The position numbers and the translations under genes are program-made. DNA of 64,000 bases from a virus: IMG/VR virus record IMGVR_UViG_3300030108_004141, positions 15,764 through 79,763 of that record, one strand, 5' to 3'. This document shows positions 1 through 64,000 of the stretch, piece by piece. Position 1 is the stretch's first letter; every line of letters begins with the position of its first letter. Under the pieces are notes generated by a model, which did not search any database, had not been told where the DNA came from, and saw only the letters and a list, made by a program, of their open reading frames with translations.

Positions 1-516
1 ATGGTTGAGAAGTTCAAAGGTCTGTTGTTCCAGATCGAACGCGACGCCAACGAAATTGCGAAGGCAACTCGTCGGGGTAAAGCTAACGTCATGATCTGCG
101 ATTCGGATGTAGCATCCGCGTTGTCGATGGCTGGCGTGCTTGACTACAGCCCTGCGATGTCGACGAACCTCAATGTAGACGACACGGGTAACACCTTCGC
201 TGGTGTTCTCAATGGTCGGATCCGCGTTTACATCGATCCGTACTTCAGCTCCAATGCTGGCAACCGCTACTTCACGGTTGGCTACAAAGGTGCGAGTGCT
301 TTCGATGCGGGTCTGTTCTATTGCCCATACGTGCCTCTGCAAATGGTCCGCGCCATCGGCGAAGATACCTTCCAGCCAAAAATTGGCTTCAAAACTCGAT
401 ACGGAATGGTCGCGAATCCGTTCGCTACGACCGATGCCGATGGAGTTATTGGTGGCTTCGACGGAAACAAAGCTAACAAATACTATCGTTTGGCTGCTGT
501 TTCAAACCTTATGTAA
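1..516 (+). CDS. gp23: Major capsid protein, C-terminal part (partial)
   Basis: T4 gp23 C-terminal motifs DAGLFYCPYVPLQMVRA and FQPKIGFKTRYGMVANPF. Confidence 0.97.
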   Translation: MVEKFKGLLFQIERDANEIAKATRRGKANVMICDSDVASALSMAGVLDYSPAMSTNLNVDDTGNTFAGVLNGRIRVYIDPYFSSNAGNRYFTVGYKGASAFDAGLFYCPYVPLQMVRAIGEDTFQPKIGFKTRYGMVANPFATTDADGVIGGFDGNKANKYYRLAAVSNLM

Positions 517-542
517 TAATAACCATAAGGCGAGCAAAAACT

Positions 543-574
543 GGGGAGGGCGAAAGGCTCTCCCCTTTTTTTTT
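543..574 (+). terminator. Rho-independent terminator after gp23
   Basis: GGGGAGGGC-GAAAG-GCTCTCCCC hairpin followed by T9. Confidence 0.9.
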
Positions 575-578
575 AAAT

Positions 579-611
579 TCCATTTACAATTAACGGTTGT
601 GACGCTATTAT
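579..611 (+). promoter_or_regulatory. Sigma70-like promoter, TCC(C/A) family
   Basis: TCCA-TTTACA-N17-TATTAT. Confidence 0.6.
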
Positions 612-640
612 GAGTAATGTCACGAGGGGTCATAATATAT

Positions 641-648
641 TATAAATA
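641..648 (+). promoter_or_regulatory. T4-type late promoter
   Basis: TATAAATA 22 nt upstream of the gp3 start. Confidence 0.85.
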
Positions 649-670
649 GAGTACACGACAGGATAGACAT

Positions 671-1228
671 ATGAGTACTCAAGAACAACCAGATAATCTA
701 AATTATCTTTCGCCACTCGGCTTTCGTTTTCAATTAAAGCGACTTCCGAATGTAAATTATTTTACACAATCTGTTACTCTACCGACTCTCACACTTAATC
801 CTATAGAGCAGCAAACTTCTCCGTTCGGTATCATACCCAGACCTGGGGATAGATTACAATATGATCCATTTACACTCAGGTTCCGAGTCGATGAAGACTT
901 AACTAATTATATTGAAATCGAAGACTGGCTGGTGGGCTTGGGTCATCCTGAAAGTTTTGAGCAAACGAAAGAGTTCGCTGAGTCTAATCCTTCACCCTTC
1001 GTAACTAAAGCACGAGGAGGTGGTGCAGCACAAGCATCTAACTATGTTTCTGACGCTACTCTTACTGTGTTGACTAGTCATAAAAATCCCCATATAAATA
1101 TATTTTTCCAGGATGTGTTTCCTATATCGCTAACAGAGTTGACGTTCGATGTGACTCAACCTGATTTAGAATATCTTGAGGCATCTGTAACATTTAGATA
1201 TAGGAAGTTCAAAACAGAAAGGATATAG
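671..1228 (+). CDS. gp3: Tail completion / sheath stabiliser protein
   Basis: NYLSPLGFRF...P.VNYF.Q..LP, F.VDEDL.NY, SDATL, FPISL..L.FD motifs; position after gp23 as in marine T4-like phages. Confidence 0.85.
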   Translation: MSTQEQPDNLNYLSPLGFRFQLKRLPNVNYFTQSVTLPTLTLNPIEQQTSPFGIIPRPGDRLQYDPFTLRFRVDEDLTNYIEIEDWLVGLGHPESFEQTKEFAESNPSPFVTKARGGGAAQASNYVSDATLTVLTSHKNPHINIFFQDVFPISLTELTFDVTQPDLEYLEASVTFRYRKFKTERI

Positions 1229-1229
1229 T

Positions 1230-1907
1230 ATGTTTCCTGATGATCTTATTATTGAACGTGTGAATGAATCGAAACCTTGGTTTGAAAAGAACTGCTTCAA
1301 CCCCGATGAAATATTCACTATGGATGAGTTCAAAAATCACATCAACTTTCGCCCTAACCTGAGACAAGAACGAATTAACTGGATAGGTGATATCGGTGAA
1401 TTAAGTTGGGGAGGTGAAGAATGGTGTTGCGATCAGAACAACTGGCCAATAGGTTTGTTTGATCGATTGTTAGATAAGCATGCTGTTTGTCTCGAGGATA
1501 GTTCGCGTATCAACAAAAACATAAATGAAATTTGCAAAAAGCTCGAGCTCTCCTCAGGCTCACCGACTGATGCGCATATCTTCTTTTCGCGCCAATCAGA
1601 AAGTAAAAGTTTCAGTGCTCACTGGGACTGGTCATCTAATATCATATGCCAGTTCTACGGAACTGCTCATATCAAAGTTTATGCAAATATCCCAGAAAAC
1701 ATAGACAACGAACATAGAACATGGGTAAAACAAGAGGAAGATTTAGAGCTTGTATATGAACAAGATATGGATCCTGGAGATATAGCATATGTCCCTGATC
1801 AAACGTATCACTTCTACAACCCAAAGTCTAAACGACTGAGCATTAGTTTTCCCATGAATGCCAACTCACAAGATAAACGTCAACAAAGACAATGGATTGA
1901 GCCATAG
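1230..1907 (+). CDS. JmjC/cupin-like 2OG-Fe(II) oxygenase
   Basis: SFSAHWD (HxD) ... PGDIAYVP..TYH ... RLSISF. Confidence 0.7.
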   Translation: MFPDDLIIERVNESKPWFEKNCFNPDEIFTMDEFKNHINFRPNLRQERINWIGDIGELSWGGEEWCCDQNNWPIGLFDRLLDKHAVCLEDSSRINKNINEICKKLELSSGSPTDAHIFFSRQSESKSFSAHWDWSSNIICQFYGTAHIKVYANIPENIDNEHRTWVKQEEDLELVYEQDMDPGDIAYVPDQTYHFYNPKSKRLSISFPMNANSQDKRQQRQWIEP

Positions 1908-1940
1908 TCCATTTACAATCGTTGAGTTTTAATATAGAAT
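1908..1940 (+). promoter_or_regulatory. Sigma70-like promoter, TCC(C/A) family (likely leaderless uvsY)
   Basis: TCCA-TTTACA-N17-TAGAAT; ATG 6 nt after the -10. Confidence 0.75.
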
Positions 1941-1946
1941 GATCTC

Positions 1947-2381
1947 ATGATTAACATTGATGAAATAGTTGAAAGCTGGCGTGAAGACTCTAAGATTGAT
2001 GATCTCAATTTAGATAAGGAAAACGTTCGGATACCGTCACTACACTCTAAGTATGTTGGTATGATGGTTGATGAAAATAAATCTTTGCGCACTTTGATCC
2101 GCGACCGCGCTATACTGCGCAGACTGCTGAGATCATATTATTTGGGCAAGGCAGACACTGACGATTTAGAAAAACTTGGTCGCGATCAGTTCTATGAAAA
2201 AATATTGAAGAATGAACTCAACGAGTATATGGATACAGATGAGCTGATGATTCGGATCAATGCTAGAATATCAACCCAAGAAGAAAAGATCGATGTTCTA
2301 AAAGAAATCATAAGATCGATAAACAGCAGAGGATATCAACTAAAAAATGCGATTGACTGGCACAGGCTGACGATGGGTTAA
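1947..2381 (+). CDS. uvsY: Recombination mediator UvsY
   Basis: W..DS.ID, IPSLHSKY, YYLGK, RGYQLKNAIDW motifs; directly upstream of uvsW. Confidence 0.9.
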   Translation: MINIDEIVESWREDSKIDDLNLDKENVRIPSLHSKYVGMMVDENKSLRTLIRDRAILRRLLRSYYLGKADTDDLEKLGRDQFYEKILKNELNEYMDTDELMIRINARISTQEEKIDVLKEIIRSINSRGYQLKNAIDWHRLTMG

Positions 2382-3838
2382 TGCTCAAGATCAAGAAGTT
2401 AGATGAAGTGTGGGCGTTTGTTGAGTGTGAGCCAGGTCAGTGTCAAGAAATATCTGACTTACTCACGTTCGAGGTTCCTGGCGCAAAATTTATGCCATCC
2501 TATCGTAAAAGATATTGGGACGGCAAGATCCGCTTATATGACGCAAAGAAAAGTCGTATCTACACAGGTCTGCATACAAAGATGCGCGACTTCGCCCTGT
2601 CTAACAACTATGACATAGAAGTCGATGAAGCACTCTTAGATACTGATGAAATATCAATCGCTGAAGCACGTGGCTTTGCTAAAAGTTTACACATGCCGAT
2701 AGAGCCACGTGATTATCAGCTACAAGCATTTTCTTTTGCTGTGCGCAATCGCCGTGCTGTTTTAGTTTCGCCGACAGGTAGTGGTAAATCGTTGATCGCT
2801 TATCTGATCGCTCGTTGGTATAATCAAAAAACACTTATCGTTGTTCCTACTGTTTCTCTCGTCATGCAGATGGCAAAAGATTTTGAAGAGTATGGTTACG
2901 ATAAAGAAGTACACGGTATCATGGCAGGTGTAGAAAAAACTTCTGCGACTGATATAACTGTTTCAACATGGCAATCTATTTACGAACAGAAGAAACCATT
3001 TTTCAAGAACTACAAGGTTATCATCGGTGATGAAGCACACTTGTTCAAAGCGAAGAGTTTAACTTCTATTATGACTAAGATGCCAGATACACCATATCGT
3101 TTCGGTATGACTGGCACACTCGATGGTGCTGAGGTGCATGAGCTGGTGCTTGAAGGTTTGTTCGGTCCGATAGAAAAAGTTGTAGATACAAGCACTCTCA
3201 TCGATGATAAGAACTTGGCTGATCTTAAGATCAAGATACTTGTACTGAGTCACCCAAAAGAACTACGCAAAGATGTGCTTGATGGCGATTACCAAAATGA
3301 ACTTGAGGCAATCGTAACTAGCGATGCGCGGAACAAGTTTATCAAAAATCTTGCTCTGTCACTTAAAGGTAATACATTGATTCTTTATGCGCTGGTTGAA
3401 AAACATGGCAAGCAACTATTTGAAATCATAAATGATGCGACTGAGCAAAATGTATTTTTTGTTTCGGGTGGTGTAGAAGCGCAAGAGAGAGAACGTGTTC
3501 GACAGATAGTGGAGCAATCAAATGACAGCATAATTGTTGCCTCATACGGAACCTTTTCGACTGGTATAAATATAAGGAACCTTCATAATGTCATTTTTGC
3601 GAGTCCTACAAAAAGTAGGATCAGAACGCTACAGTCTATCGGAAGAGGTTTGAGAACGAGTGATACGAAATCGTCATGCACTCTATTTGATATTGCGGAT
3701 GATTTTTCTACTAAGAACAGGAAAAACTATACACTCAATCATCTAATGGAACGTGTGAAGATGTATAACTCTGAAGCGTTCCCATATAAGTTGTACAATA
3801 TAAAACTGAGGACAACAGATGAAACCGTTCTATTTTAA
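2381..3838 (+). CDS. uvsW: SF2 DNA helicase UvsW
   Basis: WDGKIRL, SPTGSGKS, DEAH, QSIGRGLR motifs. Confidence 0.96.
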   Translation: MLKIKKLDEVWAFVECEPGQCQEISDLLTFEVPGAKFMPSYRKRYWDGKIRLYDAKKSRIYTGLHTKMRDFALSNNYDIEVDEALLDTDEISIAEARGFAKSLHMPIEPRDYQLQAFSFAVRNRRAVLVSPTGSGKSLIAYLIARWYNQKTLIVVPTVSLVMQMAKDFEEYGYDKEVHGIMAGVEKTSATDITVSTWQSIYEQKKPFFKNYKVIIGDEAHLFKAKSLTSIMTKMPDTPYRFGMTGTLDGAEVHELVLEGLFGPIEKVVDTSTLIDDKNLADLKIKILVLSHPKELRKDVLDGDYQNELEAIVTSDARNKFIKNLALSLKGNTLILYALVEKHGKQLFEIINDATEQNVFFVSGGVEAQERERVRQIVEQSNDSIIVASYGTFSTGINIRNLHNVIFASPTKSRIRTLQSIGRGLRTSDTKSSCTLFDIADDFSTKNRKNYTLNHLMERVKMYNSEAFPYKLYNIKLRTTDETVLF

Positions 3839-4211
3839 ACTTGTTAATGGTGATGAAATAATGGCGAATGTTATCGATGAAGATGAAAACCATTATACTA
3901 TTGATTATCCATTTAAATTCATAGCCCAGCAACATCCTGTATCAGGATACGTTACAACGAGTCTCGTTCGTTGGGTTCCTATGCAAAGTTTTATGATTCA
4001 ACCACTGCGTGTCAAAAAATCTACCATCATCACTGAGGGAAAACTCGCAGATGATATCACAGATTATTATGCGCATGTTCGATTACAAACTACTCGCGAG
4101 ATAGAAAGTGATGATGAGCAAATAGTTTTTGAAGATGAAGAGATGACTGAAGAAGAACTTGATGCTCTTGATGAGCTAACGAATCCGGATGCAAACACAA
4201 CGGTCCATTAG
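3819..4211 (+). CDS. Conserved T4-like hypothetical protein (possible Sm-like fold)
   Basis: KLVNGDEIMA motif; usual position between uvsW and gp55. Confidence 0.6.
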   Translation: MKPFYFKLVNGDEIMANVIDEDENHYTIDYPFKFIAQQHPVSGYVTTSLVRWVPMQSFMIQPLRVKKSTIITEGKLADDITDYYAHVRLQTTREIESDDEQIVFEDEEMTEEELDALDELTNPDANTTVH

Positions 4212-4220
4212 GAGATCTTT

Positions 4221-4760
4221 ATGGCAAAGAAAAAGAAACAGCACTATGTGAACAACGCAGATTTATTTGATGCGATGGTCGAATATAAAAACTCTGTCGC
4301 TGAGGCAGAAAAATTAGGAAATAAAAAACCAAGAGTTCCTATGTTCGTTGGGGAATCTATAATGAAGATCGCCACACATCTTGCGTTTAGACCGAACTTT
4401 GCTAATTATACTTTTCGTGAAGAAATGATTTCTGATGGTATTGAAAACTGTTTGCAGTACATCGATAACTTTGATCCTAACAAGTCTAAAAATCCCTTTG
4501 CATATTTCACACAGATTATATACTATGCTTTCATACGACGTATACAAAAAGAAAAGAAATATCTGTACACGAAATATGCAGCTATAGAAAAAGCTAATTT
4601 TTTAGATGAGACTAGTGCGCTTCACGACTCAGAAAAAAATTCAGGTGTTAAGTATAACTCTGACATACAATATGGTGAGTGGTCTCAGGAGCAGATGGAA
4701 CAGTTTATGGCAGACTTTGAAGAAAGTCGCAAGAAGAAACGGAAGAAGAAGGTTGCTTAA
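4221..4760 (+). CDS. gp55: Late-transcription sigma factor
   Basis: HYVNN, PNFANYTFREEMISDGIENC, NPFAYFTQI motifs. Confidence 0.96.
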   Translation: MAKKKKQHYVNNADLFDAMVEYKNSVAEAEKLGNKKPRVPMFVGESIMKIATHLAFRPNFANYTFREEMISDGIENCLQYIDNFDPNKSKNPFAYFTQIIYYAFIRRIQKEKKYLYTKYAAIEKANFLDETSALHDSEKNSGVKYNSDIQYGEWSQEQMEQFMADFEESRKKKRKKKVA

Positions 4761-4763
4761 AAT

Positions 4764-5837
4764 ATGAAGATTGCTGTTATAGGTGACCTACACTGGGGCG
4801 CACGTAATGACAATCAAGAGTTTCTAAATTATTTTCAGAGATTCTTTGATAATGTTTTCTTCCCTGAGTTGGAAGAGCGTGGTATTAGTAATGTTTTACA
4901 GGTCGGTGACTTCGTTGATCGCCGTAAATTTATTTCGTTCGTCACACTAAATCATGTGCGCGAAAAGATATTTGGTGAGTCACATAAGCGTGGTATCACT
5001 TGGGATATCTTAGTTGGTAATCATGATACACCATACAAAAATACAAATGAAATAAATTCATTACAAGAGTTGTTTTCTCAATATAAAGGAATCAACTTTT
5101 ATCCAGATCCGACTGAAATTAATTTAGATGGTCTTGATATCTTACTGCTGCCTTGGATCAATGTCAGCAACCAAGCAACGAGTATGAGAGCAATAAATGA
5201 AACGAAAGCTCAGGTTGCCTTTGGTCATTTAGAAATCAACGGATTTGAGATGCATCCTGGTGCAGTATGTGACCATGGCATTGAGGCTTCGATATTTAAC
5301 AAGTTCGATATGGTTTGCTCAGGACACTTTCATAAAAAATCAAACTCATCGAATATATTCTACCTCGGAACACCATATCAAATTATGTGGACCGATTATA
5401 ATCAGGAAAAAGGATTTTACATCTTTGACACTGATACTCGTGACCTAGAATTTATCCCGAACCCATACACTTTATTTCATAAAGTTTGGTATGATGATGC
5501 AGGTAAAACATTAGAAAAGATACTATCGACTGATCTCGGACACCTAAGCAAAGCATATGTTAAAGTGATTGTCAAATCAAAGGAAAACCCATATTGGTTT
5601 GATCTCTTTATGAGCAAGATATATAATCTTGCACCGATTGATGTTTCTATAGTAGACGACCATTATCATTTAGATGAAATATCAGAAGAAGATCTTGTCT
5701 CAGAGGCAGAGGATACATTGACAATCTTATCGAAATATATTAATGAACTTGATTACAGTGTAGATAAGAAAGAACTAGATAATTTGATGCGTGGATTATA
5801 TAATGAAGCTCTGACTCTGGAGACAATATATGATTGA
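4764..5837 (+). CDS. gp47: Recombination endonuclease subunit (Mre11/SbcD-like)
   Basis: DLHWG, GDFVDRR, GNHD, SGHFH phosphoesterase motifs. Confidence 0.95.
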   Translation: MKIAVIGDLHWGARNDNQEFLNYFQRFFDNVFFPELEERGISNVLQVGDFVDRRKFISFVTLNHVREKIFGESHKRGITWDILVGNHDTPYKNTNEINSLQELFSQYKGINFYPDPTEINLDGLDILLLPWINVSNQATSMRAINETKAQVAFGHLEINGFEMHPGAVCDHGIEASIFNKFDMVCSGHFHKKSNSSNIFYLGTPYQIMWTDYNQEKGFYIFDTDTRDLEFIPNPYTLFHKVWYDDAGKTLEKILSTDLGHLSKAYVKVIVKSKENPYWFDLFMSKIYNLAPIDVSIVDDHYHLDEISEEDLVSEAEDTLTILSKYINELDYSVDKKELDNLMRGLYNEALTLETIYD

Positions 5838-7536
5838 GTTCCACTTCGTTCGCTGGAAAAATTTTCTATCAACTGGTAATGTTTTCACTGAGGTCGATCT
5901 TCACCTTCATGATACCACTCTGATAACAGGAGAAAATGGTGCAGGAAAATCTACCATACTCGATGCACTATGTTTCGGGTTGTATGGTAAACCTTTCAGA
6001 AAAGTCAAAAAGAACCAACTCATAAACTCTGTTAATAATGGTGGCACAGTTGTAGAAGTTGAGTTTATGATAAATGGTAATGATTATAAAATTGTGCGTG
6101 GTATAAAACCTGCAATCTTAGACATATATCAAAATGGTAAACCTAAAGATCAAGCTGCTAATGTTCGTGACTCACAAGAGGATATCGAAAAAAATATATT
6201 GAGAATGAATCAGAAGTCATTCACCCAAATGGTCATATTAGGATCCTCATCATTTATACCTTTCATGCAGCTTTCTACACATGTTCGGCGCGAGGTTATC
6301 GAGGACTTGTTAGATATCGGTGTGTTTTCTACTATGTCTGCATTACTGAAAGATAGAACGAGTGATAACAAACAAACACTCGCACTAACAGAAAAAGAAA
6401 TACATGGTATCGACTCGATGATCGATATGCAAAAAGAGCAAAGCAAGTTCGACGAGGAGCGGCGAAAGTCCGAACTAGAAAGATGCGAAACGCGCATAGG
6501 TGAGATCGACTCAAACATAAAAAAAGTCGATGAGGATATTGAGGATATCAACAGCCAGATCACTGAACTCTATAACCAAATATCTGATGAGTCTAAGGTA
6601 CATAAAAAATCAGATCGAATTTTAAAGCTCGAAACTGATTTAGATAAAAAGAAAAAGAACGCATTAAAGGTAATAGATTTTTACAATAATAATGATAACT
6701 GCCCAACCTGCACTCAAAAGATTAGTGATGAAATCAAATTAGAAAAAATTAAGGAACGAAACGATACTATCGCTGAACTTGATGATGGTATTGAAAAGCT
6801 AGCAAAAGAAATCGAAAAGATAAATGTTAGGACAAATGAAATTAAGAAACTGCGTGAGGTTATCGAAAATAAAGAAACCGATCTTGTTAGAAGCAAACAA
6901 GCTAAGACAGCAGATGAGCGTGAGCGTTCTCTACTGTTTGGTAAAATCAAAGATCTTAACAACGAAGAGTTTACGCATACTGCAGATAAGCTGCTCGAAC
7001 TCAATGAACAAAAATCAGAAAAGCTATCGGAGAAGGAGGGTCTTCTCAATAAGAAACAGATGTTCGAAATAGCTACATTGATTTTAAAAGACAGTGGGAT
7101 CAAAGCGAAAATCATTAAGCAGTATGTACCAATCATAAATCAGCTGGTCAACAAATATCTAGCAGCTATGGACTTCTTCGTCAAATTTGAACTTGATGAA
7201 AACTTCAGTGAAAAGATTCTATCACGGCATCGCGATGATTTTAGTTATGATTCTTTCAGTGAGGGTGAAAAGATGCGTATCGACTTGTCATTACTTTTCA
7301 CTTGGCGCACCATAGCTAAAATGAAAAACAGTGCTAGCACGAACCTCTTGATTCTCGATGAGGTGTTTGATGCATCACTCGATACTAATGGTTGTGATGA
7401 GTTCCTTAAAATACTAGAAAAGCTCGAAAGCTCAAATGTATTCGTGATATCTCACAAAGCAGATATTATGCAAGATAAGTTTCATAATCACATAAGGTTT
7501 GAAAAATATAAAAATTTCTCGAGGATAGCAGCATGA
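5830..7536 (+). CDS. gp46: Recombination ATPase subunit (Rad50/SbcC-like)
   Basis: GENGAGKS, CPTC zinc hook, FSEGEKMRID, LILDE. Confidence 0.96.
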   Translation: MIEFHFVRWKNFLSTGNVFTEVDLHLHDTTLITGENGAGKSTILDALCFGLYGKPFRKVKKNQLINSVNNGGTVVEVEFMINGNDYKIVRGIKPAILDIYQNGKPKDQAANVRDSQEDIEKNILRMNQKSFTQMVILGSSSFIPFMQLSTHVRREVIEDLLDIGVFSTMSALLKDRTSDNKQTLALTEKEIHGIDSMIDMQKEQSKFDEERRKSELERCETRIGEIDSNIKKVDEDIEDINSQITELYNQISDESKVHKKSDRILKLETDLDKKKKNALKVIDFYNNNDNCPTCTQKISDEIKLEKIKERNDTIAELDDGIEKLAKEIEKINVRTNEIKKLREVIENKETDLVRSKQAKTADERERSLLFGKIKDLNNEEFTHTADKLLELNEQKSEKLSEKEGLLNKKQMFEIATLILKDSGIKAKIIKQYVPIINQLVNKYLAAMDFFVKFELDENFSEKILSRHRDDFSYDSFSEGEKMRIDLSLLFTWRTIAKMKNSASTNLLILDEVFDASLDTNGCDEFLKILEKLESSNVFVISHKADIMQDKFHNHIRFEKYKNFSRIAA

Positions 7537-8192
7537 AATTTGTAGATTTAAAAAGAGAAGGATATCTGTTTGGGCAGATTCCGATAAACCTATACAAAGA
7601 AATAGATGCTGAAATACAAGAACTTCTCGATACCAACTTTAATGGGGCAGAAACATTTGCCGATAGATTAGCTGGTGCGCTTGAGCATGAGTACCTTTTA
7701 TGGAAATCACACATAGCAATGGAAGAATTTATAAACTCTGTTGCCGGAGAATATTTCAAAAACAGTATGTGGTTTGATCCTATAGGTAAAAAATTAAACT
7801 TAGATAGATATTGGTGTAACTTTCAAAAGAAAAATGAATACAATCCTATACACACCCACAGTGGACATTTGAGTTTTGTCATTTGGCATAAAATTCCTTA
7901 TGATGCTGCAGAGGAAGCGATGGCACCGAACAGGAGGCAGATAAACGGGAATCCTCTAGATTTATTTCAGTTCGTATTTCCAGATGCACATGCGAAGGGT
8001 GGTGTCAATAATCACAACCTACAAATAGACAAATCTTTTGAAGGAATGTTTGCACTATTTTCGAATGATCTTTCTCATGTTGTCTATCCATTTTATACGA
8101 GCGATGAGTGGAGAATATCTCTTTCGGGCAACTTAACTGTCAGAGATGAGAGCAATGAAATAATTAGATATGTTGGGAGATCTGAGCAATGA
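7533..8192 (+). CDS. Putative 2OG-Fe(II) oxygenase
   Basis: WCNFQKKNEYNPIHTH, HVVYPFY, RISLSGN motifs typical of marine phage oxygenases. Confidence 0.7.
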   Translation: MKFVDLKREGYLFGQIPINLYKEIDAEIQELLDTNFNGAETFADRLAGALEHEYLLWKSHIAMEEFINSVAGEYFKNSMWFDPIGKKLNLDRYWCNFQKKNEYNPIHTHSGHLSFVIWHKIPYDAAEEAMAPNRRQINGNPLDLFQFVFPDAHAKGGVNNHNLQIDKSFEGMFALFSNDLSHVVYPFYTSDEWRISLSGNLTVRDESNEIIRYVGRSEQ

Positions 8193-8617
8193 TTGAAATA
8201 AAAGGTCATGACCGTAAACTATTACACATCGTGTATAGGCTTTTTGATTTGAAAGTAGCGAAACGTCACGAGGTCATAGATGCAAATAATTTTCTACAGC
8301 TTGCTGCTTTAAATATGCCAAAAGGTAAAACATTTGAGCCTCATAAACATATTTGGAAAGACGGTGAGAGAGAAGTTATAGCGCAAGAAGCGTGGGTGGT
8401 TATAAAGGGAAAGGTCGAGGTTTCTTATTTCAATGAGCTAGGATACCCCATACAGAAAGAAATACTCGAGGAGGGTGATGTATCGATAACACTTCATGGC
8501 GGTCACACATACACTATTCTCGAAGATGCATTAGTTTATGAGTTCAAAACAGGTCCATATACTGGCCAAGAAAATGATAAGATATTTTTGAAAGAGCTAG
8601 ATTATCCAATATTATGA
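8189..8617 (+). CDS. Cupin-fold protein (sugar isomerase/WbuC-like)
   Basis: PHKH...QEAWVV..G, GGH, YEFKTGPY; lies in a sugar cassette. Confidence 0.65.
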   Translation: MIEIKGHDRKLLHIVYRLFDLKVAKRHEVIDANNFLQLAALNMPKGKTFEPHKHIWKDGEREVIAQEAWVVIKGKVEVSYFNELGYPIQKEILEEGDVSITLHGGHTYTILEDALVYEFKTGPYTGQENDKIFLKELDYPIL

Positions 8618-9309
8618 CAAACGTAACTATTCGAGGTGGCATAGGAACTCAGGTTCTTGGCTTCGTTATAAATTTAGCAAGGTATGGTGATAAGATTACT
8701 TCCGTGTCATACAACACAGGCAACTATCCTGCTGAGCAAAGAAAGATAATGAAAGCTGGTTCAGTTCAGGAATATATAGATAAGTGTTTGGATATTATAT
8801 TTCCGATAGAATACAATAATGTTCCGAATGGTAAAACTATTTTGAATGATAAATCTATAGAGCATGCGCTGAAGAACATTACAAGAGCTATATTTTTTGC
8901 AGGTCCGAAAAGAGCTGAGGGTTTTGATAGACCGATTTTACATGTGCGTAAACACGATTATGATACATTATCAGACCAAAGTTATTTTGATTTGATAACA
9001 AAGTATGATTGCGAAAATATAGTCACAGACAGTGTCGACCACTGCAAAAAGTTCGGTCTGAACTATACAGATGAACCTGAAAATACTATCGGTGACTGGC
9101 TTAAACTTGCCAACTCTCGCACTACTTGTGTTGGACCGTTTTCTACATTTACTCTCATGGCAGCATATTTTAATCCAGCACTCGAACTAAAGGTTGTCGA
9201 ACCTCAAGAGGCGAACGGTCATGTTTGGGGTGGGAACGAGCGTATTGAGTCAGGTAAGAGGCATCTTGCCTTATTTGTTAAGCATTTATCTAATGTGAGC
9301 TACGCATGA
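8614..9309 (+). CDS. GT11-like (alpha-1,2-fucosyltransferase-like) glycosyltransferase, divergent
   Basis: RGGIGTQ resembles GGLGNQ; LHVRKHDY resembles HVRRGDY; STF motif. Confidence 0.6.
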   Translation: MTNVTIRGGIGTQVLGFVINLARYGDKITSVSYNTGNYPAEQRKIMKAGSVQEYIDKCLDIIFPIEYNNVPNGKTILNDKSIEHALKNITRAIFFAGPKRAEGFDRPILHVRKHDYDTLSDQSYFDLITKYDCENIVTDSVDHCKKFGLNYTDEPENTIGDWLKLANSRTTCVGPFSTFTLMAAYFNPALELKVVEPQEANGHVWGGNERIESGKRHLALFVKHLSNVSYA

Positions 9310-9929
9310 AAATACTATTATTCTTAGGAGCGGCATGTCCCTTTGGTACAGAGGTCCATAAACATTTGAGCAACAAGGGTCATGACATAACGTATGAATG
9401 GGCGACTGGGCGTGGACAAAAGGTATCAGAGTCTGCTCTCGAATGGGAAGGTGATCTGATTATTTCTTTTCTGAACTATATCATCCTACCAAAAGAAATA
9501 TTGGAAAAAGCACCTGCGATAAACTTTCACCCTGGACCACCTGAGCATCCAGGAAGTGGTTGTATGAGCTGGGGGTTATACTCAGGACAAAAGATTTATG
9601 GCGTCACTGTCCATGAGGTAAATGAAGAAGTCGACGGTGGTAAGATTTTGAAGGTTCGTCGATTTGATATTTCTGATTGTAAGTCGAGAGAAGAGCTTGA
9701 GCATAAAGCCAAAACTGAGTTGCTCACACTTTTCTATGAGTATACAGAATACACTGAGTGGCCACGCAAAGCAAGGAAGATTAGCGAAATTGATGTAGCA
9801 TCAGAACTCGAAAGACATGCGAATACAGATGAGGTCAATAAAAAGATCAGAGCATTTCATACAGAAAAGAATCCAGTTTATGTAATGATTGATGGCAAGA
9901 GGTTTGAATATGTTCCAAAAAGTGACTGA
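9306..9929 (+). CDS. Formyltransferase (sugar N-formyltransferase-like)
   Basis: INFHPG...PG, GVTVH.V...VDGG (N/H/D catalytic triad). Confidence 0.85.
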   Translation: MKILLFLGAACPFGTEVHKHLSNKGHDITYEWATGRGQKVSESALEWEGDLIISFLNYIILPKEILEKAPAINFHPGPPEHPGSGCMSWGLYSGQKIYGVTVHEVNEEVDGGKILKVRRFDISDCKSREELEHKAKTELLTLFYEYTEYTEWPRKARKISEIDVASELERHANTDEVNKKIRAFHTEKNPVYVMIDGKRFEYVPKSD

Positions 9930-10500
9930 GTTTGAACAAAGGGTTGCTGAGTTCTTTGGTGCGCCATATGCTGTCGCAGTAGATTCATGTACCCATGGAG
10001 TAGAACTTTGCCTGAGGTATAAAAACTCATCATACATGTTCGTTCCTGTTCGCACATACTTATCAATCCCTATGTTAGCTAAAAAACTCAACATACAGTT
10101 TTATTGGTCTAATGAGCCATGGGAAAACTATTATGAGCTCATAGATAAAATATATGACGCTGCAGTTTTATGGGAGCGCGATAGCTATATTCCAGGAACG
10201 ATGATGTCGCTCAGTTTTCAGTTTCAGAAACATCTCAGCCTTGGCAGAGGTGGTATGATACTGCTTGATGATAAAGAAGCTCATGAAGAGCTGATTCGTA
10301 TGAGTTATGACGGTCGTGACCGCGATATGCCTTGGCGTGATCAGAATGTCAAAACACATGGATATCATTATTATATGACACCTGAAACTGCGATCACTGG
10401 AATAGAACGATTGGAAGATGCTATAAATAGAAAGCCGAAACAGTGGGTCATGAGTGATTGGCCAAATTTATCTTTGATGGAGGTATTTCGTAATGGCTAA
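9910..10500 (+). CDS. DegT/DnrJ/EryC1/StrS aminotransferase (perosamine synthase-like, short)
   Basis: EFE..VAEFFGAPYAVAVDSCT, DAA, SFQFQKHL..GRGGM (PLP lysine); start taken at MFQKV. Confidence 0.85.
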   Translation: MFQKVTEFEQRVAEFFGAPYAVAVDSCTHGVELCLRYKNSSYMFVPVRTYLSIPMLAKKLNIQFYWSNEPWENYYELIDKIYDAAVLWERDSYIPGTMMSLSFQFQKHLSLGRGGMILLDDKEAHEELIRMSYDGRDRDMPWRDQNVKTHGYHYYMTPETAITGIERLEDAINRKPKQWVMSDWPNLSLMEVFRNG

Positions 10501-11458
10501 AGCATTAATCACAGGTATCAGTGGACAAGATGGGAGTTATCTAACCGAGTATCTTCTAGAACTAGGATACGATGTCTATGGTATAGTTCGCCGCCATAGT
10601 GTCGCAGAAAATCAAAGCGCAAGGTTGGTTGATACCAATCACAGAATTAAAACATTCTATGGTGACCTGACCGATGAGTTATCTCTGTATCGGATTGTTG
10701 AAGAGGTAAAGCCAGACGAGGTTTACAATCTCGCTGCTATGAGTCATGTGCGAATCAGCACCGATATGCCAGCTTTCACGATAAAAACTAACTCGCTGGG
10801 TGTTCTAAATATGCTAGAGGTGGTGCGAACAGTTGTACCGAAAGCAAGGTTCTATCAAGCATCATCAAGTGAGATGTTTGGTAACTCTATCGAGCCAGGA
10901 GGTATGCAAACTCTAACGACTCCGATGCATCCTGTCAGCCCATACGGTTGTTCAAAGGTATTAGGATACAACTTGGTTCGGCATTATCGTAATGGTTTCA
11001 AAATGCATGCTTGTAATGGTATCTTGTTCAATCACGAGTCACCTCGTCGGGGAACAAACTTTGTAACTAATAAGGTTGTGAAAACTGCGGTTCAGATCAA
11101 GAAGGGTATGGTCGACAAACTCGAGCTAGGAAATATGGATAGTTGCCGCGATTGGGGTCACAGTTATGATTACGTTCGGGGAATGCATAAGATAATTAAT
11201 CACGAGGTTCCAGATGACTTCATTATCGCCACTGGTGACACTTACTCTGTTAGAGATATGTGTGATCATGTTTTTTCTCGTCTCGATATGGATTATAAAG
11301 ATTACGTGGTCCAAAATCCGAAGTATATGCGACCGGAAGAGCTAAAGTATCTTCGGGGTGATTCATCTAAGATTCGTGAAACTTTGGGTTGGGAGCCAAC
11401 TTACACGTTTGCCTCTATGCTAGATGAGATGATTGAACATTGGATGGAAAAGATATGA
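10493..11458 (+). CDS. gmd: GDP-mannose 4,6-dehydratase
   Basis: ALITGISGQDGSYL, YQASSSEMFG, SPYGCSK, ILFNHESPRRG, RDWGH. Confidence 0.96.
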   Translation: MAKALITGISGQDGSYLTEYLLELGYDVYGIVRRHSVAENQSARLVDTNHRIKTFYGDLTDELSLYRIVEEVKPDEVYNLAAMSHVRISTDMPAFTIKTNSLGVLNMLEVVRTVVPKARFYQASSSEMFGNSIEPGGMQTLTTPMHPVSPYGCSKVLGYNLVRHYRNGFKMHACNGILFNHESPRRGTNFVTNKVVKTAVQIKKGMVDKLELGNMDSCRDWGHSYDYVRGMHKIINHEVPDDFIIATGDTYSVRDMCDHVFSRLDMDYKDYVVQNPKYMRPEELKYLRGDSSKIRETLGWEPTYTFASMLDEMIEHWMEKI

Positions 11459-11967
11459 GCATTGTCACGAAGATTGCAGACCTTCGGGTCAAATCAGAAA
11501 GGTTTGACTTCGAAACTGATAACGCGACTGAGTTATACGAAAAGCTCCGAGACGCTATGTGCGAAAATAATGGGATAGGGTTATCGGCGATACAGCTCGG
11601 GATACCCAAAAGAGTGTTTGTGATAGGTAATCCGGATCAGCCCGATGAAGTAATGCCGTTCTTCAATCCGATTATAGTTGACACATATGGTGAAAAGATA
11701 CAGTATGAAGAGGGTTGTTTATCGTTTCCTGGTCTTTTTCTGAGAGTGAATAGATTGGATAACTGTCGGGTTCGATACGCTAATATTAACGGTGAGGTCG
11801 CCACTAATCAGTTCAGAGGGATCACATCGAGGGTAATACAGCATGAATATGATCATTTAGATGGTATTTTATACACCTCGAGAACGAATAGGGTCTATTT
11901 AGATCAGGCACGCCGAAAACAGAAAAAAATGAACAGAATTAGGAAAAAAGAGAAAAAAGTCGCTTAG
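11455..11967 (+). CDS. def: Peptide deformylase
   Basis: GIGLSAIQ, EGCLS, QHEYDHLDG motifs. Confidence 0.95.
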   Translation: MSIVTKIADLRVKSERFDFETDNATELYEKLRDAMCENNGIGLSAIQLGIPKRVFVIGNPDQPDEVMPFFNPIIVDTYGEKIQYEEGCLSFPGLFLRVNRLDNCRVRYANINGEVATNQFRGITSRVIQHEYDHLDGILYTSRTNRVYLDQARRKQKKMNRIRKKEKKVA

Positions 11968-11968
11968 T

Positions 11969-12001
11969 TCCCTTTACAATATGAAAATCATGTGATAGAA
12001 T
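11969..12001 (+). promoter_or_regulatory. Sigma70-like promoter, TCC(C/A) family
   Basis: TCCC-TTTACA-N17-TAGAAT with extended -10 TG. Confidence 0.75.
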
Positions 12002-12007
12002 GGGTAC

Positions 12008-14155
12008 ATGATTGGAGAGAGAGCTATGAAAGATACCGTTTCTTCGTACGACCCAGCAAATCTTGAAAAACTAGCGAGTTTGCTTGCTACCGAAGATCTT
12101 ATCGTTGAGCATGCTGCAGTTCCTACTGCGTCATTTGATCTAAAAAATCGTAAGGTCGTTTTGCCTACATGGAGAGAGATGAACAAGTCTCTGTACCATA
12201 TGTTAGTTTTGCATGAAATAGGTCATGCTCTTTATACACCCTTTGAAGAGTTCAAGGGTCACGTCGATGATAACGATAGAAATCTCAAGGATTATATCAA
12301 TGTCATCGAAGATGCTCGTATTGAGCGTAAGATCAAGATCACTTATCCTGGTTCACGGAAAGATTTTAATGAGGGTTACAATACCCTCAATGAGCGTGAC
12401 TTCTTTGGTTGCTTAGAGCGCGACCCAAGTTCTCTCAACCTGATTGATCGTATTAACTTATATTTCAAACTCGGCTCTCGTGTGCATATAGAGTTTGCCC
12501 CAGAAGAGCAGATTTTTGTAGATGAGGCTGAAAGAACTGTAACATTTCAGGATGTAGTTGCCCTCGCCAAAAAAATATATGAATATGCCCAAGAACAAGC
12601 TGAAACTGCTCAGGAGCATCAAAATAACTCAGATGACCCCGATGAATGGGATGATTGGGATATAACTAATCCTGATTCTCAAGAAGGCGAAGAAGAAGAT
12701 AGTGAAGAGGGCAGCGATGGAGAGGGCAGCGATGGAGAGGGCGACCAAGTAGAAACATCCGAAGATTCAGAGGGTTCTGAGGGTCCTCAGGTAAAGACCG
12801 AAGAGCATGAGGGTGGTCACGGTATCTCTGCTCAAACCGTTTCTGAGTTCGAGCGCAACATGACAGAGCGAATGGTTATGGATGATGCTCGCGCTCCTGA
12901 ATATTATGATATCGACCTCAGGAAATTAGATTACAAAAAAATTGTAATCGATTTCAAATCTGTTATCAAGGAGTTCCAATATGCAACGGAAAGCAGACTT
13001 CCTGAGGATGATAACGATGCTATATGGAAATGGTTTTTGCAAAAAAATAAAAACAGCGTCAACTATCTCGTAAAAGAGTTTGAGATGAAGAAAGCTGCCG
13101 AGCAGTATTCACGAGCAAAAACTGATAAGACTGGTAAAGTGGATCCAAACAAGCTGTTCAATTATAAGTTCAGTGATGATATCTTCTTGCGCAATACAGT
13201 TATGCCAGGAGCCAAAAGTCATGGACTTGTGCTGTTTTTAGATTTATCTGGATCAATGTGTGAAAATATGTTGGGAACGGTATCTCAGCTCTTGTGTCTA
13301 ACTATGTTTTGTCGCAAAGCTGGTATCCCCCACCGAGTTTATGGTTTTACAGATTGCTGGTTCAATAGAGAACGCATTATTCCTCCGGCTGGGGATACTC
13401 TACTCAGTATAGCAACTCACAATTTCAAAGGAGCTAGAAATGATAAAGTCAGATTGCTTGAGTTCTTTACTGAAAAAATGAAAAATCAAGATTTTATGTT
13501 TATGGCTAAAAATCTTCTCGAGATCGGTTTCGCTCACAATTATCGATATAGTTGGTCTCGTAAAAGCTATCCTGAAGGTCTCGATGATGCTACAGTTCCT
13601 ACCAACTATTCGCTGCCTCTTGGAGGAACACCCTTAAATGAATGTCTAGCCTATGCGAGAAACCTGATAGAGGACTTCCGCAAAGAAACCAATTCTGAGA
13701 TAGCTAATTTTGTATGCCTGACAGATGGCGGCTCTAATAGTTTAGATGCTAGATGGGGGATTGCTCGTGATAAAGAAACTCGTATGCAGTCCGATTTTAA
13801 CAGACATCATAATCAAACTGAGTTTTTGCTGAAAATTTTGAAAAAAACTTGTGGTGTCCATGCCATAAACTTTTACATCAGTCCTGATCGCAGACCATGG
13901 TCTATTTCTTATGAGAATCTTAATGTACAAGAAAGGTTCCGTAAAGAAAAAATGGTCACTACTCATAACTGGTTAGGATTTGATGATGTTCACACTATCA
14001 TGGGCGGGAAGGCTCTGAACCATAAAGAGGTATCTATCGACGACGCCAAAAAGATACAAAAAGGTGCATTGGCTCGTACTATGATAAAAATGGGTGGTAA
14101 CAGACGTGGTTCCCGTGTTATCTTGAGTAAGTTTATCGACCGTATCGCTGCATAA
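12008..14155 (+). CDS. CobT-like metallopeptidase plus VWA domain protein
   Basis: HEIGH, NVIEDARIE, acidic linker, DLSGSM MIDAS, GGTPL, LTDG; pairs with the downstream AAA; start may be 12026. Confidence 0.85.
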   Translation: MIGERAMKDTVSSYDPANLEKLASLLATEDLIVEHAAVPTASFDLKNRKVVLPTWREMNKSLYHMLVLHEIGHALYTPFEEFKGHVDDNDRNLKDYINVIEDARIERKIKITYPGSRKDFNEGYNTLNERDFFGCLERDPSSLNLIDRINLYFKLGSRVHIEFAPEEQIFVDEAERTVTFQDVVALAKKIYEYAQEQAETAQEHQNNSDDPDEWDDWDITNPDSQEGEEEDSEEGSDGEGSDGEGDQVETSEDSEGSEGPQVKTEEHEGGHGISAQTVSEFERNMTERMVMDDARAPEYYDIDLRKLDYKKIVIDFKSVIKEFQYATESRLPEDDNDAIWKWFLQKNKNSVNYLVKEFEMKKAAEQYSRAKTDKTGKVDPNKLFNYKFSDDIFLRNTVMPGAKSHGLVLFLDLSGSMCENMLGTVSQLLCLTMFCRKAGIPHRVYGFTDCWFNRERIIPPAGDTLLSIATHNFKGARNDKVRLLEFFTEKMKNQDFMFMAKNLLEIGFAHNYRYSWSRKSYPEGLDDATVPTNYSLPLGGTPLNECLAYARNLIEDFRKETNSEIANFVCLTDGGSNSLDARWGIARDKETRMQSDFNRHHNQTEFLLKILKKTCGVHAINFYISPDRRPWSISYENLNVQERFRKEKMVTTHNWLGFDDVHTIMGGKALNHKEVSIDDAKKIQKGALARTMIKMGGNRRGSRVILSKFIDRIAA
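12707..12742 (+). repeat. 15-bp coding tandem repeat (EGSDG) x2.4
   Basis: GAGGGCAGCGATGGA twice plus GAGGGC, in the acidic linker. Confidence 0.9.
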
Positions 14156-14167
14156 AAATATAAAAAG

Positions 14168-14200
14168 TCCATTGCGATATTCGGTTTTATGTGATACAAT
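14168..14200 (+). promoter_or_regulatory. Sigma70-like promoter, TCC(C/A) family
   Basis: TCCA-TTGCGA-N17-TACAAT with extended TG. Confidence 0.7.
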
Positions 14201-14236
14201 GTATATATGATGAGTTCAGTGAGAGGAGAATATATT

Positions 14237-15421
14237 ATGGAACTCGACGAAAAACAACAGTTTTTAGTGAAGGCTCTTAAAGATTGCCATGGCACCGAAA
14301 ATATCAAAAACAAACAGGTCATTGACCTTGCTGCCGAACTTGGTATGGAGCGTCCCAACTGGTTCTTTGATAATTATGGAGTCAAAACTGCCAGAGGTGT
14401 TTGGAGTTTACCCGACACTGGTAATTCTGTAGATATGGCAGCCCAAATTATTCCCATCCGTGAGGAGAAAACGGTGCAGTCAAGGTTCGACCCAAACACC
14501 GTCTCTGAGTTCGAGTATGCTCAGGTTCCTGATAAAGATTCATCGTATGTCCCATTCGGTGAGTTCAAGGACATTGAAAGTATTATTCGCTCTCAGCAGT
14601 TCTTTCCGATATTCATTTCAGGATTATCGGGGAATGGTAAGACGTTCATGGTCGAACAGGCTTGCTCTCGAGCGAAGCGTCCGATGGTTCGCGTTCAAAT
14701 GTCTCGTGAAACTGACGAGGATGATTTGATCGGCGGCTTCCGTTTGGTGAACGGTGAAACCAAGTTCATGAAGGGTCCAGTCCTTCGTGCGATGGAACTT
14801 GGTGCTGTGCTTCTGATCGATGAGGCAGATCGTGCTGACCCTGGAAAAGTCATGTGCTTGCAGGGTGTGCTCGAGGGCAAGCCATATTATGCTAAGAAAA
14901 CAGGCGAGGTGGTCAAACCTGCTCCTGGTTTCAATGTGATCGTAACTGCTAACACCAAGGGCAAAGGCTCCGATGATGGTCGCTATATTTCAGCAACCAT
15001 TCTCGACGAAGCATGGCTCGAGCGGTTCCCGATTACTGTCGAGCAAAACTTTCCTTCGGAAGCTATCGAAAAACGTATCCTCAGGAAGCATGATATTGAT
15101 GAGGAGTTCATCAATCATCTCGTAATGTGGGCTGCTGTTATTCGCAAGACCTTCTTCGAAGGTGCTATTGACGAGATCATCTCGACTCGTCGTTTGGTTC
15201 ACATTGCTAAAACATTCAAGATCTTTAATGATCGTGAGCGTGCTATCACTTTGTGTGTCAACCGCTATGATGAGGAAACTAAGACTGCTTTCCTCGACTT
15301 ATATGCCAAAGTTGATCCTTCCTTATCTCCGGAAGAAACTTTGGATCCCGAGACTCTCCCAAACCCTCTTCGTGAAGGTTTAGAGAGTGAAGCCCAGGAC
15401 GGTGAAGAGATTCCGTTCTGA
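14237..15421 (+). CDS. cobS: CobS/MoxR-like AAA+ ATPase
   Basis: GLSGNGKT, ETDEDDLIGG, LLIDE, TANTKGKGSDDGR, ISTRRL; SD GAGAGGAG before ATG 14237. Confidence 0.9.
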   Translation: MELDEKQQFLVKALKDCHGTENIKNKQVIDLAAELGMERPNWFFDNYGVKTARGVWSLPDTGNSVDMAAQIIPIREEKTVQSRFDPNTVSEFEYAQVPDKDSSYVPFGEFKDIESIIRSQQFFPIFISGLSGNGKTFMVEQACSRAKRPMVRVQMSRETDEDDLIGGFRLVNGETKFMKGPVLRAMELGAVLLIDEADRADPGKVMCLQGVLEGKPYYAKKTGEVVKPAPGFNVIVTANTKGKGSDDGRYISATILDEAWLERFPITVEQNFPSEAIEKRILRKHDIDEEFINHLVMWAAVIRKTFFEGAIDEIISTRRLVHIAKTFKIFNDRERAITLCVNRYDEETKTAFLDLYAKVDPSLSPEETLDPETLPNPLREGLESEAQDGEEIPF

Positions 15422-15448
15422 TTTCGTTAACTGTAGAAGGTGACTAAT

Positions 15449-15697
15449 ATGTCAAAGACCGATCGTATCCTTGAAGCCCTGATGGGTGGGGAAGAACTTA
15501 CTGCTAAACAGATGAAGGCTCGCTTCTCTGTAGGCAATCCCGCTGAAGTTGTTCGGCAGCTTCGGTTCAAGGGTTTCGCTGTTTACACGAATCCTCGTAC
15601 GAACAGCAAGGGTAAGACGAAGAACTTCTATCGTCTTGGCACACCCAGCCGCGCAGTTGTAGCTGCTGGCTATCGTGCACTTGCTCAGGCAGCTTAA
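15449..15697 (+). CDS. Small HTH-like DNA-binding protein
   Basis: ILEAL..GEELTAKQ...LR..G..VY.N...YRLGTPSR pattern seen in T4-like phages. Confidence 0.65.
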   Translation: MSKTDRILEALMGGEELTAKQMKARFSVGNPAEVVRQLRFKGFAVYTNPRTNSKGKTKNFYRLGTPSRAVVAAGYRALAQAA

Positions 15698-15727
15698 CAC
15701 TGAGCATTCTATCTCTCCTCTCTACTC

Positions 15728-15760
15728 GGTCGGGGAATTTATTTCCCCGACCACTCTTTC
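15728..15760 (+). terminator. Hairpin / probable terminator
   Basis: GGTCGGGGAA-TTTAT-TTCCCCGACC followed by a pyrimidine run. Confidence 0.7.
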
Positions 15761-15791
15761 CCTTTACAAAAGTGGAACTATATAGTAGAGT
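15759..15791 (+). promoter_or_regulatory. Sigma70-like promoter, TCC(C/A) family
   Basis: TCCC-TTTACA-N17-TAGAGT. Confidence 0.7.
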
Positions 15792-15818
15792 GAGTGAGTT
15801 GTTTAATATGGAGGGAAT

Positions 15819-16682
15819 ATGGCAATCCAAGTTGATGTAAGTATCGAAGATCTAAGAAGAAGAAAGATCTTTGTAGCCACACCGATGTATGGTGGTGTGT
15901 GCGGTGGGCAGTTTTGTAAGTCTATCGCTGACCTAATGTCTCTCGCGAGTCAATATGGTGTCCATGTAAATCTTTTCTTTTTATACAACGAAAGTTTAAT
16001 CACACGAGCAAGGAACTATCTTGTCGATGAGTTTTTGCGTAGTGATTGCACCCATTTAATGTTTATTGATTCAGATATCGGGTTTGATCCTAATGATGTA
16101 ATTGCCCTAACTGTTATGTCTGGTTTTGAGGGTGAAGAAAACGATCGTGAGATAGTTTGTGGTCCATATCCTAAGAAGTGTATCTCTTGGGAAAAAATTA
16201 AACGTGCTGTTGATAAAGGGTTCGCGGATGAAAATCCTAACAAGCTAGAAAAATATGTGGGTGATTATGTTTTTAATCCAGTCGGTGGCACTACTGAGAT
16301 TCGCCTCGATGAACCTGTTGAAGTGTTAGAGGGTGGCACTGGTTTTATGTGTGTTCGGCGTAGTGCCTTTGAAAAATTTGAAAAAGCATATCCTGAGTAT
16401 CACTATCTCCCAGATCACGCTCGCACTAAAAACTTCGATGGATCTCGCGAAATCATGATGTACTTTCAGGCTCTGATTGATCCAGATTCTAAAAGGTATC
16501 TTTCAGAGGATTATATGTTTTGTCAGTGGGCACGCAAAATAGGTATCAATGTATGGATGTGCCCATGGATGAAACTCGAACACACTGGCACTTATGTGTT
16601 CGGTGGCTCACTAGTCGATCTTGCTCAAATCGGTGCAACTGCTACGGTTGATCAGAGCATGGTTGGTAAAGAACTTGGATAA
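15819..16682 (+). CDS. GT-A fold glycosyltransferase-like protein
   Basis: IFVATPMYGG, NESLITRARN, LMFIDSDI (DxD), YLSEDYMFC. Confidence 0.75.
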   Translation: MAIQVDVSIEDLRRRKIFVATPMYGGVCGGQFCKSIADLMSLASQYGVHVNLFFLYNESLITRARNYLVDEFLRSDCTHLMFIDSDIGFDPNDVIALTVMSGFEGEENDREIVCGPYPKKCISWEKIKRAVDKGFADENPNKLEKYVGDYVFNPVGGTTEIRLDEPVEVLEGGTGFMCVRRSAFEKFEKAYPEYHYLPDHARTKNFDGSREIMMYFQALIDPDSKRYLSEDYMFCQWARKIGINVWMCPWMKLEHTGTYVFGGSLVDLAQIGATATVDQSMVGKELG

Positions 16683-16695
16683 GGAGAAATATATT

Positions 16696-17364
16696 ATGAA
16701 ACTTTCTAGTGAAACGAGTGAGGTTCTTAAAAACTTCGCTTCTATCAATATGTCCTTGATGTTCAAGGAGGGTAAAACTTTGCGAACCGTTTCACCGCAA
16801 AAGAGTGTTCTCGCTCAGGTGAATGTTGCTGAAGAGTTTCCTCAGCAGTTTGCTATCTTTGATATGAATCAGTTCCTCGCAACATTTTCAGCGTTTGAGG
16901 ATCCTGATATCAACTTCAATGAAAAGAGTTTATCTATCAGCAATGGCTCAGGTGGCACTGCACATCTGACATATGCTGCTCCGGAAAACATTATCGCCCC
17001 ACCCGATAAGGATATCACTCTTCCTTCGGTTGAGGTTTCTATGAAGATTGAAGAGAAGGCTATGTCTAGCGCATTGAAGATGGCTGGTATCCTAGATCTT
17101 CCTGAAGTTGCCTTGGTAGGTCGCGACGGTGTTGCGTATCTAACTGCTGTCGACTCTCGTAACCAAGGCTCTAATAGGTTTGAGATGCCTGTCGGCGATA
17201 CCTCTAACAAGTTTATGATGATTTTCAAAGTTGAAAATTTAAAGATTCTTCCTCGGGATTACAATGTAGATATCTCCGCTAAAGGCATCTCACACTGGAA
17301 AACTGAGGATGGTGATATTCAGTACTGGATTGCGACGGAGACTTCCTCTAAATTTGAATCCTAA
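16696..17364 (+). CDS. gp45: Sliding clamp
   Basis: MKLS..T..VLKNFASIN, FAIFD..QFL, FKVENLK, YWIA.E; SD AAGGAG. Confidence 0.93.
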   Translation: MKLSSETSEVLKNFASINMSLMFKEGKTLRTVSPQKSVLAQVNVAEEFPQQFAIFDMNQFLATFSAFEDPDINFNEKSLSISNGSGGTAHLTYAAPENIIAPPDKDITLPSVEVSMKIEEKAMSSALKMAGILDLPEVALVGRDGVAYLTAVDSRNQGSNRFEMPVGDTSNKFMMIFKVENLKILPRDYNVDISAKGISHWKTEDGDIQYWIATETSSKFES

Positions 17365-17390
17365 TCTGAAACTTTATATTATGGTGATTT

Positions 17391-18335
17391 GTGATGCGTG
17401 AAGATTTTCTCTGGGTTGAGAAATATCGTCCGAGTAAAATTTCTGATTGTGTTCTTCCTAAAAGTTTGAAAGATACATTTCAGAAGTTCGTTGATGATAA
17501 AGAGGTGCCCAACCTTCTCCTCTCTGGTGGGGCTGGTATCGGTAAAACAACTGTGGCTCGTGCTATGCTTGATGAGCTTGATGCCGACTCTATAATTATC
17601 AACGGTTCGATGAATGGTAATATTGATACACTGAGACACGATATTCGTAACTTTGCTGGTACAGTATCGTTTACACAGGGTAGAAAATATGTGATTCTCG
17701 ACGAGGCTGATTATCTCAATCCTAACTCGACCCAGCCAGCTCTCCGAAATTTTATGGAGGAGTTTTCTAATAACTGTGGCTTCGTTCTGACCTGCAACTT
17801 TAAAAATCGCATTATCTCTCCTCTACATTCGCGATGTTCGGTTGTTGATTTTAAAATCACAGGGAAAGAAAAAGCCAAGCTGGCTGGGACTTTTTTAGAG
17901 CGTGCTTGTTGGATCTTAGATCAAGAGGGTGTAGCATACGATAAGAAAGTGGTTGCTGAAGTTCTGATGAAGTATTTCCCAGACTGGCGTCGTGTGCTGA
18001 ACGAACTTCAGCGATATGGTGCTACAGGCAATATCGATTCTGGTATCCTCGCTCATGTCAGTGATTTAGATATCACAGGTTTGGTCGATGCCCTGCGTAA
18101 TAAAGATTTCAAAACTATGCGCAAGTGGGTCGGTACAAACAGTGAGCAGGATGTCAATGTTCTTTTTCGGAAGCTATATGACACCGCTCATGACTTCCTA
18201 GAAAAAGGTAGCATTCCTCAACTCGTTCTTATCCTCGCCGACTATCAATACAAGTCTGCGTTTGTTGTGGATCAAGAGATAAATCTGGCAGCGTGCTTCA
18301 CGCAAATTATGGTAGATTGTGAGTTTACTAAATGA
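17391..18335 (+). CDS. gp44: Clamp loader large subunit
   Basis: LWVEKYRP, GGAGIGKTT, ILDEAD, PLHSRC. Confidence 0.96.
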   Translation: MMREDFLWVEKYRPSKISDCVLPKSLKDTFQKFVDDKEVPNLLLSGGAGIGKTTVARAMLDELDADSIIINGSMNGNIDTLRHDIRNFAGTVSFTQGRKYVILDEADYLNPNSTQPALRNFMEEFSNNCGFVLTCNFKNRIISPLHSRCSVVDFKITGKEKAKLAGTFLERACWILDQEGVAYDKKVVAEVLMKYFPDWRRVLNELQRYGATGNIDSGILAHVSDLDITGLVDALRNKDFKTMRKWVGTNSEQDVNVLFRKLYDTAHDFLEKGSIPQLVLILADYQYKSAFVVDQEINLAACFTQIMVDCEFTK

Positions 18336-18658
18336 TAAGCATAGATGATATTGGTGGTGAGATCGTAAAGTGTGATGAACGATACGTTGTTAAGGATAAC
18401 GGTGAACTCAGCAACCTCGTTCTCAGTAGCACAGATTTGAAACCTAACAAAAGTACAACTGGTCACAAGCATCCTGGTCAAGAGGAAATATATCAGTTCG
18501 TTAAAGGCGATGGTGTCATAGAGTTAGATGATAAGAATCTTGTAGTGAAAGCAGGTGATATTGTTCTAATACATGACGGTGTCTTTCATCGCGTTCATGC
18601 TGGTGAAAATGGTTGTTATTTCGTATGTGTGTTTGATGGGAGTAGGAGTCACAAATGA
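18332..18658 (+). CDS. Cupin-2 domain protein
   Basis: GHKH.GQEEIY.F..G.G ... GDIVLI.DGVFH. Confidence 0.8.
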   Translation: MISIDDIGGEIVKCDERYVVKDNGELSNLVLSSTDLKPNKSTTGHKHPGQEEIYQFVKGDGVIELDDKNLVVKAGDIVLIHDGVFHRVHAGENGCYFVCVFDGSRSHK

Positions 18659-19056
18659 AGGTGGGATTTACAGCGAGTTCTTTTGATCTGCTACATGCTG
18701 GGCATATTCTTATGCTCAAAGAGGCGAAACATGTTTGTGACCATTTGATCTGTGGTCTACAAACAGATCCGACCATTGATCGCCCTGAAAAAAATAAACC
18801 AGTTCAGGGTTACATGGAAAGATATATACAGTTGTCAGCAGTAAAGTACGTCGATGAAATTATACCATACGCAACTGAGGCTGAGTTACTTTCTCTCATG
18901 CAGCATTTACCGATAGATGTCAGAATCATCGGTGAGGATTACATGGGAAAAAACTTTACTGGTAAAGATTTAGATATCCCATTGTATTTCAATAAGCGTC
19001 GTCACGATTGGAGTACTTCAGGGTTGAGGCAAAGAGTGTGTGATGAAACCATTTGA
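18655..19056 (+). CDS. Glycerol-3-phosphate cytidylyltransferase-like protein
   Basis: FDLLHAGH (HxGH), GLQTDP, KYVDEI, STSGLR. Confidence 0.85.
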   Translation: MKVGFTASSFDLLHAGHILMLKEAKHVCDHLICGLQTDPTIDRPEKNKPVQGYMERYIQLSAVKYVDEIIPYATEAELLSLMQHLPIDVRIIGEDYMGKNFTGKDLDIPLYFNKRRHDWSTSGLRQRVCDETI

Positions 19057-19444
19057 TTATGTGAGTGCTGTTACATATTCTAAGAAGGATATGATGCGTG
19101 ACACAGACAACGATGAGTTAGCTGAAAAGTCATACGAGCCATTCCTGACTAACCGTGCTCTTTCGTATCACATTGATTGTGTGCCATATGCGAATGAGAT
19201 GAACCGTTATCCCGATCTCGATAAACTATTACAATTCGACTTTTTTATAAATACCCTCAGACCAATGAAGCGTTTTGCTAAATGGGTAAAGCCTGTACAA
19301 AATGAAGACTTGGAAGCTGTGATGGAATATTATAGTTACAGTCGAGTGAAAGCCGAAACTGCCCTCTCAGTTCTCACTCAGGATCAAATTGAACTGATAA
19401 AAGAGAAATTGATAAAGGGTGGACGAGATGGTAAATTTAGATGA
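19040..19444 (+). CDS. gp62: Clamp loader small subunit
   Basis: PFDY, YEPFLTNRALS, ANEMN, LQFDFFIN, KRFAKW. Confidence 0.92.
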   Translation: MMKPFDYVSAVTYSKKDMMRDTDNDELAEKSYEPFLTNRALSYHIDCVPYANEMNRYPDLDKLLQFDFFINTLRPMKRFAKWVKPVQNEDLEAVMEYYSYSRVKAETALSVLTQDQIELIKEKLIKGGRDGKFR

Positions 19445-19826
19445 AATGGTTGAGGTGGCTTTAAAACAGGATGAAGACTTTCTCAAAGTCAGAGAAACTC
19501 TCACTCGTATAGGTATTGCTTCTCGAAGAGATAGGAAGCTATATCAGTCTTGTCATATCTTACATAAACAAAAAAGATATTTCATAGTGCACTTCAAAGA
19601 GCTGTTCGCACTTGATGGGAAACCATCGAACTTTTCTGAGGAGGATGAGGCTCGAAGAAACACTATAGCGAACTTGCTAGACCAGTGGGGATTGGTGACG
19701 CTGTTGAATCGTGATTTGGTTGAGAGCAATTTAGCACCCATATCACACGTGAAGATTCTTTCTCACAAAGAGAAAGATGAGTGGATTTTAGAATCCAAAT
19801 ATAACATTGGCAAAAAGAGAGAGTAG
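19428..19826 (+). CDS. regA: Translational repressor RegA
   Basis: DFLKVRETLTRIGIAS, LYQSCHILHK, YFIVHFKELFALDG. Confidence 0.97.
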   Translation: MVNLDEMVEVALKQDEDFLKVRETLTRIGIASRRDRKLYQSCHILHKQKRYFIVHFKELFALDGKPSNFSEEDEARRNTIANLLDQWGLVTLLNRDLVESNLAPISHVKILSHKEKDEWILESKYNIGKKRE

Positions 19827-19827
19827 C

Positions 19828-20226
19828 ATGGGATATTTTCGTGATAGGACTAACTTCGATAAAGTTCGCATCTTTATGGAAGCATTCGGACAAGAGGTAA
19901 AATTAAAACCAGAGTTCCCTGACCCAGAAACTAGAAAAATGCGCATTGATCTGATTGAGGAAGAACTCGAAGAACTAAAAGATGCGTGCTTCAATAAAGA
20001 TATGGTTGAAGTTGCCGACGCTCTCACAGACTTGCTTTATGTTGTGTATGGGGCTGGTCATGCTTTCGGAATAGACTTAGACGATTCATTCCGCGAAGTT
20101 CATGTTAGCAACATGAGTAAACTCGGCGAAGATGGTAAACCTATCTATCGCGAAGATGGTAAGGTCATGAAGGGTCCAAAATTTAAACCACCTGCGTTGC
20201 AAGAAGTTTTGGATAAATATCAGTGA
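19828..20226 (+). CDS. MazG-like NTP pyrophosphohydrolase
   Basis: LIEEELEEL, EVADALTDLLYV.YG, VHVSNMSKL, REDGKVMKG. Confidence 0.88.
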   Translation: MGYFRDRTNFDKVRIFMEAFGQEVKLKPEFPDPETRKMRIDLIEEELEELKDACFNKDMVEVADALTDLLYVVYGAGHAFGIDLDDSFREVHVSNMSKLGEDGKPIYREDGKVMKGPKFKPPALQEVLDKYQ

Positions 20227-20229
20227 TAA

Positions 20230-20262
20230 TCCCTTTTATTGAGCATAAGAATACTATATAAT
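20230..20262 (+). promoter_or_regulatory. Sigma70-like promoter, TCC(C/A) family
   Basis: TCCC-TTTTAT-N17-TATAAT. Confidence 0.65.
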
Positions 20263-20266
20263 GTAT

Positions 20267-20315
20267 GTGTGATGCCTAATGGATCACACGTAACATTCTT
20301 GCTTAAATAGGAGGA
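20267..20315 (+). promoter_or_regulatory. ROSE-like RNA thermometer in the hsp20 5' UTR
   Basis: Hairpin GTGTGAT..ATCACAC, then TTCTTGCT-TAAAT-AGGAGGA, pairing the U(U/C)GCU motif with the SD. Confidence 0.65.
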
Positions 20316-20319
20316 TAAC

Positions 20320-20841
20320 ATGGTTATCAATACAAATGCACTTTCACCCTTTGACATTAATCGTCTCACTCCATATGCGGTCGGCTTTGATCGAGTGTTC
20401 GATCGACTCTGCGATTATGCCCAACACCAAACTCAATCGACAGGGTTCCCACCTTACAACATTCGAAAAGTTGATGAGTATAATTTCTCAATAGACCTTG
20501 CTGTAGCTGGACTTTCCGAAAAAGATTTGGAAGTTGAGGTTTCAGATGGAGTGATTACAGTTCGCTCTACTTATGAAGGTATCGACGTAGAGGGTGCAGG
20601 TTCATTCCTACATAAGGGAATGTCGTTCAAGAAGTTCACCCGCAAGTTTACTATTGCGGATGATATCATAGTTAAGGGTGCCGAAATGAAAAACGGTATG
20701 CTGACTATCGATCTTGAGCGAGTCATACCAGAAGAAAAGAAGCCACGTATCGTTCCCATAAATGGTAAAGCCGATGTCGGCGAAAACAAAAGCGATGCAG
20801 AATTTCTAGCTGAAAAGAAAGAAGATGAGCTTAATTTCTAA
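20320..20841 (+). CDS. hsp20: Small heat-shock protein Hsp20 (IbpA-like)
   Basis: GFD..F, FPPYNI, LAVAG, FTRKF, A.MKNGML.I.LER.IPEEKKPR. Confidence 0.95.
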   Translation: MVINTNALSPFDINRLTPYAVGFDRVFDRLCDYAQHQTQSTGFPPYNIRKVDEYNFSIDLAVAGLSEKDLEVEVSDGVITVRSTYEGIDVEGAGSFLHKGMSFKKFTRKFTIADDIIVKGAEMKNGMLTIDLERVIPEEKKPRIVPINGKADVGENKSDAEFLAEKKEDELNF

Positions 20842-20854
20842 CTGAGTAACAAGG

Positions 20855-20882
20855 GTGGGGGGACATAAGGTCCCCCCATTTA
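20855..20882 (+). terminator. Hairpin/terminator after hsp20
   Basis: TGGGGGGAC-ATAAG-GTCCCCCCA followed by TTT. Confidence 0.75.
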
Positions 20883-20901
20883 CTTCAATGGGAGCACATA
20901 A

Positions 20902-21345
20902 ATGGACATACAAAAACTTAGAAAACAGCTCGAAATTGATGAAGGAGTTGTGCACGAAATATACAACGACCATCTTGGTTATCCTACTTTTGGGATTGGC
21001 CATCTTATTACCGAAGACGATCCCGAACACGGTTCCCCCATCGGGACAGAAGTGGAAAACGATCGAGTCATTGAAGCCTTCGACAAAGATGTCCAGAGCG
21101 TATTGTCAGACTGCTCCATCCTTTATCCAAACTTCGAAAGTTTGCCAGAAGAAGCTCAACAAATAATCGCAAATATGATGTTCAATCTTGGTCGCCCTAG
21201 ACTTTCTAAGTTCAGAGGAATGAAGGCTGGTGTAGACGATCAAAACTGGCAAAGAGCTGCTGATGAAATGGTCGACTCGCGTTGGTATCGCCAAGTCGGT
21301 GCTCGCGCCGAAAGATTAGTGGAGCGGATGCGTGCCATCGGCTAA
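20902..21345 (+). CDS. Lysozyme (GH24, T4 e-like)
   Basis: DEG....Y.DHLGYPTFGIGHL, NMMFNLG, AADEMVDSRWYRQ..RAERL. Confidence 0.9.
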   Translation: MDIQKLRKQLEIDEGVVHEIYNDHLGYPTFGIGHLITEDDPEHGSPIGTEVENDRVIEAFDKDVQSVLSDCSILYPNFESLPEEAQQIIANMMFNLGRPRLSKFRGMKAGVDDQNWQRAADEMVDSRWYRQVGARAERLVERMRAIG

Positions 21346-21511
21346 CACAGTATCGGGTCCAGTTCAGTTTCTCGATCCAGATTGGCGCTGTTGGGAATAT
21401 GATGGCGACGGAACTAAGATATATAAAGTGACTGAGGGTTATAATAAGAAAACTCCATACACTAAAAAACATTATTACAGTGTACATTTTTGGAAAGGAA
21501 GAGCAGGATAA
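21332..21511 (+). CDS. Small hypothetical protein (59 aa, not in ORF track)
   Basis: GTG start after GGAG; MPSANTVSGPVQFLDPDWRCWEYDGDGTK...; fills the gap before the next gene. Confidence 0.5.
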   Translation: MPSANTVSGPVQFLDPDWRCWEYDGDGTKIYKVTEGYNKKTPYTKKHYYSVHFWKGRAG

Positions 21512-21517
21512 TTGAGC

Positions 21518-21853
21518 ATGAAACTTGTGCTTCAGATTATGACGATGCCCAGCGACTGTAATCCGCAGGGTAAAATATTCGGTGGATTTATTATGAGTAA
21601 GATGGACCAAGCAGCAGGAACTATCTGTAAATCTTATGATTATGTCACGAAAGCTGCAACCGATATTATATTTCACGCACCAGTTGAGGTTGGCGATATC
21701 GTTCAATGTTATGCAGAAATAGAAAAGTCGGGTAGAACATCCCATAAAATAAAAGTTGACGTGCATGTCGATGACGAGTTTCACACCAAAGTTTGTGAGG
21801 GTGTGTACACGATGGTGCGCACCGATCCACGAGGTCGACCAGTTCCGCATTAA
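21518..21853 (+). CDS. Hotdog-fold acyl-CoA thioesterase (YciA-like)
   Basis: MPSDCNPQGKIFGGFIMSKMDQAA, F.APV.VGD, GRTS. Confidence 0.88.
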   Translation: MKLVLQIMTMPSDCNPQGKIFGGFIMSKMDQAAGTICKSYDYVTKAATDIIFHAPVEVGDIVQCYAEIEKSGRTSHKIKVDVHVDDEFHTKVCEGVYTMVRTDPRGRPVPH

Positions 21854-21940
21854 ATTATTACGATTCGGGGTCATTTTAAAAACAGTCACTATATAATGGC
21901 AACGACATCCGGTCGTTCGCTCAAATGGAGGAATCCCATA

Positions 21941-22948
21941 ATGAAAAAACTGTTAATCATCGCTTCAGCAGCATTACTCGTTTCTGGAGTAGCACAAGCA
22001 CGTGATCAGATTCGTGTAGTTGGTTCTTCAACTGTATACCCATTCACAACTGTTGTTGCCGAATTGTTCGGTAATATTAAAGGAAAGACTCCGATCATTG
22101 AATCAACTGGAACAGGTGGTGGATTCAAGTTGTTTTGTTCCGGCATTGGTGATAAATATGCAGACTTTAATAATGCATCCCGTGCAATGAAGAAGAGTGA
22201 AGTTAAAAAATGCGCGAAGAATGGTATCACTGCAACTGAAATCAAAGTTGGTTATGATGGGATCGTTCTTGCGAATAGTAAACAATCAAAACGAATGGAA
22301 ATATCTCTCAAAGAAATATTTCTTGCACTCGCAGCAAAAATACCTCAAGATGGTAAACTCGTATCAAACCCATATACACATTGGAATCAAATCAATCCTA
22401 AACTTCCAAACACAAAGATCCGTGTTCTTGGACCACCCCCAACATCTGGAACTCGTGATGCATTTGTCGAGTTAGCTATGGAAGGTGGTGCTAAAAAGTT
22501 TGGTTGGTTGAAAGATCTTCGTAAGAAAGATAAAAAGAAGTTCAAAGCTATCGCCCATACCATTCGTGAGGATGGTGCGTATGTAGAAGCTGGAGAAAAT
22601 GACAACCTGATCATTAAAAAACTTGACTCAGATCCAAGTTCATTCGGAGTTTTTGGATTTTCTTTCCTAGATCAAAACTTAGATAAGTTACAAGGTTCTG
22701 TGATACAGGGTGTTACACCAACTTTTGATAGCATTGCGGATGGTTCTTATAAGGTATCTCGCCCTCTGTTCATTTATGCTAAAGATCAGCATATGGGTAA
22801 GGTTCCAGGCATGAAAGATTTCATAAAACTTTACATCAGCGAACAAATGACTGGCGAAGAAGGTCGATTAGCAGATGGTGGGTTGATCCCACTTCCTGCT
22901 CGTGAAAAAGCTGAACTTGTCAAAAAACTGTTTGCCGCACTTCAATAA
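21941..22948 (+). CDS. pstS: Phosphate ABC transporter substrate-binding protein
   Basis: Signal peptide, ARDQIRVVGSSTVYPF, ESTGTGGG, GPPPTSGTRDAF, Y.VSRPLF.Y. Confidence 0.93.
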   Translation: MKKLLIIASAALLVSGVAQARDQIRVVGSSTVYPFTTVVAELFGNIKGKTPIIESTGTGGGFKLFCSGIGDKYADFNNASRAMKKSEVKKCAKNGITATEIKVGYDGIVLANSKQSKRMEISLKEIFLALAAKIPQDGKLVSNPYTHWNQINPKLPNTKIRVLGPPPTSGTRDAFVELAMEGGAKKFGWLKDLRKKDKKKFKAIAHTIREDGAYVEAGENDNLIIKKLDSDPSSFGVFGFSFLDQNLDKLQGSVIQGVTPTFDSIADGSYKVSRPLFIYAKDQHMGKVPGMKDFIKLYISEQMTGEEGRLADGGLIPLPAREKAELVKKLFAALQ

Positions 22949-22956
22949 ATAAGTAC

Positions 22957-23628
22957 ATGGTAGAAGAAGACTTTCAAGCATGGCAAATATACCCAGAACA
23001 CAGGTGGGTGTTCAACAAGCTGGAACTGGCGTTGCGTCTCGGATACGACGCTGGTCCAGCTTGTGTCCCAATAACGAGGTCGGGCAAGTATGTGGTTCGT
23101 CCGATTTACAATCTGTATGGCATGGGCATTGGTGCCAAAGTCATACACATAAACATAATGCAATCAAAGAGTATGGAAAATCATGCTCTTATTCCCCCTG
23201 GATATTTTTGGTGTGAGTTCTTTGATGGCGACCAATACAGTGTCGATTACAAAAGAACGAGGCAACCAAAGGGATCACGGTGGGCTTGGGAAGAAGTCGA
23301 TACAGCAAGAGGCGAGCGTGATATCGATAATCTTACTAGGTTCAAATTGTGGGAAAAATGTGAAAACAGAAGAATCTTTTTACCAAACTTTCTCAACAAC
23401 ATTGATGGTGTTCCCGACTTGAATGTAGAATGGATTGGTGATAAAGTTGTCGAAGTTCATCTAAGAACTGGCAACGATGTTTTTTGGGGGAAGGATGAAG
23501 GAGCGAAGGTGATACCTATTTGGGAGGGTGATAATATTGAACCAGATATACTGAACATAGCGCAAAACAAAATCGATGCTTCAGGATATCTTAAGGATGT
23601 GAGGACTGGCTACAAACTTGTGGATTAA
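22957..23628 (+). CDS. Hypothetical protein with ATP-grasp-like motifs
   Basis: VVRP...GMGIGA, CEFFDG.QYSVDY, NVEW....VEVHLR. Confidence 0.5.
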   Translation: MVEEDFQAWQIYPEHRWVFNKLELALRLGYDAGPACVPITRSGKYVVRPIYNLYGMGIGAKVIHINIMQSKSMENHALIPPGYFWCEFFDGDQYSVDYKRTRQPKGSRWAWEEVDTARGERDIDNLTRFKLWEKCENRRIFLPNFLNNIDGVPDLNVEWIGDKVVEVHLRTGNDVFWGKDEGAKVIPIWEGDNIEPDILNIAQNKIDASGYLKDVRTGYKLVD

Positions 23629-23661
23629 TCCATTGCTTCTTCCTTACAATAGGTTTATAAT
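23629..23661 (+). promoter_or_regulatory. Sigma70-like promoter, TCC(C/A) family (likely leaderless gp43)
   Basis: TCCA-TTGCTT-N17-TATAAT; ATG 6 nt after the -10. Confidence 0.7.
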
Positions 23662-23667
23662 CTTATA

Positions 23668-26151
23668 ATGTTCTATACTAATGCGACCTCTATCAAGAGT
23701 GATATTCTCGTGCGCGGATACAAAAACGGGAAAGCATTCAAGCGCAAAGTTAAATACAAACCAACTCTCTATGTGACATCACAAAATAGAGAGTCGGAGT
23801 GGTCAAACATTTATGGTCATCCCCTCGAGCCTATGAAGTTCGATAATCTATGGGACGCACGTGCGTTTATTAAGCAGCACAAAGATGTCGGTGGATTTGA
23901 AATATATGGTCTGCCTCGTTATGAATATGCCTTCTTGAATGAAGCGTTTCCTGATGATGTAATATTTGATCGCGAACAGATGCGTATCGTTAACATCGAT
24001 ATTGAGGTCGGATCAGAAAATGGTTTCCCCGATCCCGAAGATGCTGCCGAGCCTGTCACTGCTATCACTATGAAAGTTGGTAAATGGTTTACAGTTTTTG
24101 GGTGTGGTGATTACACACCAACTCGTAACGATGTGAAATATATCAAATGCAAAGACGAGCATGAGTTGCTTCATAGGTTCCTCGCTGATTGGGCAAGCCC
24201 ACATCATCCTGACGTAATCACAGGCTGGAACACTTCGTTCTTTGACATACCATATCTTGTTCGTAGAATAACATCAGTGCTAGGATATGAGTTTGCTAAG
24301 AAATTATCGCCTTGGGGTTTGCTGACCGAAACCACTATCAAGATGCAAGGTAAGGAACAAATCAAAACATCAATCGCTGGTGTTACGAATCTTGATTACC
24401 TCGAGCTGTATAAGAAGTTCACATATTCACAGCAGGAATCTTATCGCCTCGATAACATTGCCCATGTTGAGCTGGGTGAAAACAAACTCGATTATTCTGA
24501 GTATGCATCGCTTCATAGTTTATATCGTAACGACTATCAGAAGTTCATAGATTACAATATCAAAGACGTTGATCTGGTTGAAAAGATTGACGATAAGATG
24601 AAACTGATTGACATGGCTTTGACTCTTGCGTATGATGCCAAGGTGAATATACACGATGTCTTCACTCAGGTTCGGATGTGGGATGTTCTGATCCATAATC
24701 ACTTATACAGTAAAAAGATTGCTGTTCCTATCGAGGGTGGCGGCAGCAAAGACGGTTCTTATGTCGGCGCGTATGTAAAGAAACCGAAGATTGGTATGCA
24801 CAACTGGGTTCTGTCATTCGATCTCAACTCGTTGTACCCGCATCTGATTATGCAGTATAATATTTCACCTGAGAAAAAAGATCAGAACAGAAAGACTAGC
24901 ACCTCGGTTGACCGAATCTTATCTGGCGAAATTAATAAGATTGATGGATACAGTCTGACACCGAATGGCTGTTACTTCAAGAACGACAGCCAAGGATTTT
25001 TGCCTGAGATGATGCAGCGTATGTATAGTGATCGTGTCGTCTACAAAGAAAAGATGATTGAAGCGCAAAAGGCATACGAGAAAGAAAAAGATCCTGGCAA
25101 GAAATTACAATATAGCAAGGATATATCTCGTTATAAAAATATGCAGCTCGCGAGAAAAGTTCAGCTCAACTCAGCCTATGGTGCGATCGGTAATCAGTTC
25201 TTCAGATTCTTTGATCTAGATCAGGCAACAGCTATTACAACTGCTGGTCAGCTTTCGATTCGTTGGGCTGAGGAACGAATTAACAAATATCTAAACAAAA
25301 CACTCAAGACGGGAAATGTCGACTATGTTATTGCTTCAGATACGGATTCATTATACATTGTTCTTGACAAACTTGTTAACAAAACTTTTGCGAAGAAGGG
25401 TACTCCTGACAAAAGTACGGTGGTCTCTTTCCTTGACCGAGCAGCTCGAGAAGTCATTGAACCTGTTATTGATAAAATTTATTCAGATCTTGCTGAAAGT
25501 GTAGGTGCGTTTGAACAGAAGATGGTTATGGCTAGAGAGGTCATAGCCGATAAAGGTATATGGACTGCGAAGAAAAGATATATCCTAAATGTGCATGATT
25601 CTGAGGGTGTGCGGTTTGAAAAACCTAAACTCAAGATGATGGGCATTGAGGCAGTCAAATCATCGACTCCCGAAACGTGTCGTGATGCTATTAAAAAATC
25701 TCTCGAGCTTATCATGAACACCAACGAAAATACTGTTCAGGAATATATAAATGACTTCCGATCAGAGTTCAATAAGATGCCATTTGAAGATGTTGCCTTC
25801 CCTCGTGGAGTTAACAACTTGAATAAATATATGAGGAAGCAGAAATCAGTGCCGATACATGTGAGAGGCGCGTTGGTGTTTAATCAAACACTTCTAGATA
25901 AAGGTCTAGAAAAGAAGTATGAACTTATCAAAGAAGGCGAAAAGATCAAGTATTCTTATATGAGCCTTCCTAATCCAGTAAGGTCAAATGTGCTGGCAAT
26001 ACTTTCTAGTCTTCCTCCTGAGCTTGGATTGGAGCAATATATAAATTACAACCTCCAGTTCGACAAAGCATTTTTAGAACCGCTGCGTGCAGTTTTAGAA
26101 GTTATAGGATGGAACGAAGAAAAAAGTAACAGCATAGAGGACTTCTTTTAA
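23668..26151 (+). CDS. gp43: Family B DNA polymerase
   Basis: DIE exonuclease motif, SFDLNSLYP, K..LNSAYG, SDTDS, KKRY. Confidence 0.98.
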   Translation: MFYTNATSIKSDILVRGYKNGKAFKRKVKYKPTLYVTSQNRESEWSNIYGHPLEPMKFDNLWDARAFIKQHKDVGGFEIYGLPRYEYAFLNEAFPDDVIFDREQMRIVNIDIEVGSENGFPDPEDAAEPVTAITMKVGKWFTVFGCGDYTPTRNDVKYIKCKDEHELLHRFLADWASPHHPDVITGWNTSFFDIPYLVRRITSVLGYEFAKKLSPWGLLTETTIKMQGKEQIKTSIAGVTNLDYLELYKKFTYSQQESYRLDNIAHVELGENKLDYSEYASLHSLYRNDYQKFIDYNIKDVDLVEKIDDKMKLIDMALTLAYDAKVNIHDVFTQVRMWDVLIHNHLYSKKIAVPIEGGGSKDGSYVGAYVKKPKIGMHNWVLSFDLNSLYPHLIMQYNISPEKKDQNRKTSTSVDRILSGEINKIDGYSLTPNGCYFKNDSQGFLPEMMQRMYSDRVVYKEKMIEAQKAYEKEKDPGKKLQYSKDISRYKNMQLARKVQLNSAYGAIGNQFFRFFDLDQATAITTAGQLSIRWAEERINKYLNKTLKTGNVDYVIASDTDSLYIVLDKLVNKTFAKKGTPDKSTVVSFLDRAAREVIEPVIDKIYSDLAESVGAFEQKMVMAREVIADKGIWTAKKRYILNVHDSEGVRFEKPKLKMMGIEAVKSSTPETCRDAIKKSLELIMNTNENTVQEYINDFRSEFNKMPFEDVAFPRGVNNLNKYMRKQKSVPIHVRGALVFNQTLLDKGLEKKYELIKEGEKIKYSYMSLPNPVRSNVLAILSSLPPELGLEQYINYNLQFDKAFLEPLRAVLEVIGWNEEKSNSIEDFF

Positions 26152-26522
26152 TGGCTGATATACCCGAGGAATACCTTTCATACGACTTTGGTTTTTCTGC
26201 AGTCGACGATCCTTATGAGGCTAAGGAGCAGTCACAAGAAACAGTGACTGCTGCTGTATCAGAGGATGTCGAAAAAAAGTTAGATTTAATTGAGGAAAAG
26301 ATTCAAGCACTCACTTCACTTATGTTTAGAATGGAAGAGGACGGTAATGAAAGAGTGTCAGAAGCAGAACTGCGTGATAAGGTTCGCAGACTTGAGGCAA
26401 TCATAGTTCCTCTCCTCAACAATCTCCTGAAAACTGCAGATAAAGATTATATCCATTGGCCAAACCGTGGACCTGCAGTAGAGCAACAGCTTCAGAAAGT
26501 ATTAGAAATCACCCGAGGATAA
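26151..26522 (+). CDS. Conserved T4-like hypothetical protein
   Basis: DFGFSAVD ... PLLNNL ... KDYIHWPNR motif. Confidence 0.65.
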   Translation: MADIPEEYLSYDFGFSAVDDPYEAKEQSQETVTAAVSEDVEKKLDLIEEKIQALTSLMFRMEEDGNERVSEAELRDKVRRLEAIIVPLLNNLLKTADKDYIHWPNRGPAVEQQLQKVLEITRG

Positions 26523-26529
26523 GATAGGT

Positions 26530-26847
26530 ATGCTGCCGTCAAAAGCAGAAATCATGCAAGCACTTGAGTCGGTTCACGACCCACACGTGCCTGTTAGCTT
26601 GCACCGAATGGGAATGCTTCGCGAAATCGAAATAAGTCAAGACGGTGTTGTGAATATTCAGGTGTGTATTCCGTGCATGGGTTGTCCTGGCGTGGGTATG
26701 CTTCGTGAAAATATCCGTGAGGCAGTGCTCACACTCTCCGGTGTCACAGAGGTCAATGTCGAAGAGGGATGGCATTTACCGTGGACACGAGAGATGATTG
26801 AACCAGATGTTCAAGATATGATGCGGATTAATGGCATACAGGTTTGA
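26530..26847 (+). CDS. DUF59 / PaaD(PaaJ)-like metal-sulfur cluster assembly factor
   Basis: AL..V.DP..PVSL..MG...I, GCP, V..V.V....PWT.EM pattern. Confidence 0.8.
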   Translation: MLPSKAEIMQALESVHDPHVPVSLHRMGMLREIEISQDGVVNIQVCIPCMGCPGVGMLRENIREAVLTLSGVTEVNVEEGWHLPWTREMIEPDVQDMMRINGIQV

Positions 26848-26861
26848 CGGAGAGAACTAGG

Positions 26862-27761
26862 ATGGATAGAATTTTAATCTTTTCGGTTGGTATCGCCATA
26901 TCGGTGGTGGCAGCTTGGTACTCGATTATCGGTTTGACTACAATATTTGCAGCTGCGTTCATACCGATTATAATTATGGGTTCGGTGCTAGAAGTTGGTA
27001 AGATTGTTACAGCTTCATATATGTTTCGAAACTGGAGCAACATACCCATACTGATGCGAGGATATTTTTCTTTCGCTATTATTATCCTAATGCTTATTAC
27101 GAGCATGGGTATTTTCGGATATTTGTCAAAGGCTCACATTGATCAGACATTAGGAAGTGGCGATAACACACTACAAATACAAATGCTTGATCAGCGCATA
27201 CAGCGTCAGCAAAATAAATTAAATGATGCGAACCGTGTTATCGAACAACTCGATAAATCTGTCGAAACTTTGATTCAATATGATAGGATTCGTGGTCGGG
27301 ATGGTGCGATAGCGGTTCGGAAATCACAAACCGAAGAACGCACCAACCTCAATACCTTGATAGAATCTGCAGCTAATGAAATATCAAAACTCCGTGATAA
27401 GAAATTAATTCTGAAAAAAGAACAGCTAAAGTTCGAGGCAGAAGTCGGACCGATAAAATATATCGCCGATCTAATCTATGGTGATCAGGCTAAAGAAATG
27501 ATTGATGAGGCAGTTCGCGCTGTCATAATATTACTCGTTGTTGTGTTTGATCCACTCGCGATACTTTTGATTGTAGCAGCTGGTGGGATTGATGTTGCAC
27601 CTAAACAACCGAAAAGAAAACTTAATTCTCCATTGCGAAATGGTAGAAATAAACGTAGAATGAGGAAAGGTACAGAGCGTTGGAAAGGTGATGCTGCTGA
27701 AATAATTAGCGGTGAAGATTGGCAAACGACTGAGAAAGTAACTATACAAAAGGAAAAGTGA
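26862..27761 (+). CDS. Membrane protein with coiled coil (conserved in T4-like phages)
   Basis: Three N-terminal TM segments, LE.GK, ITSMGIFGYLSKAH, EVGPIKYIA, VFDPLA. Confidence 0.7.
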   Translation: MDRILIFSVGIAISVVAAWYSIIGLTTIFAAAFIPIIIMGSVLEVGKIVTASYMFRNWSNIPILMRGYFSFAIIILMLITSMGIFGYLSKAHIDQTLGSGDNTLQIQMLDQRIQRQQNKLNDANRVIEQLDKSVETLIQYDRIRGRDGAIAVRKSQTEERTNLNTLIESAANEISKLRDKKLILKKEQLKFEAEVGPIKYIADLIYGDQAKEMIDEAVRAVIILLVVVFDPLAILLIVAAGGIDVAPKQPKRKLNSPLRNGRNKRRMRKGTERWKGDAAEIISGEDWQTTEKVTIQKEK

Positions 27762-28823
27762 ATGAGTGATTTTTTTCGTCAGATGGTAAAAGATATTGGT
27801 GATGTTGACACACATATCGCCGAGGATGGTTTACATTCTTCTGAGTTTTCAGGAGCAATCGATACAGGTTCGTACATTCTAAACGCAGCATTGACTGGCA
27901 GTTTGTATGGTGGCGCACCCAATAATAAGATTACTGCGTTTGCTGGTGAGTCGGCAACTGGTAAGACTTTTTTCGTTTTAGGTATTGTTCGTCAGTTTCT
28001 AATCGATAATCCTGAGGGCGGTGTTTTCTATTATGACACTGAGGCAGCTGTTACAAAAGATATGATGAGCGACCGAGGTATCGATACCAGTCGTGTTATC
28101 GTATCTGAGCAAACTACAGTTCAGAGTTTCAGAACTCATGTCATGCGTACACTCGATCGATATCTAGAATCAGATGAGCGACCACCTATCCTATTCGTGC
28201 TAGACTCGCTCGGTCAGCTTTCGACTGAGAAAGAAGTTTCGGACATCGCCGACGGTAAAGATACACGCGATATGACTCGTGCTCAGTTGTTGCGTGGAAC
28301 GTTCCGTGCGCTATCATTGAAACTTGCTAAAGCTCGCGCACCTATGCTAGTGACTAATCATGTATTTGATGTGATTGGCTCTTACATGCCTATGAAAGAT
28401 ATGGGCGGTGGTGCAGGTCTGAAGTATGCAGCTTCTCAGATCGTTTTCTTATCTAAGAAAAAAGATAAGGATGGGACTGACGTTGTCGGTAATATTATTC
28501 ACTGCCGTATGAATAAGAGTCGGTTCACGAAAGAAAACAAAATGGTTGATGTTCGTCTTTCGTATGACGAAGGGTTGGATCGTTATTATGGTTTGCTTGA
28601 ACTTGCCGAAAAATATCAGATCATTAAGAAGGTCAGCACTCGCTATGAACTTCCTGATGGTACTAAACTGTTCGGCAAGCAAATCATGAAGGATCCCGAA
28701 AAGTATTTTACCGAGGATATGATGCATCAATTAGAGCTGGCTGCTGAAACTGAATTTAAATATGGAAAGGTTGGGATCGATGAAGTCGACGACACCCAGG
28801 AAAGTGAACTACAAGATTCGTGA
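27762..28823 (+). CDS. uvsX: RecA-like recombinase UvsX
   Basis: DTGSY, AGESATGKT, LDSLG, DMTRAQ, MGGG.GLKYAAS. Confidence 0.95.
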   Translation: MSDFFRQMVKDIGDVDTHIAEDGLHSSEFSGAIDTGSYILNAALTGSLYGGAPNNKITAFAGESATGKTFFVLGIVRQFLIDNPEGGVFYYDTEAAVTKDMMSDRGIDTSRVIVSEQTTVQSFRTHVMRTLDRYLESDERPPILFVLDSLGQLSTEKEVSDIADGKDTRDMTRAQLLRGTFRALSLKLAKARAPMLVTNHVFDVIGSYMPMKDMGGGAGLKYAASQIVFLSKKKDKDGTDVVGNIIHCRMNKSRFTKENKMVDVRLSYDEGLDRYYGLLELAEKYQIIKKVSTRYELPDGTKLFGKQIMKDPEKYFTEDMMHQLELAAETEFKYGKVGIDEVDDTQESELQDS

Positions 28824-29079
28824 TGAAGACTCAGATGGACTCGCGGTTATTGAAATATTGGAAGATCCGTTCAGAGGCACTAAGTTTCATTTTGGTGAGG
28901 TTGGTTCGTTTGATACCGAAACGGAAGAAGTCGGAGTGAAATTTCAGTTTACCATAGATGAAGGAGATGATACACTAGAGAAAGATCCAAGGTTTCAAGA
29001 AGTAGTTGCCCATATACTTTACAGCATTGTGACGGATAATGAGAATAGAACAAACGATTCTACGACACCTAGTTCATAA
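28780..29079 (+). CDS. Hypothetical protein (gp40 position)
   Basis: ORF between uvsX and gp41; no clear motif. Confidence 0.5.
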   Translation: MKSTTPRKVNYKIRDEDSDGLAVIEILEDPFRGTKFHFGEVGSFDTETEEVGVKFQFTIDEGDDTLEKDPRFQEVVAHILYSIVTDNENRTNDSTTPSS

Positions 29080-30454
29080 AGAAAATTTTGCTAGAAAGGC
29101 ACTCCCGTTTTTACGCGATGAGTATTTTTCTGATTCGAGTGAGAGACTAATATATCATCGGATCAACGAGTTCGTTCAAAAATATAATGATATCCCCTCT
29201 CGCGAGGCACTTGAGATCGATCTCGAACAAATAAAAAATCTATCAGAGGATCAGTACGGTGGTTGTGTTGATATCATAAAATCTTTAGAGGAGCCTGAGC
29301 CTGTTGATGATCAATGGCTTATTGATGAAACAGAGAGGTTCTGTCAAGACCGAGCAATCTATAACGCTATCATGGACAGCATCGGTATCATCGATGGCAA
29401 AGACAAAGATAGAACTAAAGGTAGCATTCCAGAAATACTAACCTCTGCGCTGGCTGTTTCTTTTGACAGCCATATCGGTCATGACTTTCTCGAAGATTAT
29501 GAGGATCGGTTTGATTTTTATCACAGGGTTGAGGAACGCATTCCTTTCGATCTTGAGATGCTCAATACAATCACACGCGGTGGTCTTCCTCGTAAATCTC
29601 TCAATATTATCCTAGCTGGCACAGGTGTCGGTAAAACACTGGCGATGTGTCATATGGCTGCATCTAATCTTGTGCTCGGTAAGAATGTATTGTACATTAC
29701 TATGGAGATGGCTGAAGAAAAGATCGCTGAGAGAATCGATGCGAATCTTCTTAATGTTGCGGTTGATGAGCTAGCACAGTTGCCGAAAAATAGTTATGAA
29801 AAGAAAGTTGAGCGTGTTCGTAATAAGACAGTTGGTAAACTGATTATCAAAGAGTTTCCTACTGCCTCAGCGCATGTGGGTCATCTCAGACATCTGCTCA
29901 ACGAGCTTCAACTCAAGCGATCGTTCGTTCCCGATATTATCTACATCGACTATCTAAATATTTGTTTATCGGCTCGGATCAAAGCAGGTGCGAATGTTAA
30001 TAGCTACACGTATGTCAAAGCGATCGCCGAAGAACTACGTGGCTTGGCTGTTGAAAAAAATCTACCAATCGTATCGGCAACTCAAACAACTCGTACAGGT
30101 TACAGCAACTCAGATCCTGGTCTCGAGGATACCTCCGAGTCTTTCGGTTTGCCAGCGACCGCTGACTTCATGATTGCGTTAGTTTCTTCGGACCAGCTAT
30201 CAGATCTCAATCAGATCATGATCAAGCAACTTAAAAACCGCTACAATGACCCAACAATAAATAGAAGGTTCGTAGTTGGAGTTGATCGCGCTAAAATGAG
30301 GATGTATGATTTAGATGATTCGGCTCAGTCAACGTCTGAGGATAAACCATTGATGGATACAACATCATTCGGTCAGCGAGCAGAAGAAGATGATAATATG
30401 AAGTGGATGACGAAAATTGCAGGAAGAAAGGATTTTAGTAAGTTAAGAGCATGA
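29039..30454 (+). CDS. gp41: Replicative DNA helicase
   Basis: LAGTGVGKT, YITMEMAEEKIAERIDAN, IDYLN, KAIAEELRG, SESFGLPATAD. Confidence 0.97.
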   Translation: MRIEQTILRHLVHKENFARKALPFLRDEYFSDSSERLIYHRINEFVQKYNDIPSREALEIDLEQIKNLSEDQYGGCVDIIKSLEEPEPVDDQWLIDETERFCQDRAIYNAIMDSIGIIDGKDKDRTKGSIPEILTSALAVSFDSHIGHDFLEDYEDRFDFYHRVEERIPFDLEMLNTITRGGLPRKSLNIILAGTGVGKTLAMCHMAASNLVLGKNVLYITMEMAEEKIAERIDANLLNVAVDELAQLPKNSYEKKVERVRNKTVGKLIIKEFPTASAHVGHLRHLLNELQLKRSFVPDIIYIDYLNICLSARIKAGANVNSYTYVKAIAEELRGLAVEKNLPIVSATQTTRTGYSNSDPGLEDTSESFGLPATADFMIALVSSDQLSDLNQIMIKQLKNRYNDPTINRRFVVGVDRAKMRMYDLDDSAQSTSEDKPLMDTTSFGQRAEEDDNMKWMTKIAGRKDFSKLRA

Positions 30455-30621
30455 ATATACAAGAAGCAATTGAAGATTTATTAGAAATGGAAGTTGACGA
30501 TCGCGAAAGATTTCTCATGACATGTAAACTAGAAGCCTGTTCAGGTCACAATGATGGTTGGGTCATGGGACATTATCAAACATATTTAGATGCAGCAAAA
30601 CATTTAGAGGATGCAAATTAA
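30451..30621 (+). CDS. Small hypothetical protein (56 aa, not in ORF track)
   Basis: ATGA overlap with the gp41 stop; MNIQEAIEDLL...SGHNDGWV. Confidence 0.55.
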   Translation: MNIQEAIEDLLEMEVDDRERFLMTCKLEACSGHNDGWVMGHYQTYLDAAKHLEDAN

Positions 30622-30623
30622 TT

Positions 30624-30803
30624 ATGGGCAAAACGTATCGCCGCACAAAAAACGTGTGGGAAGATGGAGACACTCGTGAAAGACGCAGCAAAAAGAAAGC
30701 AAAGAAAAAGCTCAAGTTGGCTGAACGACGTAGTCATGACAAACATCAAGTCTTTGACACATACGCAAGTTCCAGAGATAACAGTCCGCGGAAGCAATTT
30801 TAA
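30624..30803 (+). CDS. Small basic hypothetical protein
   Basis: MGKTYRR..., K/R-rich; follows the previous stop. Confidence 0.5.
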   Translation: MGKTYRRTKNVWEDGDTRERRSKKKAKKKLKLAERRSHDKHQVFDTYASSRDNSPRKQF

Positions 30804-31209
30804 AACTAGGAAAAAAGTTTTAATTGCTGCAGTTTGGATGCTCTATGATCAGCTTGGTAATAGAGTCGCACCGAATATCACATTAGAAATTGATCTAATC
30901 AAATTACTCATACATGATGAGGCAGTTTTCGGTGATTGTTTCGCTGCAGACAGTATGAGATACAACAGACCAAGATACTTTCAAATCAGATTGGATGCAG
31001 GTTTAAAACTGCCAGTTCTTCTTGAAACATTAGCGCACGAAATAGTTCATCTCAGGCAATACGCTAAAGATCAGCTGTATGAATACAGAAACGGAGACAG
31101 CCGATACGCTGGCAAACGATACCCAAAAGATTGTGAAGATCTACCATGGGAAGATGAAGCTCATGCACTGGAGCAGCACATTTATCACAGATACACTTCT
31201 CAATTATAA
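30736..31209 (+). CDS. Zincin-like metallopeptidase
   Basis: TLAHEIVHLRQY ... LPWEDEA. Confidence 0.75.
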   Translation: MTNIKSLTHTQVPEITVRGSNFKTRKKVLIAAVWMLYDQLGNRVAPNITLEIDLIKLLIHDEAVFGDCFAADSMRYNRPRYFQIRLDAGLKLPVLLETLAHEIVHLRQYAKDQLYEYRNGDSRYAGKRYPKDCEDLPWEDEAHALEQHIYHRYTSQL

Positions 31210-31212
31210 ATA
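31205..31212 (+). promoter_or_regulatory. T4-type late promoter
   Basis: TATAAATA 20 nt upstream of ATG 31233. Confidence 0.8.
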
Positions 31213-31232
31213 GGGAGAAGAGGAGATGATAG

Positions 31233-32186
31233 ATGGCGTTCAGCAAACCTGCTTTACAGGAACAGCTTAAACCGTTCGGAAAGCTCAAAGTTGAAGGAAA
31301 TCGATTCAAAGTTTTGTTGGCTGATGGATCGACTGCGGCACGCATAAATTTTCTTAACACTCTCCAAGATATATTACCCAACGCTGTAATTAAAAATGAT
31401 AATACAAATTTCAGCTCTGTAGGATATATTCAGGTCGACCAGTTTAAAATTGCAGGAAAACCAGCTAAGAGACAAGGGGCTGGCTCTGCTGGACTAAAAA
31501 ACGAAAATGTCTTTATCAACAGTATCAACAAAGCGATAAAAGATACAGGTGGTTCATTAGACGTTTGTTTGATCGGAGGAAATAATGTTAAGATCACGAT
31601 CAAGCAGGTTTCAAAGGCTGTTGAAATGGGTAGACAAACATCAGACTACGCTAAGTCTGATGTTGATTTAATCCACGAAAATGGGATATATAAGATATCT
31701 CTGAAACAAGATAATGCTGAAATGTGGGAGTCGGCAGACACTCGATTTGGTGAAATGATAAGAACTAAAATAGATGAAGCTCAAAAACAAGGAAAGGTTA
31801 AACTTGAGCCAATAATGGCTGCTGGTGGTTCTGTTAAAAAAAATCAAGGAAAGACCGTTGTAAAAATAGTGCCAGAAAGTAAAGTTAGAATGTCACTAGC
31901 AGAGCAAAAGAGTGTTGTTTTCGGTAATGATATAAAAGAGGGCAAAGGTGCTGTTGTAAAGAAGACATTTAGCACTGCTGACTTTACTTACGAAAATGAT
32001 TGTTTGTTTATTAAATGCTCGAAAATATATCGAAATATCCAAGATGTTAGAACTGCTGGTGAAACGCCAACAATATTAATACGTGCTGATTCTAACAGAA
32101 ACAGTAAAAAATTAGGAATTGCTGGTCTCAGAATCATAGTCAATGTGGAAAACAATCGAACCCGACGTGCATTAGATTTAACATAA
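31233..32186 (+). CDS. Putative PD-(D/E)xK-type nuclease-like protein
   Basis: G..NE helix, KSDVDL, ISLKQ resembling the E...PD...(S/E)xK arrangement. Confidence 0.5.
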   Translation: MAFSKPALQEQLKPFGKLKVEGNRFKVLLADGSTAARINFLNTLQDILPNAVIKNDNTNFSSVGYIQVDQFKIAGKPAKRQGAGSAGLKNENVFINSINKAIKDTGGSLDVCLIGGNNVKITIKQVSKAVEMGRQTSDYAKSDVDLIHENGIYKISLKQDNAEMWESADTRFGEMIRTKIDEAQKQGKVKLEPIMAAGGSVKKNQGKTVVKIVPESKVRMSLAEQKSVVFGNDIKEGKGAVVKKTFSTADFTYENDCLFIKCSKIYRNIQDVRTAGETPTILIRADSNRNSKKLGIAGLRIIVNVENNRTRRALDLT

Positions 32187-32188
32187 AT

Positions 32189-32221
32189 TCCCTTTGGTAT
32201 GGGTCATAGATAAGGTATAAT
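32189..32221 (+). promoter_or_regulatory. Sigma70-like promoter, TCC(C/A) family
   Basis: TCCC-TTTGGT-N17-TATAAT; ATG 6 nt after the -10. Confidence 0.6.
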
Positions 32222-32227
32222 AAGTCA

Positions 32228-33454
32228 ATGCTTAAACTTCAAAGCTATCTCACCGAGCAAAAGAATGTTCACATGGAGCACCTCGAAGATCTGGTGCTGA
32301 ACAAAGGTATTGTCGGTGCACGTGAGATATTTGCATTCCTGACCTCACTTGGTGAGATGCTTGGCGGCAATAGCAAAAGCAGTATGAAAGCCACTGTCAA
32401 GTGGGATGGTGCACCTGCTATCTTTATGGGTGTTGATCCTGCTGACAAAAAGTTCTTCGTTGCGAAGAAAGGTTTGTTCAACAAAACTCCTAAGATGTAC
32501 AAAACGAATGCTGAGATCGATGCTGATATATCTGGCTCTCTCAACGCAAAGTTCAAAACTGCTCTCGCTGAGTTTGCGAAACTTGGTTTGAAGAGTGGTG
32601 TCGTTCAGGGCGATATGATGTTCACCAGTGGTGATGTCAATACCGAAACAATCGAGGGCAAAAAGTATTACACGTTCCAACCCAACACGATTGTATATGC
32701 AGTTCCTATCAATACACCTTTGGGTCGCCAAATCAAACGATCAAAGATTGGTGTCGTTTGGCATACAACATACGAGGGAAAAGATATTCAATCAATGCGT
32801 GCATCGTTTGGTAAAGGTATTGTTCGTCGGTTGAGAAAGAGCAGCTCGGTTTGGATGGATGATGCAACTTATCGTGATGTATCTGGTCAGGCGACTATGA
32901 CTGCTGCTGAAACGAAAGAGTTCCGTGGTCACGTTTCTGCAGCTGGCAGATTACTTCGCACGATTCCTACTAAAGCACTGGCGACGATAGCGGATAACGA
33001 ACAGCTCTTGATGATGGTCAAGACGTACAACAATACAAAGGTCCGAGCTGGTGAACCTATAAAAAATACAACTGCTCATGCTCGTGGTCTGATTACATAT
33101 CTCGACGCTAAGTTCAAAGCAGAGGAAGACAAACGTAAAACCGAAAAAGGCAAGCAAGGTGTTCGTGATAGAAAGAAAGAAGTCATGGGACCTTTGCTGA
33201 CTGTTCCTGTATCCCAGCTCGCTGCGATATTTGATTTCATGAATACCATTGTAGACGCTAAAGCAATCATCGTTCGTAAAATGAATCAGGCGGCATCGGT
33301 CGGTACATTCTTAAGAACGAAAAAGGGATTTAGAGTTACAGCACCTGAAGGATATGTTGCTATCGATAAATCTAAAGGGGGAGCAGTAAAGCTGGTCGAC
33401 CGACTAGAGTTCAGTCGAGCGAACTTTTCTGCCGATGTTCTTAAGGGATGGTAG
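32228..33454 (+). CDS. Conserved phage protein (DUF6267-like) with ligase-type nucleotidyltransferase motifs
   Basis: HMEHLED, TVKWDGAP (KxDG), QGDMMF, PEGYVA, KLVDRLEFS. Confidence 0.7.
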   Translation: MLKLQSYLTEQKNVHMEHLEDLVLNKGIVGAREIFAFLTSLGEMLGGNSKSSMKATVKWDGAPAIFMGVDPADKKFFVAKKGLFNKTPKMYKTNAEIDADISGSLNAKFKTALAEFAKLGLKSGVVQGDMMFTSGDVNTETIEGKKYYTFQPNTIVYAVPINTPLGRQIKRSKIGVVWHTTYEGKDIQSMRASFGKGIVRRLRKSSSVWMDDATYRDVSGQATMTAAETKEFRGHVSAAGRLLRTIPTKALATIADNEQLLMMVKTYNNTKVRAGEPIKNTTAHARGLITYLDAKFKAEEDKRKTEKGKQGVRDRKKEVMGPLLTVPVSQLAAIFDFMNTIVDAKAIIVRKMNQAASVGTFLRTKKGFRVTAPEGYVAIDKSKGGAVKLVDRLEFSRANFSADVLKGW

Positions 33455-33615
33455 AAAAGATAAAGAGCGGCGACAGATATATTGTAATGGTGAACGGTAA
33501 AATAATGTTTCATGGCAGCACCGAAAATGCTGCTAAGTTTGCTAAAAGTATAAATAACAGGATAGATAGATCTAATTCGGAGGAAAAAAATGCCATATCA
33601 GATTCTAACGCCTGA
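33448..33615 (+). CDS. Small hypothetical protein (55 aa, not in ORF track)
   Basis: ATG overlapping the upstream stop; MVEKIKSGDRYIVMVNGKIMF... Confidence 0.4.
   Translation: MVEKIKSGDRYIVMVNGKIMFHGSTENAAKFAKSINNRIDRSNSEEKNAISDSNA
33549..33556 (+). promoter_or_regulatory. T4-type late promoter
   Basis: TATAAATA upstream of GGAGG and ATG 33590. Confidence 0.8.
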
Positions 33616-34234
33616 GGGCTGGAGAAATATTCTACCTGAGCATAAAGGCGATAAACCTCACAAACACCCTCACGAGGAAAAAACTGAGTCAGAAAACCCT
33701 GCGAACTCTTGGCATCTTTGTGCTAAGAATGTAGTTCATGAACAGTGGGGCGAGGGTATTTGTGTTCCCGAACTTCATGCTGACCCTGATCAAGATGGTA
33801 AGGTTGCTTGGTACGACGTTGTGTTCGAGCACGGTTTGGAAAGAAAGGTAATGATCGAAAAGCTACAGGTTACGAAAGCTGAGGATCATATGCATAAGGG
33901 CAAAAAAGAAAAAAAGAAAATTGCAGAACAGGTTATTTCAGACTATAGTAAGAAAAATATGGTTCACCATATTACACATGATGAAGATGGTGATGCTGGT
34001 AAAAAAATGCCAAGTTCTGATCATGCTCACATAAAGAACACTAAACCCACTGCATCAAATATTAAAGATAGAGATGGTGTTCCTCACGATGTTTATCATC
34101 ATCCGAAAGGTCATACTCTTATTAATAGGAAAGATCCTAATATGGGTCATTACGCGATGCGCCTAAGTGGCCACCATCATCCACAAAAGGTGATAAAATC
34201 ATATGACAAATATAATAGTGGTGAGCATTCTTAA
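33590..34234 (+). CDS. His-rich two-module protein, putative internal head protein
   Basis: HLCAKNVVHEQWGEG...WYDVVFEHG module plus a His-rich C-terminal module; late promoter. Confidence 0.6.
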   Translation: MPYQILTPEGWRNILPEHKGDKPHKHPHEEKTESENPANSWHLCAKNVVHEQWGEGICVPELHADPDQDGKVAWYDVVFEHGLERKVMIEKLQVTKAEDHMHKGKKEKKKIAEQVISDYSKKNMVHHITHDEDGDAGKKMPSSDHAHIKNTKPTASNIKDRDGVPHDVYHHPKGHTLINRKDPNMGHYAMRLSGHHHPQKVIKSYDKYNSGEHS

Positions 34235-34247
34235 AGTTTAAACCACA

Positions 34248-34300
34248 ATGCGATAAGCTCAAGGGAAACTCGCATAGCAGTAAGTCTAAGGAAAACCTGC
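34248..34300 (+). promoter_or_regulatory. Tandem stem-loop RNA element with near-identical 16-nt loops covering the SD
   Basis: ATGCGA[TAAGCTCAAGGGAAAC]TCGCAT-A-GCAG[TAAGTCTAAGGAAAAC]CTGC-G-ATG. Confidence 0.65.
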
Positions 34301-34301
34301 G

Positions 34302-37196
34302 ATGAAGAAAGCAACGATAACATTTGGTAGGATGAATCCTCCTACCGTCGGGCATGAAAAGCTCGTTAACAAGGTTATCGCAGTTGCACGCACAAAACGA
34401 TCAGAACCTCGTGTATATCTTTCTCATACGCAAAATCCTAAGAAAGATCCCTTAAAGTATTCTCAGAAAATAAAAAATGCACGCGCTGCATTCGGCAACG
34501 TCGTGAAGCAATCAAACATAAAGAACATCGTTGGAATTATGCAGTCTTTGGAAAAAGAGGGCATAGAAGAGATCACGATGGTTGTCGGTTCTGATCGTGT
34601 ATCTAATTTCAGAACCTTCCTAAACAAGTACAACGGCAAAGACTATAACTTCAAAAAAATTACAGTGGTATCAGCTGGCACTCGTGATCCTGATGATGCT
34701 GGTGTTGCTGGAATGAGTGGAACTAAAATGCGTCAGTTGGCTGCAACTGGTAAAGAAAAAGAGTTCGCTGACGGTGCTCCCTCAGGATTATCTGTAGCAC
34801 AAAAGAAAACACTCTACAAGGATGTGAGAAAAGGAATGAACATACGAGAAGAAGTAGAACTGCTCGAGGCAGAGTTCAAAGATAAGGATCTTGAAAATTA
34901 TATCAAGAGAGCGCAATATCAAGATTTCGAACCTACAGTCGATGATGTTGTTTTAGCTAAACATATCTTTCAACAAGACGACGATGAACTCGAGGAAGAC
35001 GAAGAGGAATTAAACGAGAGAAAGCCACTCACGTTTCAGCAGAGACAAAAGATAGCAATTCGCATGAAGCGACTCGCTCCAAGAATGAAGCGTCTTCGAG
35101 CTATCAAGAAAAAACGTATGGCAACTCCCGATCGTCTTAAATATCGTGCGCGCAAAGCTGCTTTGAATATCCTTCGTCGCCGAGCTGCTGGCTCTCGTGG
35201 CGCGAAGTATGCATCTCTGAGCCGAACCGATAAAATTAATATCGACAGACAACTCAATAACAGGTACAAAGGTCCAGCACTTCGTAAGATAGTCGATCGT
35301 TTTTCTAGACGTATGTTACCAATGATTAGAAGAAAAGAAATGGAAAGACTGAAAAAAGCAAGGTCAGCTAAAAAAGAAGAAATCGATATTCGATTTGAAA
35401 CTTTTTTATCTGAAGAAACTTATAAGGGTGTTGATATAGGCAACTGGGTATATGAGGGTCCGAAAGATTTTGTTAAGAAACTGATTGATGAGTTCGGCAA
35501 GCCAGACTATATTGAAAAGAACCCAGAAAGTGGAGAGGCATACTCTGCTGTGTTCAAGAACATAGATGGTTTCGATTTCGTTCGTATAGTAGATTCAAAC
35601 ACTAATAAGCTGCACCCATATCCTGCAAAAATATATGTAGAGGGTGGTTTATATTTCAAAGTTCCACAAGAAATGGTTGGAAAGTTGAAGGAGGCATCCC
35701 CAACAATTATAATCGATGAACTGAACGGATTTGTTATAGGAAAATGTGCGAGCTTGACCATATGTGCCGCAACGTTGCAATTTGTTATCGATGCTGTCAA
35801 CGGTGACGCACCTGCGACAAGGGAAGAGTATGATAAGAGACTTCGAAAAATTATCGATGATGGTAAGACTGATCCAGAAATACCATGGTGGGAAAATAAA
35901 CTAAATGAATCGGTGATACTCGAAAAAGAAGACAGCGATATCGGCGATCGTAAAGGGAAACAACCAGCGCAGTATCACAGTGGCTTGAAAGTTTCAACAA
36001 AGAAAAAGAGAGACACTCAGTTTCAACGTCAGGCTAAAATGAAAGACGATGACCCACGTGCATATAAGAAGGCTCCTGGTGACTCCGCTAAAACTAAACC
36101 ATCACAATATACAACGAGGTACAAGCAAATGTATGGAGAGGATATCGATAAGGAGTTCGAAACATTCCTTGAGCAATCATCTGCGCTTGATAGACTAAAG
36201 AAGTTCGATAAGTCGCGAGAGGCTGCAGGAAAAAAGCCAATCTTCACTCCAAGTAAACCAACCACCTTTGTGAAGATGAAGAAACCTGGATTGATGACCA
36301 CAATGAATGTTCCTGACCATGAGGTTGACAAATATAAGAAGAAAGGTTTCAATGTACATAGTGAGGAAAATATCGATACAAAGTTTGAACAGTTTCTCGA
36401 GTACACAGTAACCCCATCGAGCCATTTAGCACCAACCTCTGCACCAAGAGATATCATTCCTTCGGTATTTGCTTCCGATGATGAGGATCCAAGTGACAAG
36501 GCTTCACGAAAGAGCAAGGTTGATATTTTGTTGCGTCTCGGTTTAGTGCCGAAAGATGAAATACAAAAGTATCGACGTGCGCTTCGTAATAGAGACACTG
36601 CTCTTAAGAATCCTGATTTGCGAAAGAAGCTCGATAATTTGCTAGACAAGCTGCTCGACTTTTCCACCAGCGACTCTGCTGTTTATCAGAAGTTACGCAG
36701 GTCAGTGACGCAAGAGGATATTGAGCGTCGTGCTGATGTCAGAATGATAAAGGTTAAGATGCCTGATGGTCGAGTGGTTTTCAAGAAAGATAGAAAAGAA
36801 ATCAAAGTCGGCGATGTTCGTGAGGATGAGGCTCTCATGAAAAAGCATGATAATGAAAAAGAGCGGTTGAAACTTCGCCATGCTCGAGAAAAAGGTGCGG
36901 CAAAAGTTCGTGCGATTCGGCGTGATAATTTGAAAGATGAGGTTGAACTTGATGAGAAAGCTCTGAAGGGTTTACAAAACAAAGCTGAAAAATCTGGTAT
37001 CCCATATGGTATCTTGAAACAAGTTTACAACCGAGGTATGGCTGCTTGGAAAACAGGTCATCGCCCAGGAGCAAGTCAGCAACAATGGGCGTATGCTCGC
37101 GTGAACTCTTTCATCACAGGTGGTAAAACTAGAACGACTGCTGATAAAGATCTTTGGGCAAAGGCAAGCGCAGCTCGAGCTAGGAAGAGAAAATAA
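34302..37196 (+). CDS. 964-aa multi-module protein: N-terminal HIGH-type nucleotidyl(cytidylyl)transferase plus several modules; putative polyprotein
   Basis: TFGRMNPPTVGHEKL, VVGSDR, MSGTKMR; repeated IDxxFExFL(S)E linkers; C-terminal VYNRGMAAWKTGHRPG..QQQWAYARVNSF module. Confidence 0.8.
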   Translation: MKKATITFGRMNPPTVGHEKLVNKVIAVARTKRSEPRVYLSHTQNPKKDPLKYSQKIKNARAAFGNVVKQSNIKNIVGIMQSLEKEGIEEITMVVGSDRVSNFRTFLNKYNGKDYNFKKITVVSAGTRDPDDAGVAGMSGTKMRQLAATGKEKEFADGAPSGLSVAQKKTLYKDVRKGMNIREEVELLEAEFKDKDLENYIKRAQYQDFEPTVDDVVLAKHIFQQDDDELEEDEEELNERKPLTFQQRQKIAIRMKRLAPRMKRLRAIKKKRMATPDRLKYRARKAALNILRRRAAGSRGAKYASLSRTDKINIDRQLNNRYKGPALRKIVDRFSRRMLPMIRRKEMERLKKARSAKKEEIDIRFETFLSEETYKGVDIGNWVYEGPKDFVKKLIDEFGKPDYIEKNPESGEAYSAVFKNIDGFDFVRIVDSNTNKLHPYPAKIYVEGGLYFKVPQEMVGKLKEASPTIIIDELNGFVIGKCASLTICAATLQFVIDAVNGDAPATREEYDKRLRKIIDDGKTDPEIPWWENKLNESVILEKEDSDIGDRKGKQPAQYHSGLKVSTKKKRDTQFQRQAKMKDDDPRAYKKAPGDSAKTKPSQYTTRYKQMYGEDIDKEFETFLEQSSALDRLKKFDKSREAAGKKPIFTPSKPTTFVKMKKPGLMTTMNVPDHEVDKYKKKGFNVHSEENIDTKFEQFLEYTVTPSSHLAPTSAPRDIIPSVFASDDEDPSDKASRKSKVDILLRLGLVPKDEIQKYRRALRNRDTALKNPDLRKKLDNLLDKLLDFSTSDSAVYQKLRRSVTQEDIERRADVRMIKVKMPDGRVVFKKDRKEIKVGDVREDEALMKKHDNEKERLKLRHAREKGAAKVRAIRRDNLKDEVELDEKALKGLQNKAEKSGIPYGILKQVYNRGMAAWKTGHRPGASQQQWAYARVNSFITGGKTRTTADKDLWAKASAARARKRK

Positions 37197-37528
37197 TGCT
37201 TTCGTTCGTTTCGTTCATAGAGTTAACAGAAGAGCCGAGGATTCCTAGGAAGCCTGGACAACCAGCTGGCTCAGACAAACACTCTGATTTGTATACGGAC
37301 GAAAATCCAAAGGGAACTATCAAGGGGTTGAAGTTTGCGACAACAGCTGATGCGAAAGCGAGTGTGGCTAAGATCAAAAAATCAGGTCGATCTCATGCTC
37401 ATAAAATACAGGCAGCGATAGCTATGGAGCAAAGAGCTAGAGTCATGGGTAAAACTGCAGCTGCAAACGTATATCGTGCATACATAAATAAGATGAAGAA
37501 GAAAACGAAAGAGATGCGAGATGGGTAA
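37196..37528 (+). CDS. Basic hypothetical protein, putative internal head protein
   Basis: N-terminus MLSFVSFIELTEE; SDKHSDLYTDENPKGTI.GL.F motif. Confidence 0.65.
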   Translation: MLSFVSFIELTEEPRIPRKPGQPAGSDKHSDLYTDENPKGTIKGLKFATTADAKASVAKIKKSGRSHAHKIQAAIAMEQRARVMGKTAAANVYRAYINKMKKKTKEMRDG

Positions 37529-37931
37529 AAAGCTAAAATCATTCAAGCAATACAGCAGCGGTGAGATGGGTATAGGTTCTGATGAACTAGCCAACAAATA
37601 CAAACGCGACACTCCTGGTCAAGAAGAGGGTCATGCTGTTGCTTCTTTTTCAGCAGATAAACCTGAGCTTTCGCCAACTGCCAGAGAGTCAGGATTGTAC
37701 ACTGCTAATGAAGCTGGACCTTGTTGGGATGGTTATAAGCAACTCGGTATGAAAAAAGGTAAGAGTGGAAAACCTGTGCCGAACTGTGTGAAAGAATCAC
37801 AGCCCAATAAATTTGATTCAAGCACTGTTCTTATTTTCCGTAGGAATCCAAACACAGGTGAAATGAAAGAGATGCGCATCGATAAAATAAAAGTCAACGA
37901 ATATCTATCGAGAGGATGGGCAAGGAAATGA
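37521..37931 (+). CDS. Hypothetical protein, putative internal head protein
   Basis: N-terminus KLKSFKQY; GPCWDGYKQLGMKK...VPNCV module. Confidence 0.65.
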   Translation: MGKKLKSFKQYSSGEMGIGSDELANKYKRDTPGQEEGHAVASFSADKPELSPTARESGLYTANEAGPCWDGYKQLGMKKGKSGKPVPNCVKESQPNKFDSSTVLIFRRNPNTGEMKEMRIDKIKVNEYLSRGWARK

Positions 37932-38287
37932 AAACCTTCAGGCAATATGTCTTAGAGCAAGCAGAGCCGTGTTGTGAAGGTTGTGCTGATGATGACATAA
38001 TCGAGCAAGCTGAGTATCAGGGTCGGAAAGTAAAACTTAACAACCCAACTCGCTCCGATAACCCCAAGTCCAAGCGCATGGTTTACGTGCGCAATGATAA
38101 GGGAAACGTTGTTAAGGTTTACTTCGGCGACCCTAATCTCGAAATCAAGCGCGACGATCCTGCTCGTCGTAAAAATTTTAGAGCGCGGCATAACTGCGAT
38201 AACCCTGGACCAAAATATAAAGCACGTTATTGGTCTTGCAAATTTTGGGAGAAAGGCAAGTCGGTCACCGATTTGATGAAAGGCTGA
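37928..38287 (+). CDS. Basic hypothetical protein, putative internal head protein
   Basis: N-terminus MKTFRQYVLE; AEYQGRKV.LN.P, FGDP, RRKNFRARHNC, ARYWSC. Confidence 0.7.
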   Translation: MKTFRQYVLEQAEPCCEGCADDDIIEQAEYQGRKVKLNNPTRSDNPKSKRMVYVRNDKGNVVKVYFGDPNLEIKRDDPARRKNFRARHNCDNPGPKYKARYWSCKFWEKGKSVTDLMKG

Positions 38288-38544
38288 TGTACAAATCACT
38301 AGAAACTACAATCAAAGAATTAAATCTCAAAGAAGATGGACACGATGATGTCGCTTCTATGAAAAATAAAGTTGAGATCGGCTTGAAGGCTTTTGAAAAA
38401 ATGAAAGCTGCATTAGATAAGTTGCCTGATGAGGGTAGCATTCCTACATGGTGGACTAATAAAGTCGCAACGGCTGTTGCTCGCATCGACGATATGTCAG
38501 ATTACCTAGATACGAAAATGAATGGAGAGAAAGATGAGGAATAA
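38287..38544 (+). CDS. Hypothetical protein, putative internal head protein
   Basis: LKE-DGHDDVAS ... PTWWTNKVA motif. Confidence 0.6.
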   Translation: MYKSLETTIKELNLKEDGHDDVASMKNKVEIGLKAFEKMKAALDKLPDEGSIPTWWTNKVATAVARIDDMSDYLDTKMNGEKDEE

Positions 38545-39382
38545 CAAAGATTTCGGTTTGCCTGACAGCTTACTCGATGCTGTTCGTCAGGTCGTAGAAA
38601 AGAAACTAGATCCGGTTGATCCTAAAGAACTCAAAGGGAAACACGCAGATCGCAAGGATAAAGATATCGATAACGATGGTGATGTAGATTCTACTGATAA
38701 GTTTTTACATCGACGTCGGAAAGCTATTACGAAAGCCATAGCGACGAAAGAAGCAATGCAAAAGCCATATGTTTCTTCTGATCGTGATGGTCACCATGTC
38801 ATGACTGGTTCTGGTAAAATTTCAAAGAGCTTTAAAGATACAAAATCTGCAGCTGCTCACCTCAAGAAAAATTTTACTAAACTTCAAAAAGAAGATGTGA
38901 ATGAGGGTTACGAAGATACAGTCATGAAAGCTCTCAAGAAAAAACGTATCGATGGTCGTTTTGACAAAGGAGATCTTTTTGTAAGCAAGCGTGATGTAAA
39001 GGCTGCAAGAGATGCGCTCAAAAGAGACTTCAACATCAAACAGCTTCCAAAAATTGTAGGCGAAGATGATGCTTTGATTGGAGTTGCGAAAAAGCTGAAG
39101 AAAGCTAGTAAAGCACATGCTGGTCAAGCAGATAAAATTATGAAACATGTCAAAGATATGGGCGAGGCAGCTAACCCTGCTCAGCAAGCAGCGATCGCTA
39201 TTGCCATGAAGAAGGCTGGTAAGAAACCTAAGAATGAAGGTGCTATGAAGCGCATGGCAACTGGCGGTGGTATGAAAACTTTCAAACCTAAACCACCTGC
39301 CAAGTCGGAGGAAAAGAAAGGTAAGAAAGATATGATTGATGTCAAGCCATCGATGGAGGCATCAGAACTGCCAAAAAAGTAA
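38534..39382 (+). CDS. Lys-rich multi-module protein, putative internal head protein; possibly extended by -1 frameshift to 39492
   Basis: KLDPV..., DKDIDNDGDVDSTD.FLH.RRKAI, AANPAQQAAIAIAMKKAG modules separated by xxE sites. Confidence 0.7.
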   Translation: MRNNKDFGLPDSLLDAVRQVVEKKLDPVDPKELKGKHADRKDKDIDNDGDVDSTDKFLHRRRKAITKAIATKEAMQKPYVSSDRDGHHVMTGSGKISKSFKDTKSAAAHLKKNFTKLQKEDVNEGYEDTVMKALKKKRIDGRFDKGDLFVSKRDVKAARDALKRDFNIKQLPKIVGEDDALIGVAKKLKKASKAHAGQADKIMKHVKDMGEAANPAQQAAIAIAMKKAGKKPKNEGAMKRMATGGGMKTFKPKPPAKSEEKKGKKDMIDVKPSMEASELPKK

Positions 39383-39492
39383 TAACCAAGGGGCATGAGA
39401 TCGCAAAGAAACTCATAAAGATGAGATCTAAGGTCGATAACCCCTATGCAGTTGGAATGGCAGCTGCGAAAAAGAAGTATGGTTATAAATAG
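39373..39492 (+). other. Candidate -1 programmed frameshift site (A AAA AAG) and 37-aa extension
   Basis: In-phase A_AAA_AAG just before the stop; GGAGG 13 nt upstream; -1 frame VITKGHEIAKKL...NPYAVGMAAAKKKYGYK. Confidence 0.55.
39484..39491 (+). promoter_or_regulatory. T4-type late promoter
   Basis: TATAAATA upstream of the structural gene at 39554. Confidence 0.8.
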
Positions 39493-39553
39493 AGTTAGAA
39501 TTTTGTTATGCCGAGTAGTCGGAACAATTTGACGAAAAGCGAAGGAGAAAAAA

Positions 39554-40270
39554 ATGTCAACTTGGGGATTTGGTCAAGAAAGTAATCAGGTGGCGGCTGG
39601 TGCCAACACGGTTGCTGCTATAATTAAAGGACACCAGCCACACTATCAAGCCGATAACATGGCTTCGAAACGTAACGTAATCGCAACTTCCGCTGGTTGG
39701 GTTCGTAGAACTCACGGAACTGGTGGCAGAGCTAATCGCGCATTTGATGAAATCATTGTCGCAGCTAATCCAACTGGTAGTGATGATTATCCTTCCAGTG
39801 CTTCACACATGGGCAAGCCTGATATCGCTCAGGTTTATGTTAAGCTGAATGCGAATGGCTTTATCGCTGCTAATACGGTTGCGAATCTATATGTTGTGTT
39901 TAACACACCGATGAAGTTCAGGGCGAACACCTCGTCTGCTGCGAGTAATAACGCTATCATCAATCTAGCTAATACGATCGGCGGTAACGCAGCTGTTGCT
40001 ATTGCTAACAACAGTGTAACGATCGATAATGCTAACAACACTATCGTATTTAAGCTGGGCAATCTACAGGGCGGCACTGGTAATGCTAAAGCTACATATG
40101 CCATTGAGTCCAATGTAATCATGTCCGGAATGTCACTATATAATCCTGACGTTGGTATTACAGCGGCAGCGAACCTAGTGATCACTGGTGGTGTTGCTAA
40201 CAACTTGCTTGATGGTAACGGCAATCGCATTACTACGTTCCAGGTTGCGCGCCCAGCTGGACAAACTTAA
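39554..40270 (+). CDS. Putative virion structural protein (Ala/Asn/Thr/Gly-rich)
   Basis: MSTWG..., AT.AGWV.R motif; late promoter; strong SD. Confidence 0.6.
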   Translation: MSTWGFGQESNQVAAGANTVAAIIKGHQPHYQADNMASKRNVIATSAGWVRRTHGTGGRANRAFDEIIVAANPTGSDDYPSSASHMGKPDIAQVYVKLNANGFIAANTVANLYVVFNTPMKFRANTSSAASNNAIINLANTIGGNAAVAIANNSVTIDNANNTIVFKLGNLQGGTGNAKATYAIESNVIMSGMSLYNPDVGITAAANLVITGGVANNLLDGNGNRITTFQVARPAGQT

Positions 40271-40286
40271 TTTGAAAGGTTAAGTC

Positions 40287-40670
40287 ATGGCAGATAAGAA
40301 AGTAACACAGCTCACTGAGCTAACAACGACGAATGATGAAGATCAGTTGTTGATTGTTGACGATCCGAATGGGACACCTGCTTCCAAACGAATCAATGTG
40401 AAGAACTTCTTTTCTACCGTTCCAGCAAATACATCGTTCACGGCGAACGTGACTGTTTCAGGAAATAAGGTTCTTTTGGCTTCTAACTTGGTTACCACGA
40501 AGGCTACGACTGTTAACACTATGATTACCACGTTGAAGTCAAACCCTTCGTCCAATAACACAGCCACTGAATCTTTGAGTGTAGGACAGATGTTCTTTTC
40601 GAATACACATTTGTACATTTGTGTAAATGCAACGAGTATCAAGAGGGTAGCGTTATCGACCTTCTCGTAA
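40287..40670 (+). CDS. Putative virion structural / fibre-associated protein
   Basis: MADKKVTQLTEL N-terminus; G......THLYICV...IKRVALSTF C-terminus. Confidence 0.6.
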   Translation: MADKKVTQLTELTTTNDEDQLLIVDDPNGTPASKRINVKNFFSTVPANTSFTANVTVSGNKVLLASNLVTTKATTVNTMITTLKSNPSSNNTATESLSVGQMFFSNTHLYICVNATSIKRVALSTFS

Positions 40671-40686
40671 GTTAGGTTTCTAGAGT

Positions 40687-41073
40687 ATGTTTGATTATGT
40701 TAGTGACAAGAACTTCATGATGTTTGCGATACAGGGATATGATAATCCGATGTGCTCTTCGGAAGAAGAGTTTCAAGAGGATCTGACAAGGATTAGAAGC
40801 ATCAGTCGTTCGTTTTCTCGTTACCGAAAGACGGGCGAGATAAATGAAAGGCTGGTGCTTAATCATTTGATCATATTGTATAATGTGTTTGAGGGTGAGT
40901 CATTGACTAAGATGCTAGTGTTTAAGTTACAAAGTTATCTCGAGTATCTTAAACCATTTTTGATGTTGATCGCTCGTTGGCCAGAATATATTGACGGTGT
41001 TTTTGAGGATGTACTAATAGGAACTGATATTTCTATGGATATGAAATTAGTTGAAAGGCTTAGAAAGATATGA
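40687..41073 (+). CDS. Conserved T4-like hypothetical protein
   Basis: NF..FA...YDNP.C...EEF.EDL, ERLVLNHLIILYNVF. Confidence 0.7.
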   Translation: MFDYVSDKNFMMFAIQGYDNPMCSSEEEFQEDLTRIRSISRSFSRYRKTGEINERLVLNHLIILYNVFEGESLTKMLVFKLQSYLEYLKPFLMLIARWPEYIDGVFEDVLIGTDISMDMKLVERLRKI

Positions 41074-41273
41074 GACAAAATATGATAGATGCACTAAAGG
41101 CTCATGCGTTAGGTAATATTGAAAAACATAAAATGAATGTTGAGGTGTATCTTACTAATCCAGTTGGGATAGGTGAGCATCCAGATGTTATGGAGGCTAT
41201 GGAAAAAGAAATCGATTGTATTTCACATTATCATGATAGACTCGAAATGATAGAGAAGTACATAGAAAACTAG
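41070..41273 (+). CDS. Conserved small hypothetical protein
   Basis: H.MNVEVYL.NPVGIGEHPD motif. Confidence 0.65.
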   Translation: MRQNMIDALKAHALGNIEKHKMNVEVYLTNPVGIGEHPDVMEAMEKEIDCISHYHDRLEMIEKYIEN

Positions 41274-41283
41274 GAGATGCCGT

Positions 41284-41853
41284 ATGGCAAAAGGAGTCGT
41301 AGATCTATTCCTGATTTATCAGTTTATCAAGAGGTTGGTCACACCGTTTGATAAATGGGATGCTTACAAAGCTGGTGTCATAGATAAAGATGGCAAAGTT
41401 ATATTGCCGAAGAAAGATCGCACACCCGAGCAGAATAAATCTTGGGGATACTACGATATCATGATTGCCAATCTTAAAAAATTACTGGCAAAAGTTCCTG
41501 GGGGCAGAACTCGTTTAGCATCTTATGCTGCTGCCCTACTATTACTGCGCGAGCAAGATGAGCGGTTTCTAAACGATGCAGCATATCTCTACGAAGAGCT
41601 AGAAAAAGAAATGAAGATGCTCAGGGAAAACTCGAGCAAAGATTTTTCAGATCTCCGTACCATGATGGAGGATGCGCCTGCTAATGCAACTGGCGCAGCT
41701 GTCGCCGGAACAGGAGATGATCCTGTTCATTGGTCGAGAAGGCAACCGAAAATAGGTATAAAAGGTAGAAACAAAAAATATGGTCAGGGATTTGATGTAG
41801 ATGCTTTCTTGAAGCGAAGAAAGAGAGAGCAAGCGAAAAAGGCAATGAAATGA
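41284..41853 (+). CDS. Conserved T4-like hypothetical protein
   Basis: Y.FIK.LVTPF..W.AY..G.ID..G, NLKKLL, SYAAAL.LL, EDAPAN. Confidence 0.7.
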   Translation: MAKGVVDLFLIYQFIKRLVTPFDKWDAYKAGVIDKDGKVILPKKDRTPEQNKSWGYYDIMIANLKKLLAKVPGGRTRLASYAAALLLLREQDERFLNDAAYLYEELEKEMKMLRENSSKDFSDLRTMMEDAPANATGAAVAGTGDDPVHWSRRQPKIGIKGRNKKYGQGFDVDAFLKRRKREQAKKAMK

Positions 41854-42329
41854 TAAAAGTATATCTCGCTCTTATGGTTATCGGTATTCTCGGCGCGGCA
41901 GCTTGGGGTGCCAAATACTATTACGATAGCACTCAGGCTCGGATCAGCCAGCTCGTTGCTAATAATGCAACACTCGAGGAGGCAACGAAGCAGCAACAAG
42001 AAACGATCAACATCATGATTGAAGATAGAGAGCGGTTTGAAAAAATAAATAAAGAGTTACAAGGAAAGCTACAAACAGCAGAGCGGTACGGAGATCAGCT
42101 TCGTAATACTTTGCGGAAACACAATTTAACGCATCTGGCTAATAAGAAGCCAGGAATGATAGAAAAGAGGATGCAAAATGCGACTGATAGGTTATGGGGC
42201 TGTCTTTATGATATCACTGACCCTGATGGGATGTTCGCTAATGCCGGAACCGAAAGTCCTTACTGTAACAAAAACAGTAAGAACCGAGGTGCCAATAGTC
42301 CAGCACCCGAAGGCAGTCCAGCTAAATGA
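41850..42329 (+). CDS. Putative i-spanin (Rz-like)
   Basis: N-terminal TM segment plus long coiled coil; 3' end overlaps a lipoprotein gene. Confidence 0.6.
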   Translation: MIKVYLALMVIGILGAAAWGAKYYYDSTQARISQLVANNATLEEATKQQQETINIMIEDRERFEKINKELQGKLQTAERYGDQLRNTLRKHNLTHLANKKPGMIEKRMQNATDRLWGCLYDITDPDGMFANAGTESPYCNKNSKNRGANSPAPEGSPAK

Positions 42330-42573
42330 TATCAAGATCTATGTAGTAAACAAAAGCAACTACGAAGATTTTATTAAGGCATACGAAAAGAAAAATGGTG
42401 GAGACTCATACATTGCCATATCGGTCAAGGATTATGAAAATCTATCGCTAAACTTTGCAGAACTGAGACGGTATATAGAACAACAAAAACAAATTATCGT
42501 CTATTATGAGGAAGCAGTTAAACCTGAGGAGAAGAAAGATGGCAGAGGAGGAGACGAAGGAGGTAAAAAGTAA
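42178..42573 (+). CDS. Putative o-spanin lipoprotein (Rz1-like)
   Basis: Lipobox LMGC, Pro-rich N-region, 152-nt out-of-frame overlap with the upstream gene. Confidence 0.6.
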   Translation: MRLIGYGAVFMISLTLMGCSLMPEPKVLTVTKTVRTEVPIVQHPKAVQLNDIKIYVVNKSNYEDFIKAYEKKNGGDSYIAISVKDYENLSLNFAELRRYIEQQKQIIVYYEEAVKPEEKKDGRGGDEGGKK

Positions 42574-42880
42574 TCATCACCCAGCCGATACAAACGGTGA
42601 TGGTGTCGTTGATCCCGTAGAACATCAGATGTATCTCGAGTTCAAAAGAAAAGAACTTGAAGATGCTGATGCGATGCGAGATGCGCAGCGAACTATGGCT
42701 TGGTTCTCTCTGGGTGGTATGCTACTATATCCTGCGATAGTTTTGTTAGCATCAATATTCAATATCGATCAGGCAGCGAAGATCCTAGGTGACATGGCTG
42801 GTGTTTACTTTATAGCTGTCGCTGGTATCGTAGCTGCGTTCTTTGGTGCACAGGCTTTGACGAAACCGAAAAAGAAGTGA
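42539..42880 (+). CDS. Two-TM membrane protein with EF-hand-like loop (holin candidate)
   Basis: DTNGDGVVDPVE, two hydrophobic segments, basic C-tail. Confidence 0.5.
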   Translation: MAEEETKEVKSNHHPADTNGDGVVDPVEHQMYLEFKRKELEDADAMRDAQRTMAWFSLGGMLLYPAIVLLASIFNIDQAAKILGDMAGVYFIAVAGIVAAFFGAQALTKPKKK

Positions 42881-42888
42881 GAATTTAA

Positions 42889-43353
42889 ATGTTAGAAGAT
42901 AAAGGTAAGTTCAACGGTAAAATTAACGCCGAGTTCACACCACCTAAAACTTGGGTTCTTAACAAGGCACTTTCTTTCACTCCAGATGATATTTCATCTG
43001 CAGATATCGATTTATTGAAAGAGGTCGGTGTTAATATAAGTGATACAGGAAAGATAACATGTAAGAAAGGTATGCATACAGATCTAGCCTCTGTCCCTCG
43101 TGCATGTTGGGCTTTTATTTCCCCTTGGGATGTTGCCCGAGCAGCTGTGATTCATGATCATCTTTATGCTGCCTTGCGTGATTATTCCAGTAAGGAGGAC
43201 TACGACATAAACAAGTGGGGTATGGCACGTGGGTTGGCTGATGATATATTTCTGATGGGTATGAACTCCGCAGAGCCTTCGGTTCCTTGTTGGAAAAAGT
43301 TTTTCTGCTATTACTCGGTTCGTATCTGTGGAGGTGGACCAGCCTCAGGATAA
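42889..43353 (+). CDS. DUF1353-like protein
   Basis: G..TDLASVPR..W, AAVIHDHLY, AD.IF..GM, Y.SVR..G. Confidence 0.75.
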   Translation: MLEDKGKFNGKINAEFTPPKTWVLNKALSFTPDDISSADIDLLKEVGVNISDTGKITCKKGMHTDLASVPRACWAFISPWDVARAAVIHDHLYAALRDYSSKEDYDINKWGMARGLADDIFLMGMNSAEPSVPCWKKFFCYYSVRICGGGPASG

Positions 43354-43571
43354 TGTTTATGAATTTTAAACACCTCAAGGAAACGAAGAATACATACTTC
43401 ACGCACTTTCAGTTTGCATTCCCCGAGGCATTGTGGGCATTTTGTATAAGCATCATCATGTTCATTCATGCATTCTTTCCGTTTCTATTTTGGAATGGGA
43501 ACTTTGATAGATATGTAAGAGACGCTGTTAAAAGACTTAACATAGATCAAGAAAGATGGAAAGATGGTTGA
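43353..43571 (+). CDS. Small membrane-associated hypothetical protein
   Basis: HL.E...TYF.H..FA ... IHAFFPFLF motif. Confidence 0.65.
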   Translation: MFMNFKHLKETKNTYFTHFQFAFPEALWAFCISIIMFIHAFFPFLFWNGNFDRYVRDAVKRLNIDQERWKDG

Positions 43572-43944
43572 CGGAATCCGCACCGATGTTGAAATCTTAA
43601 AAAGAGATATGGAGATGATAGCAAGTCTCGCTGGGAAGTTTGACGTTGCGATAGATAAACTTTCCGCAGTGAGTGTTACTGTTGATAAGATGCTTGCTGT
43701 TCATGAAACTCGTTTACAAAACAATGAGCAACAGCGTGAAATACTTCATCAGCGTATCAGTGATATGAAAAAAGAAATCACCGAAGAGTTCAAATCACTT
43801 AAAGAAGAAAATCGTAAACAACACTCTCAAACTAATGAGCGTCTAGAAAAGTTAGAACGCTGGCGTTGGTTTGTTGTTGGCGTCGCCACGGTGATTGGTT
43901 TTTCTCTTGCACAAATGGAGTCTTTGGGAAGAATATTCGGATAG
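43564..43944 (+). CDS. Coiled-coil protein with C-terminal TM
   Basis: AIDKL, MLAVHE.RL, LH.RI, LERWRW+TM; typical position before gp61. Confidence 0.7.
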   Translation: MVDGIRTDVEILKRDMEMIASLAGKFDVAIDKLSAVSVTVDKMLAVHETRLQNNEQQREILHQRISDMKKEITEEFKSLKEENRKQHSQTNERLEKLERWRWFVVGVATVIGFSLAQMESLGRIFG

Positions 43945-43977
43945 TCCCTTTTATTTTGACATCTTTAGCTATATAAT
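43945..43977 (+). promoter_or_regulatory. Sigma70-like promoter, TCC(C/A) family (likely leaderless gp61)
   Basis: TCCC-TTTTAT-N17-TATAAT; ATG 43984 6 nt after the -10. Confidence 0.65.
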
Positions 43978-43983
43978 GATTTG

Positions 43984-45000
43984 ATGATGACACTTCAGGT
44001 TGACCATAAGTATATTGGCATGATCTCGACCCAGCTGCTCCAGTTTAAGCGGAAGGGTGATAGGCTTTATAATTTTCGCTGCCCTTTCTGTGGCGACTCT
44101 CAAAAAAATAAATTCAAAGCACGTGGCTATATGTTTGAGCACAAGGGCACGCTCGTATACAAATGCCATAACTGTGATATCAGTGCCTCACTTTATAAAC
44201 TCTTAGATTTCGTTGATACTAATGTCGCACGTGCCTATCGTTTAGAAACATTCGCGAATCGTGAACACACAGCTAACACAGTCGATGAGTTCATTATCAA
44301 AAATGATAAGAGTCCTGTAGTATCGACTAAACCCAAACTCGAGCTAGATTTACCACGTATCACCGATCTCCTTGACACACATCGAGCAGTTCAATATCTA
44401 AAAGGTCGCAAAGTTCCCGAGGATAGATTCGGTGACATGTTCTATGCGAAAAATATGAAAGAGCTCGAAAAACTGAATCCTCTTTACAAAGATAGATTGA
44501 TAGCCGATGAGCGCATCATCATTCCCTTTCGTGACATGACTGGTAATATTGTCGGTGTCACTGGTAGAGCTATGGGTAACTCGAATCTTCGTTATGTTAC
44601 CATACGTGTCGAGCAAGATAAACCTCTGGTCTATGGGTTAGATCGCATCGATTACACAAAACAAATCTTTGTTGTCGAGGGTCAGTTTGACAGTATGTTT
44701 GTAGATAACTGTATCGCTCCTGGTGGCACAGACTTTAATCGTGCTGTGTATTCTCTGCCGAAAGAGCAAGTGACTTTGGTCCTAGATAATCAACCGAGGA
44801 ACAAACAAGTCGTTAAGAAGGTTGAGTCATTTTGTCAGAAAGGATATAATTTAGTTATATGGCCAGCAACATGGAAATACAAGGATATCAACGACGGGAT
44901 AGTAGCAGGAATGAGCCGTCGGGAAATAATGGGCATACTAAATACAAACACCCACACGGGATTAAAACTGAAACTAGCAATAAGGGATTGGAAAAGATGA
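43984..45000 (+). CDS. gp61: DNA primase
   Basis: NFRCPFCGDS...KARG...CHNC zinc finger, VVEGQFDS, DNQPRN, KDIND. Confidence 0.95.
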   Translation: MMTLQVDHKYIGMISTQLLQFKRKGDRLYNFRCPFCGDSQKNKFKARGYMFEHKGTLVYKCHNCDISASLYKLLDFVDTNVARAYRLETFANREHTANTVDEFIIKNDKSPVVSTKPKLELDLPRITDLLDTHRAVQYLKGRKVPEDRFGDMFYAKNMKELEKLNPLYKDRLIADERIIIPFRDMTGNIVGVTGRAMGNSNLRYVTIRVEQDKPLVYGLDRIDYTKQIFVVEGQFDSMFVDNCIAPGGTDFNRAVYSLPKEQVTLVLDNQPRNKQVVKKVESFCQKGYNLVIWPATWKYKDINDGIVAGMSRREIMGILNTNTHTGLKLKLAIRDWKR

Positions 45001-45695
45001 TACAATCTGTCCGTTTGGTTTCATTTTCGAAACCATCGGAAGATTTTTCTGAGGATTTGAATGATTGTCAAGACCTTATATCATTTTGCGCAAGGGTATC
45101 TAATCCTAGCAACCAATTAAATACTGAAACCACGGAAAAACTTCTAAGGTACATGATCAAGTACAAACACTGGTCACCCTTTGAAATGGCGAGTGCGTGT
45201 TTAGAAATTACTACAACGAGAGATATCGCTCGTCAAATATTGCGACATCGCTCGTTTTCGTTTCAAGAGTTCAGCCAAAGATATGCCGATCCTGTGAAAG
45301 AACTTGAGTTCACGACGAGAGAGGCACGTTTACAAGATTCTAAAAATCGGCAAAATAGTATTGAAATAGAAAATGATCCATCGATTCAAGATGATCCTGC
45401 GAAGCAAGAGTTGATATCTGAGTGGAACCGGAAGCAAGCTGGTATCACCAAACTCGCAACTCAAGCATATCAATGGGCGATTGAAAATAATATAGCGAAG
45501 GAACAAGCGAGAGCTGTGTTGCCAGAGGGACTCACTGTTTCTAGGATGTACATGAATGGAACACTAAGATCTTGGATACACTATATAGAACTACGAACAG
45601 AAGCAGGGACTCAGAAAGAACACCGGATTATAGCTGAAAAATGTGGTGTCGTCATATCGAAGATCCTACCTCTGATCACTGAGTTTCAAAATTAA
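44997..45695 (+). CDS. thyX: Flavin-dependent thymidylate synthase
   Basis: ARVS, HWSPFE, RQILRHRSFSFQEFSQRY, KEQARAVLP, TQKEH. Confidence 0.96.
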   Translation: MIQSVRLVSFSKPSEDFSEDLNDCQDLISFCARVSNPSNQLNTETTEKLLRYMIKYKHWSPFEMASACLEITTTRDIARQILRHRSFSFQEFSQRYADPVKELEFTTREARLQDSKNRQNSIEIENDPSIQDDPAKQELISEWNRKQAGITKLATQAYQWAIENNIAKEQARAVLPEGLTVSRMYMNGTLRSWIHYIELRTEAGTQKEHRIIAEKCGVVISKILPLITEFQN

Positions 45696-45715
45696 ATCCT
45701 TCGGAGAAATAAAAT

Positions 45716-47488
45716 ATGGCGCGAAAACGAGAGCATCTTGGTATTACTATTGATCTTTCCAGGGAAAAAGACCTATCTGAGTTTGCTATAAGTTTGTTGA
45801 AAGAATACTATTGTCGGAAAGATGAAAAGAACTGTCAAGAGGCATTCGCTCGTGCTGCTGTCGCATATTGCGATGGCGATATGAATCTAGCGCAACGCAT
45901 TTATGATTATGCATCACAGGGCTGGTTTATGTATTCCAGCCCTGTTTTGTCTAATGCAGTTTTACCAGACGAAAAAGTAAAGGCTCTTCCGATATCTTGT
46001 TTCCTGACATATGTTCCCGACACACTTGAAGGTTTGATCGATCACACAGCTGAGTTGCGTTGGCTATCAGTAAAGGGTGGTGGTGTTGGCGGTCACTGGT
46101 CCGACGTCCGCTCCGTGAGTAATATCGCTCCAGGTCCGATACCATTTTTACACACAGTCGACTCAGACATGACTGCGTATCGGCAAGGTAAAACTCGCAA
46201 GGGTTCATACGCAGCATATCTCGATATCTCACATCCTGATATCATAGAGTTTCTTTCTATCCGCGTTCCGACTGGTGACGTCAATAGAAAATGTCTCAAT
46301 CTCAACCACGCTGTAAATATCACAGATGATTTTATGCGGGCTGTTGAAAACGATGATGATTGGAATCTTGTTGATCCGAACGATAATAAGCCACGCGAAA
46401 CAATGAAGGCTCGTAAGCTCTGGGAAAATCTTCTAGAAGTGCGCTATCGCACAGGAGAACCATACCTTAACTTTATCGACACAGCGAACCGTTATCTTCC
46501 CGAAACTCAAAAGAAACTCGGACTCAAGATTAACGGTTCAAATCTTTGTAACGAGATCCATCTTGTAACAGATAAAGATCGCACTGCAGTTTGCTGCCTG
46601 TCCTCTGTTAACATAGAAAAGTTCGATGAGTGGAAACAATCAACGATGGTGCGTGATCTTATTCGTTTCCTCGATAATGTGTTACAAGTTTTCATAGACA
46701 ACGCACCCGATACTATTTCCCGCGCAAGGTTTTCTGCAGAGCGTGAGCGGTCTCTCGGTTTGGGTGCTATGGGTTTACATTCTTACTTCCAAAAGTGTGA
46801 GGCATCATTTGAAAGTGAGCATGCCTCCGAACTCAATAAACGTATCTTCCAGCATATCAAGCAAGAGGCTGTAGCAGAAACGAAAAAGATCGCGAAAGAA
46901 AAAGGCGAAGCACCAGACATGGTCGGTTCTGGTTTCCGCAACGCACACTTACTTGCTATCGCACCAAACGCAAACAGTGGTGTTATCGCTGGCACTTCAC
47001 CATCTATCGAGCCGAGTAAAGCAAACGCATATACACATCGCACACGTGTAGGATCATATTTGGTGAAAAATAGATATCTTGAAAAACTACTCAAAGATAT
47101 CGGTCAAGATACACAAGACACTTGGAGCAGTATTATAACTAATGGTGGATCGGTACAGCATCTTGATTTCCTAAACTCACATCAGAAGCGTGTGTTTGCT
47201 ACAGCGAATGAAATACCGCAGATAGCTTTGGTGAGACAAGCTGCTGATCGTCAGAAGTATATTTGTCAGGGACAATCCCTGAATCTATTTTTCCCAGCTG
47301 GTGCTAATAAAGGCGAGCTTTCTAAAGTTCACTACATGGCTTGGAAGCTGGGATGCAAAGGTTTGTATTATTTACGAACAGAAACTTCAAACCGTGCAGA
47401 AAACGTATCAAAGAAAGTTGAGAGAGACCGTTTGATGGATGGTGTAGAAGTTGAGTCTCAAGAAGAATGTGTAGCATGTCAAGGATGA
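45716..47488 (+). CDS. nrdA: Ribonucleotide reductase class Ia alpha subunit (no ATP cone)
   Basis: SCFL, GGGVG, SNLCNEI, AVCCLSS, IAPNANS, KGLYYLR, C-terminal CVACQG. Confidence 0.96.
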   Translation: MARKREHLGITIDLSREKDLSEFAISLLKEYYCRKDEKNCQEAFARAAVAYCDGDMNLAQRIYDYASQGWFMYSSPVLSNAVLPDEKVKALPISCFLTYVPDTLEGLIDHTAELRWLSVKGGGVGGHWSDVRSVSNIAPGPIPFLHTVDSDMTAYRQGKTRKGSYAAYLDISHPDIIEFLSIRVPTGDVNRKCLNLNHAVNITDDFMRAVENDDDWNLVDPNDNKPRETMKARKLWENLLEVRYRTGEPYLNFIDTANRYLPETQKKLGLKINGSNLCNEIHLVTDKDRTAVCCLSSVNIEKFDEWKQSTMVRDLIRFLDNVLQVFIDNAPDTISRARFSAERERSLGLGAMGLHSYFQKCEASFESEHASELNKRIFQHIKQEAVAETKKIAKEKGEAPDMVGSGFRNAHLLAIAPNANSGVIAGTSPSIEPSKANAYTHRTRVGSYLVKNRYLEKLLKDIGQDTQDTWSSIITNGGSVQHLDFLNSHQKRVFATANEIPQIALVRQAADRQKYICQGQSLNLFFPAGANKGELSKVHYMAWKLGCKGLYYLRTETSNRAENVSKKVERDRLMDGVEVESQEECVACQG

Positions 47489-47500
47489 TGGAGATATAAC

Positions 47501-47653
47501 ATGGCAAAGAAATCTAAAACAGTTTCAGTAACTGTTCATGAGTCGATACCGAAGAAAACCAGTATCGGCGGCAATCACTCGATGATCAAAACATCATCGA
47601 TGAATAAGAGTAAACGCAGATCATACAAAAAATATAGGGGGCAAGGGAGATAA
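47501..47653 (+). CDS. Small basic protein (50 aa, not in ORF track)
   Basis: SD GGAG; MAKKSK...KKTSIG...MNKSKRRSYKKYRGQGR, a C-terminal motif recurrent in T4-like phages. Confidence 0.7.
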   Translation: MAKKSKTVSVTVHESIPKKTSIGGNHSMIKTSSMNKSKRRSYKKYRGQGR

Positions 47654-48856
47654 ATGGATAATATCCGCATCGTTTCTAAATCAGACTGTCCATTTTGCAT
47701 AAGAGCAAAAGACTGGTTGGACCGTCGAGGATTCACATACACTGAGGATGTGATGGATGAAGAGGAAACACGTTTGTCATTTTATCAGCAACACAAAGTT
47801 CATTCGGTTCCACAAATTTTTATAAATGACAAACTGATTGGTGGATATACACAGCTGTTAGATCAGGGTGATTCATTAGTTCGTCGCATACGCGGTGGAC
47901 TTATGCAGTTTTCTAAAGTTTACAAACCGTTTCAATATCCTTGGGCAGTTGAGATAACTCAACGACATGAAAAGATACACTGGATTGAAGATGAACTTGA
48001 TTTGAGTGAAGATGTGATGGACTGGAAGTCTGGTAAGATGTCTGAAACTGATAAGTCATTCATCGTTCAGATTCTACGACTGTTCACTCAGTCCGATGTC
48101 GCAGTCGGAAAAAATTATTACGAACACTTCATACCTGCGTTCAAAAATAATGAGATCAGAAATATGCATGGCTCGTTCGCTGCGCGCGAGGGTGTTCATC
48201 AGCGTGCTTATGCGTTGCTCAACGATACACTTGGTTTGCCCGACGATGAGTATCTCGCATTTTTAGAGTACAAAGAAATGGCTGATAAAGTGGACTACAT
48301 GGCTGATGCTGATATTACGACTCGGCGTGGTCTAGGTCTAGCATTGGCGAAGTCTGTATTCAACGAGGGTGTTTTACTTTTTGCCTCCTTCGTAATGTTA
48401 CTAAACTTTCAGAGGTTTGGTAAGATGAAAGGTATGGGTAAGGTTGTTGAGTGGTCGATTCGCGACGAGTCGATTCACGTTGAAGGCAATGCAAGATTGT
48501 TCAGAACATATTGTGCTGAGCATCCTCGTATTGTTGACGATCAGTTCAAACAAGAAATCTACGATATCGCTCGCAACATTGTAAAGCTCGAAGATAAGTT
48601 TATCGAGCTGGCATATAAGATAGGCAATATCGAAGGCTTGACTGCAGATGAGGTCAAACAATATATCCGATATATCACCGACCGACGTTTACTACAGCTT
48701 GGTTTGAAAACGAACTTCAAAGTAAAAGACAATCCACTTGATTGGCTTGAGTGGGTTCTTAATGGTGCAGACCATACTAACTTTTTCGAAAATAGAGTAA
48801 CCGAATATGAGGTTGCTGGCTTAACAGGGAGTTGGGATGATGCTTGGAAAAACTAA
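47654..48856 (+). CDS. nrdB: Glutaredoxin-fused ribonucleotide reductase beta subunit
   Basis: N-terminal CPFC...VPQIFI glutaredoxin; YKPF.YPWA, EGVHQRAY, EWSIRDESIH, NFFE. Confidence 0.95.
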   Translation: MDNIRIVSKSDCPFCIRAKDWLDRRGFTYTEDVMDEEETRLSFYQQHKVHSVPQIFINDKLIGGYTQLLDQGDSLVRRIRGGLMQFSKVYKPFQYPWAVEITQRHEKIHWIEDELDLSEDVMDWKSGKMSETDKSFIVQILRLFTQSDVAVGKNYYEHFIPAFKNNEIRNMHGSFAAREGVHQRAYALLNDTLGLPDDEYLAFLEYKEMADKVDYMADADITTRRGLGLALAKSVFNEGVLLFASFVMLLNFQRFGKMKGMGKVVEWSIRDESIHVEGNARLFRTYCAEHPRIVDDQFKQEIYDIARNIVKLEDKFIELAYKIGNIEGLTADEVKQYIRYITDRRLLQLGLKTNFKVKDNPLDWLEWVLNGADHTNFFENRVTEYEVAGLTGSWDDAWKN

Positions 48857-49778
48857 ACTTAATGAGCAGGGGCTACAGGAAAAACTTGCGACAGGTTATC
48901 AGATAGAGGATCCAGATGAAATGTCTCCTCGCTATCGTGATGTGTTGGTCAACACTATTCACATCGCTGCAGATTTAGAGGTGGTGACATTACCAACATA
49001 TTCACCTGCTATCAAAACTTCACCAACACTCGAAGATAAAATAGCAGTCGCATCTGCATGTCAAGATGAGTTAGGTCATGCGCAAGTTATGTATAGATTA
49101 TTAGAAGACTTCGGTTATGATACGCATGAGTTTCTATTTGAGCGTGATCCGGAAGAGTGGCGAACATTTCAGATGTTAGAGTTTCCTCACGAAGATTATA
49201 TTGAAACAGTTGTAAGTATGTGTTACGGAGACAGAGCTGGATATATTACGACAGTTGATCTTGAGGAGAACTGCAGTTATGCACCACTCGCTCGCGGATT
49301 GCGAAAAGTAAACTTTGAAGAAACTTTCCACGTTGGTCATGGTGAAAAATGGACAAAGTTCTTTTGGAATAAGGATGAGGAAAGCAGAGCTAGAGTTCAG
49401 GAGTGTGTTGATTTCTATTTCCCTCTATGCGCTTCATGGTTCGGTTTACCCGATAATCTTAAAACTAGAACAGATCAGCAAAAATATAGAATCCGTGGTG
49501 GCACTAATGATGAGATGCGTCAAATATGGCTGAGCAGAGTTGTTCCCTATAGTGAAAGTGTCGGTATAAAGATTCCGGCACACTATGATACCGAACTTGG
49601 TAAGTTTGTTCTTGATTACGAGGCACCTATTCGATTGGATGAAGAAACAAGAACTTGGGATTATAATGATACCATGAGTTGGGAGGAGCAACTAAAAATA
49701 TGGAAGAAGGGCAGTAAGCACAAAGTTCCTAGCATTACTGACGTTCAAACTGAAACGTGGGGTTCGGAACTCTGGTAA
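48837..49778 (+). CDS. PaaA/PaaC-family di-iron (phenylacetyl-CoA epoxidase-like) subunit
   Basis: IE..D.M...YR..L, P.LE.K, QDELGH, CSYAPLAR, EETFH..HG, WFG match PaaA landmarks. Confidence 0.8.
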   Translation: MMLGKTKLNEQGLQEKLATGYQIEDPDEMSPRYRDVLVNTIHIAADLEVVTLPTYSPAIKTSPTLEDKIAVASACQDELGHAQVMYRLLEDFGYDTHEFLFERDPEEWRTFQMLEFPHEDYIETVVSMCYGDRAGYITTVDLEENCSYAPLARGLRKVNFEETFHVGHGEKWTKFFWNKDEESRARVQECVDFYFPLCASWFGLPDNLKTRTDQQKYRIRGGTNDEMRQIWLSRVVPYSESVGIKIPAHYDTELGKFVLDYEAPIRLDEETRTWDYNDTMSWEEQLKIWKKGSKHKVPSITDVQTETWGSELW

Positions 49779-49960
49779 TGACGATTCTCGACGAAATAGA
49801 GGAAGAGGTTAAATGCCCATCATGCGGTGCTGAGTTCGTCATAAAGTATGATACTCAATATGTGGAGGATTCTCCAGAGTGGTGCCCTTTTTGCGGTGCC
49901 GAAATAGAGGACGAAGAGGATGAATATATAGAAGAGGATGAAGATGACGAAGAGATGTGA
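49778..49960 (+). CDS. Small zinc-ribbon protein with acidic tail
   Basis: CPSC...CPFCG plus E/D-rich C-terminus. Confidence 0.7.
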   Translation: MTILDEIEEEVKCPSCGAEFVIKYDTQYVEDSPEWCPFCGAEIEDEEDEYIEEDEDDEEM

Positions 49961-50394
49961 TGTACGACAATCCTTGGACATTCGAGGGAAAGGTTTTCGA
50001 AACTGAAGATATAAATGGTTTCTTTGGTTTCGTTTATGTTATCACAAGTCTTATAGATGATAAAAAATATATCGGGAGAAAATATTTTTATTCCTTTCGT
50101 AAAAAGAAAGGATCCAAACGTCGTCAAAAAAGTGAGTCCGACTGGAAAGAATACTATGGATCAAGCGATGAACTCAAAGAAGAAATTGAAAACCACGGCA
50201 AAGAAAACTTCCGAAGAGAAATCATTTCGCTCCACTCTACCAAGGGACGTGTGAATTATGAAGAGGTTCGCGAGCAGTTTTTACACGGTGTGCTTGAGGA
50301 TGAAACATATATCAATGGAAATATCAATGGTAAATGGCACCGTGCTCCGGAACACATAAGAGAAAAATCAAAGTATAGGAAAAGCGATGTATGA
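49957..50394 (+). CDS. GIY-YIG family nuclease
   Basis: GFVY.I....KKYIGRK, ESDWKEYYGSS, F.REI. Confidence 0.8.
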   Translation: MMYDNPWTFEGKVFETEDINGFFGFVYVITSLIDDKKYIGRKYFYSFRKKKGSKRRQKSESDWKEYYGSSDELKEEIENHGKENFRREIISLHSTKGRVNYEEVREQFLHGVLEDETYINGNINGKWHRAPEHIREKSKYRKSDV

Positions 50395-50800
50395 ATATAG
50401 GTGCGAGGTTGTAAAGATAATTGACGGTGATACCATTCGTGTCGATGTTGATTTGGGCTTTGGTATTTGGAGTCGTAATGAAACTGTGCGCCTGTATGGT
50501 ATTGACACACCCGAATCACGCACGAGAGATCTAGAGGAAAAGAAGTATGGTCTCGCCGCTAAACAGTTTCTAACAAATATGCTAGACGATTCAGGTGGTA
50601 TTAAATTGAAGAGCCACGGGAAGGGCAAGTTCGGCAGAATCTTAGGTGAGCTATGGCGAACTACAAATTACGCTGATAAATCTATAAACGAATACATGGT
50701 CGAAAAGCATCATGCTGCTCCCTATCATGGGCAGTCGAAACAAGATATTGCTGAACAACATTTAGAAAATAGAAAACATGTGGATTTGGCTTCTCTCTAA
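50387..50800 (+). CDS. Thermonuclease (SNase-like)
   Basis: IIDGDTI.VDVDLGF, VRLYGIDTPESRT, GKFGRILG. Confidence 0.9.
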   Translation: MYEYRCEVVKIIDGDTIRVDVDLGFGIWSRNETVRLYGIDTPESRTRDLEEKKYGLAAKQFLTNMLDDSGGIKLKSHGKGKFGRILGELWRTTNYADKSINEYMVEKHHAAPYHGQSKQDIAEQHLENRKHVDLASL

Positions 50801-51026
50801 TATTGCTGGGAGTCTGCTCGGCACTGCAACCACCGAATGGTTCAAGGACACTAAACTCGGAAAATGGTGTTACGCACGTTTCGTTTCCATTGCGGATTGG
50901 GCTGCGAAGAGGTATAATATAGATATCCTTGATAGAGAACAGATTGCTTGGCGTAGGAAATATCCAAACGTAGCAAAAAAGATTGATGATCTTGAGGAGA
51001 GGTTGAAGAAACTGGAGGAAAAATGA
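50778..51026 (+). CDS. Hypothetical protein
   Basis: Overlapping ORF chain; N-terminal hydrophobic stretch, C-terminal coiled coil. Confidence 0.55.
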   Translation: MWIWLLSNIAGSLLGTATTEWFKDTKLGKWCYARFVSIADWAAKRYNIDILDREQIAWRRKYPNVAKKIDDLEERLKKLEEK

Positions 51027-51823
51027 AGTATGTATTGGTGACAGGCGGTTTCGATCCTATCCATTCTGGACACATCTCTTATTTCAAACACGCATCTAAA
51101 CTTGGTGATAAACTAATCGTTGGTTTGAACTCCGACGATTGGCTCGAGCGCAAGAAAGGCAGACCGTTTATGCCCTTCGATGAGCGTGCTGAAATCATAG
51201 AAAATTTGAAGATGGTGGATCAGGTCATCGGTTTCGATGATAGTGTTGATCATAACGGTGCCTCATCTGCTATATTTAAACTTCGTGCAACTGTTTTGGG
51301 TAATCAAGATGAGCTAATCGTAGCGAATGGCGGCGATCGTATCGAAGGAAAGGTTCCAGAGCAGGTGACTTGGGGTGAAACACATGGTGTCAGTTTTGTT
51401 TTTGGGATTGGGGGAAGTGAAAAACAAAACAGCTCACGTTGGATTCTCGATGAGTGGCAGCGACCGAAGGTCGAACGACCATGGGGTTACTATCGTGTTC
51501 TTCGTTCCGACTCACCTAACGTAAAGCTCAAAGAACTGGTTGTAGATCCTGGTAAAACATTGAGCATGCAACGTCATGAAAAACGTAGTGAAGAATGGTT
51601 CGTTGCAGATGGGGCAGCGAGTGTATATACGATAAGCCCTTCGAGTTCCGATGTTGAGCTTTGGCGAACCTTATACCAGTTCGATAGATTATCTATAATG
51701 CCAAACGAATGGCATATGTTGTCAAACGAAACAGATAAACCACTCAAGATCACAGAGATACAGTGGGGTCAAGAGTGTGTTGAAACAGATATTGAAAGGT
51801 ACGATCATTATGAGTACGAGTGA
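51023..51823 (+). CDS. Cytidylyl/adenylyltransferase fused to a mannose-6-phosphate-isomerase-type cupin
   Basis: TGGFDPIHSGH, GLNSD, ANGGDR; then ERPWGYY, LSMQRH.KRSEEW. Confidence 0.85.
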   Translation: MKYVLVTGGFDPIHSGHISYFKHASKLGDKLIVGLNSDDWLERKKGRPFMPFDERAEIIENLKMVDQVIGFDDSVDHNGASSAIFKLRATVLGNQDELIVANGGDRIEGKVPEQVTWGETHGVSFVFGIGGSEKQNSSRWILDEWQRPKVERPWGYYRVLRSDSPNVKLKELVVDPGKTLSMQRHEKRSEEWFVADGAASVYTISPSSSDVELWRTLYQFDRLSIMPNEWHMLSNETDKPLKITEIQWGQECVETDIERYDHYEYE

Positions 51824-52556
51824 CCCTATCCGTTTGTTTATTGGATCCTCAAGTAATGGAGAGGATGTTCCTATTGAAGCGATCTATGAACATACTCTAA
51901 GAAAAAATACTGAACGCGAACTCGAAATAGTTTGGATGCGTCAGACTCGCGATATGGAAAATTTTTGGGGAATCGAAAAAGATGCGACGCAGCGTTGGCC
52001 AACTCCATTTTCTGGATATCGTTGGATGATTCCTGAATATTGTGAGTTCAAAGGTCGAGCAATATACACCGACTGCGATATGATAAACTTCCGCGACATT
52101 GGCGATCTATGGGATACAGATCTCAAAGGTAAACCAGTGGCTGCGCGTAAAGGTTACAGGTTCGGCGGTCATGAGTTTTGTGTTATGGTAATCGACTGCG
52201 AAAAGATGGGTGATCTAGTTTCTGTCCCAGCTCGTAGGCAAAAAAGTAATCCTGAGTTTCACGTTCGTATGATTGGAAAGTTTAGCGGAAACGATAACTT
52301 TGTTGAAGAATTAGATCCTCGTTGGAACTGTCTCGACGGTGAGGATCGTGAGGTTGATGATATGTATCAGCTGCATTGGACAAATATGGCGACTCAACCA
52401 TGGGAGCCTTGGTGGTTCACAGGAACAGCCGAAGAGCATCCTAGAAAAGATTTGGTAGAGTTGTTTGAGCAAAAACTTATAGAGGCAAACGACGCTGGCT
52501 TTTATGGTCAGGCTGGCGCATATCCACCACTAGAATATAACATAATAGGAAAATAG
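51810..52556 (+). CDS. Glycosyltransferase (GT-A, GT8-like)
   Basis: RLFIG, TPFS.YRW.IP, AIYTDCDM (DxD), WN.LDG, LHWT.M.TQPW. Confidence 0.75.
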   Translation: MSTSDPIRLFIGSSSNGEDVPIEAIYEHTLRKNTERELEIVWMRQTRDMENFWGIEKDATQRWPTPFSGYRWMIPEYCEFKGRAIYTDCDMINFRDIGDLWDTDLKGKPVAARKGYRFGGHEFCVMVIDCEKMGDLVSVPARRQKSNPEFHVRMIGKFSGNDNFVEELDPRWNCLDGEDREVDDMYQLHWTNMATQPWEPWWFTGTAEEHPRKDLVELFEQKLIEANDAGFYGQAGAYPPLEYNIIGK

Positions 52557-52560
52557 GAAA

Positions 52561-53334
52561 ATGATAAATGGCACCACACCCAATCATTATTGCGCTTTTG
52601 CTTCTTGCGACCCTATCTATCTGCGTGACCATGCGGCTGCTCTCACTGCCTCTTGTGCCGTAAATGATCAGCCACTGCATCTTCACGTTGTAAATCCGTT
52701 CAAGAAAGATCTCGCGCTGTTAGAAAATTTAAGGTTGGCATCTCTCAAGATAGCTGGAAAGGCTGCACCTCTGACATACACTTGGGAGGAGGTCGACTTG
52801 AGCAATCTCAATAAAGAGCAGAAGCGTGTGTACTACTCACTAAACAGGTTTCTCGCCTGGAATAAAATTATGGATATGGAGCCAACCGAAAGGCTCGGCG
52901 AAAGTAAAGTTCGGGCTGCTCTCATAATCGATATTGATTGCCTGGTCATGCAAAAGTTACCAGGATTTTCTGAGGATATCGGTTTATTTATTAGAGAGCC
53001 ATTCAACAACGGTAATCCTTGGGAAACTCTAGGATCAAATGTTGCAGCTGGCGTTGTCTACATAAACACTAGCGAGCGTTCTAAAAACTACATAAGGGAA
53101 GTCGCTGAAGATTTAGAAACTAGAGACTTGCGCTGGTTCACTGATCAGGTAGTTTTGTGGGAAAGATATAATAGGGCTATGCATAATACAAGCTGTCGTA
53201 TTTTTGGACCAGAGTTTATGGACTGGGAGTTCATAGAAAATACTACTATCTGGACTGGCAAAGGTCCACGTAAATATGATAATCCTGTTTATGTCGGAAA
53301 GAAGGAAGAGTTCGCTGAATTATTGGAGATGTGA
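52561..53334 (+). CDS. Putative glycosyltransferase
   Basis: LHLHVVN, YY...RF, IIDID, VAAG, WF.DQ, IWTGKG.RK. Confidence 0.6.
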   Translation: MINGTTPNHYCAFASCDPIYLRDHAAALTASCAVNDQPLHLHVVNPFKKDLALLENLRLASLKIAGKAAPLTYTWEEVDLSNLNKEQKRVYYSLNRFLAWNKIMDMEPTERLGESKVRAALIIDIDCLVMQKLPGFSEDIGLFIREPFNNGNPWETLGSNVAAGVVYINTSERSKNYIREVAEDLETRDLRWFTDQVVLWERYNRAMHNTSCRIFGPEFMDWEFIENTTIWTGKGPRKYDNPVYVGKKEEFAELLEM

Positions 53335-54288
53335 ATGAGAGTTTTGATATTGGCTCCGCGACTGGATTGTATGTTTAAAGAAGGTCCGGTTCCAGAGGTT
53401 GAGGGTCCACCGAACGATCCTATCCGAGTTCACTGGGCAAACCTAGTCACGCGTCTTACTGAGGATCATGAAGAAAAAGGTGACACGGTTGAAATACTGA
53501 AGAAGCCTCTCTGGCAGTTCACTCCTGAGGAAGTTTGTGCACTCAAGCCAGATCTCGCATACATACCTCACAAGGAAGCGCATAGTTTTCCGATCCCCGA
53601 TATAGAAAATATCGATGTCAGGTATTATCATCAAACAGTATTCCCGTGGCGTTTTTATATCGATAAGGAAGGTTGGGCAGGTGGTGCTTCGGTGACAGGC
53701 GAAGATATCATGAATATGGGCACGAGTAGCAGTTACAACTACGATCAACTGCGAAAATACACCCTGTCTGGCGGCACGAAGTTTGCTCAGCCAACAAAGA
53801 GAAAGGAACTACCGAACTATGTTCCTGAAAGTTATGTGCTGTTCCCATGTCAGATACCACACGACGAAACTATAAAATACCATTCCAAAGTATCTGTAGA
53901 GCAAGCATTGGGACATACAATAAATCAATGCCGACAAGAAAAGAAATTTCTAATAGTGAAGGGGCATCCTGTAAATCCAGGCAGTATGGAGCCTTTGCGA
54001 AAGATATGCAGTCAGCAGGGTATATTATATGTTGATGATATGTCGATTCACCAATTACTTGAGCGAGCTGAAACTGTAGTATGCGTCAACTCTGGAACTG
54101 GTATGGAATCACTTCTACAACGCAAAAATGTCATAACATTCGGCGATTGCGAGTACAATGTAGTCACTCGACGTATAGAAGATGGTCTTACAGCTGGTCC
54201 ACCGAATCAGGGTTTGGTCGCTAAATTTTTCGATGGCTGGTGTAAGTGGACATACAATGCTAGATTGAAGATTTCATACACCAAATAA
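53335..54288 (+). CDS. Capsule-polysaccharide-biosynthesis-like (KpsC/KpsS-type) GT-B protein
   Basis: LFPCQ.PHDE, IVKGHP, V..VNSGTG.E.LL....V..FG..EY. Confidence 0.7.
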   Translation: MRVLILAPRLDCMFKEGPVPEVEGPPNDPIRVHWANLVTRLTEDHEEKGDTVEILKKPLWQFTPEEVCALKPDLAYIPHKEAHSFPIPDIENIDVRYYHQTVFPWRFYIDKEGWAGGASVTGEDIMNMGTSSSYNYDQLRKYTLSGGTKFAQPTKRKELPNYVPESYVLFPCQIPHDETIKYHSKVSVEQALGHTINQCRQEKKFLIVKGHPVNPGSMEPLRKICSQQGILYVDDMSIHQLLERAETVVCVNSGTGMESLLQRKNVITFGDCEYNVVTRRIEDGLTAGPPNQGLVAKFFDGWCKWTYNARLKISYTK

Positions 54289-54289
54289 T

Positions 54290-54322
54290 TCCCTTTACAA
54301 TTCTCTCGAAATATGACATAAT
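54290..54322 (+). promoter_or_regulatory. Sigma70-like promoter, TCC(C/A) family
   Basis: TCCC-TTTACA-N17-CATAAT with extended TG. Confidence 0.7.
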
Positions 54323-54353
54323 GAGTCATAATCAAATGAGAGGAAAATATATT

Positions 54354-54512
54354 ATGTACGATTATACTGATCACCGTGAAATACCTGGACCGATCCGGTC
54401 ATACATTATGACGGTCGCTGATGCCGATAATATCGGTGAGGTTCCGTTACAGGAAATCAATGATTTCCTAAATGGCTTAGATGAGTATGAAAAAGGCGAG
54501 GCTGAGCGATGA
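54354..54512 (+). CDS. Small early hypothetical protein
   Basis: GAGAGGAAAATATATT-ATG leader shared with other early genes. Confidence 0.6.
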   Translation: MYDYTDHREIPGPIRSYIMTVADADNIGEVPLQEINDFLNGLDEYEKGEAER

Positions 54513-55009
54513 CAGTATACTTGGACATGGACGGTGTCTTGGCTGACTTCTTCGGTAAAGTTGAAGAGGTCTACCATGTAGATCACTGGAAAGAACTCAA
54601 CATGGATGTTGTCATAGCCAAGATTCAAAATACCAACTTCTTTTTGAAACTTGATGCGTTTCCGACTGCCAGTAAATTGGTCAGAGAAGTTGAAAATATG
54701 ACTGCAGGTGATTGGGGTATATGTTCTAGTCCACTTCGTGGCGACCACTTCAACTCAGCATATTGGAAACGTCGTTGGCTCGAGGAGCGTGACTTCATAC
54801 CTCGTGATTGGAAGAAGCTCGTTTTTGCACCTAACAAAGAAAAGTATGCGCGAGCACCTTTCACTGGCAAACCGAATATTCTTGTTGATGATAAATATTC
54901 AAACGTCGATAAGTTCACTGATGCTGGTGGTATCGCTATCAGATATCAGGCGAATGAGGACAGTTTGGAGTATGTTCTTGAGAGGATAGAAACATCATTA
55001 CATTCCTAA
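54509..55009 (+). CDS. HAD-family 5'(3')-deoxyribonucleotidase-like protein
   Basis: YLDMDGVLADF, SSP, K..W, ILVDD...N. Confidence 0.85.
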   Translation: MTVYLDMDGVLADFFGKVEEVYHVDHWKELNMDVVIAKIQNTNFFLKLDAFPTASKLVREVENMTAGDWGICSSPLRGDHFNSAYWKRRWLEERDFIPRDWKKLVFAPNKEKYARAPFTGKPNILVDDKYSNVDKFTDAGGIAIRYQANEDSLEYVLERIETSLHS

Positions 55010-55134
55010 TAATATGCTTCTTGGTAGGTTTGATGGTGCTTCATCCTCTCAAGACACTTAAATTTATTGGTGTCTTGGCTCTTGGTATGTTTATCACTGT
55101 TTCAACAATCATGATAATTTTCGCACTGTTCTAA
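54994..55134 (+). CDS. Possible small two-TM membrane protein (non-canonical start)
   Basis: 46-codon hydrophobic frame ending in a TAATG overlap with the next gene; GAGGA precedes ATC. Confidence 0.4.
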   Translation: MITFLIICFLVGLMVLHPLKTLKFIGVLALGMFITVSTIMIIFALF

Positions 55135-55790
55135 TGAGAGATTTGCTTTTTGGGATGCCCATCTGGCAAGAAAATATAAATCCCAGATCATATAACAAAC
55201 AAGAAATAATCGATACGATCACGAGAAACTATCAGAAGGATCGTAGTCGTAATGAGTGGTGGGAAGCTACCAGTGATGTTCATCACATGTACGATGATGT
55301 TGACAATCCAAATTTTGAAACGCCTGATTGGGATCACTCTCTCAAAAATTTATATATGGGTGTTCTTCAAAGGTTTTTTAACACGATCGCTGCTAAACCA
55401 TTTGAGTTTAGTTTTGACATAGCTAATTACACATGCTATGGGAAGTCACAATATATCCAAGAACATATTCACCCTAACTGTGATTTTGTAGCAATACACT
55501 ATGTTCGGTTTGACCCTATGGCTCATAGTTCAACGAGGTTTACCAACCCAGCTGCGTTCGCAGCCTATCTTGAAGAGATAAGATCTAAGACTCGTATAAA
55601 ATATGCAGAAGATGAAACCTTCAACTCTTGGATGTTTCATAGATATGAGCCAGAAGTTGTTGAGGATGATATTCTTATCCATCCTGCTTTATTAGAACAT
55701 GATGTTCGTCCACAAAAATGTGAAGATGACAACCTCAGGATAGCAGTCGTTCTTAATATATATGCCGGAGATGCATCTACTTCCTTATAA
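55134..55790 (+). CDS. Putative 2OG-Fe(II) oxygenase
   Basis: NY..Y...Q....HIH, IHY..FD..H..T.F.NP, P..L.H.V, RIAVVLN. Confidence 0.7.
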   Translation: MRDLLFGMPIWQENINPRSYNKQEIIDTITRNYQKDRSRNEWWEATSDVHHMYDDVDNPNFETPDWDHSLKNLYMGVLQRFFNTIAAKPFEFSFDIANYTCYGKSQYIQEHIHPNCDFVAIHYVRFDPMAHSSTRFTNPAAFAAYLEEIRSKTRIKYAEDETFNSWMFHRYEPEVVEDDILIHPALLEHDVRPQKCEDDNLRIAVVLNIYAGDASTSL

Positions 55791-55793
55791 ATA
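55786..55793 (+). promoter_or_regulatory. T4-type late promoter heading the curli/cyclase operon
   Basis: TATAAATA followed by AGGAGG and ATG 55810. Confidence 0.8.
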
Positions 55794-55809
55794 GCAAGGA
55801 GGGAGAGAT

Positions 55810-56091
55810 ATGGAAGAAGCGTTCAAACTCATAGCTGAGGTTGGCTTTCCGATAGCAGCAGCATTGGCTGGTGGTTATTTTATTTTTCTGACAATGCGCT
55901 TCATTTTGGAAGGTGTGCTTGATGATATCAATAGAATGAAAGGTATCATCACTGCGCTTGATAATCGTGTGCAAACTATGAATCACGATATCATTCGCAT
56001 TGATACATTAATGAGCAACGCATTCGATGTTGAGCCAGATGTTTCTAGATTGGCTAGAGCTGATGGCAAAAATGACGCGAGAAAGGACTGA
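55810..56091 (+). CDS. Small single-TM protein (paralog A)
   Basis: I.EVGFPIAAA..GYFI TM plus LDNRV..MNHD.IRID. Confidence 0.7.
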   Translation: MEEAFKLIAEVGFPIAAALAGGYFIFLTMRFILEGVLDDINRMKGIITALDNRVQTMNHDIIRIDTLMSNAFDVEPDVSRLARADGKNDARKD

Positions 56092-56363
56092 TGGAGGATT
56101 TAGTAAAAGCGATAAAGGATTTCGGTTTTCCTATTGTCGCAGCTGTAGGTTTGGGATATTTTGTGTACTATGTATGGACATGGGCTACTCATAAAGTTGA
56201 TCCTGTCATAGAAAATGCAAATAGAACACTGATTGCCTTGATTGATCGTATTAGAATGTTGGATAATGACTTGATTCGTCTCAATACCAAACTGAATATG
56301 ATTCTTGAGTACGAGAGGAAACAAGGTAATGAAAAGTCGAAAAAAGATAAGAGAGGGGATTGA
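56091..56363 (+). CDS. Small single-TM protein (paralog B)
   Basis: I.DFGFPIVAA.GLGYFV TM plus LIDRIRMLDNDLIRL. Confidence 0.7.
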   Translation: MEDLVKAIKDFGFPIVAAVGLGYFVYYVWTWATHKVDPVIENANRTLIALIDRIRMLDNDLIRLNTKLNMILEYERKQGNEKSKKDKRGD

Positions 56364-56880
56364 CACCCTAGAGGTGCTAAAAAAGCACTTTCCATATATC
56401 TACACGAAAGCTGATCTTACAAGAGTTTTCGTTTCCGGTATCGGCACAGGTATAGTTGTCGGAATAATTTTTTGGGCAACATTCGCCACAGCATCAGAAC
56501 TCAGACATAGTTTTAGATCACCAGCATTTAATGGTCAAGGATTCAGCTCGCATGTTTTAACGATAGAAAACCTAACACATGAACGCAAACAAGCTATAAA
56601 GGCAAAAAAAGAATCAGAAGCAAGAGAGGCAGAACGAGAAGCAAACAATACAAACATCAACAAATTTATGAGAAATTTCGAAAGCCGAGTTTATGCAGAG
56701 TTGAGTAAACAATTATCAGAAAAACTATTTGGAGAAAATGCAGCAGAAAGTGGAACCATCTCGATACTTGGCAACACTGTAACTTATGAAACGGTGGGTC
56801 AAGAAATACAAATGACCATCACTCAGGCTGATGGAACAACGACGACACTAATCGTTCCGACAGGAGATTTTGGATTTTGA
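56329..56880 (+). CDS. csgF: Curli assembly protein CsgF-like
   Basis: After the hydrophobic segment, A-SEL.H.F.SPAF.G resembles CsgF (F.F.NP.FGG); F..N.ESR..A.LS; I.I...DG.TT...VP. Confidence 0.8.
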   Translation: MKSRKKIREGIDTLEVLKKHFPYIYTKADLTRVFVSGIGTGIVVGIIFWATFATASELRHSFRSPAFNGQGFSSHVLTIENLTHERKQAIKAKKESEAREAEREANNTNINKFMRNFESRVYAELSKQLSEKLFGENAAESGTISILGNTVTYETVGQEIQMTITQADGTTTTLIVPTGDFGF

Positions 56881-57710
56881 AAGTTTTGTTAGCATTGCTG
56901 AGTATTTTATTGGTGGGGTGCACGGCAGAAACGGTTAATCAAGAGTTCACATCTGTGGTGCCGAAAGTTGCAGAAACACCAATGAAGAAGAGTTTGAAGG
57001 AGTTTCCTGCAATAAAAAATGGGAAACCTGTTTCGGTTGCAGTATATAGTTTCTCTGATAAAACTGGTCAGAGAAAGCCATCTGATAATATAGCACAACT
57101 CAGCAGTGCAGTTACGCAGGGTGGAGAAATTTATTTGATAAAGGCTTTGATGGATTTATCTGATGGTAAGTTCTTCAATGTTGTGGAAAGAGGAAGCATA
57201 GAATATCTTTTAAAAGAGCGGCAAATAATACGAAATGCAAGAAAAACATTTGACGGAGGAAAAGCGAAAAGATTAGGAGCACTACAGTTTGCGGGTATAA
57301 TGATAACTGGAGGTGTTGTTGGATATGATTCGAATAAATTCACTGGTGGTGCAGGTGTTAGATTATTAGGTATCGGACCGATGAACCAGTGGAGGGTGGA
57401 CGTTGTGACTATAGGTTTAAGAGCAGTCAGCGTGTTGACAGGGGAAGTGCTGATTTCTGTTACAACCGAAAAGACCATTTTGAGCACAAGCGTGGGATTG
57501 AATGTGTTCAAATTTTACGATATGGGAACTAAAGTTCTTGAAGTAGAGGCAGGAACTTCGACCAACGAACCAATAAACTATGCGGTCAGGCAGGGTATTG
57601 AGTCAGCTGTGATCGAGTTAGTGAAAGAAGGAAAGAGAAAAAACTTCTGGAATTACGAAGAAACAAATGACCAAAGCTCTGAGTTAACAACGAAAGGAAA
57701 AAATAAATGA
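56877..57710 (+). CDS. csgG: Curli secretion channel lipoprotein CsgG
   Basis: Lipobox LVGC, VAVYSF.DKTGQRKP, SSAVTQG, VVER..I..L.KERQIIR, GGVVGYD.N..TGG.G, NEP...AVR..IE.AV. Confidence 0.93.
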   Translation: MKVLLALLSILLVGCTAETVNQEFTSVVPKVAETPMKKSLKEFPAIKNGKPVSVAVYSFSDKTGQRKPSDNIAQLSSAVTQGGEIYLIKALMDLSDGKFFNVVERGSIEYLLKERQIIRNARKTFDGGKAKRLGALQFAGIMITGGVVGYDSNKFTGGAGVRLLGIGPMNQWRVDVVTIGLRAVSVLTGEVLISVTTEKTILSTSVGLNVFKFYDMGTKVLEVEAGTSTNEPINYAVRQGIESAVIELVKEGKRKNFWNYEETNDQSSELTTKGKNK

Positions 57711-58399
57711 AAGCATTGTCAGCGTTCCTGTTGACTATGTTTATAATGTCTTCTGCTTTAGCAGATAATAAGATTTACATTGATCAAACAGGATCAAGCG
57801 CAAACATAAACGTAAACCAAGACGGATCGGGAAACCGTGTTGGTACGAGCAGCGATGTCAGCACAAGTAGCGGTGCATCAACAACCTTAGATATAGACCA
57901 AGTCGGATCGAGCAATGTCTTAGATTATGATATCTTTGGTTCTACTGCTAATGTCACTTCAAATACTCAAGGTAACAGTGGTGATATTGGAATTAATATT
58001 GGTACAACAGGTGGAACCAACGGCGGCTCAGATGATGTCGATGTTACTATCAATAACACTGGTAATTCTAATACAGTGGATGTCAACATAGGGACGAGTG
58101 CTTCTGATGTCGATGATGTCGATGTAGACATTGATATCACAGGTGCATCTAATACTGTGACTGTGAATGAAAATTCAACAGCATCGAGTGTTTCGGATAA
58201 GATCACTAATATCGATATCACAGGTGGGTCTAACACTGTAACAGCCACTAAAACTGGTGCAGCTCAGCATGATACGACAATAGATCATACTGGTAGCAGC
58301 TCTACAATTAGTGTAACACAATCTGGCGCGGAGGCGAGCACAGTTGATCTTACTACGGATGGCTCTAGTTCTACTGTTACTATCACTGTCGCCGATTAG
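57707..58399 (+). CDS. Curlin-like (CsgA/B-like) secreted repeat protein
   Basis: Signal peptide ALA-DN; repeated I.Q/I.G..N beta-solenoid units; S/T/G/N/D-rich. Confidence 0.75.
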   Translation: MKALSAFLLTMFIMSSALADNKIYIDQTGSSANINVNQDGSGNRVGTSSDVSTSSGASTTLDIDQVGSSNVLDYDIFGSTANVTSNTQGNSGDIGINIGTTGGTNGGSDDVDVTINNTGNSNTVDVNIGTSASDVDDVDVDIDITGASNTVTVNENSTASSVSDKITNIDITGGSNTVTATKTGAAQHDTTIDHTGSSSTISVTQSGAEASTVDLTTDGSSSTVTITVAD

Positions 58400-59414
58400 T
58401 TTCGCAGGGATAGGATCAGTAGAAAAAAATACAGGCACTGCAGATCTGTTTCGCAGCAAAGAAAAACTTGTTGTGAAACGGAATCTGGGTGTCGAAATGA
58501 ACGATGACATACGCACGGGCAACGGCACAGTCAATATCGGTTTTGATGATAAGACTAAAGTCCGTGTGGAAAAACACAGCAAGTTAGTCATAGATGATTT
58601 CGTGTATGATAGTAGCAGACCTACAACTAGCAGACTTGGACTAAAGGTTGCACTCGGAACAGTAAAATATGCCAGCGGTTTGATTGCTAAAAATAATAGA
58701 CAGGCTGTAAACATAAGCACGCCAACTGCACGTATCGGTGTTTTGGGAACCTCCTTCAGCATGACAGTTGATGAGATAGGTAAATCTCTCATCATACTGC
58801 TGCCCAATGCTGACGGCTCGGTTGGTAAAATTGTTGTGGAGTCTGATGTCGGTCAAGTCATAATGAATCAAGCATATCAGGCAACTGTTGTAGGAACTTC
58901 AGAAACGAAGCCGAGCAGACCTGTCATATTAGATTTATCAATAGATCAAATTAATAATCTATTGATCATAAAGAAGCCCAAGGAAAAAGAGGAAGAGGGT
59001 AATGGCTCGAACGGTGGTAAGAATATTTTAGATTTCAATGAGCTTGATATAAACACTCTTGATGAAAACAATTTAGAGGGTGATGAGTTAGAGTTTACAA
59101 GGTTAGATTTCAATCTTTTAGATATGAACTTGTTAGCTAATATTTTAGATGCTCTCAATAAAAGTTTGTTTGCAGCTACAGAGCTCTTTCCGAAGAACCC
59201 GATAAAGGCTGGTGCATATGAAGAAGGAAATACACAGATATTTGAGGATGGAAACTCATGGGTGATATATCGTCAGTTTGATAACAGGATTGCTGAAATT
59301 ACAGTGGGTATTGACTCCCAAACACAAATACAATTAAATCAGGCAGGAAGCGATGTCATACTTCATACTCAAGAAAATGCCTCTGATTCTCTTATTGTTA
59401 TTAATCAGAACTGA
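58359..59414 (+). CDS. Secreted FecR-domain protein
   Basis: Signal peptide, D.IRTG.G...I.F.D.T.V, S.L.ID.FVYD, I.TPTA.IGV.GT.F. Confidence 0.85.
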   Translation: MALVLLLLSLSPISFAGIGSVEKNTGTADLFRSKEKLVVKRNLGVEMNDDIRTGNGTVNIGFDDKTKVRVEKHSKLVIDDFVYDSSRPTTSRLGLKVALGTVKYASGLIAKNNRQAVNISTPTARIGVLGTSFSMTVDEIGKSLIILLPNADGSVGKIVVESDVGQVIMNQAYQATVVGTSETKPSRPVILDLSIDQINNLLIIKKPKEKEEEGNGSNGGKNILDFNELDINTLDENNLEGDELEFTRLDFNLLDMNLLANILDALNKSLFAATELFPKNPIKAGAYEEGNTQIFEDGNSWVIYRQFDNRIAEITVGIDSQTQIQLNQAGSDVILHTQENASDSLIVINQN

Positions 59415-60159
59415 GGCTATCGCAGATAACGCCATAACTATCGAACAGGTTACGAGCGGAAATAATAATAACATCACTGTGAATGTTGATGGCAGCAGCA
59501 ACGAGGTTGATTTTAGCTATGGTGGTGCAGGAAACACTGTTGATATTGATCAGGTGGGTAAAAATGCATATGTCGGACACTCACATGTTTGGGGAAGTGG
59601 TGCCTCACATGGTGGCGACTTAGACGGCGATGATAATAATTTCGAGGTCAAGCAATATTGTAATCAGTCAACGTGTGGCGGCGATGAGTTTGAGTTTCAT
59701 ATTTTAGGTGATGATAATAGTGTCATGTTTGGGCAAGGTTATGAACTATCTGATAGCACGGATACAACCTTTGATCAGGATGATAAGGAGCATGGTGGAC
59801 ACTTTGTTAGGTTGGATATTCACGGCGATAATAATAACTTCAAAGGAAGTCAAAGAGCACAACATAGCGGTCACGAGCATAGCAACATCACCTATATATA
59901 CGGTGACAACAATGATGTTTTCACAAGACAGGTTTCCAACGTTGGTAAGACTATCAATCTTACGATCAACAACGATGGGAATGATGTCAGTTTGAACCAA
60001 AAGGGAAGTGCTGCTCATGCTGCGACGGTGACATTAAATGGAACATATGGGACAAATTTAGATTTAGTGCAACAAGGCTCAACAGCGCAATCATATAGTT
60101 TATCTCAAAACTGTTTGACGACTGGTGGTTGTAATGTGAGTGTGACTCAAGGACAATGA
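59377..60159 (+). CDS. Second curlin-like (CsgB-like) repeat protein
   Basis: Signal peptide AIA-DN; I.Q..G..N and I.GD.N repeats; His-rich inserts; two Cys pairs. Confidence 0.7.
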   Translation: MPLILLLLLIRTEAIADNAITIEQVTSGNNNNITVNVDGSSNEVDFSYGGAGNTVDIDQVGKNAYVGHSHVWGSGASHGGDLDGDDNNFEVKQYCNQSTCGGDEFEFHILGDDNSVMFGQGYELSDSTDTTFDQDDKEHGGHFVRLDIHGDNNNFKGSQRAQHSGHEHSNITYIYGDNNDVFTRQVSNVGKTINLTINNDGNDVSLNQKGSAAHAATVTLNGTYGTNLDLVQQGSTAQSYSLSQNCLTTGGCNVSVTQGQ

Positions 60160-60160
60160 A

Positions 60161-60415
60161 ATGAAATATGTAATATTAGTTTTTATGGCATTTATAGACC
60201 CATCCTATGCGGGCTGGGATAACTCGGTTTATATAACGCACGAAGGTGATAAGCCATTAGTCTTCACGAAAGAAGAAGAATGTTTCAAATACGCAGAAAA
60301 AAATCAAAATGATCTCTTTCGATTCGCATATAGTATGTTTGATGGTGATGCTATCCCCTCAGCTATGACCTGTGTGCCAGAGGATAAAAAAGCTGGACCA
60401 GGGATGAATGCATGA
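60161..60415 (+). CDS. Small secreted hypothetical protein
   Basis: N-terminal hydrophobic segment; F...EEC ... CV Cys pair. Confidence 0.55.
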   Translation: MKYVILVFMAFIDPSYAGWDNSVYITHEGDKPLVFTKEEECFKYAEKNQNDLFRFAYSMFDGDAIPSAMTCVPEDKKAGPGMNA

Positions 60416-62241
60416 AGAAATTTTTGCTAGCATTTTTTGTGTTAGCTGCAGTTTGTAGCGTTCGTTATTTAGATCCTTGGTTTATGGAGGTGGTGAGACT
60501 CAAGGCTCTCGATATCCACCAACAACAGCAAGATCCGATCGAATTACAAGATATCGTAACTGTAACTATTGATAACAAGACTGTGAGGAAATATGGTCAG
60601 TGGCCATGGAGTAGAGATATTCTCGCGAGAGAGATTGACCGCCTTCATATGCATGGGGCTGGTCTTATTGTTATGCCAATCCTGTTCGCGGACAAAGACA
60701 GATTCGGTAAAGATTCTGACTTTGTCAAACAACTGCAACGTGTTGTTGTCGGGCAGATACCCTCTGGAGAACGAAAGGGCAATCCAGTTGCGCGTGGTGT
60801 GTCCCAGATAGGATTAGACTGGCAACCTTGGCTCTACTCATACAACACAGCTGTCGGTCCGATAAAACAAATCGGTGATGCTGCAGCTGGTGTAGGCATG
60901 ATGAACACTACACCCGAAGCCGATGGCGTTGTTCGTCGCCTCCCTCTTGTAGTTCGTATTGATGATAAAATGTATCCCTCACTGGCGATAGAAACTTTGC
61001 GTGCTGCTATCGGCGTTCCTAGCTATGATATAAAAACTGGTGACGCTGGTGTAGAAAAGATACGCGTCAAAGGATTCAAAATCATAACGACTGATTCTAA
61101 TGCATCTATCTGGCTCGATTTTAAATATAAAACGAAAACATACAGCCTGAGTGAGCAACTGCCAGATTTACGTGGTAAGATTGTAATCTTATCGCCAACT
61201 GCCTCTGGTATCGATACTGTCGTTCCGACTCCTGTAGGTGCGATCTATGCGCATGATGTAATTGCTACCTCAATCGGGACGATGATATCAGGAGTGAATA
61301 TCACTCGACCTTGGTGGTCAGATATAGCAGAGCTCGGTGTGACATTCGTTATGGGTTTGATCCTAGTCATTGTAGTTTTAACATTACCTTGGTTGTTCAG
61401 TCTCATCATGCCTGTATTTGTAGTGGGCAGTTATTTCGCCAGCTCCTATCTTTTTACCAGTCATGGGTATCTTATAGATTGGTCCTTCCCAGCGTTTGCG
61501 CTTTTCGTCGCTTGGGCTGTCGCTGCGTTCTTCCGATTCATACTCGAATATCGTTTGCGGCAACAAATCAAAAAGCAGTTTGAACATTATCTTGATCCTC
61601 GTCAGGTTGCTGTACTACAGAAAAACCCAGATATGTTGAAGCTGGGTGGTGATAGACGCGAAATGTCATTTTTGTTTATGGATATTGTAGGATTCACTCC
61701 GATATCTGAGCATTATAAAAACAACGATGATCCCGAAGGATTGGTCGAGTGTATCAATGATTATTTAGATCGTATGACCAAGATAGTATTAGACAATGGG
61801 GGAACGGTCGATAAGTACATGGGCGACTGTATCATGGCATTTTGGAACGCACCTCTGCCCTGCGATAATCACGCTGAGATGGCTGTCAAAACAGCAATGG
61901 AGTGTGCCATAGAAACGGAGGATCTAAAACGTGCATTCGCAGAAAAAGGATTACCAGAAATCAATATCGGATCTGGTGTCAACACTGGTACGTGTATCGT
62001 CGGTAATATGGGCAGCTCTACTCGTTTTGATTATTCTGTTATTGGAGACGCAGTAAATTTAGCTGCTAGATTAGAGGCAGCGACTCGAAATTATAAAACT
62101 GAAACTGGTAATGTGACCCCAGTTATCCTTTCATCTTACACTCAAGAGCAGCTGCCGAAGGAATTTACCTGTGTTGAGCTGGATAAGATCAAAGTTAAGG
62201 GCAAAGAGGAGCTGGTCACCATATATTCTCCTAAATTTTAA
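60412..62241 (+). CDS. CHASE2-domain membrane adenylate cyclase (class III)
   Basis: GQWPWSR, DGVVRRLPL (CHASE2); three TMs; FMDIVGFT, DKYMGDC, DYSVIGDAVNLAARLE, VKGK. Confidence 0.93.
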   Translation: MKKFLLAFFVLAAVCSVRYLDPWFMEVVRLKALDIHQQQQDPIELQDIVTVTIDNKTVRKYGQWPWSRDILAREIDRLHMHGAGLIVMPILFADKDRFGKDSDFVKQLQRVVVGQIPSGERKGNPVARGVSQIGLDWQPWLYSYNTAVGPIKQIGDAAAGVGMMNTTPEADGVVRRLPLVVRIDDKMYPSLAIETLRAAIGVPSYDIKTGDAGVEKIRVKGFKIITTDSNASIWLDFKYKTKTYSLSEQLPDLRGKIVILSPTASGIDTVVPTPVGAIYAHDVIATSIGTMISGVNITRPWWSDIAELGVTFVMGLILVIVVLTLPWLFSLIMPVFVVGSYFASSYLFTSHGYLIDWSFPAFALFVAWAVAAFFRFILEYRLRQQIKKQFEHYLDPRQVAVLQKNPDMLKLGGDRREMSFLFMDIVGFTPISEHYKNNDDPEGLVECINDYLDRMTKIVLDNGGTVDKYMGDCIMAFWNAPLPCDNHAEMAVKTAMECAIETEDLKRAFAEKGLPEINIGSGVNTGTCIVGNMGSSTRFDYSVIGDAVNLAARLEAATRNYKTETGNVTPVILSSYTQEQLPKEFTCVELDKIKVKGKEELVTIYSPKF

Positions 62242-62266
62242 TTTTTTTTCATTTTTTTTCCTTTTT

Positions 62267-62299
62267 TCACTTTACAATATCCTCATTATATGCTAGAAT
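62267..62299 (+). promoter_or_regulatory. Strong sigma70-like early promoter with upstream T-tracts
   Basis: T-tracts 62242-62267, TCAC-TTTACA-N17-TAGAAT, extended TG. Confidence 0.75.
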
Positions 62300-62328
62300 G
62301 TATATATTGATTGAGAGGAGAATATATT

Positions 62329-62586
62329 ATGATCAACGCTTTAACAAATCGCCCCTACACTGGTCAAAACGCCGATACCCTCATGACTTCTGGTTATGAT
62401 GATCCTCGCTTCATGACTTTCGCTCAGGCTCGTAAAATGGGTCGGAAGGTCAAGAAGGGTTCCAAAGGTATCGGTCTTATCCGCATTATCGAGGTGGAAA
62501 AGGTCGATCGTGCGACTGGTCGCATCGAGCGCAAGAAGTCTCCTAAGTATTTCACAGTGTTTAACTGGTCTCAGACGGAGGGTTGA
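62329..62586 (+). CDS. ArdC N-terminal (ssDNA-binding)-like protein
   Basis: N..T.RPY.G.N...L, FMTF.QA...G.KVKKG.KG, YF.VFN..Q. Confidence 0.8.
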   Translation: MINALTNRPYTGQNADTLMTSGYDDPRFMTFAQARKMGRKVKKGSKGIGLIRIIEVEKVDRATGRIERKKSPKYFTVFNWSQTEG

Positions 62587-62718
62587 ATGTTTAAGCTGTT
62601 TGTTGATGGTGTCGAGTTTGCCGAGGAAGAAGACTTCGGTAATGCTATGGAGCTGTTAGCGGTTCTTGAGGAAACTATGCCCGATAGTAAATTTTGGGTC
62701 GAGACACCCGACTCATAA
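62587..62718 (+). CDS. Small acidic hypothetical protein (43 aa, not in ORF track)
   Basis: GGAGG SD; MFKLFVDGVEFAEEEDFG... Confidence 0.55.
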   Translation: MFKLFVDGVEFAEEEDFGNAMELLAVLEETMPDSKFWVETPDS

Positions 62719-62719
62719 C

Positions 62720-62751
62720 TCCCTTGCTTTTGTTGTAAATTATGATAGAGT
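62720..62751 (+). promoter_or_regulatory. Sigma70-like promoter, TCC(C/A) family
   Basis: TCCC-TTGCTT-N16-TAGAGT; ATG 62758 6 nt after the -10. Confidence 0.55.
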
Positions 62752-62757
62752 ATGATC

Positions 62758-63209
<452 letters not shown>

Positions 63210-63210
<1 letters not shown>

Positions 63211-63923
63211 TGGCATTTGTGTATCTTTGGTATGTGAAATCTACCAGAAAGTTTTATCTGGGTGTGCACAATGGCAAAGACCCACACTACACACATTCAT
63301 CCTCCTCATCGATAGAGTTCCAATCCATAGTTCCTGGCTCGAGCAAAACTCTGTCAGAAAGAAAAGATTTCCTTGAAAATATGCCAAAGGGTATTTCTAG
63401 AAAAATAATTGCTAGAGGAACAAACGATGAGATGTTTGAGCTGGAGCACAAACTCCTAAAGAATAGGTATGGTCGTTGTTGGGATCGATATTACAACGAA
63501 AGTTTAGGTGATCCGCGATACATCGATATGTCTGGAAAAAACAATCCTATGTATGGGAAAACCCATACACCAGAAGCGAGAAGAAGAGTTTCTGAAGCTC
63601 AAACTGGTTCTGGCAATTCTCAATCTGGCACTATGTGGATAACTGATGGGAATGAAAATAAGAAAATCAAAAAAAGAGATTGGATTCCAACTATTTTTGC
63701 GCGAGATCTAATGTTAGCTGGTTGGTACAACTCTCGAAAACAACATCCAAATGTTCCAAAATTTGGAGACCTAAATGCGGGCAAACCTAATAGAGCACCA
63801 ACATCATTGGGAAAACACTGGTACACAGATGGAAAAACTGAGATGCTAGTTTTTCCTGAAACTCCATTGCCCTCAAGTTTCAAACGAGGTAGAATAGTTC
63901 ATCCTAGAATGAGGCGAGGATGA
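63210..63923 (+). CDS. Putative GIY-YIG/NUMOD3-type homing endonuclease
   Basis: AFVYLW...KFYLGVH...Y..SS, E..LL, YYN; NNPMYGKTHT.E (NUMOD3); WITDG and WYTDG repeats. Confidence 0.75.
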
Positions 63924-64000
63924 AACCCCAGATTGGTATGGATGTAGCTGAATTATTTGTTCGATCCGGTTTAGTCAAGTCTAAGACCGAAGCTAGGAGG
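63920..64000 (+). CDS. Partial ORF, S4-like RNA-binding motif
   Basis: MKPQIGMDVAELFVRSGLVKSKTEARR resembles the TyrRS C-terminal S4 motif; truncated by the window end. Confidence 0.45.
   Translation, partial: MKPQIGMDVAELFVRSGLVKSKTEARR

Follow-up and report, generated by a model that had tools for sequence, protein, structure and literature searches.

Internal copies of a T4-like leader peptide in a putative multi-cassette cargo protein of a T4-like marine phage

Genomic context of the 964-aa ORF

The window analysed here, a stretch of 64,000 nucleotides within a viral record of 79.7 kb (IMG/VR IMGVR_UViG_3300030108_004141), carries an ORF of 964 aa downstream of a DUF6267 gene and upstream of three small genes (Table 1). 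The encoded protein was found in identical form on 5 contigs, and 926-aa orthologues with 91–93 % identity were found on many independent contigs; this recurrence rules out an assembly artefact. No isolated phage matched the 30–42 kb region of the window by megablast.

T4-type late-promoter boxes of the form TATAAATA occurred 14 times on the plus strand of the 79.7-kb record and 0 times on the minus strand. Besides the box listed in Table 1, copies were located at window positions 31205 and 39484 and immediately before the genes for the prohead core, the scaffold and the major capsid protein, a distribution that would place the 964-aa locus under late transcription. The same genome encodes a gp21-type prohead protease at G000:C1:12991-13647 (Peptidase_S77, PF03420, E 3.6e-33, match at G000:C1:13030-13500), and its head genes further gave profile matches to phrog_207 (E 3e-76) and to phrog_237 (E 2e-80), the latter for a gp22-type scaffold. 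The density of L/I-x-E sites was 3.6–3.7 per 100 aa in the scaffold and protease compared to a genome mean of 1.26; the 964-aa protein, with 12 such sites versus 8.4 expected, was of average density.

In Melnitz gene 18 and the homologue P0060, the modules of the three small downstream genes form part of the cytidylyltransferase protein. The DUF6267 orthologue of Stenotrophomonas phage DLP_6 begins MMKFTQFLAE.

Table 1. Features of the 964-aa ORF and its surroundings, with positions in the window
Feature	Position	Residues	Strand	Basis or remark
DUF6267 protein (KxDG motif), starts MLKLQSYLTE	32228..33454		+	Pfam PF19782 E 3e-105; upstream member of conserved locus
T4-type late-promoter box TATAAATA	33549..33556		+	34 nt upstream of gene preceding 964-aa ORF
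Putative multi-cassette cargo fusion ORF (P0001), 964 aa	34302..37196		+	ORF list
Cassette 1, cytidylyltransferase-like (HxGH-type, 'TVGH') nucleotidyltransferase domain	34302..34937	1-212	+	PHROG 3041 E 1e-79
Acidic degenerate leader of cassette 2 (…LEEDEEELNE; L-E-E, L-N-E)	34938..35018	213-239	+	Alignment with homologue leaders
Cassette 2, Arg/Lys-rich helical module	35019..35375	240-358	+	phrog_23027; net charge +36
Motif 1, EEIDIRFETFLSE	35376..35414	359-371	+	F4, F7, L8, E10 (T4-CTS numbering); canonical L-x-E (L-S-E)
Cassette 3, ~160-aa alpha/beta domain, uncharacterised family; ends L-N-E and I-L-E	35415..35924	372-541	+	AF2
Conserved basic module (…QPAQYH…KPSQYT…MYGE)	35925..36137	542-612	+	Homologue comparison
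Motif 2, EDIDKEFETFLE(Q)	36138..36173	613-624	+	F4, F7, L8 kept; position 10 = Gln (F-L-E-Q)
Cassette 4, short basic module, helix and beta-hairpin	36174..36365	625-688	+	Homologue comparison, AlphaFold
Motif 3, ENIDTKFEQFLE(Y)	36366..36401	689-700	+	F4, F7, L8 kept; position 10 = Tyr (F-L-E-Y)
Cassette 5, disordered Pro/Ser stretch, helical basic module and 38-aa beta-hairpin insert	36402..36899	701-866	+	AlphaFold, homologues
Cassette 6, DUF5824, after degenerate leader (EVELDEKAL; L-D-E-K)	36900..37193	867-964	+	Pfam PF19141
Three small downstream genes starting MLSFVSFIELTE, MGKKLKSFKQY, MGKEMKTFRQYVLE	37196..38287		+	Putative unfused cassettes of the same system

Cassette composition of the 964-aa protein

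Judged by profile matches, homologue comparison and structure prediction, at least five or six small putative cargo cassettes are joined head to tail in the 964-aa protein, with modules computed to be basic and leaders computed to be acidic. The first cassette had been annotated initially as a HIGH transferase. A cytidylyltransferase-like character was suggested by the PHROG match, a family labelled 'cytidyltransferase'; the motif itself reads 'TVGH', present and invariant across homologues, and the match to PF01467 (E 0.008, 16.8 bits) fell under the cut-off of 21. The domain was modelled by AF2 at a pLDDT of ~88, and neither an NCBIfam match nor, by PDB sequence search, a solved relative was found for it. 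The stretch aa 213–239 aligned with intact homologue leaders (EEFEMFLEEMELTE) and with the stand-alone N-termini MLSFKQFVSE and MKKFSELTSE, and AlphaFold gave a pLDDT below 50 for aa 225–240. The Arg/Lys-rich module that follows is a gene of its own in phages C48C1 (CDS 88) and Melnitz (gene 17).

The alpha/beta domain of cassette 3 was predicted to fold alone from aa 372 (AF2 pLDDT 93, pTM 0.89) and had 163 relatives at E<=0.001. It matched no Pfam family, and tblastn returned no match in isolated phages. Foldseek gave no match at E<=0.001, the top hit being the T4 MotA C-terminal domain (E 0.03, TM 0.3–0.4), and the best VIA-align results, to YbjN/type-III-chaperone-like folds (top Z 5.4, rmsd 4.3 over 108 residues), were within noise. 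The basic module at aa 542–612 was found in HTVC008M gp130, Melnitz gene 18, C48C1 CDS 89 and nearly all homologues. Shorter stand-alone versions of aa 613–866 were also sought, but the matches were uninformative, being only contig-end fragments or internal Met starts. DUF5824 was matched by PF19141 at aa 845–951 (E 6e-20, 72.2 bits, cut-off 25); it lies directly behind an intact leader in the homologues P0054, P0113 and P0072, with a conserved border of [LI]-x-E-K.

Three internal copies of a leader-like motif

The initial annotation had described three internal repeats of one linker in this ORF, diverged as DNA, conserved as peptide and each placed between distinct modules. Three copies of [ED]x-I-D-x-x-F-E-x-F-L were indeed located there, and a search of all six frames of the window for 'ID..FE.FL' returned none beyond these sites. 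A looser form of the pattern was expected 0.0009 times per shuffled protein and three copies appeared in 0 of 20,000 shuffles, which rules out that the repeat arose by chance or from low-complexity sequence. In pairwise comparison the copies were identical at 7–8 of 12 residues and 21–25 of 36 bases, with up to five identical residues specified by differing codons, in keeping with the description. A recent duplication of the DNA was ruled out, given this base identity and the different modules that the copies head. In the AlphaFold model, the motifs form short helices in stretches with pLDDT below 50 (aa 356–391, 606–627 and 687–737) that separate confident domains; they thus lie in linkers between modules and not inside folded domains. 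The protein itself begins MKKATITFGRMNPP, already in the enzyme core, with no in-frame start upstream, and no N-terminal leader was found at the ORF start or in the upstream frame.

Fusion history of the cassettes

For five cassette types, the Met plus decapeptide at the start of a stand-alone gene, in a related phage or in the window, aligned residue for residue with an internal motif. One of these is the Arg/Lys-rich module, with the stand-alone N-termini MLSFKQFVSE and MKKFSELTSE mentioned above. The alpha/beta domain has stand-alone N-termini MLDFRTYITE and M-IKFSSYIKE, in register with DIRFETFLSE of motif 1, and the stand-alone DUF5824 gene of C48C1 begins MITFKKYLEE. For the kinase cassette, HTVC008M gp129 MIPFILKE aligned with AFESYLEE and, for the Cys-rich module, MKTFRQYVLEQAEPCC of the window gene at 37916 aligned with AFESFLEDEHKDCGTPECC. 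These in-register alignments show, at the level of sequence, that the internal motifs are retained N-terminal leaders of genes formerly or elsewhere separate, and hence a gene fusion, as had been proposed in the initial annotation.

The further proposal that new modules are plugged in at the linkers was supported by alignment of homologues, in which modules were inserted, deleted or moved to another position at the motif joints. The 160-aa domain is absent exactly behind motif 1 in six close homologues and stands behind another motif copy in P0048, and kinase and SOD cassettes are present in other homologues. A leader was found upstream of the 160-aa domain 10 times versus 0.9 expected (P 3e-8, 84 usable representatives), a minority only, and the leader is therefore not part of that domain. 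Most of the 120 homologues carry 1–4 motif copies per protein, and about one quarter of the homologues listed carry degenerate acidic joints only. Not all module changes occur at a leader; for example, the 38-aa beta-hairpin insert of cassette 5 is missing from the 926-aa orthologues and its insertion point is not at a leader.

Relationship of the internal motifs to the T4 capsid targeting sequence

The capsid targeting sequence (CTS) of T4 is MKTYQEFIAE (PMC8442874). Targeting depends on its residues 4 and 7 and processing on its residues 8 and 10; gp21 cleaves behind L/I-x-E, an Asp at position 10 prevents this cleavage, and the CTS experiments concerned N-terminal placement only (PMC9026906). 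The likeness to the T4 peptide noted initially was found to hold at these four functionally mapped positions, the leader having an aromatic residue at 4 and 7, L/I at 8 and E at 10. Phe is present at both 4 and 7 in all three motifs and, among 47 non-redundant internal copies, position 4 is F in 46 and position 7 is F/Y in 36. N-terminal leaders were weakly enriched in the 79.7-kb record (4 of 102 genes versus ~1 expected, P 0.016). In the literature searched, the CTS was tied to cyanophage proteins in no paper beyond one general review.

The explanation that we favour, with moderate confidence, is a cargo-cassette fusion whose leaders are the marine T4-like counterpart of the T4 CTS, serving targeting with partial trimming by the protease. 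Each cassette would have carried its own 10–13-residue leader into the fusion; the aromatics at 4 and 7 would bind to the prohead core, and the prohead protease would remove the leader by way of L/I at 8 and Glu at 10.

The internal copies also have conserved features of their own, in particular [IVL]-D 2–3 residues ahead of the first Phe, and are acidic where N-terminal leaders are basic. The [IVL]-D and a Glu after that Phe are absent from the T4 CTS and, together with the helix predicted by AlphaFold, would suit a short docking helix whose partner is not the prohead core (but, for instance, a locus protein or a host factor), repeated for avidity or multiple recruitment, with the T4 likeness arising by convergence between two acidic amphipathic helices. 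This appears very doubtful given the register-exact homology with N-terminal leaders, whose invariant [LIV]-x-E end is the protease determinant and would be unneeded by a docking helix, and given the gp21/gp22-type head module in the same genome.

Conservation of the processing residue was less complete. Glu at position 10 was found in 25 of the 47 internal copies versus ~22 of 24 plausible N-terminal leaders, for which the search pattern did not require Glu at position 10; this suggests that the internal copies were selected mainly for the targeting part. Within the internal copies, Glu at 10 was no commoner than Glu at 9 (23/47), indicating that the cleavage determinant is not specifically conserved in them. 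Of the initial proposal that the joints are protease-cleavable, the part that stood was the encoded gp21-type protease and the canonical L-S-E of motif 1, while motifs 2 (L-E-Q) and 3 (L-E-Y) do not fit the T4 L/I-x-E rule. The motif 2 site reads L-S-E, L-D-E or L-E-E in close orthologues, and position 10 of motif 3 is Tyr in all orthologues seen. A true polyprotein, in which all three motifs are obligatory cleavage sites and the chain is fully resolved into single modules, would account for the leader or L/I-x-E found at every cassette border, and the ~30 A portal would be less of an obstacle to small folded pieces (PMC9026906). Since F-L-E-Q and F-L-E-Y are outside L/I-x-E, T4 processing is blocked even by Asp at position 10 and the Tyr of motif 3 is fixed, we regard full resolution as slightly more doubtful still than the docking helix.

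Predicted role of the internal leaders

Under the favoured cargo-cassette explanation, the locus would be transcribed late, as the promoter boxes suggest, and, as the prohead assembles, the internal leaders would anchor the 964-aa protein on the core formed by the gp22-type scaffold. The gp21-type protease would then trim exposed L/I-x-E sites at cassette borders, that is, after aa 371 and probably also at 232/239, 536/541 and 885. We infer such cleavage from the pattern of sites, and motifs 2 and 3, without Glu at 10, may only target. By analogy with T4 and with the published virion proteomes of relatives, the basic pieces would stay alongside the packaged DNA and be carried with it into the next host. 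A complex prediction of the leader (aa 350–385) with the scaffold protein gave an outcome that speaks neither for nor against binding.

The absence of an N-terminal leader, the average L/I-x-E density and the missing Glu at 10 in motifs 2 and 3 count against this explanation, and so do the differences between internal copies and N-terminal leaders and the homologues with degenerate acidic joints only. The first three observations favour a reading that accepts the fusion history but sees in the present-day leaders mere flexible helical joints of an uncut cytoplasmic multi-domain enzyme or nucleic-acid-binding protein that is not loaded into the capsid through the motifs; its role could lie in the chemistry of nucleotides, NAD or RNA repair, together with the ligase-like DUF6267 protein next to it and a kinase. 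In many phages, ligase-like, kinase and nucleotidyltransferase proteins are either fused or encoded side by side, as would suit a cytoplasmic pathway. We nevertheless consider this reading unlikely: nearly all of the 47 diverged internal copies retain the Phe residues at 4 and 7 between variable flanks, which exceeds the need of a passive linker; many unrelated stand-alone proteins begin with this peptide, including an invariant [LIV]-x-E; and late promoter boxes are common to the locus and the head genes.

Relatives have moreover been detected in several independent virion proteomes. Among the cytidylyltransferase/NMNAT-like relatives, S-SZBM1_140, which begins MRFRQFIIE, and its neighbour _139 were detected in virions (PMC9146016), S-CREM2 ORF154 was detected in a virion proteome (PMC10665884), and related proteins were detected in virions of further cyanophages (PMC9602691). 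These detections could be carry-over; abundant soluble proteins may co-purify, as the authors themselves caution (PMC10665884), and reports of cytidylyltransferase/NMNAT-like proteins and kinases in purified cyanophage virions left genuine packaging open (PMC10665884, PMC9602691). N-terminal leaders are present on the cyanophage, HTVC008M and Melnitz orthologues, those of the cyanophages beginning MKKFSAFL[KS]E or MRFRQFIIE.

Significance

The 964-aa chain suggests how T4-like marine phages may build and reshuffle proteins injected with their DNA. More broadly, and tentatively, with somewhat less than an even chance in our judgement, these phages may possess a Lego-like cargo system in which any small protein with a 10-residue leader is loaded, leader-and-domain cassettes can be joined, separated and rearranged at will into long ORFs, and internal leaders act as multiple scaffold anchors, some of them protease joints. 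If so, one gene would deliver a kit of nucleotidyltransferase, kinase, ligase-like, SOD and DNA-binding modules into the next host, and the recurrence of 'metabolic' enzymes in cyanophage virion proteomes would be explained. A T4-type leader on cytidylyltransferase/NMNAT-like proteins and kinases would supply a mechanism and, as an easily recognised sequence mark, allow the injected proteins of abundant ocean phages (pelagiphages, cyanophages and OM43 phages) to be predicted. Internal repeated leaders would widen the T4 CTS concept from an 'N-terminal tag' to a 'cassette joint' and would show phage cargo repertoires evolving through fusion and fission.

Comparison with known systems

The cyanophage cytidyltransferase/NMNAT-like virion-associated proteins (Syn9 gp184, P-SSM4 gp155, S-SZBM1_140 and S-CREM2 ORF154) have a homologous nucleotidyltransferase domain (39–47 % identity) and occupy the same conserved locus, after the primase-helicase and with the DUF6267 gene upstream. 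They are 360–385 aa long with one N-terminal leader and none internal, whereas in the 964-aa protein the N-terminal leader is lost and five additional cassettes have been acquired. The closest isolates are Pelagibacter phage HTVC008M (gp130, 596 aa), Methylophilales phage Melnitz (gene 18, 650 aa) and phage C48C1 (CDS 89+90), which likewise combine the cytidylyltransferase, basic module and DUF5824 in the same neighbourhood but each have a different choice and arrangement of cassettes. C48C1 encodes the R/K module and DUF5824 as separate genes, and Melnitz does so for the R/K module, whereas all are fused in the 964-aa protein; conversely, the Cys-rich modules are fused in Melnitz and separate genes in the window.

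The system of the window resembles T4 IPI, IPII, IPIII and Alt in its portable leader of ~10 residues (aromatic at 4 and 7, L/I at 8, Glu at 10) on unrelated, mostly basic cargo, in the gp21-type protease and gp22-type scaffold of the same genome, in the late promoter boxes and in the detection of relatives in virions. It differs in that the leader is internal and repeated in one long ORF, with none N-terminal in the 964-aa protein, and in that the internal copies are acidic, have the extra [IVL]-D and in half of cases are without Glu at 10. The cargo also includes enzymes (the nucleotidyltransferase, and a kinase and Cu/Zn SOD in homologues), and packaging and cleavage of the 964-aa protein are predictions from sequence. 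T4 gp22, gp67 and gp68 and the ejection and inner-body proteins of phiKZ, 201phi2-1 and SPN3US are cleaved by the prohead protease behind Glu at multiple positions, and their propeptides act as targeting signals; these proteins, however, belong to the scaffold or inner body, have long propeptides and are not chains of independent cargo domains each with its own short leader. The putative multi-cassette cargo fusion with internal leaders is thus best placed within the known T4 internal-protein/CTS system, as a variant of it.

Architecture of the 964-aa ORF

The source virus is a T4-like marine myophage, represented by a 79.7 kb record with an estimated completeness of 44 %, of which the window is a part. 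Its closest isolates all belong to the Kyanoviridae: Pelagibacter phage HTVC008M, Methylophilales phage Melnitz and phage C48C1. The three peptides that the initial annotation had described as repeated linkers were all recovered in the 964-aa ORF (motifs 1–3) at the positions given there, and a six-frame translation of the window contained no further copies. None of 20,000 shuffles of the protein contained three motif copies (expected copies 0.0009), and at the DNA level the copies had just 21–25 of 36 bases in common. There was no N-terminal leader. In the full-length model, all three motifs formed short helices within low-confidence stretches (356–391, 606–627 and 687–737) that separated the confident parts, placing them between the predicted folded domains rather than inside them.

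Features of the 964-aa ORF and adjoining sequence
Feature	Window position (nt)	Residues (aa)	Remarks
DUF6267 protein	32228–33454		408 aa; KxDG motif (VKWDGAP)
Two adjoining short inverted repeats	34248–34301		ATGCGA…TCGCAT, GCAG…CTGC
964-aa ORF	34302–37196 (+)		
Cytidylyltransferase-like domain		1–212	PHROG 3041, E 1e-79; Pfam PF01467 weak, only E 0.008
Acidic stretch		213–239	
Arg/Lys-rich helical module		240–358	Net charge +36
Motif 1		359–371	
~160-aa domain	35415–35924	372–541	Alpha/beta; modelled alone from aa 372, pLDDT 93, pTM 0.89
Conserved basic module		542–612	
Motif 2		613–624	
Short module		625–688	
Motif 3		689–700	
Disordered and helical basic module		701–866	
38-aa insert	36717–36830	about 806–843	Beta-hairpin; includes MIKVKMPDGRVVFKKDRKEIKVGD
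DUF5824		867–964	E 6e-20
Small genes	37196–39382		Mini-modules

The inverted repeats lie immediately 5′ of the start codon, the second spanning the AAGGA ribosome-binding site. A terminator role was rejected, as no T-run follows them; they may act in translation control.

Module exchange and stand-alone counterparts

A search of 5.8 billion proteins returned 1,902 relatives of 568–1,418 aa. Their architectures varied, some including a P-loop kinase or Cu/Zn superoxide dismutase (the latter at the C-terminus of one relative), and in most of them the pattern [IVLM]-[DN]-x-x-F-E-x-[FY]-[LI]-x-E was present one to four times. When the homologues were split at the motif and the resulting pieces compared, six close homologues lacked the 160-aa domain precisely behind motif 1, whereas homologue P0048 had it after another motif copy. 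In several other homologues, DUF5824 directly followed a motif.

Five cassette types had stand-alone genes whose products start with Met, followed by a decapeptide aligning in register to the internal motif. The cassette types were the 160-aa domain (MLDFRTYITE and M-IKFSSYIKE, vs internal D-I-R-F-E-T-F-L-S-E), the R/K module (C48C1 CDS 88, MLSFKQFVSE; Melnitz gene 17, MKKFSELTSE), DUF5824 (C48C1 CDS 90, MITFKKYLEE), the kinase (HTVC008M gp129) and the Cys-rich module (window gene at 37916, MKTFRQYVLE). These comparisons bear out the initial prediction of module insertion and deletion at the motif joints. They show the motifs to be leaders kept from genes that were formerly separate.

Module changes were partly leader-free. 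The 38-aa insert is missing in the 926-aa orthologues and has no flanking leader; the same mini-module occurs, also without a leader, at further sites in distant homologues, and homologue P0277 begins with it. The kinase, of Zeta_toxin/AAA_33 type, is a separate gene beside the cytidylyltransferase in HTVC008M and is fused into the cytidylyltransferase protein in many metagenomic relatives (e.g. P0052, P0060 and P0097).

The 160-aa domain family is widespread, with 163 relatives among cluster representatives (E≤0.001), and its members are found both singly and within many different fusions. It had no Pfam model and no convincing solved relative. Among stand-alone forms the leader was present in 10 of 84, a minority yet far above the 0.9 expected, which fits a portable, lineage-specific tag.

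Genomic context and virion proteomes

Gene order at the locus was conserved in phages ranging from cyanophages to a Stenotrophomonas phage of soil. It runs from primase-helicase through a 317–445-aa gene, ligase-like DUF6267, the cytidylyltransferase and the small modules to a virion structural protein. The KxDG motif of the DUF6267 protein is as in covalent nucleotidyltransferases (ligases), and its N-terminus is leader-like (MLKLQSYLTE). A single profile, PHROG 455, covers both this family and the cytidylyltransferase, meaning that some phages have the two fused. Melnitz gene 18 and metagenomic homologues carry the mini-modules of the downstream small genes (CW-x-GY…VPNC; Cys-rich EYQG…RHNC; D-x-D-G-D…RRKAI) as fusions with the cytidylyltransferase. 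One of these mini-modules (CWKGYK…) lies within S-SZBM1_139, a protein detected in virions.

Also encoded in this record are a prohead protease of the Peptidase_S77 family (E 3.6e-33), a gp22-type scaffold and a prohead core protein. Among sizeable proteins, L/I-x-E density was highest in the scaffold and protease (3.6–3.7 per 100 aa; genome mean 1.26), as expected if T4 specificity is conserved. The sequence TATAAATA had 14 copies on the coding strand and 0 on the opposite strand. Copies closely precede the genes for the prohead core, scaffold and capsid proteins, as well as those at 31233, 33590 and 39554. Upstream of the window (G000:C1:12069-12695 of the full record), a 208-aa gene starting with the same leader type (MSKSFSQLVE) sits between the prohead core and protease genes, the position of T4 gp68.

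Cyanophage orthologues of the cytidylyltransferase start with MKKFSAFL[KS]E, and the S-SZBM1 protein with MRFRQFIIE. This relative and a neighbouring gene product were detected in purified S-SZBM1 virions (PMC9146016), as were such proteins in S-CREM2 (PMC10665884) and other cyanophages (PMC9602691), with the authors' caveat that carry-over is possible. This context fits loading into the capsid.

Leader conservation and predicted processing

In the T4 capsid targeting sequence (CTS), MKTYQEFIAE (PMC8442874), suppressor analysis assigned residues 4 and 7 to targeting and 8 and 10 to processing; Asp at position 10 blocks processing without affecting targeting, and the protease gp21 cleaves after L/I-x-E (PMC9026906). 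In the present leaders, positions 4 and 7 are occupied by F/Y/W and F/Y, respectively, position 8 by L/I/V and position 10 by Glu. When N-terminal leaders were gathered from all proteins and loci of the analysis with position 10 left free, Glu was present there in 22 of 31 (about 22 of 24 after setting aside obviously spurious hydrophobic ORFs), and position 9 was almost never acidic. Among 47 non-redundant internal copies, Phe was at position 4 in 46, but Glu was at 10 in only 25, a frequency similar to that of Glu at 9 (23). In our reading, the targeting part would be selected everywhere, and the cleavage part would be strict at N-termini and relaxed internally.

Of the three motifs, only motif 1 (L-S-E) conforms to the canonical site. 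The sequence in motif 2 is F-L-E-Q, where close orthologues have L-S-E, L-D-E or L-E-E, and that in motif 3 is F-L-E-Y in all orthologues seen. The 12 L/I-x-E sites in the protein are an average number (8.4 expected); those at 230, 237, 369, 534, 539 and 883 coincide with cassette borders, and [LI]-x-E-K ahead of DUF5824 is conserved. Partial processing is therefore expected. The prohead protease would cut after aa 371 and probably also at 232/239, 536/541 and 885; motifs 2 and 3 would serve solely as anchors.

Comparison with the T4 internal-protein system

In the literature searched, 'capsid targeting sequence' and 'cyanophage' appeared together only in one general T4 review. The leader system seems to follow the same working principle as the T4 internal-protein/CTS mechanism and probably shares descent with it. 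The T4 CTS has been tested at N-termini only, and the 964-aa protein has internal leaders and none at its N-terminus. Unlike in T4, the leaders are also repeated, the cargo includes enzymes and several leader-plus-cargo cassettes are joined in one ORF.
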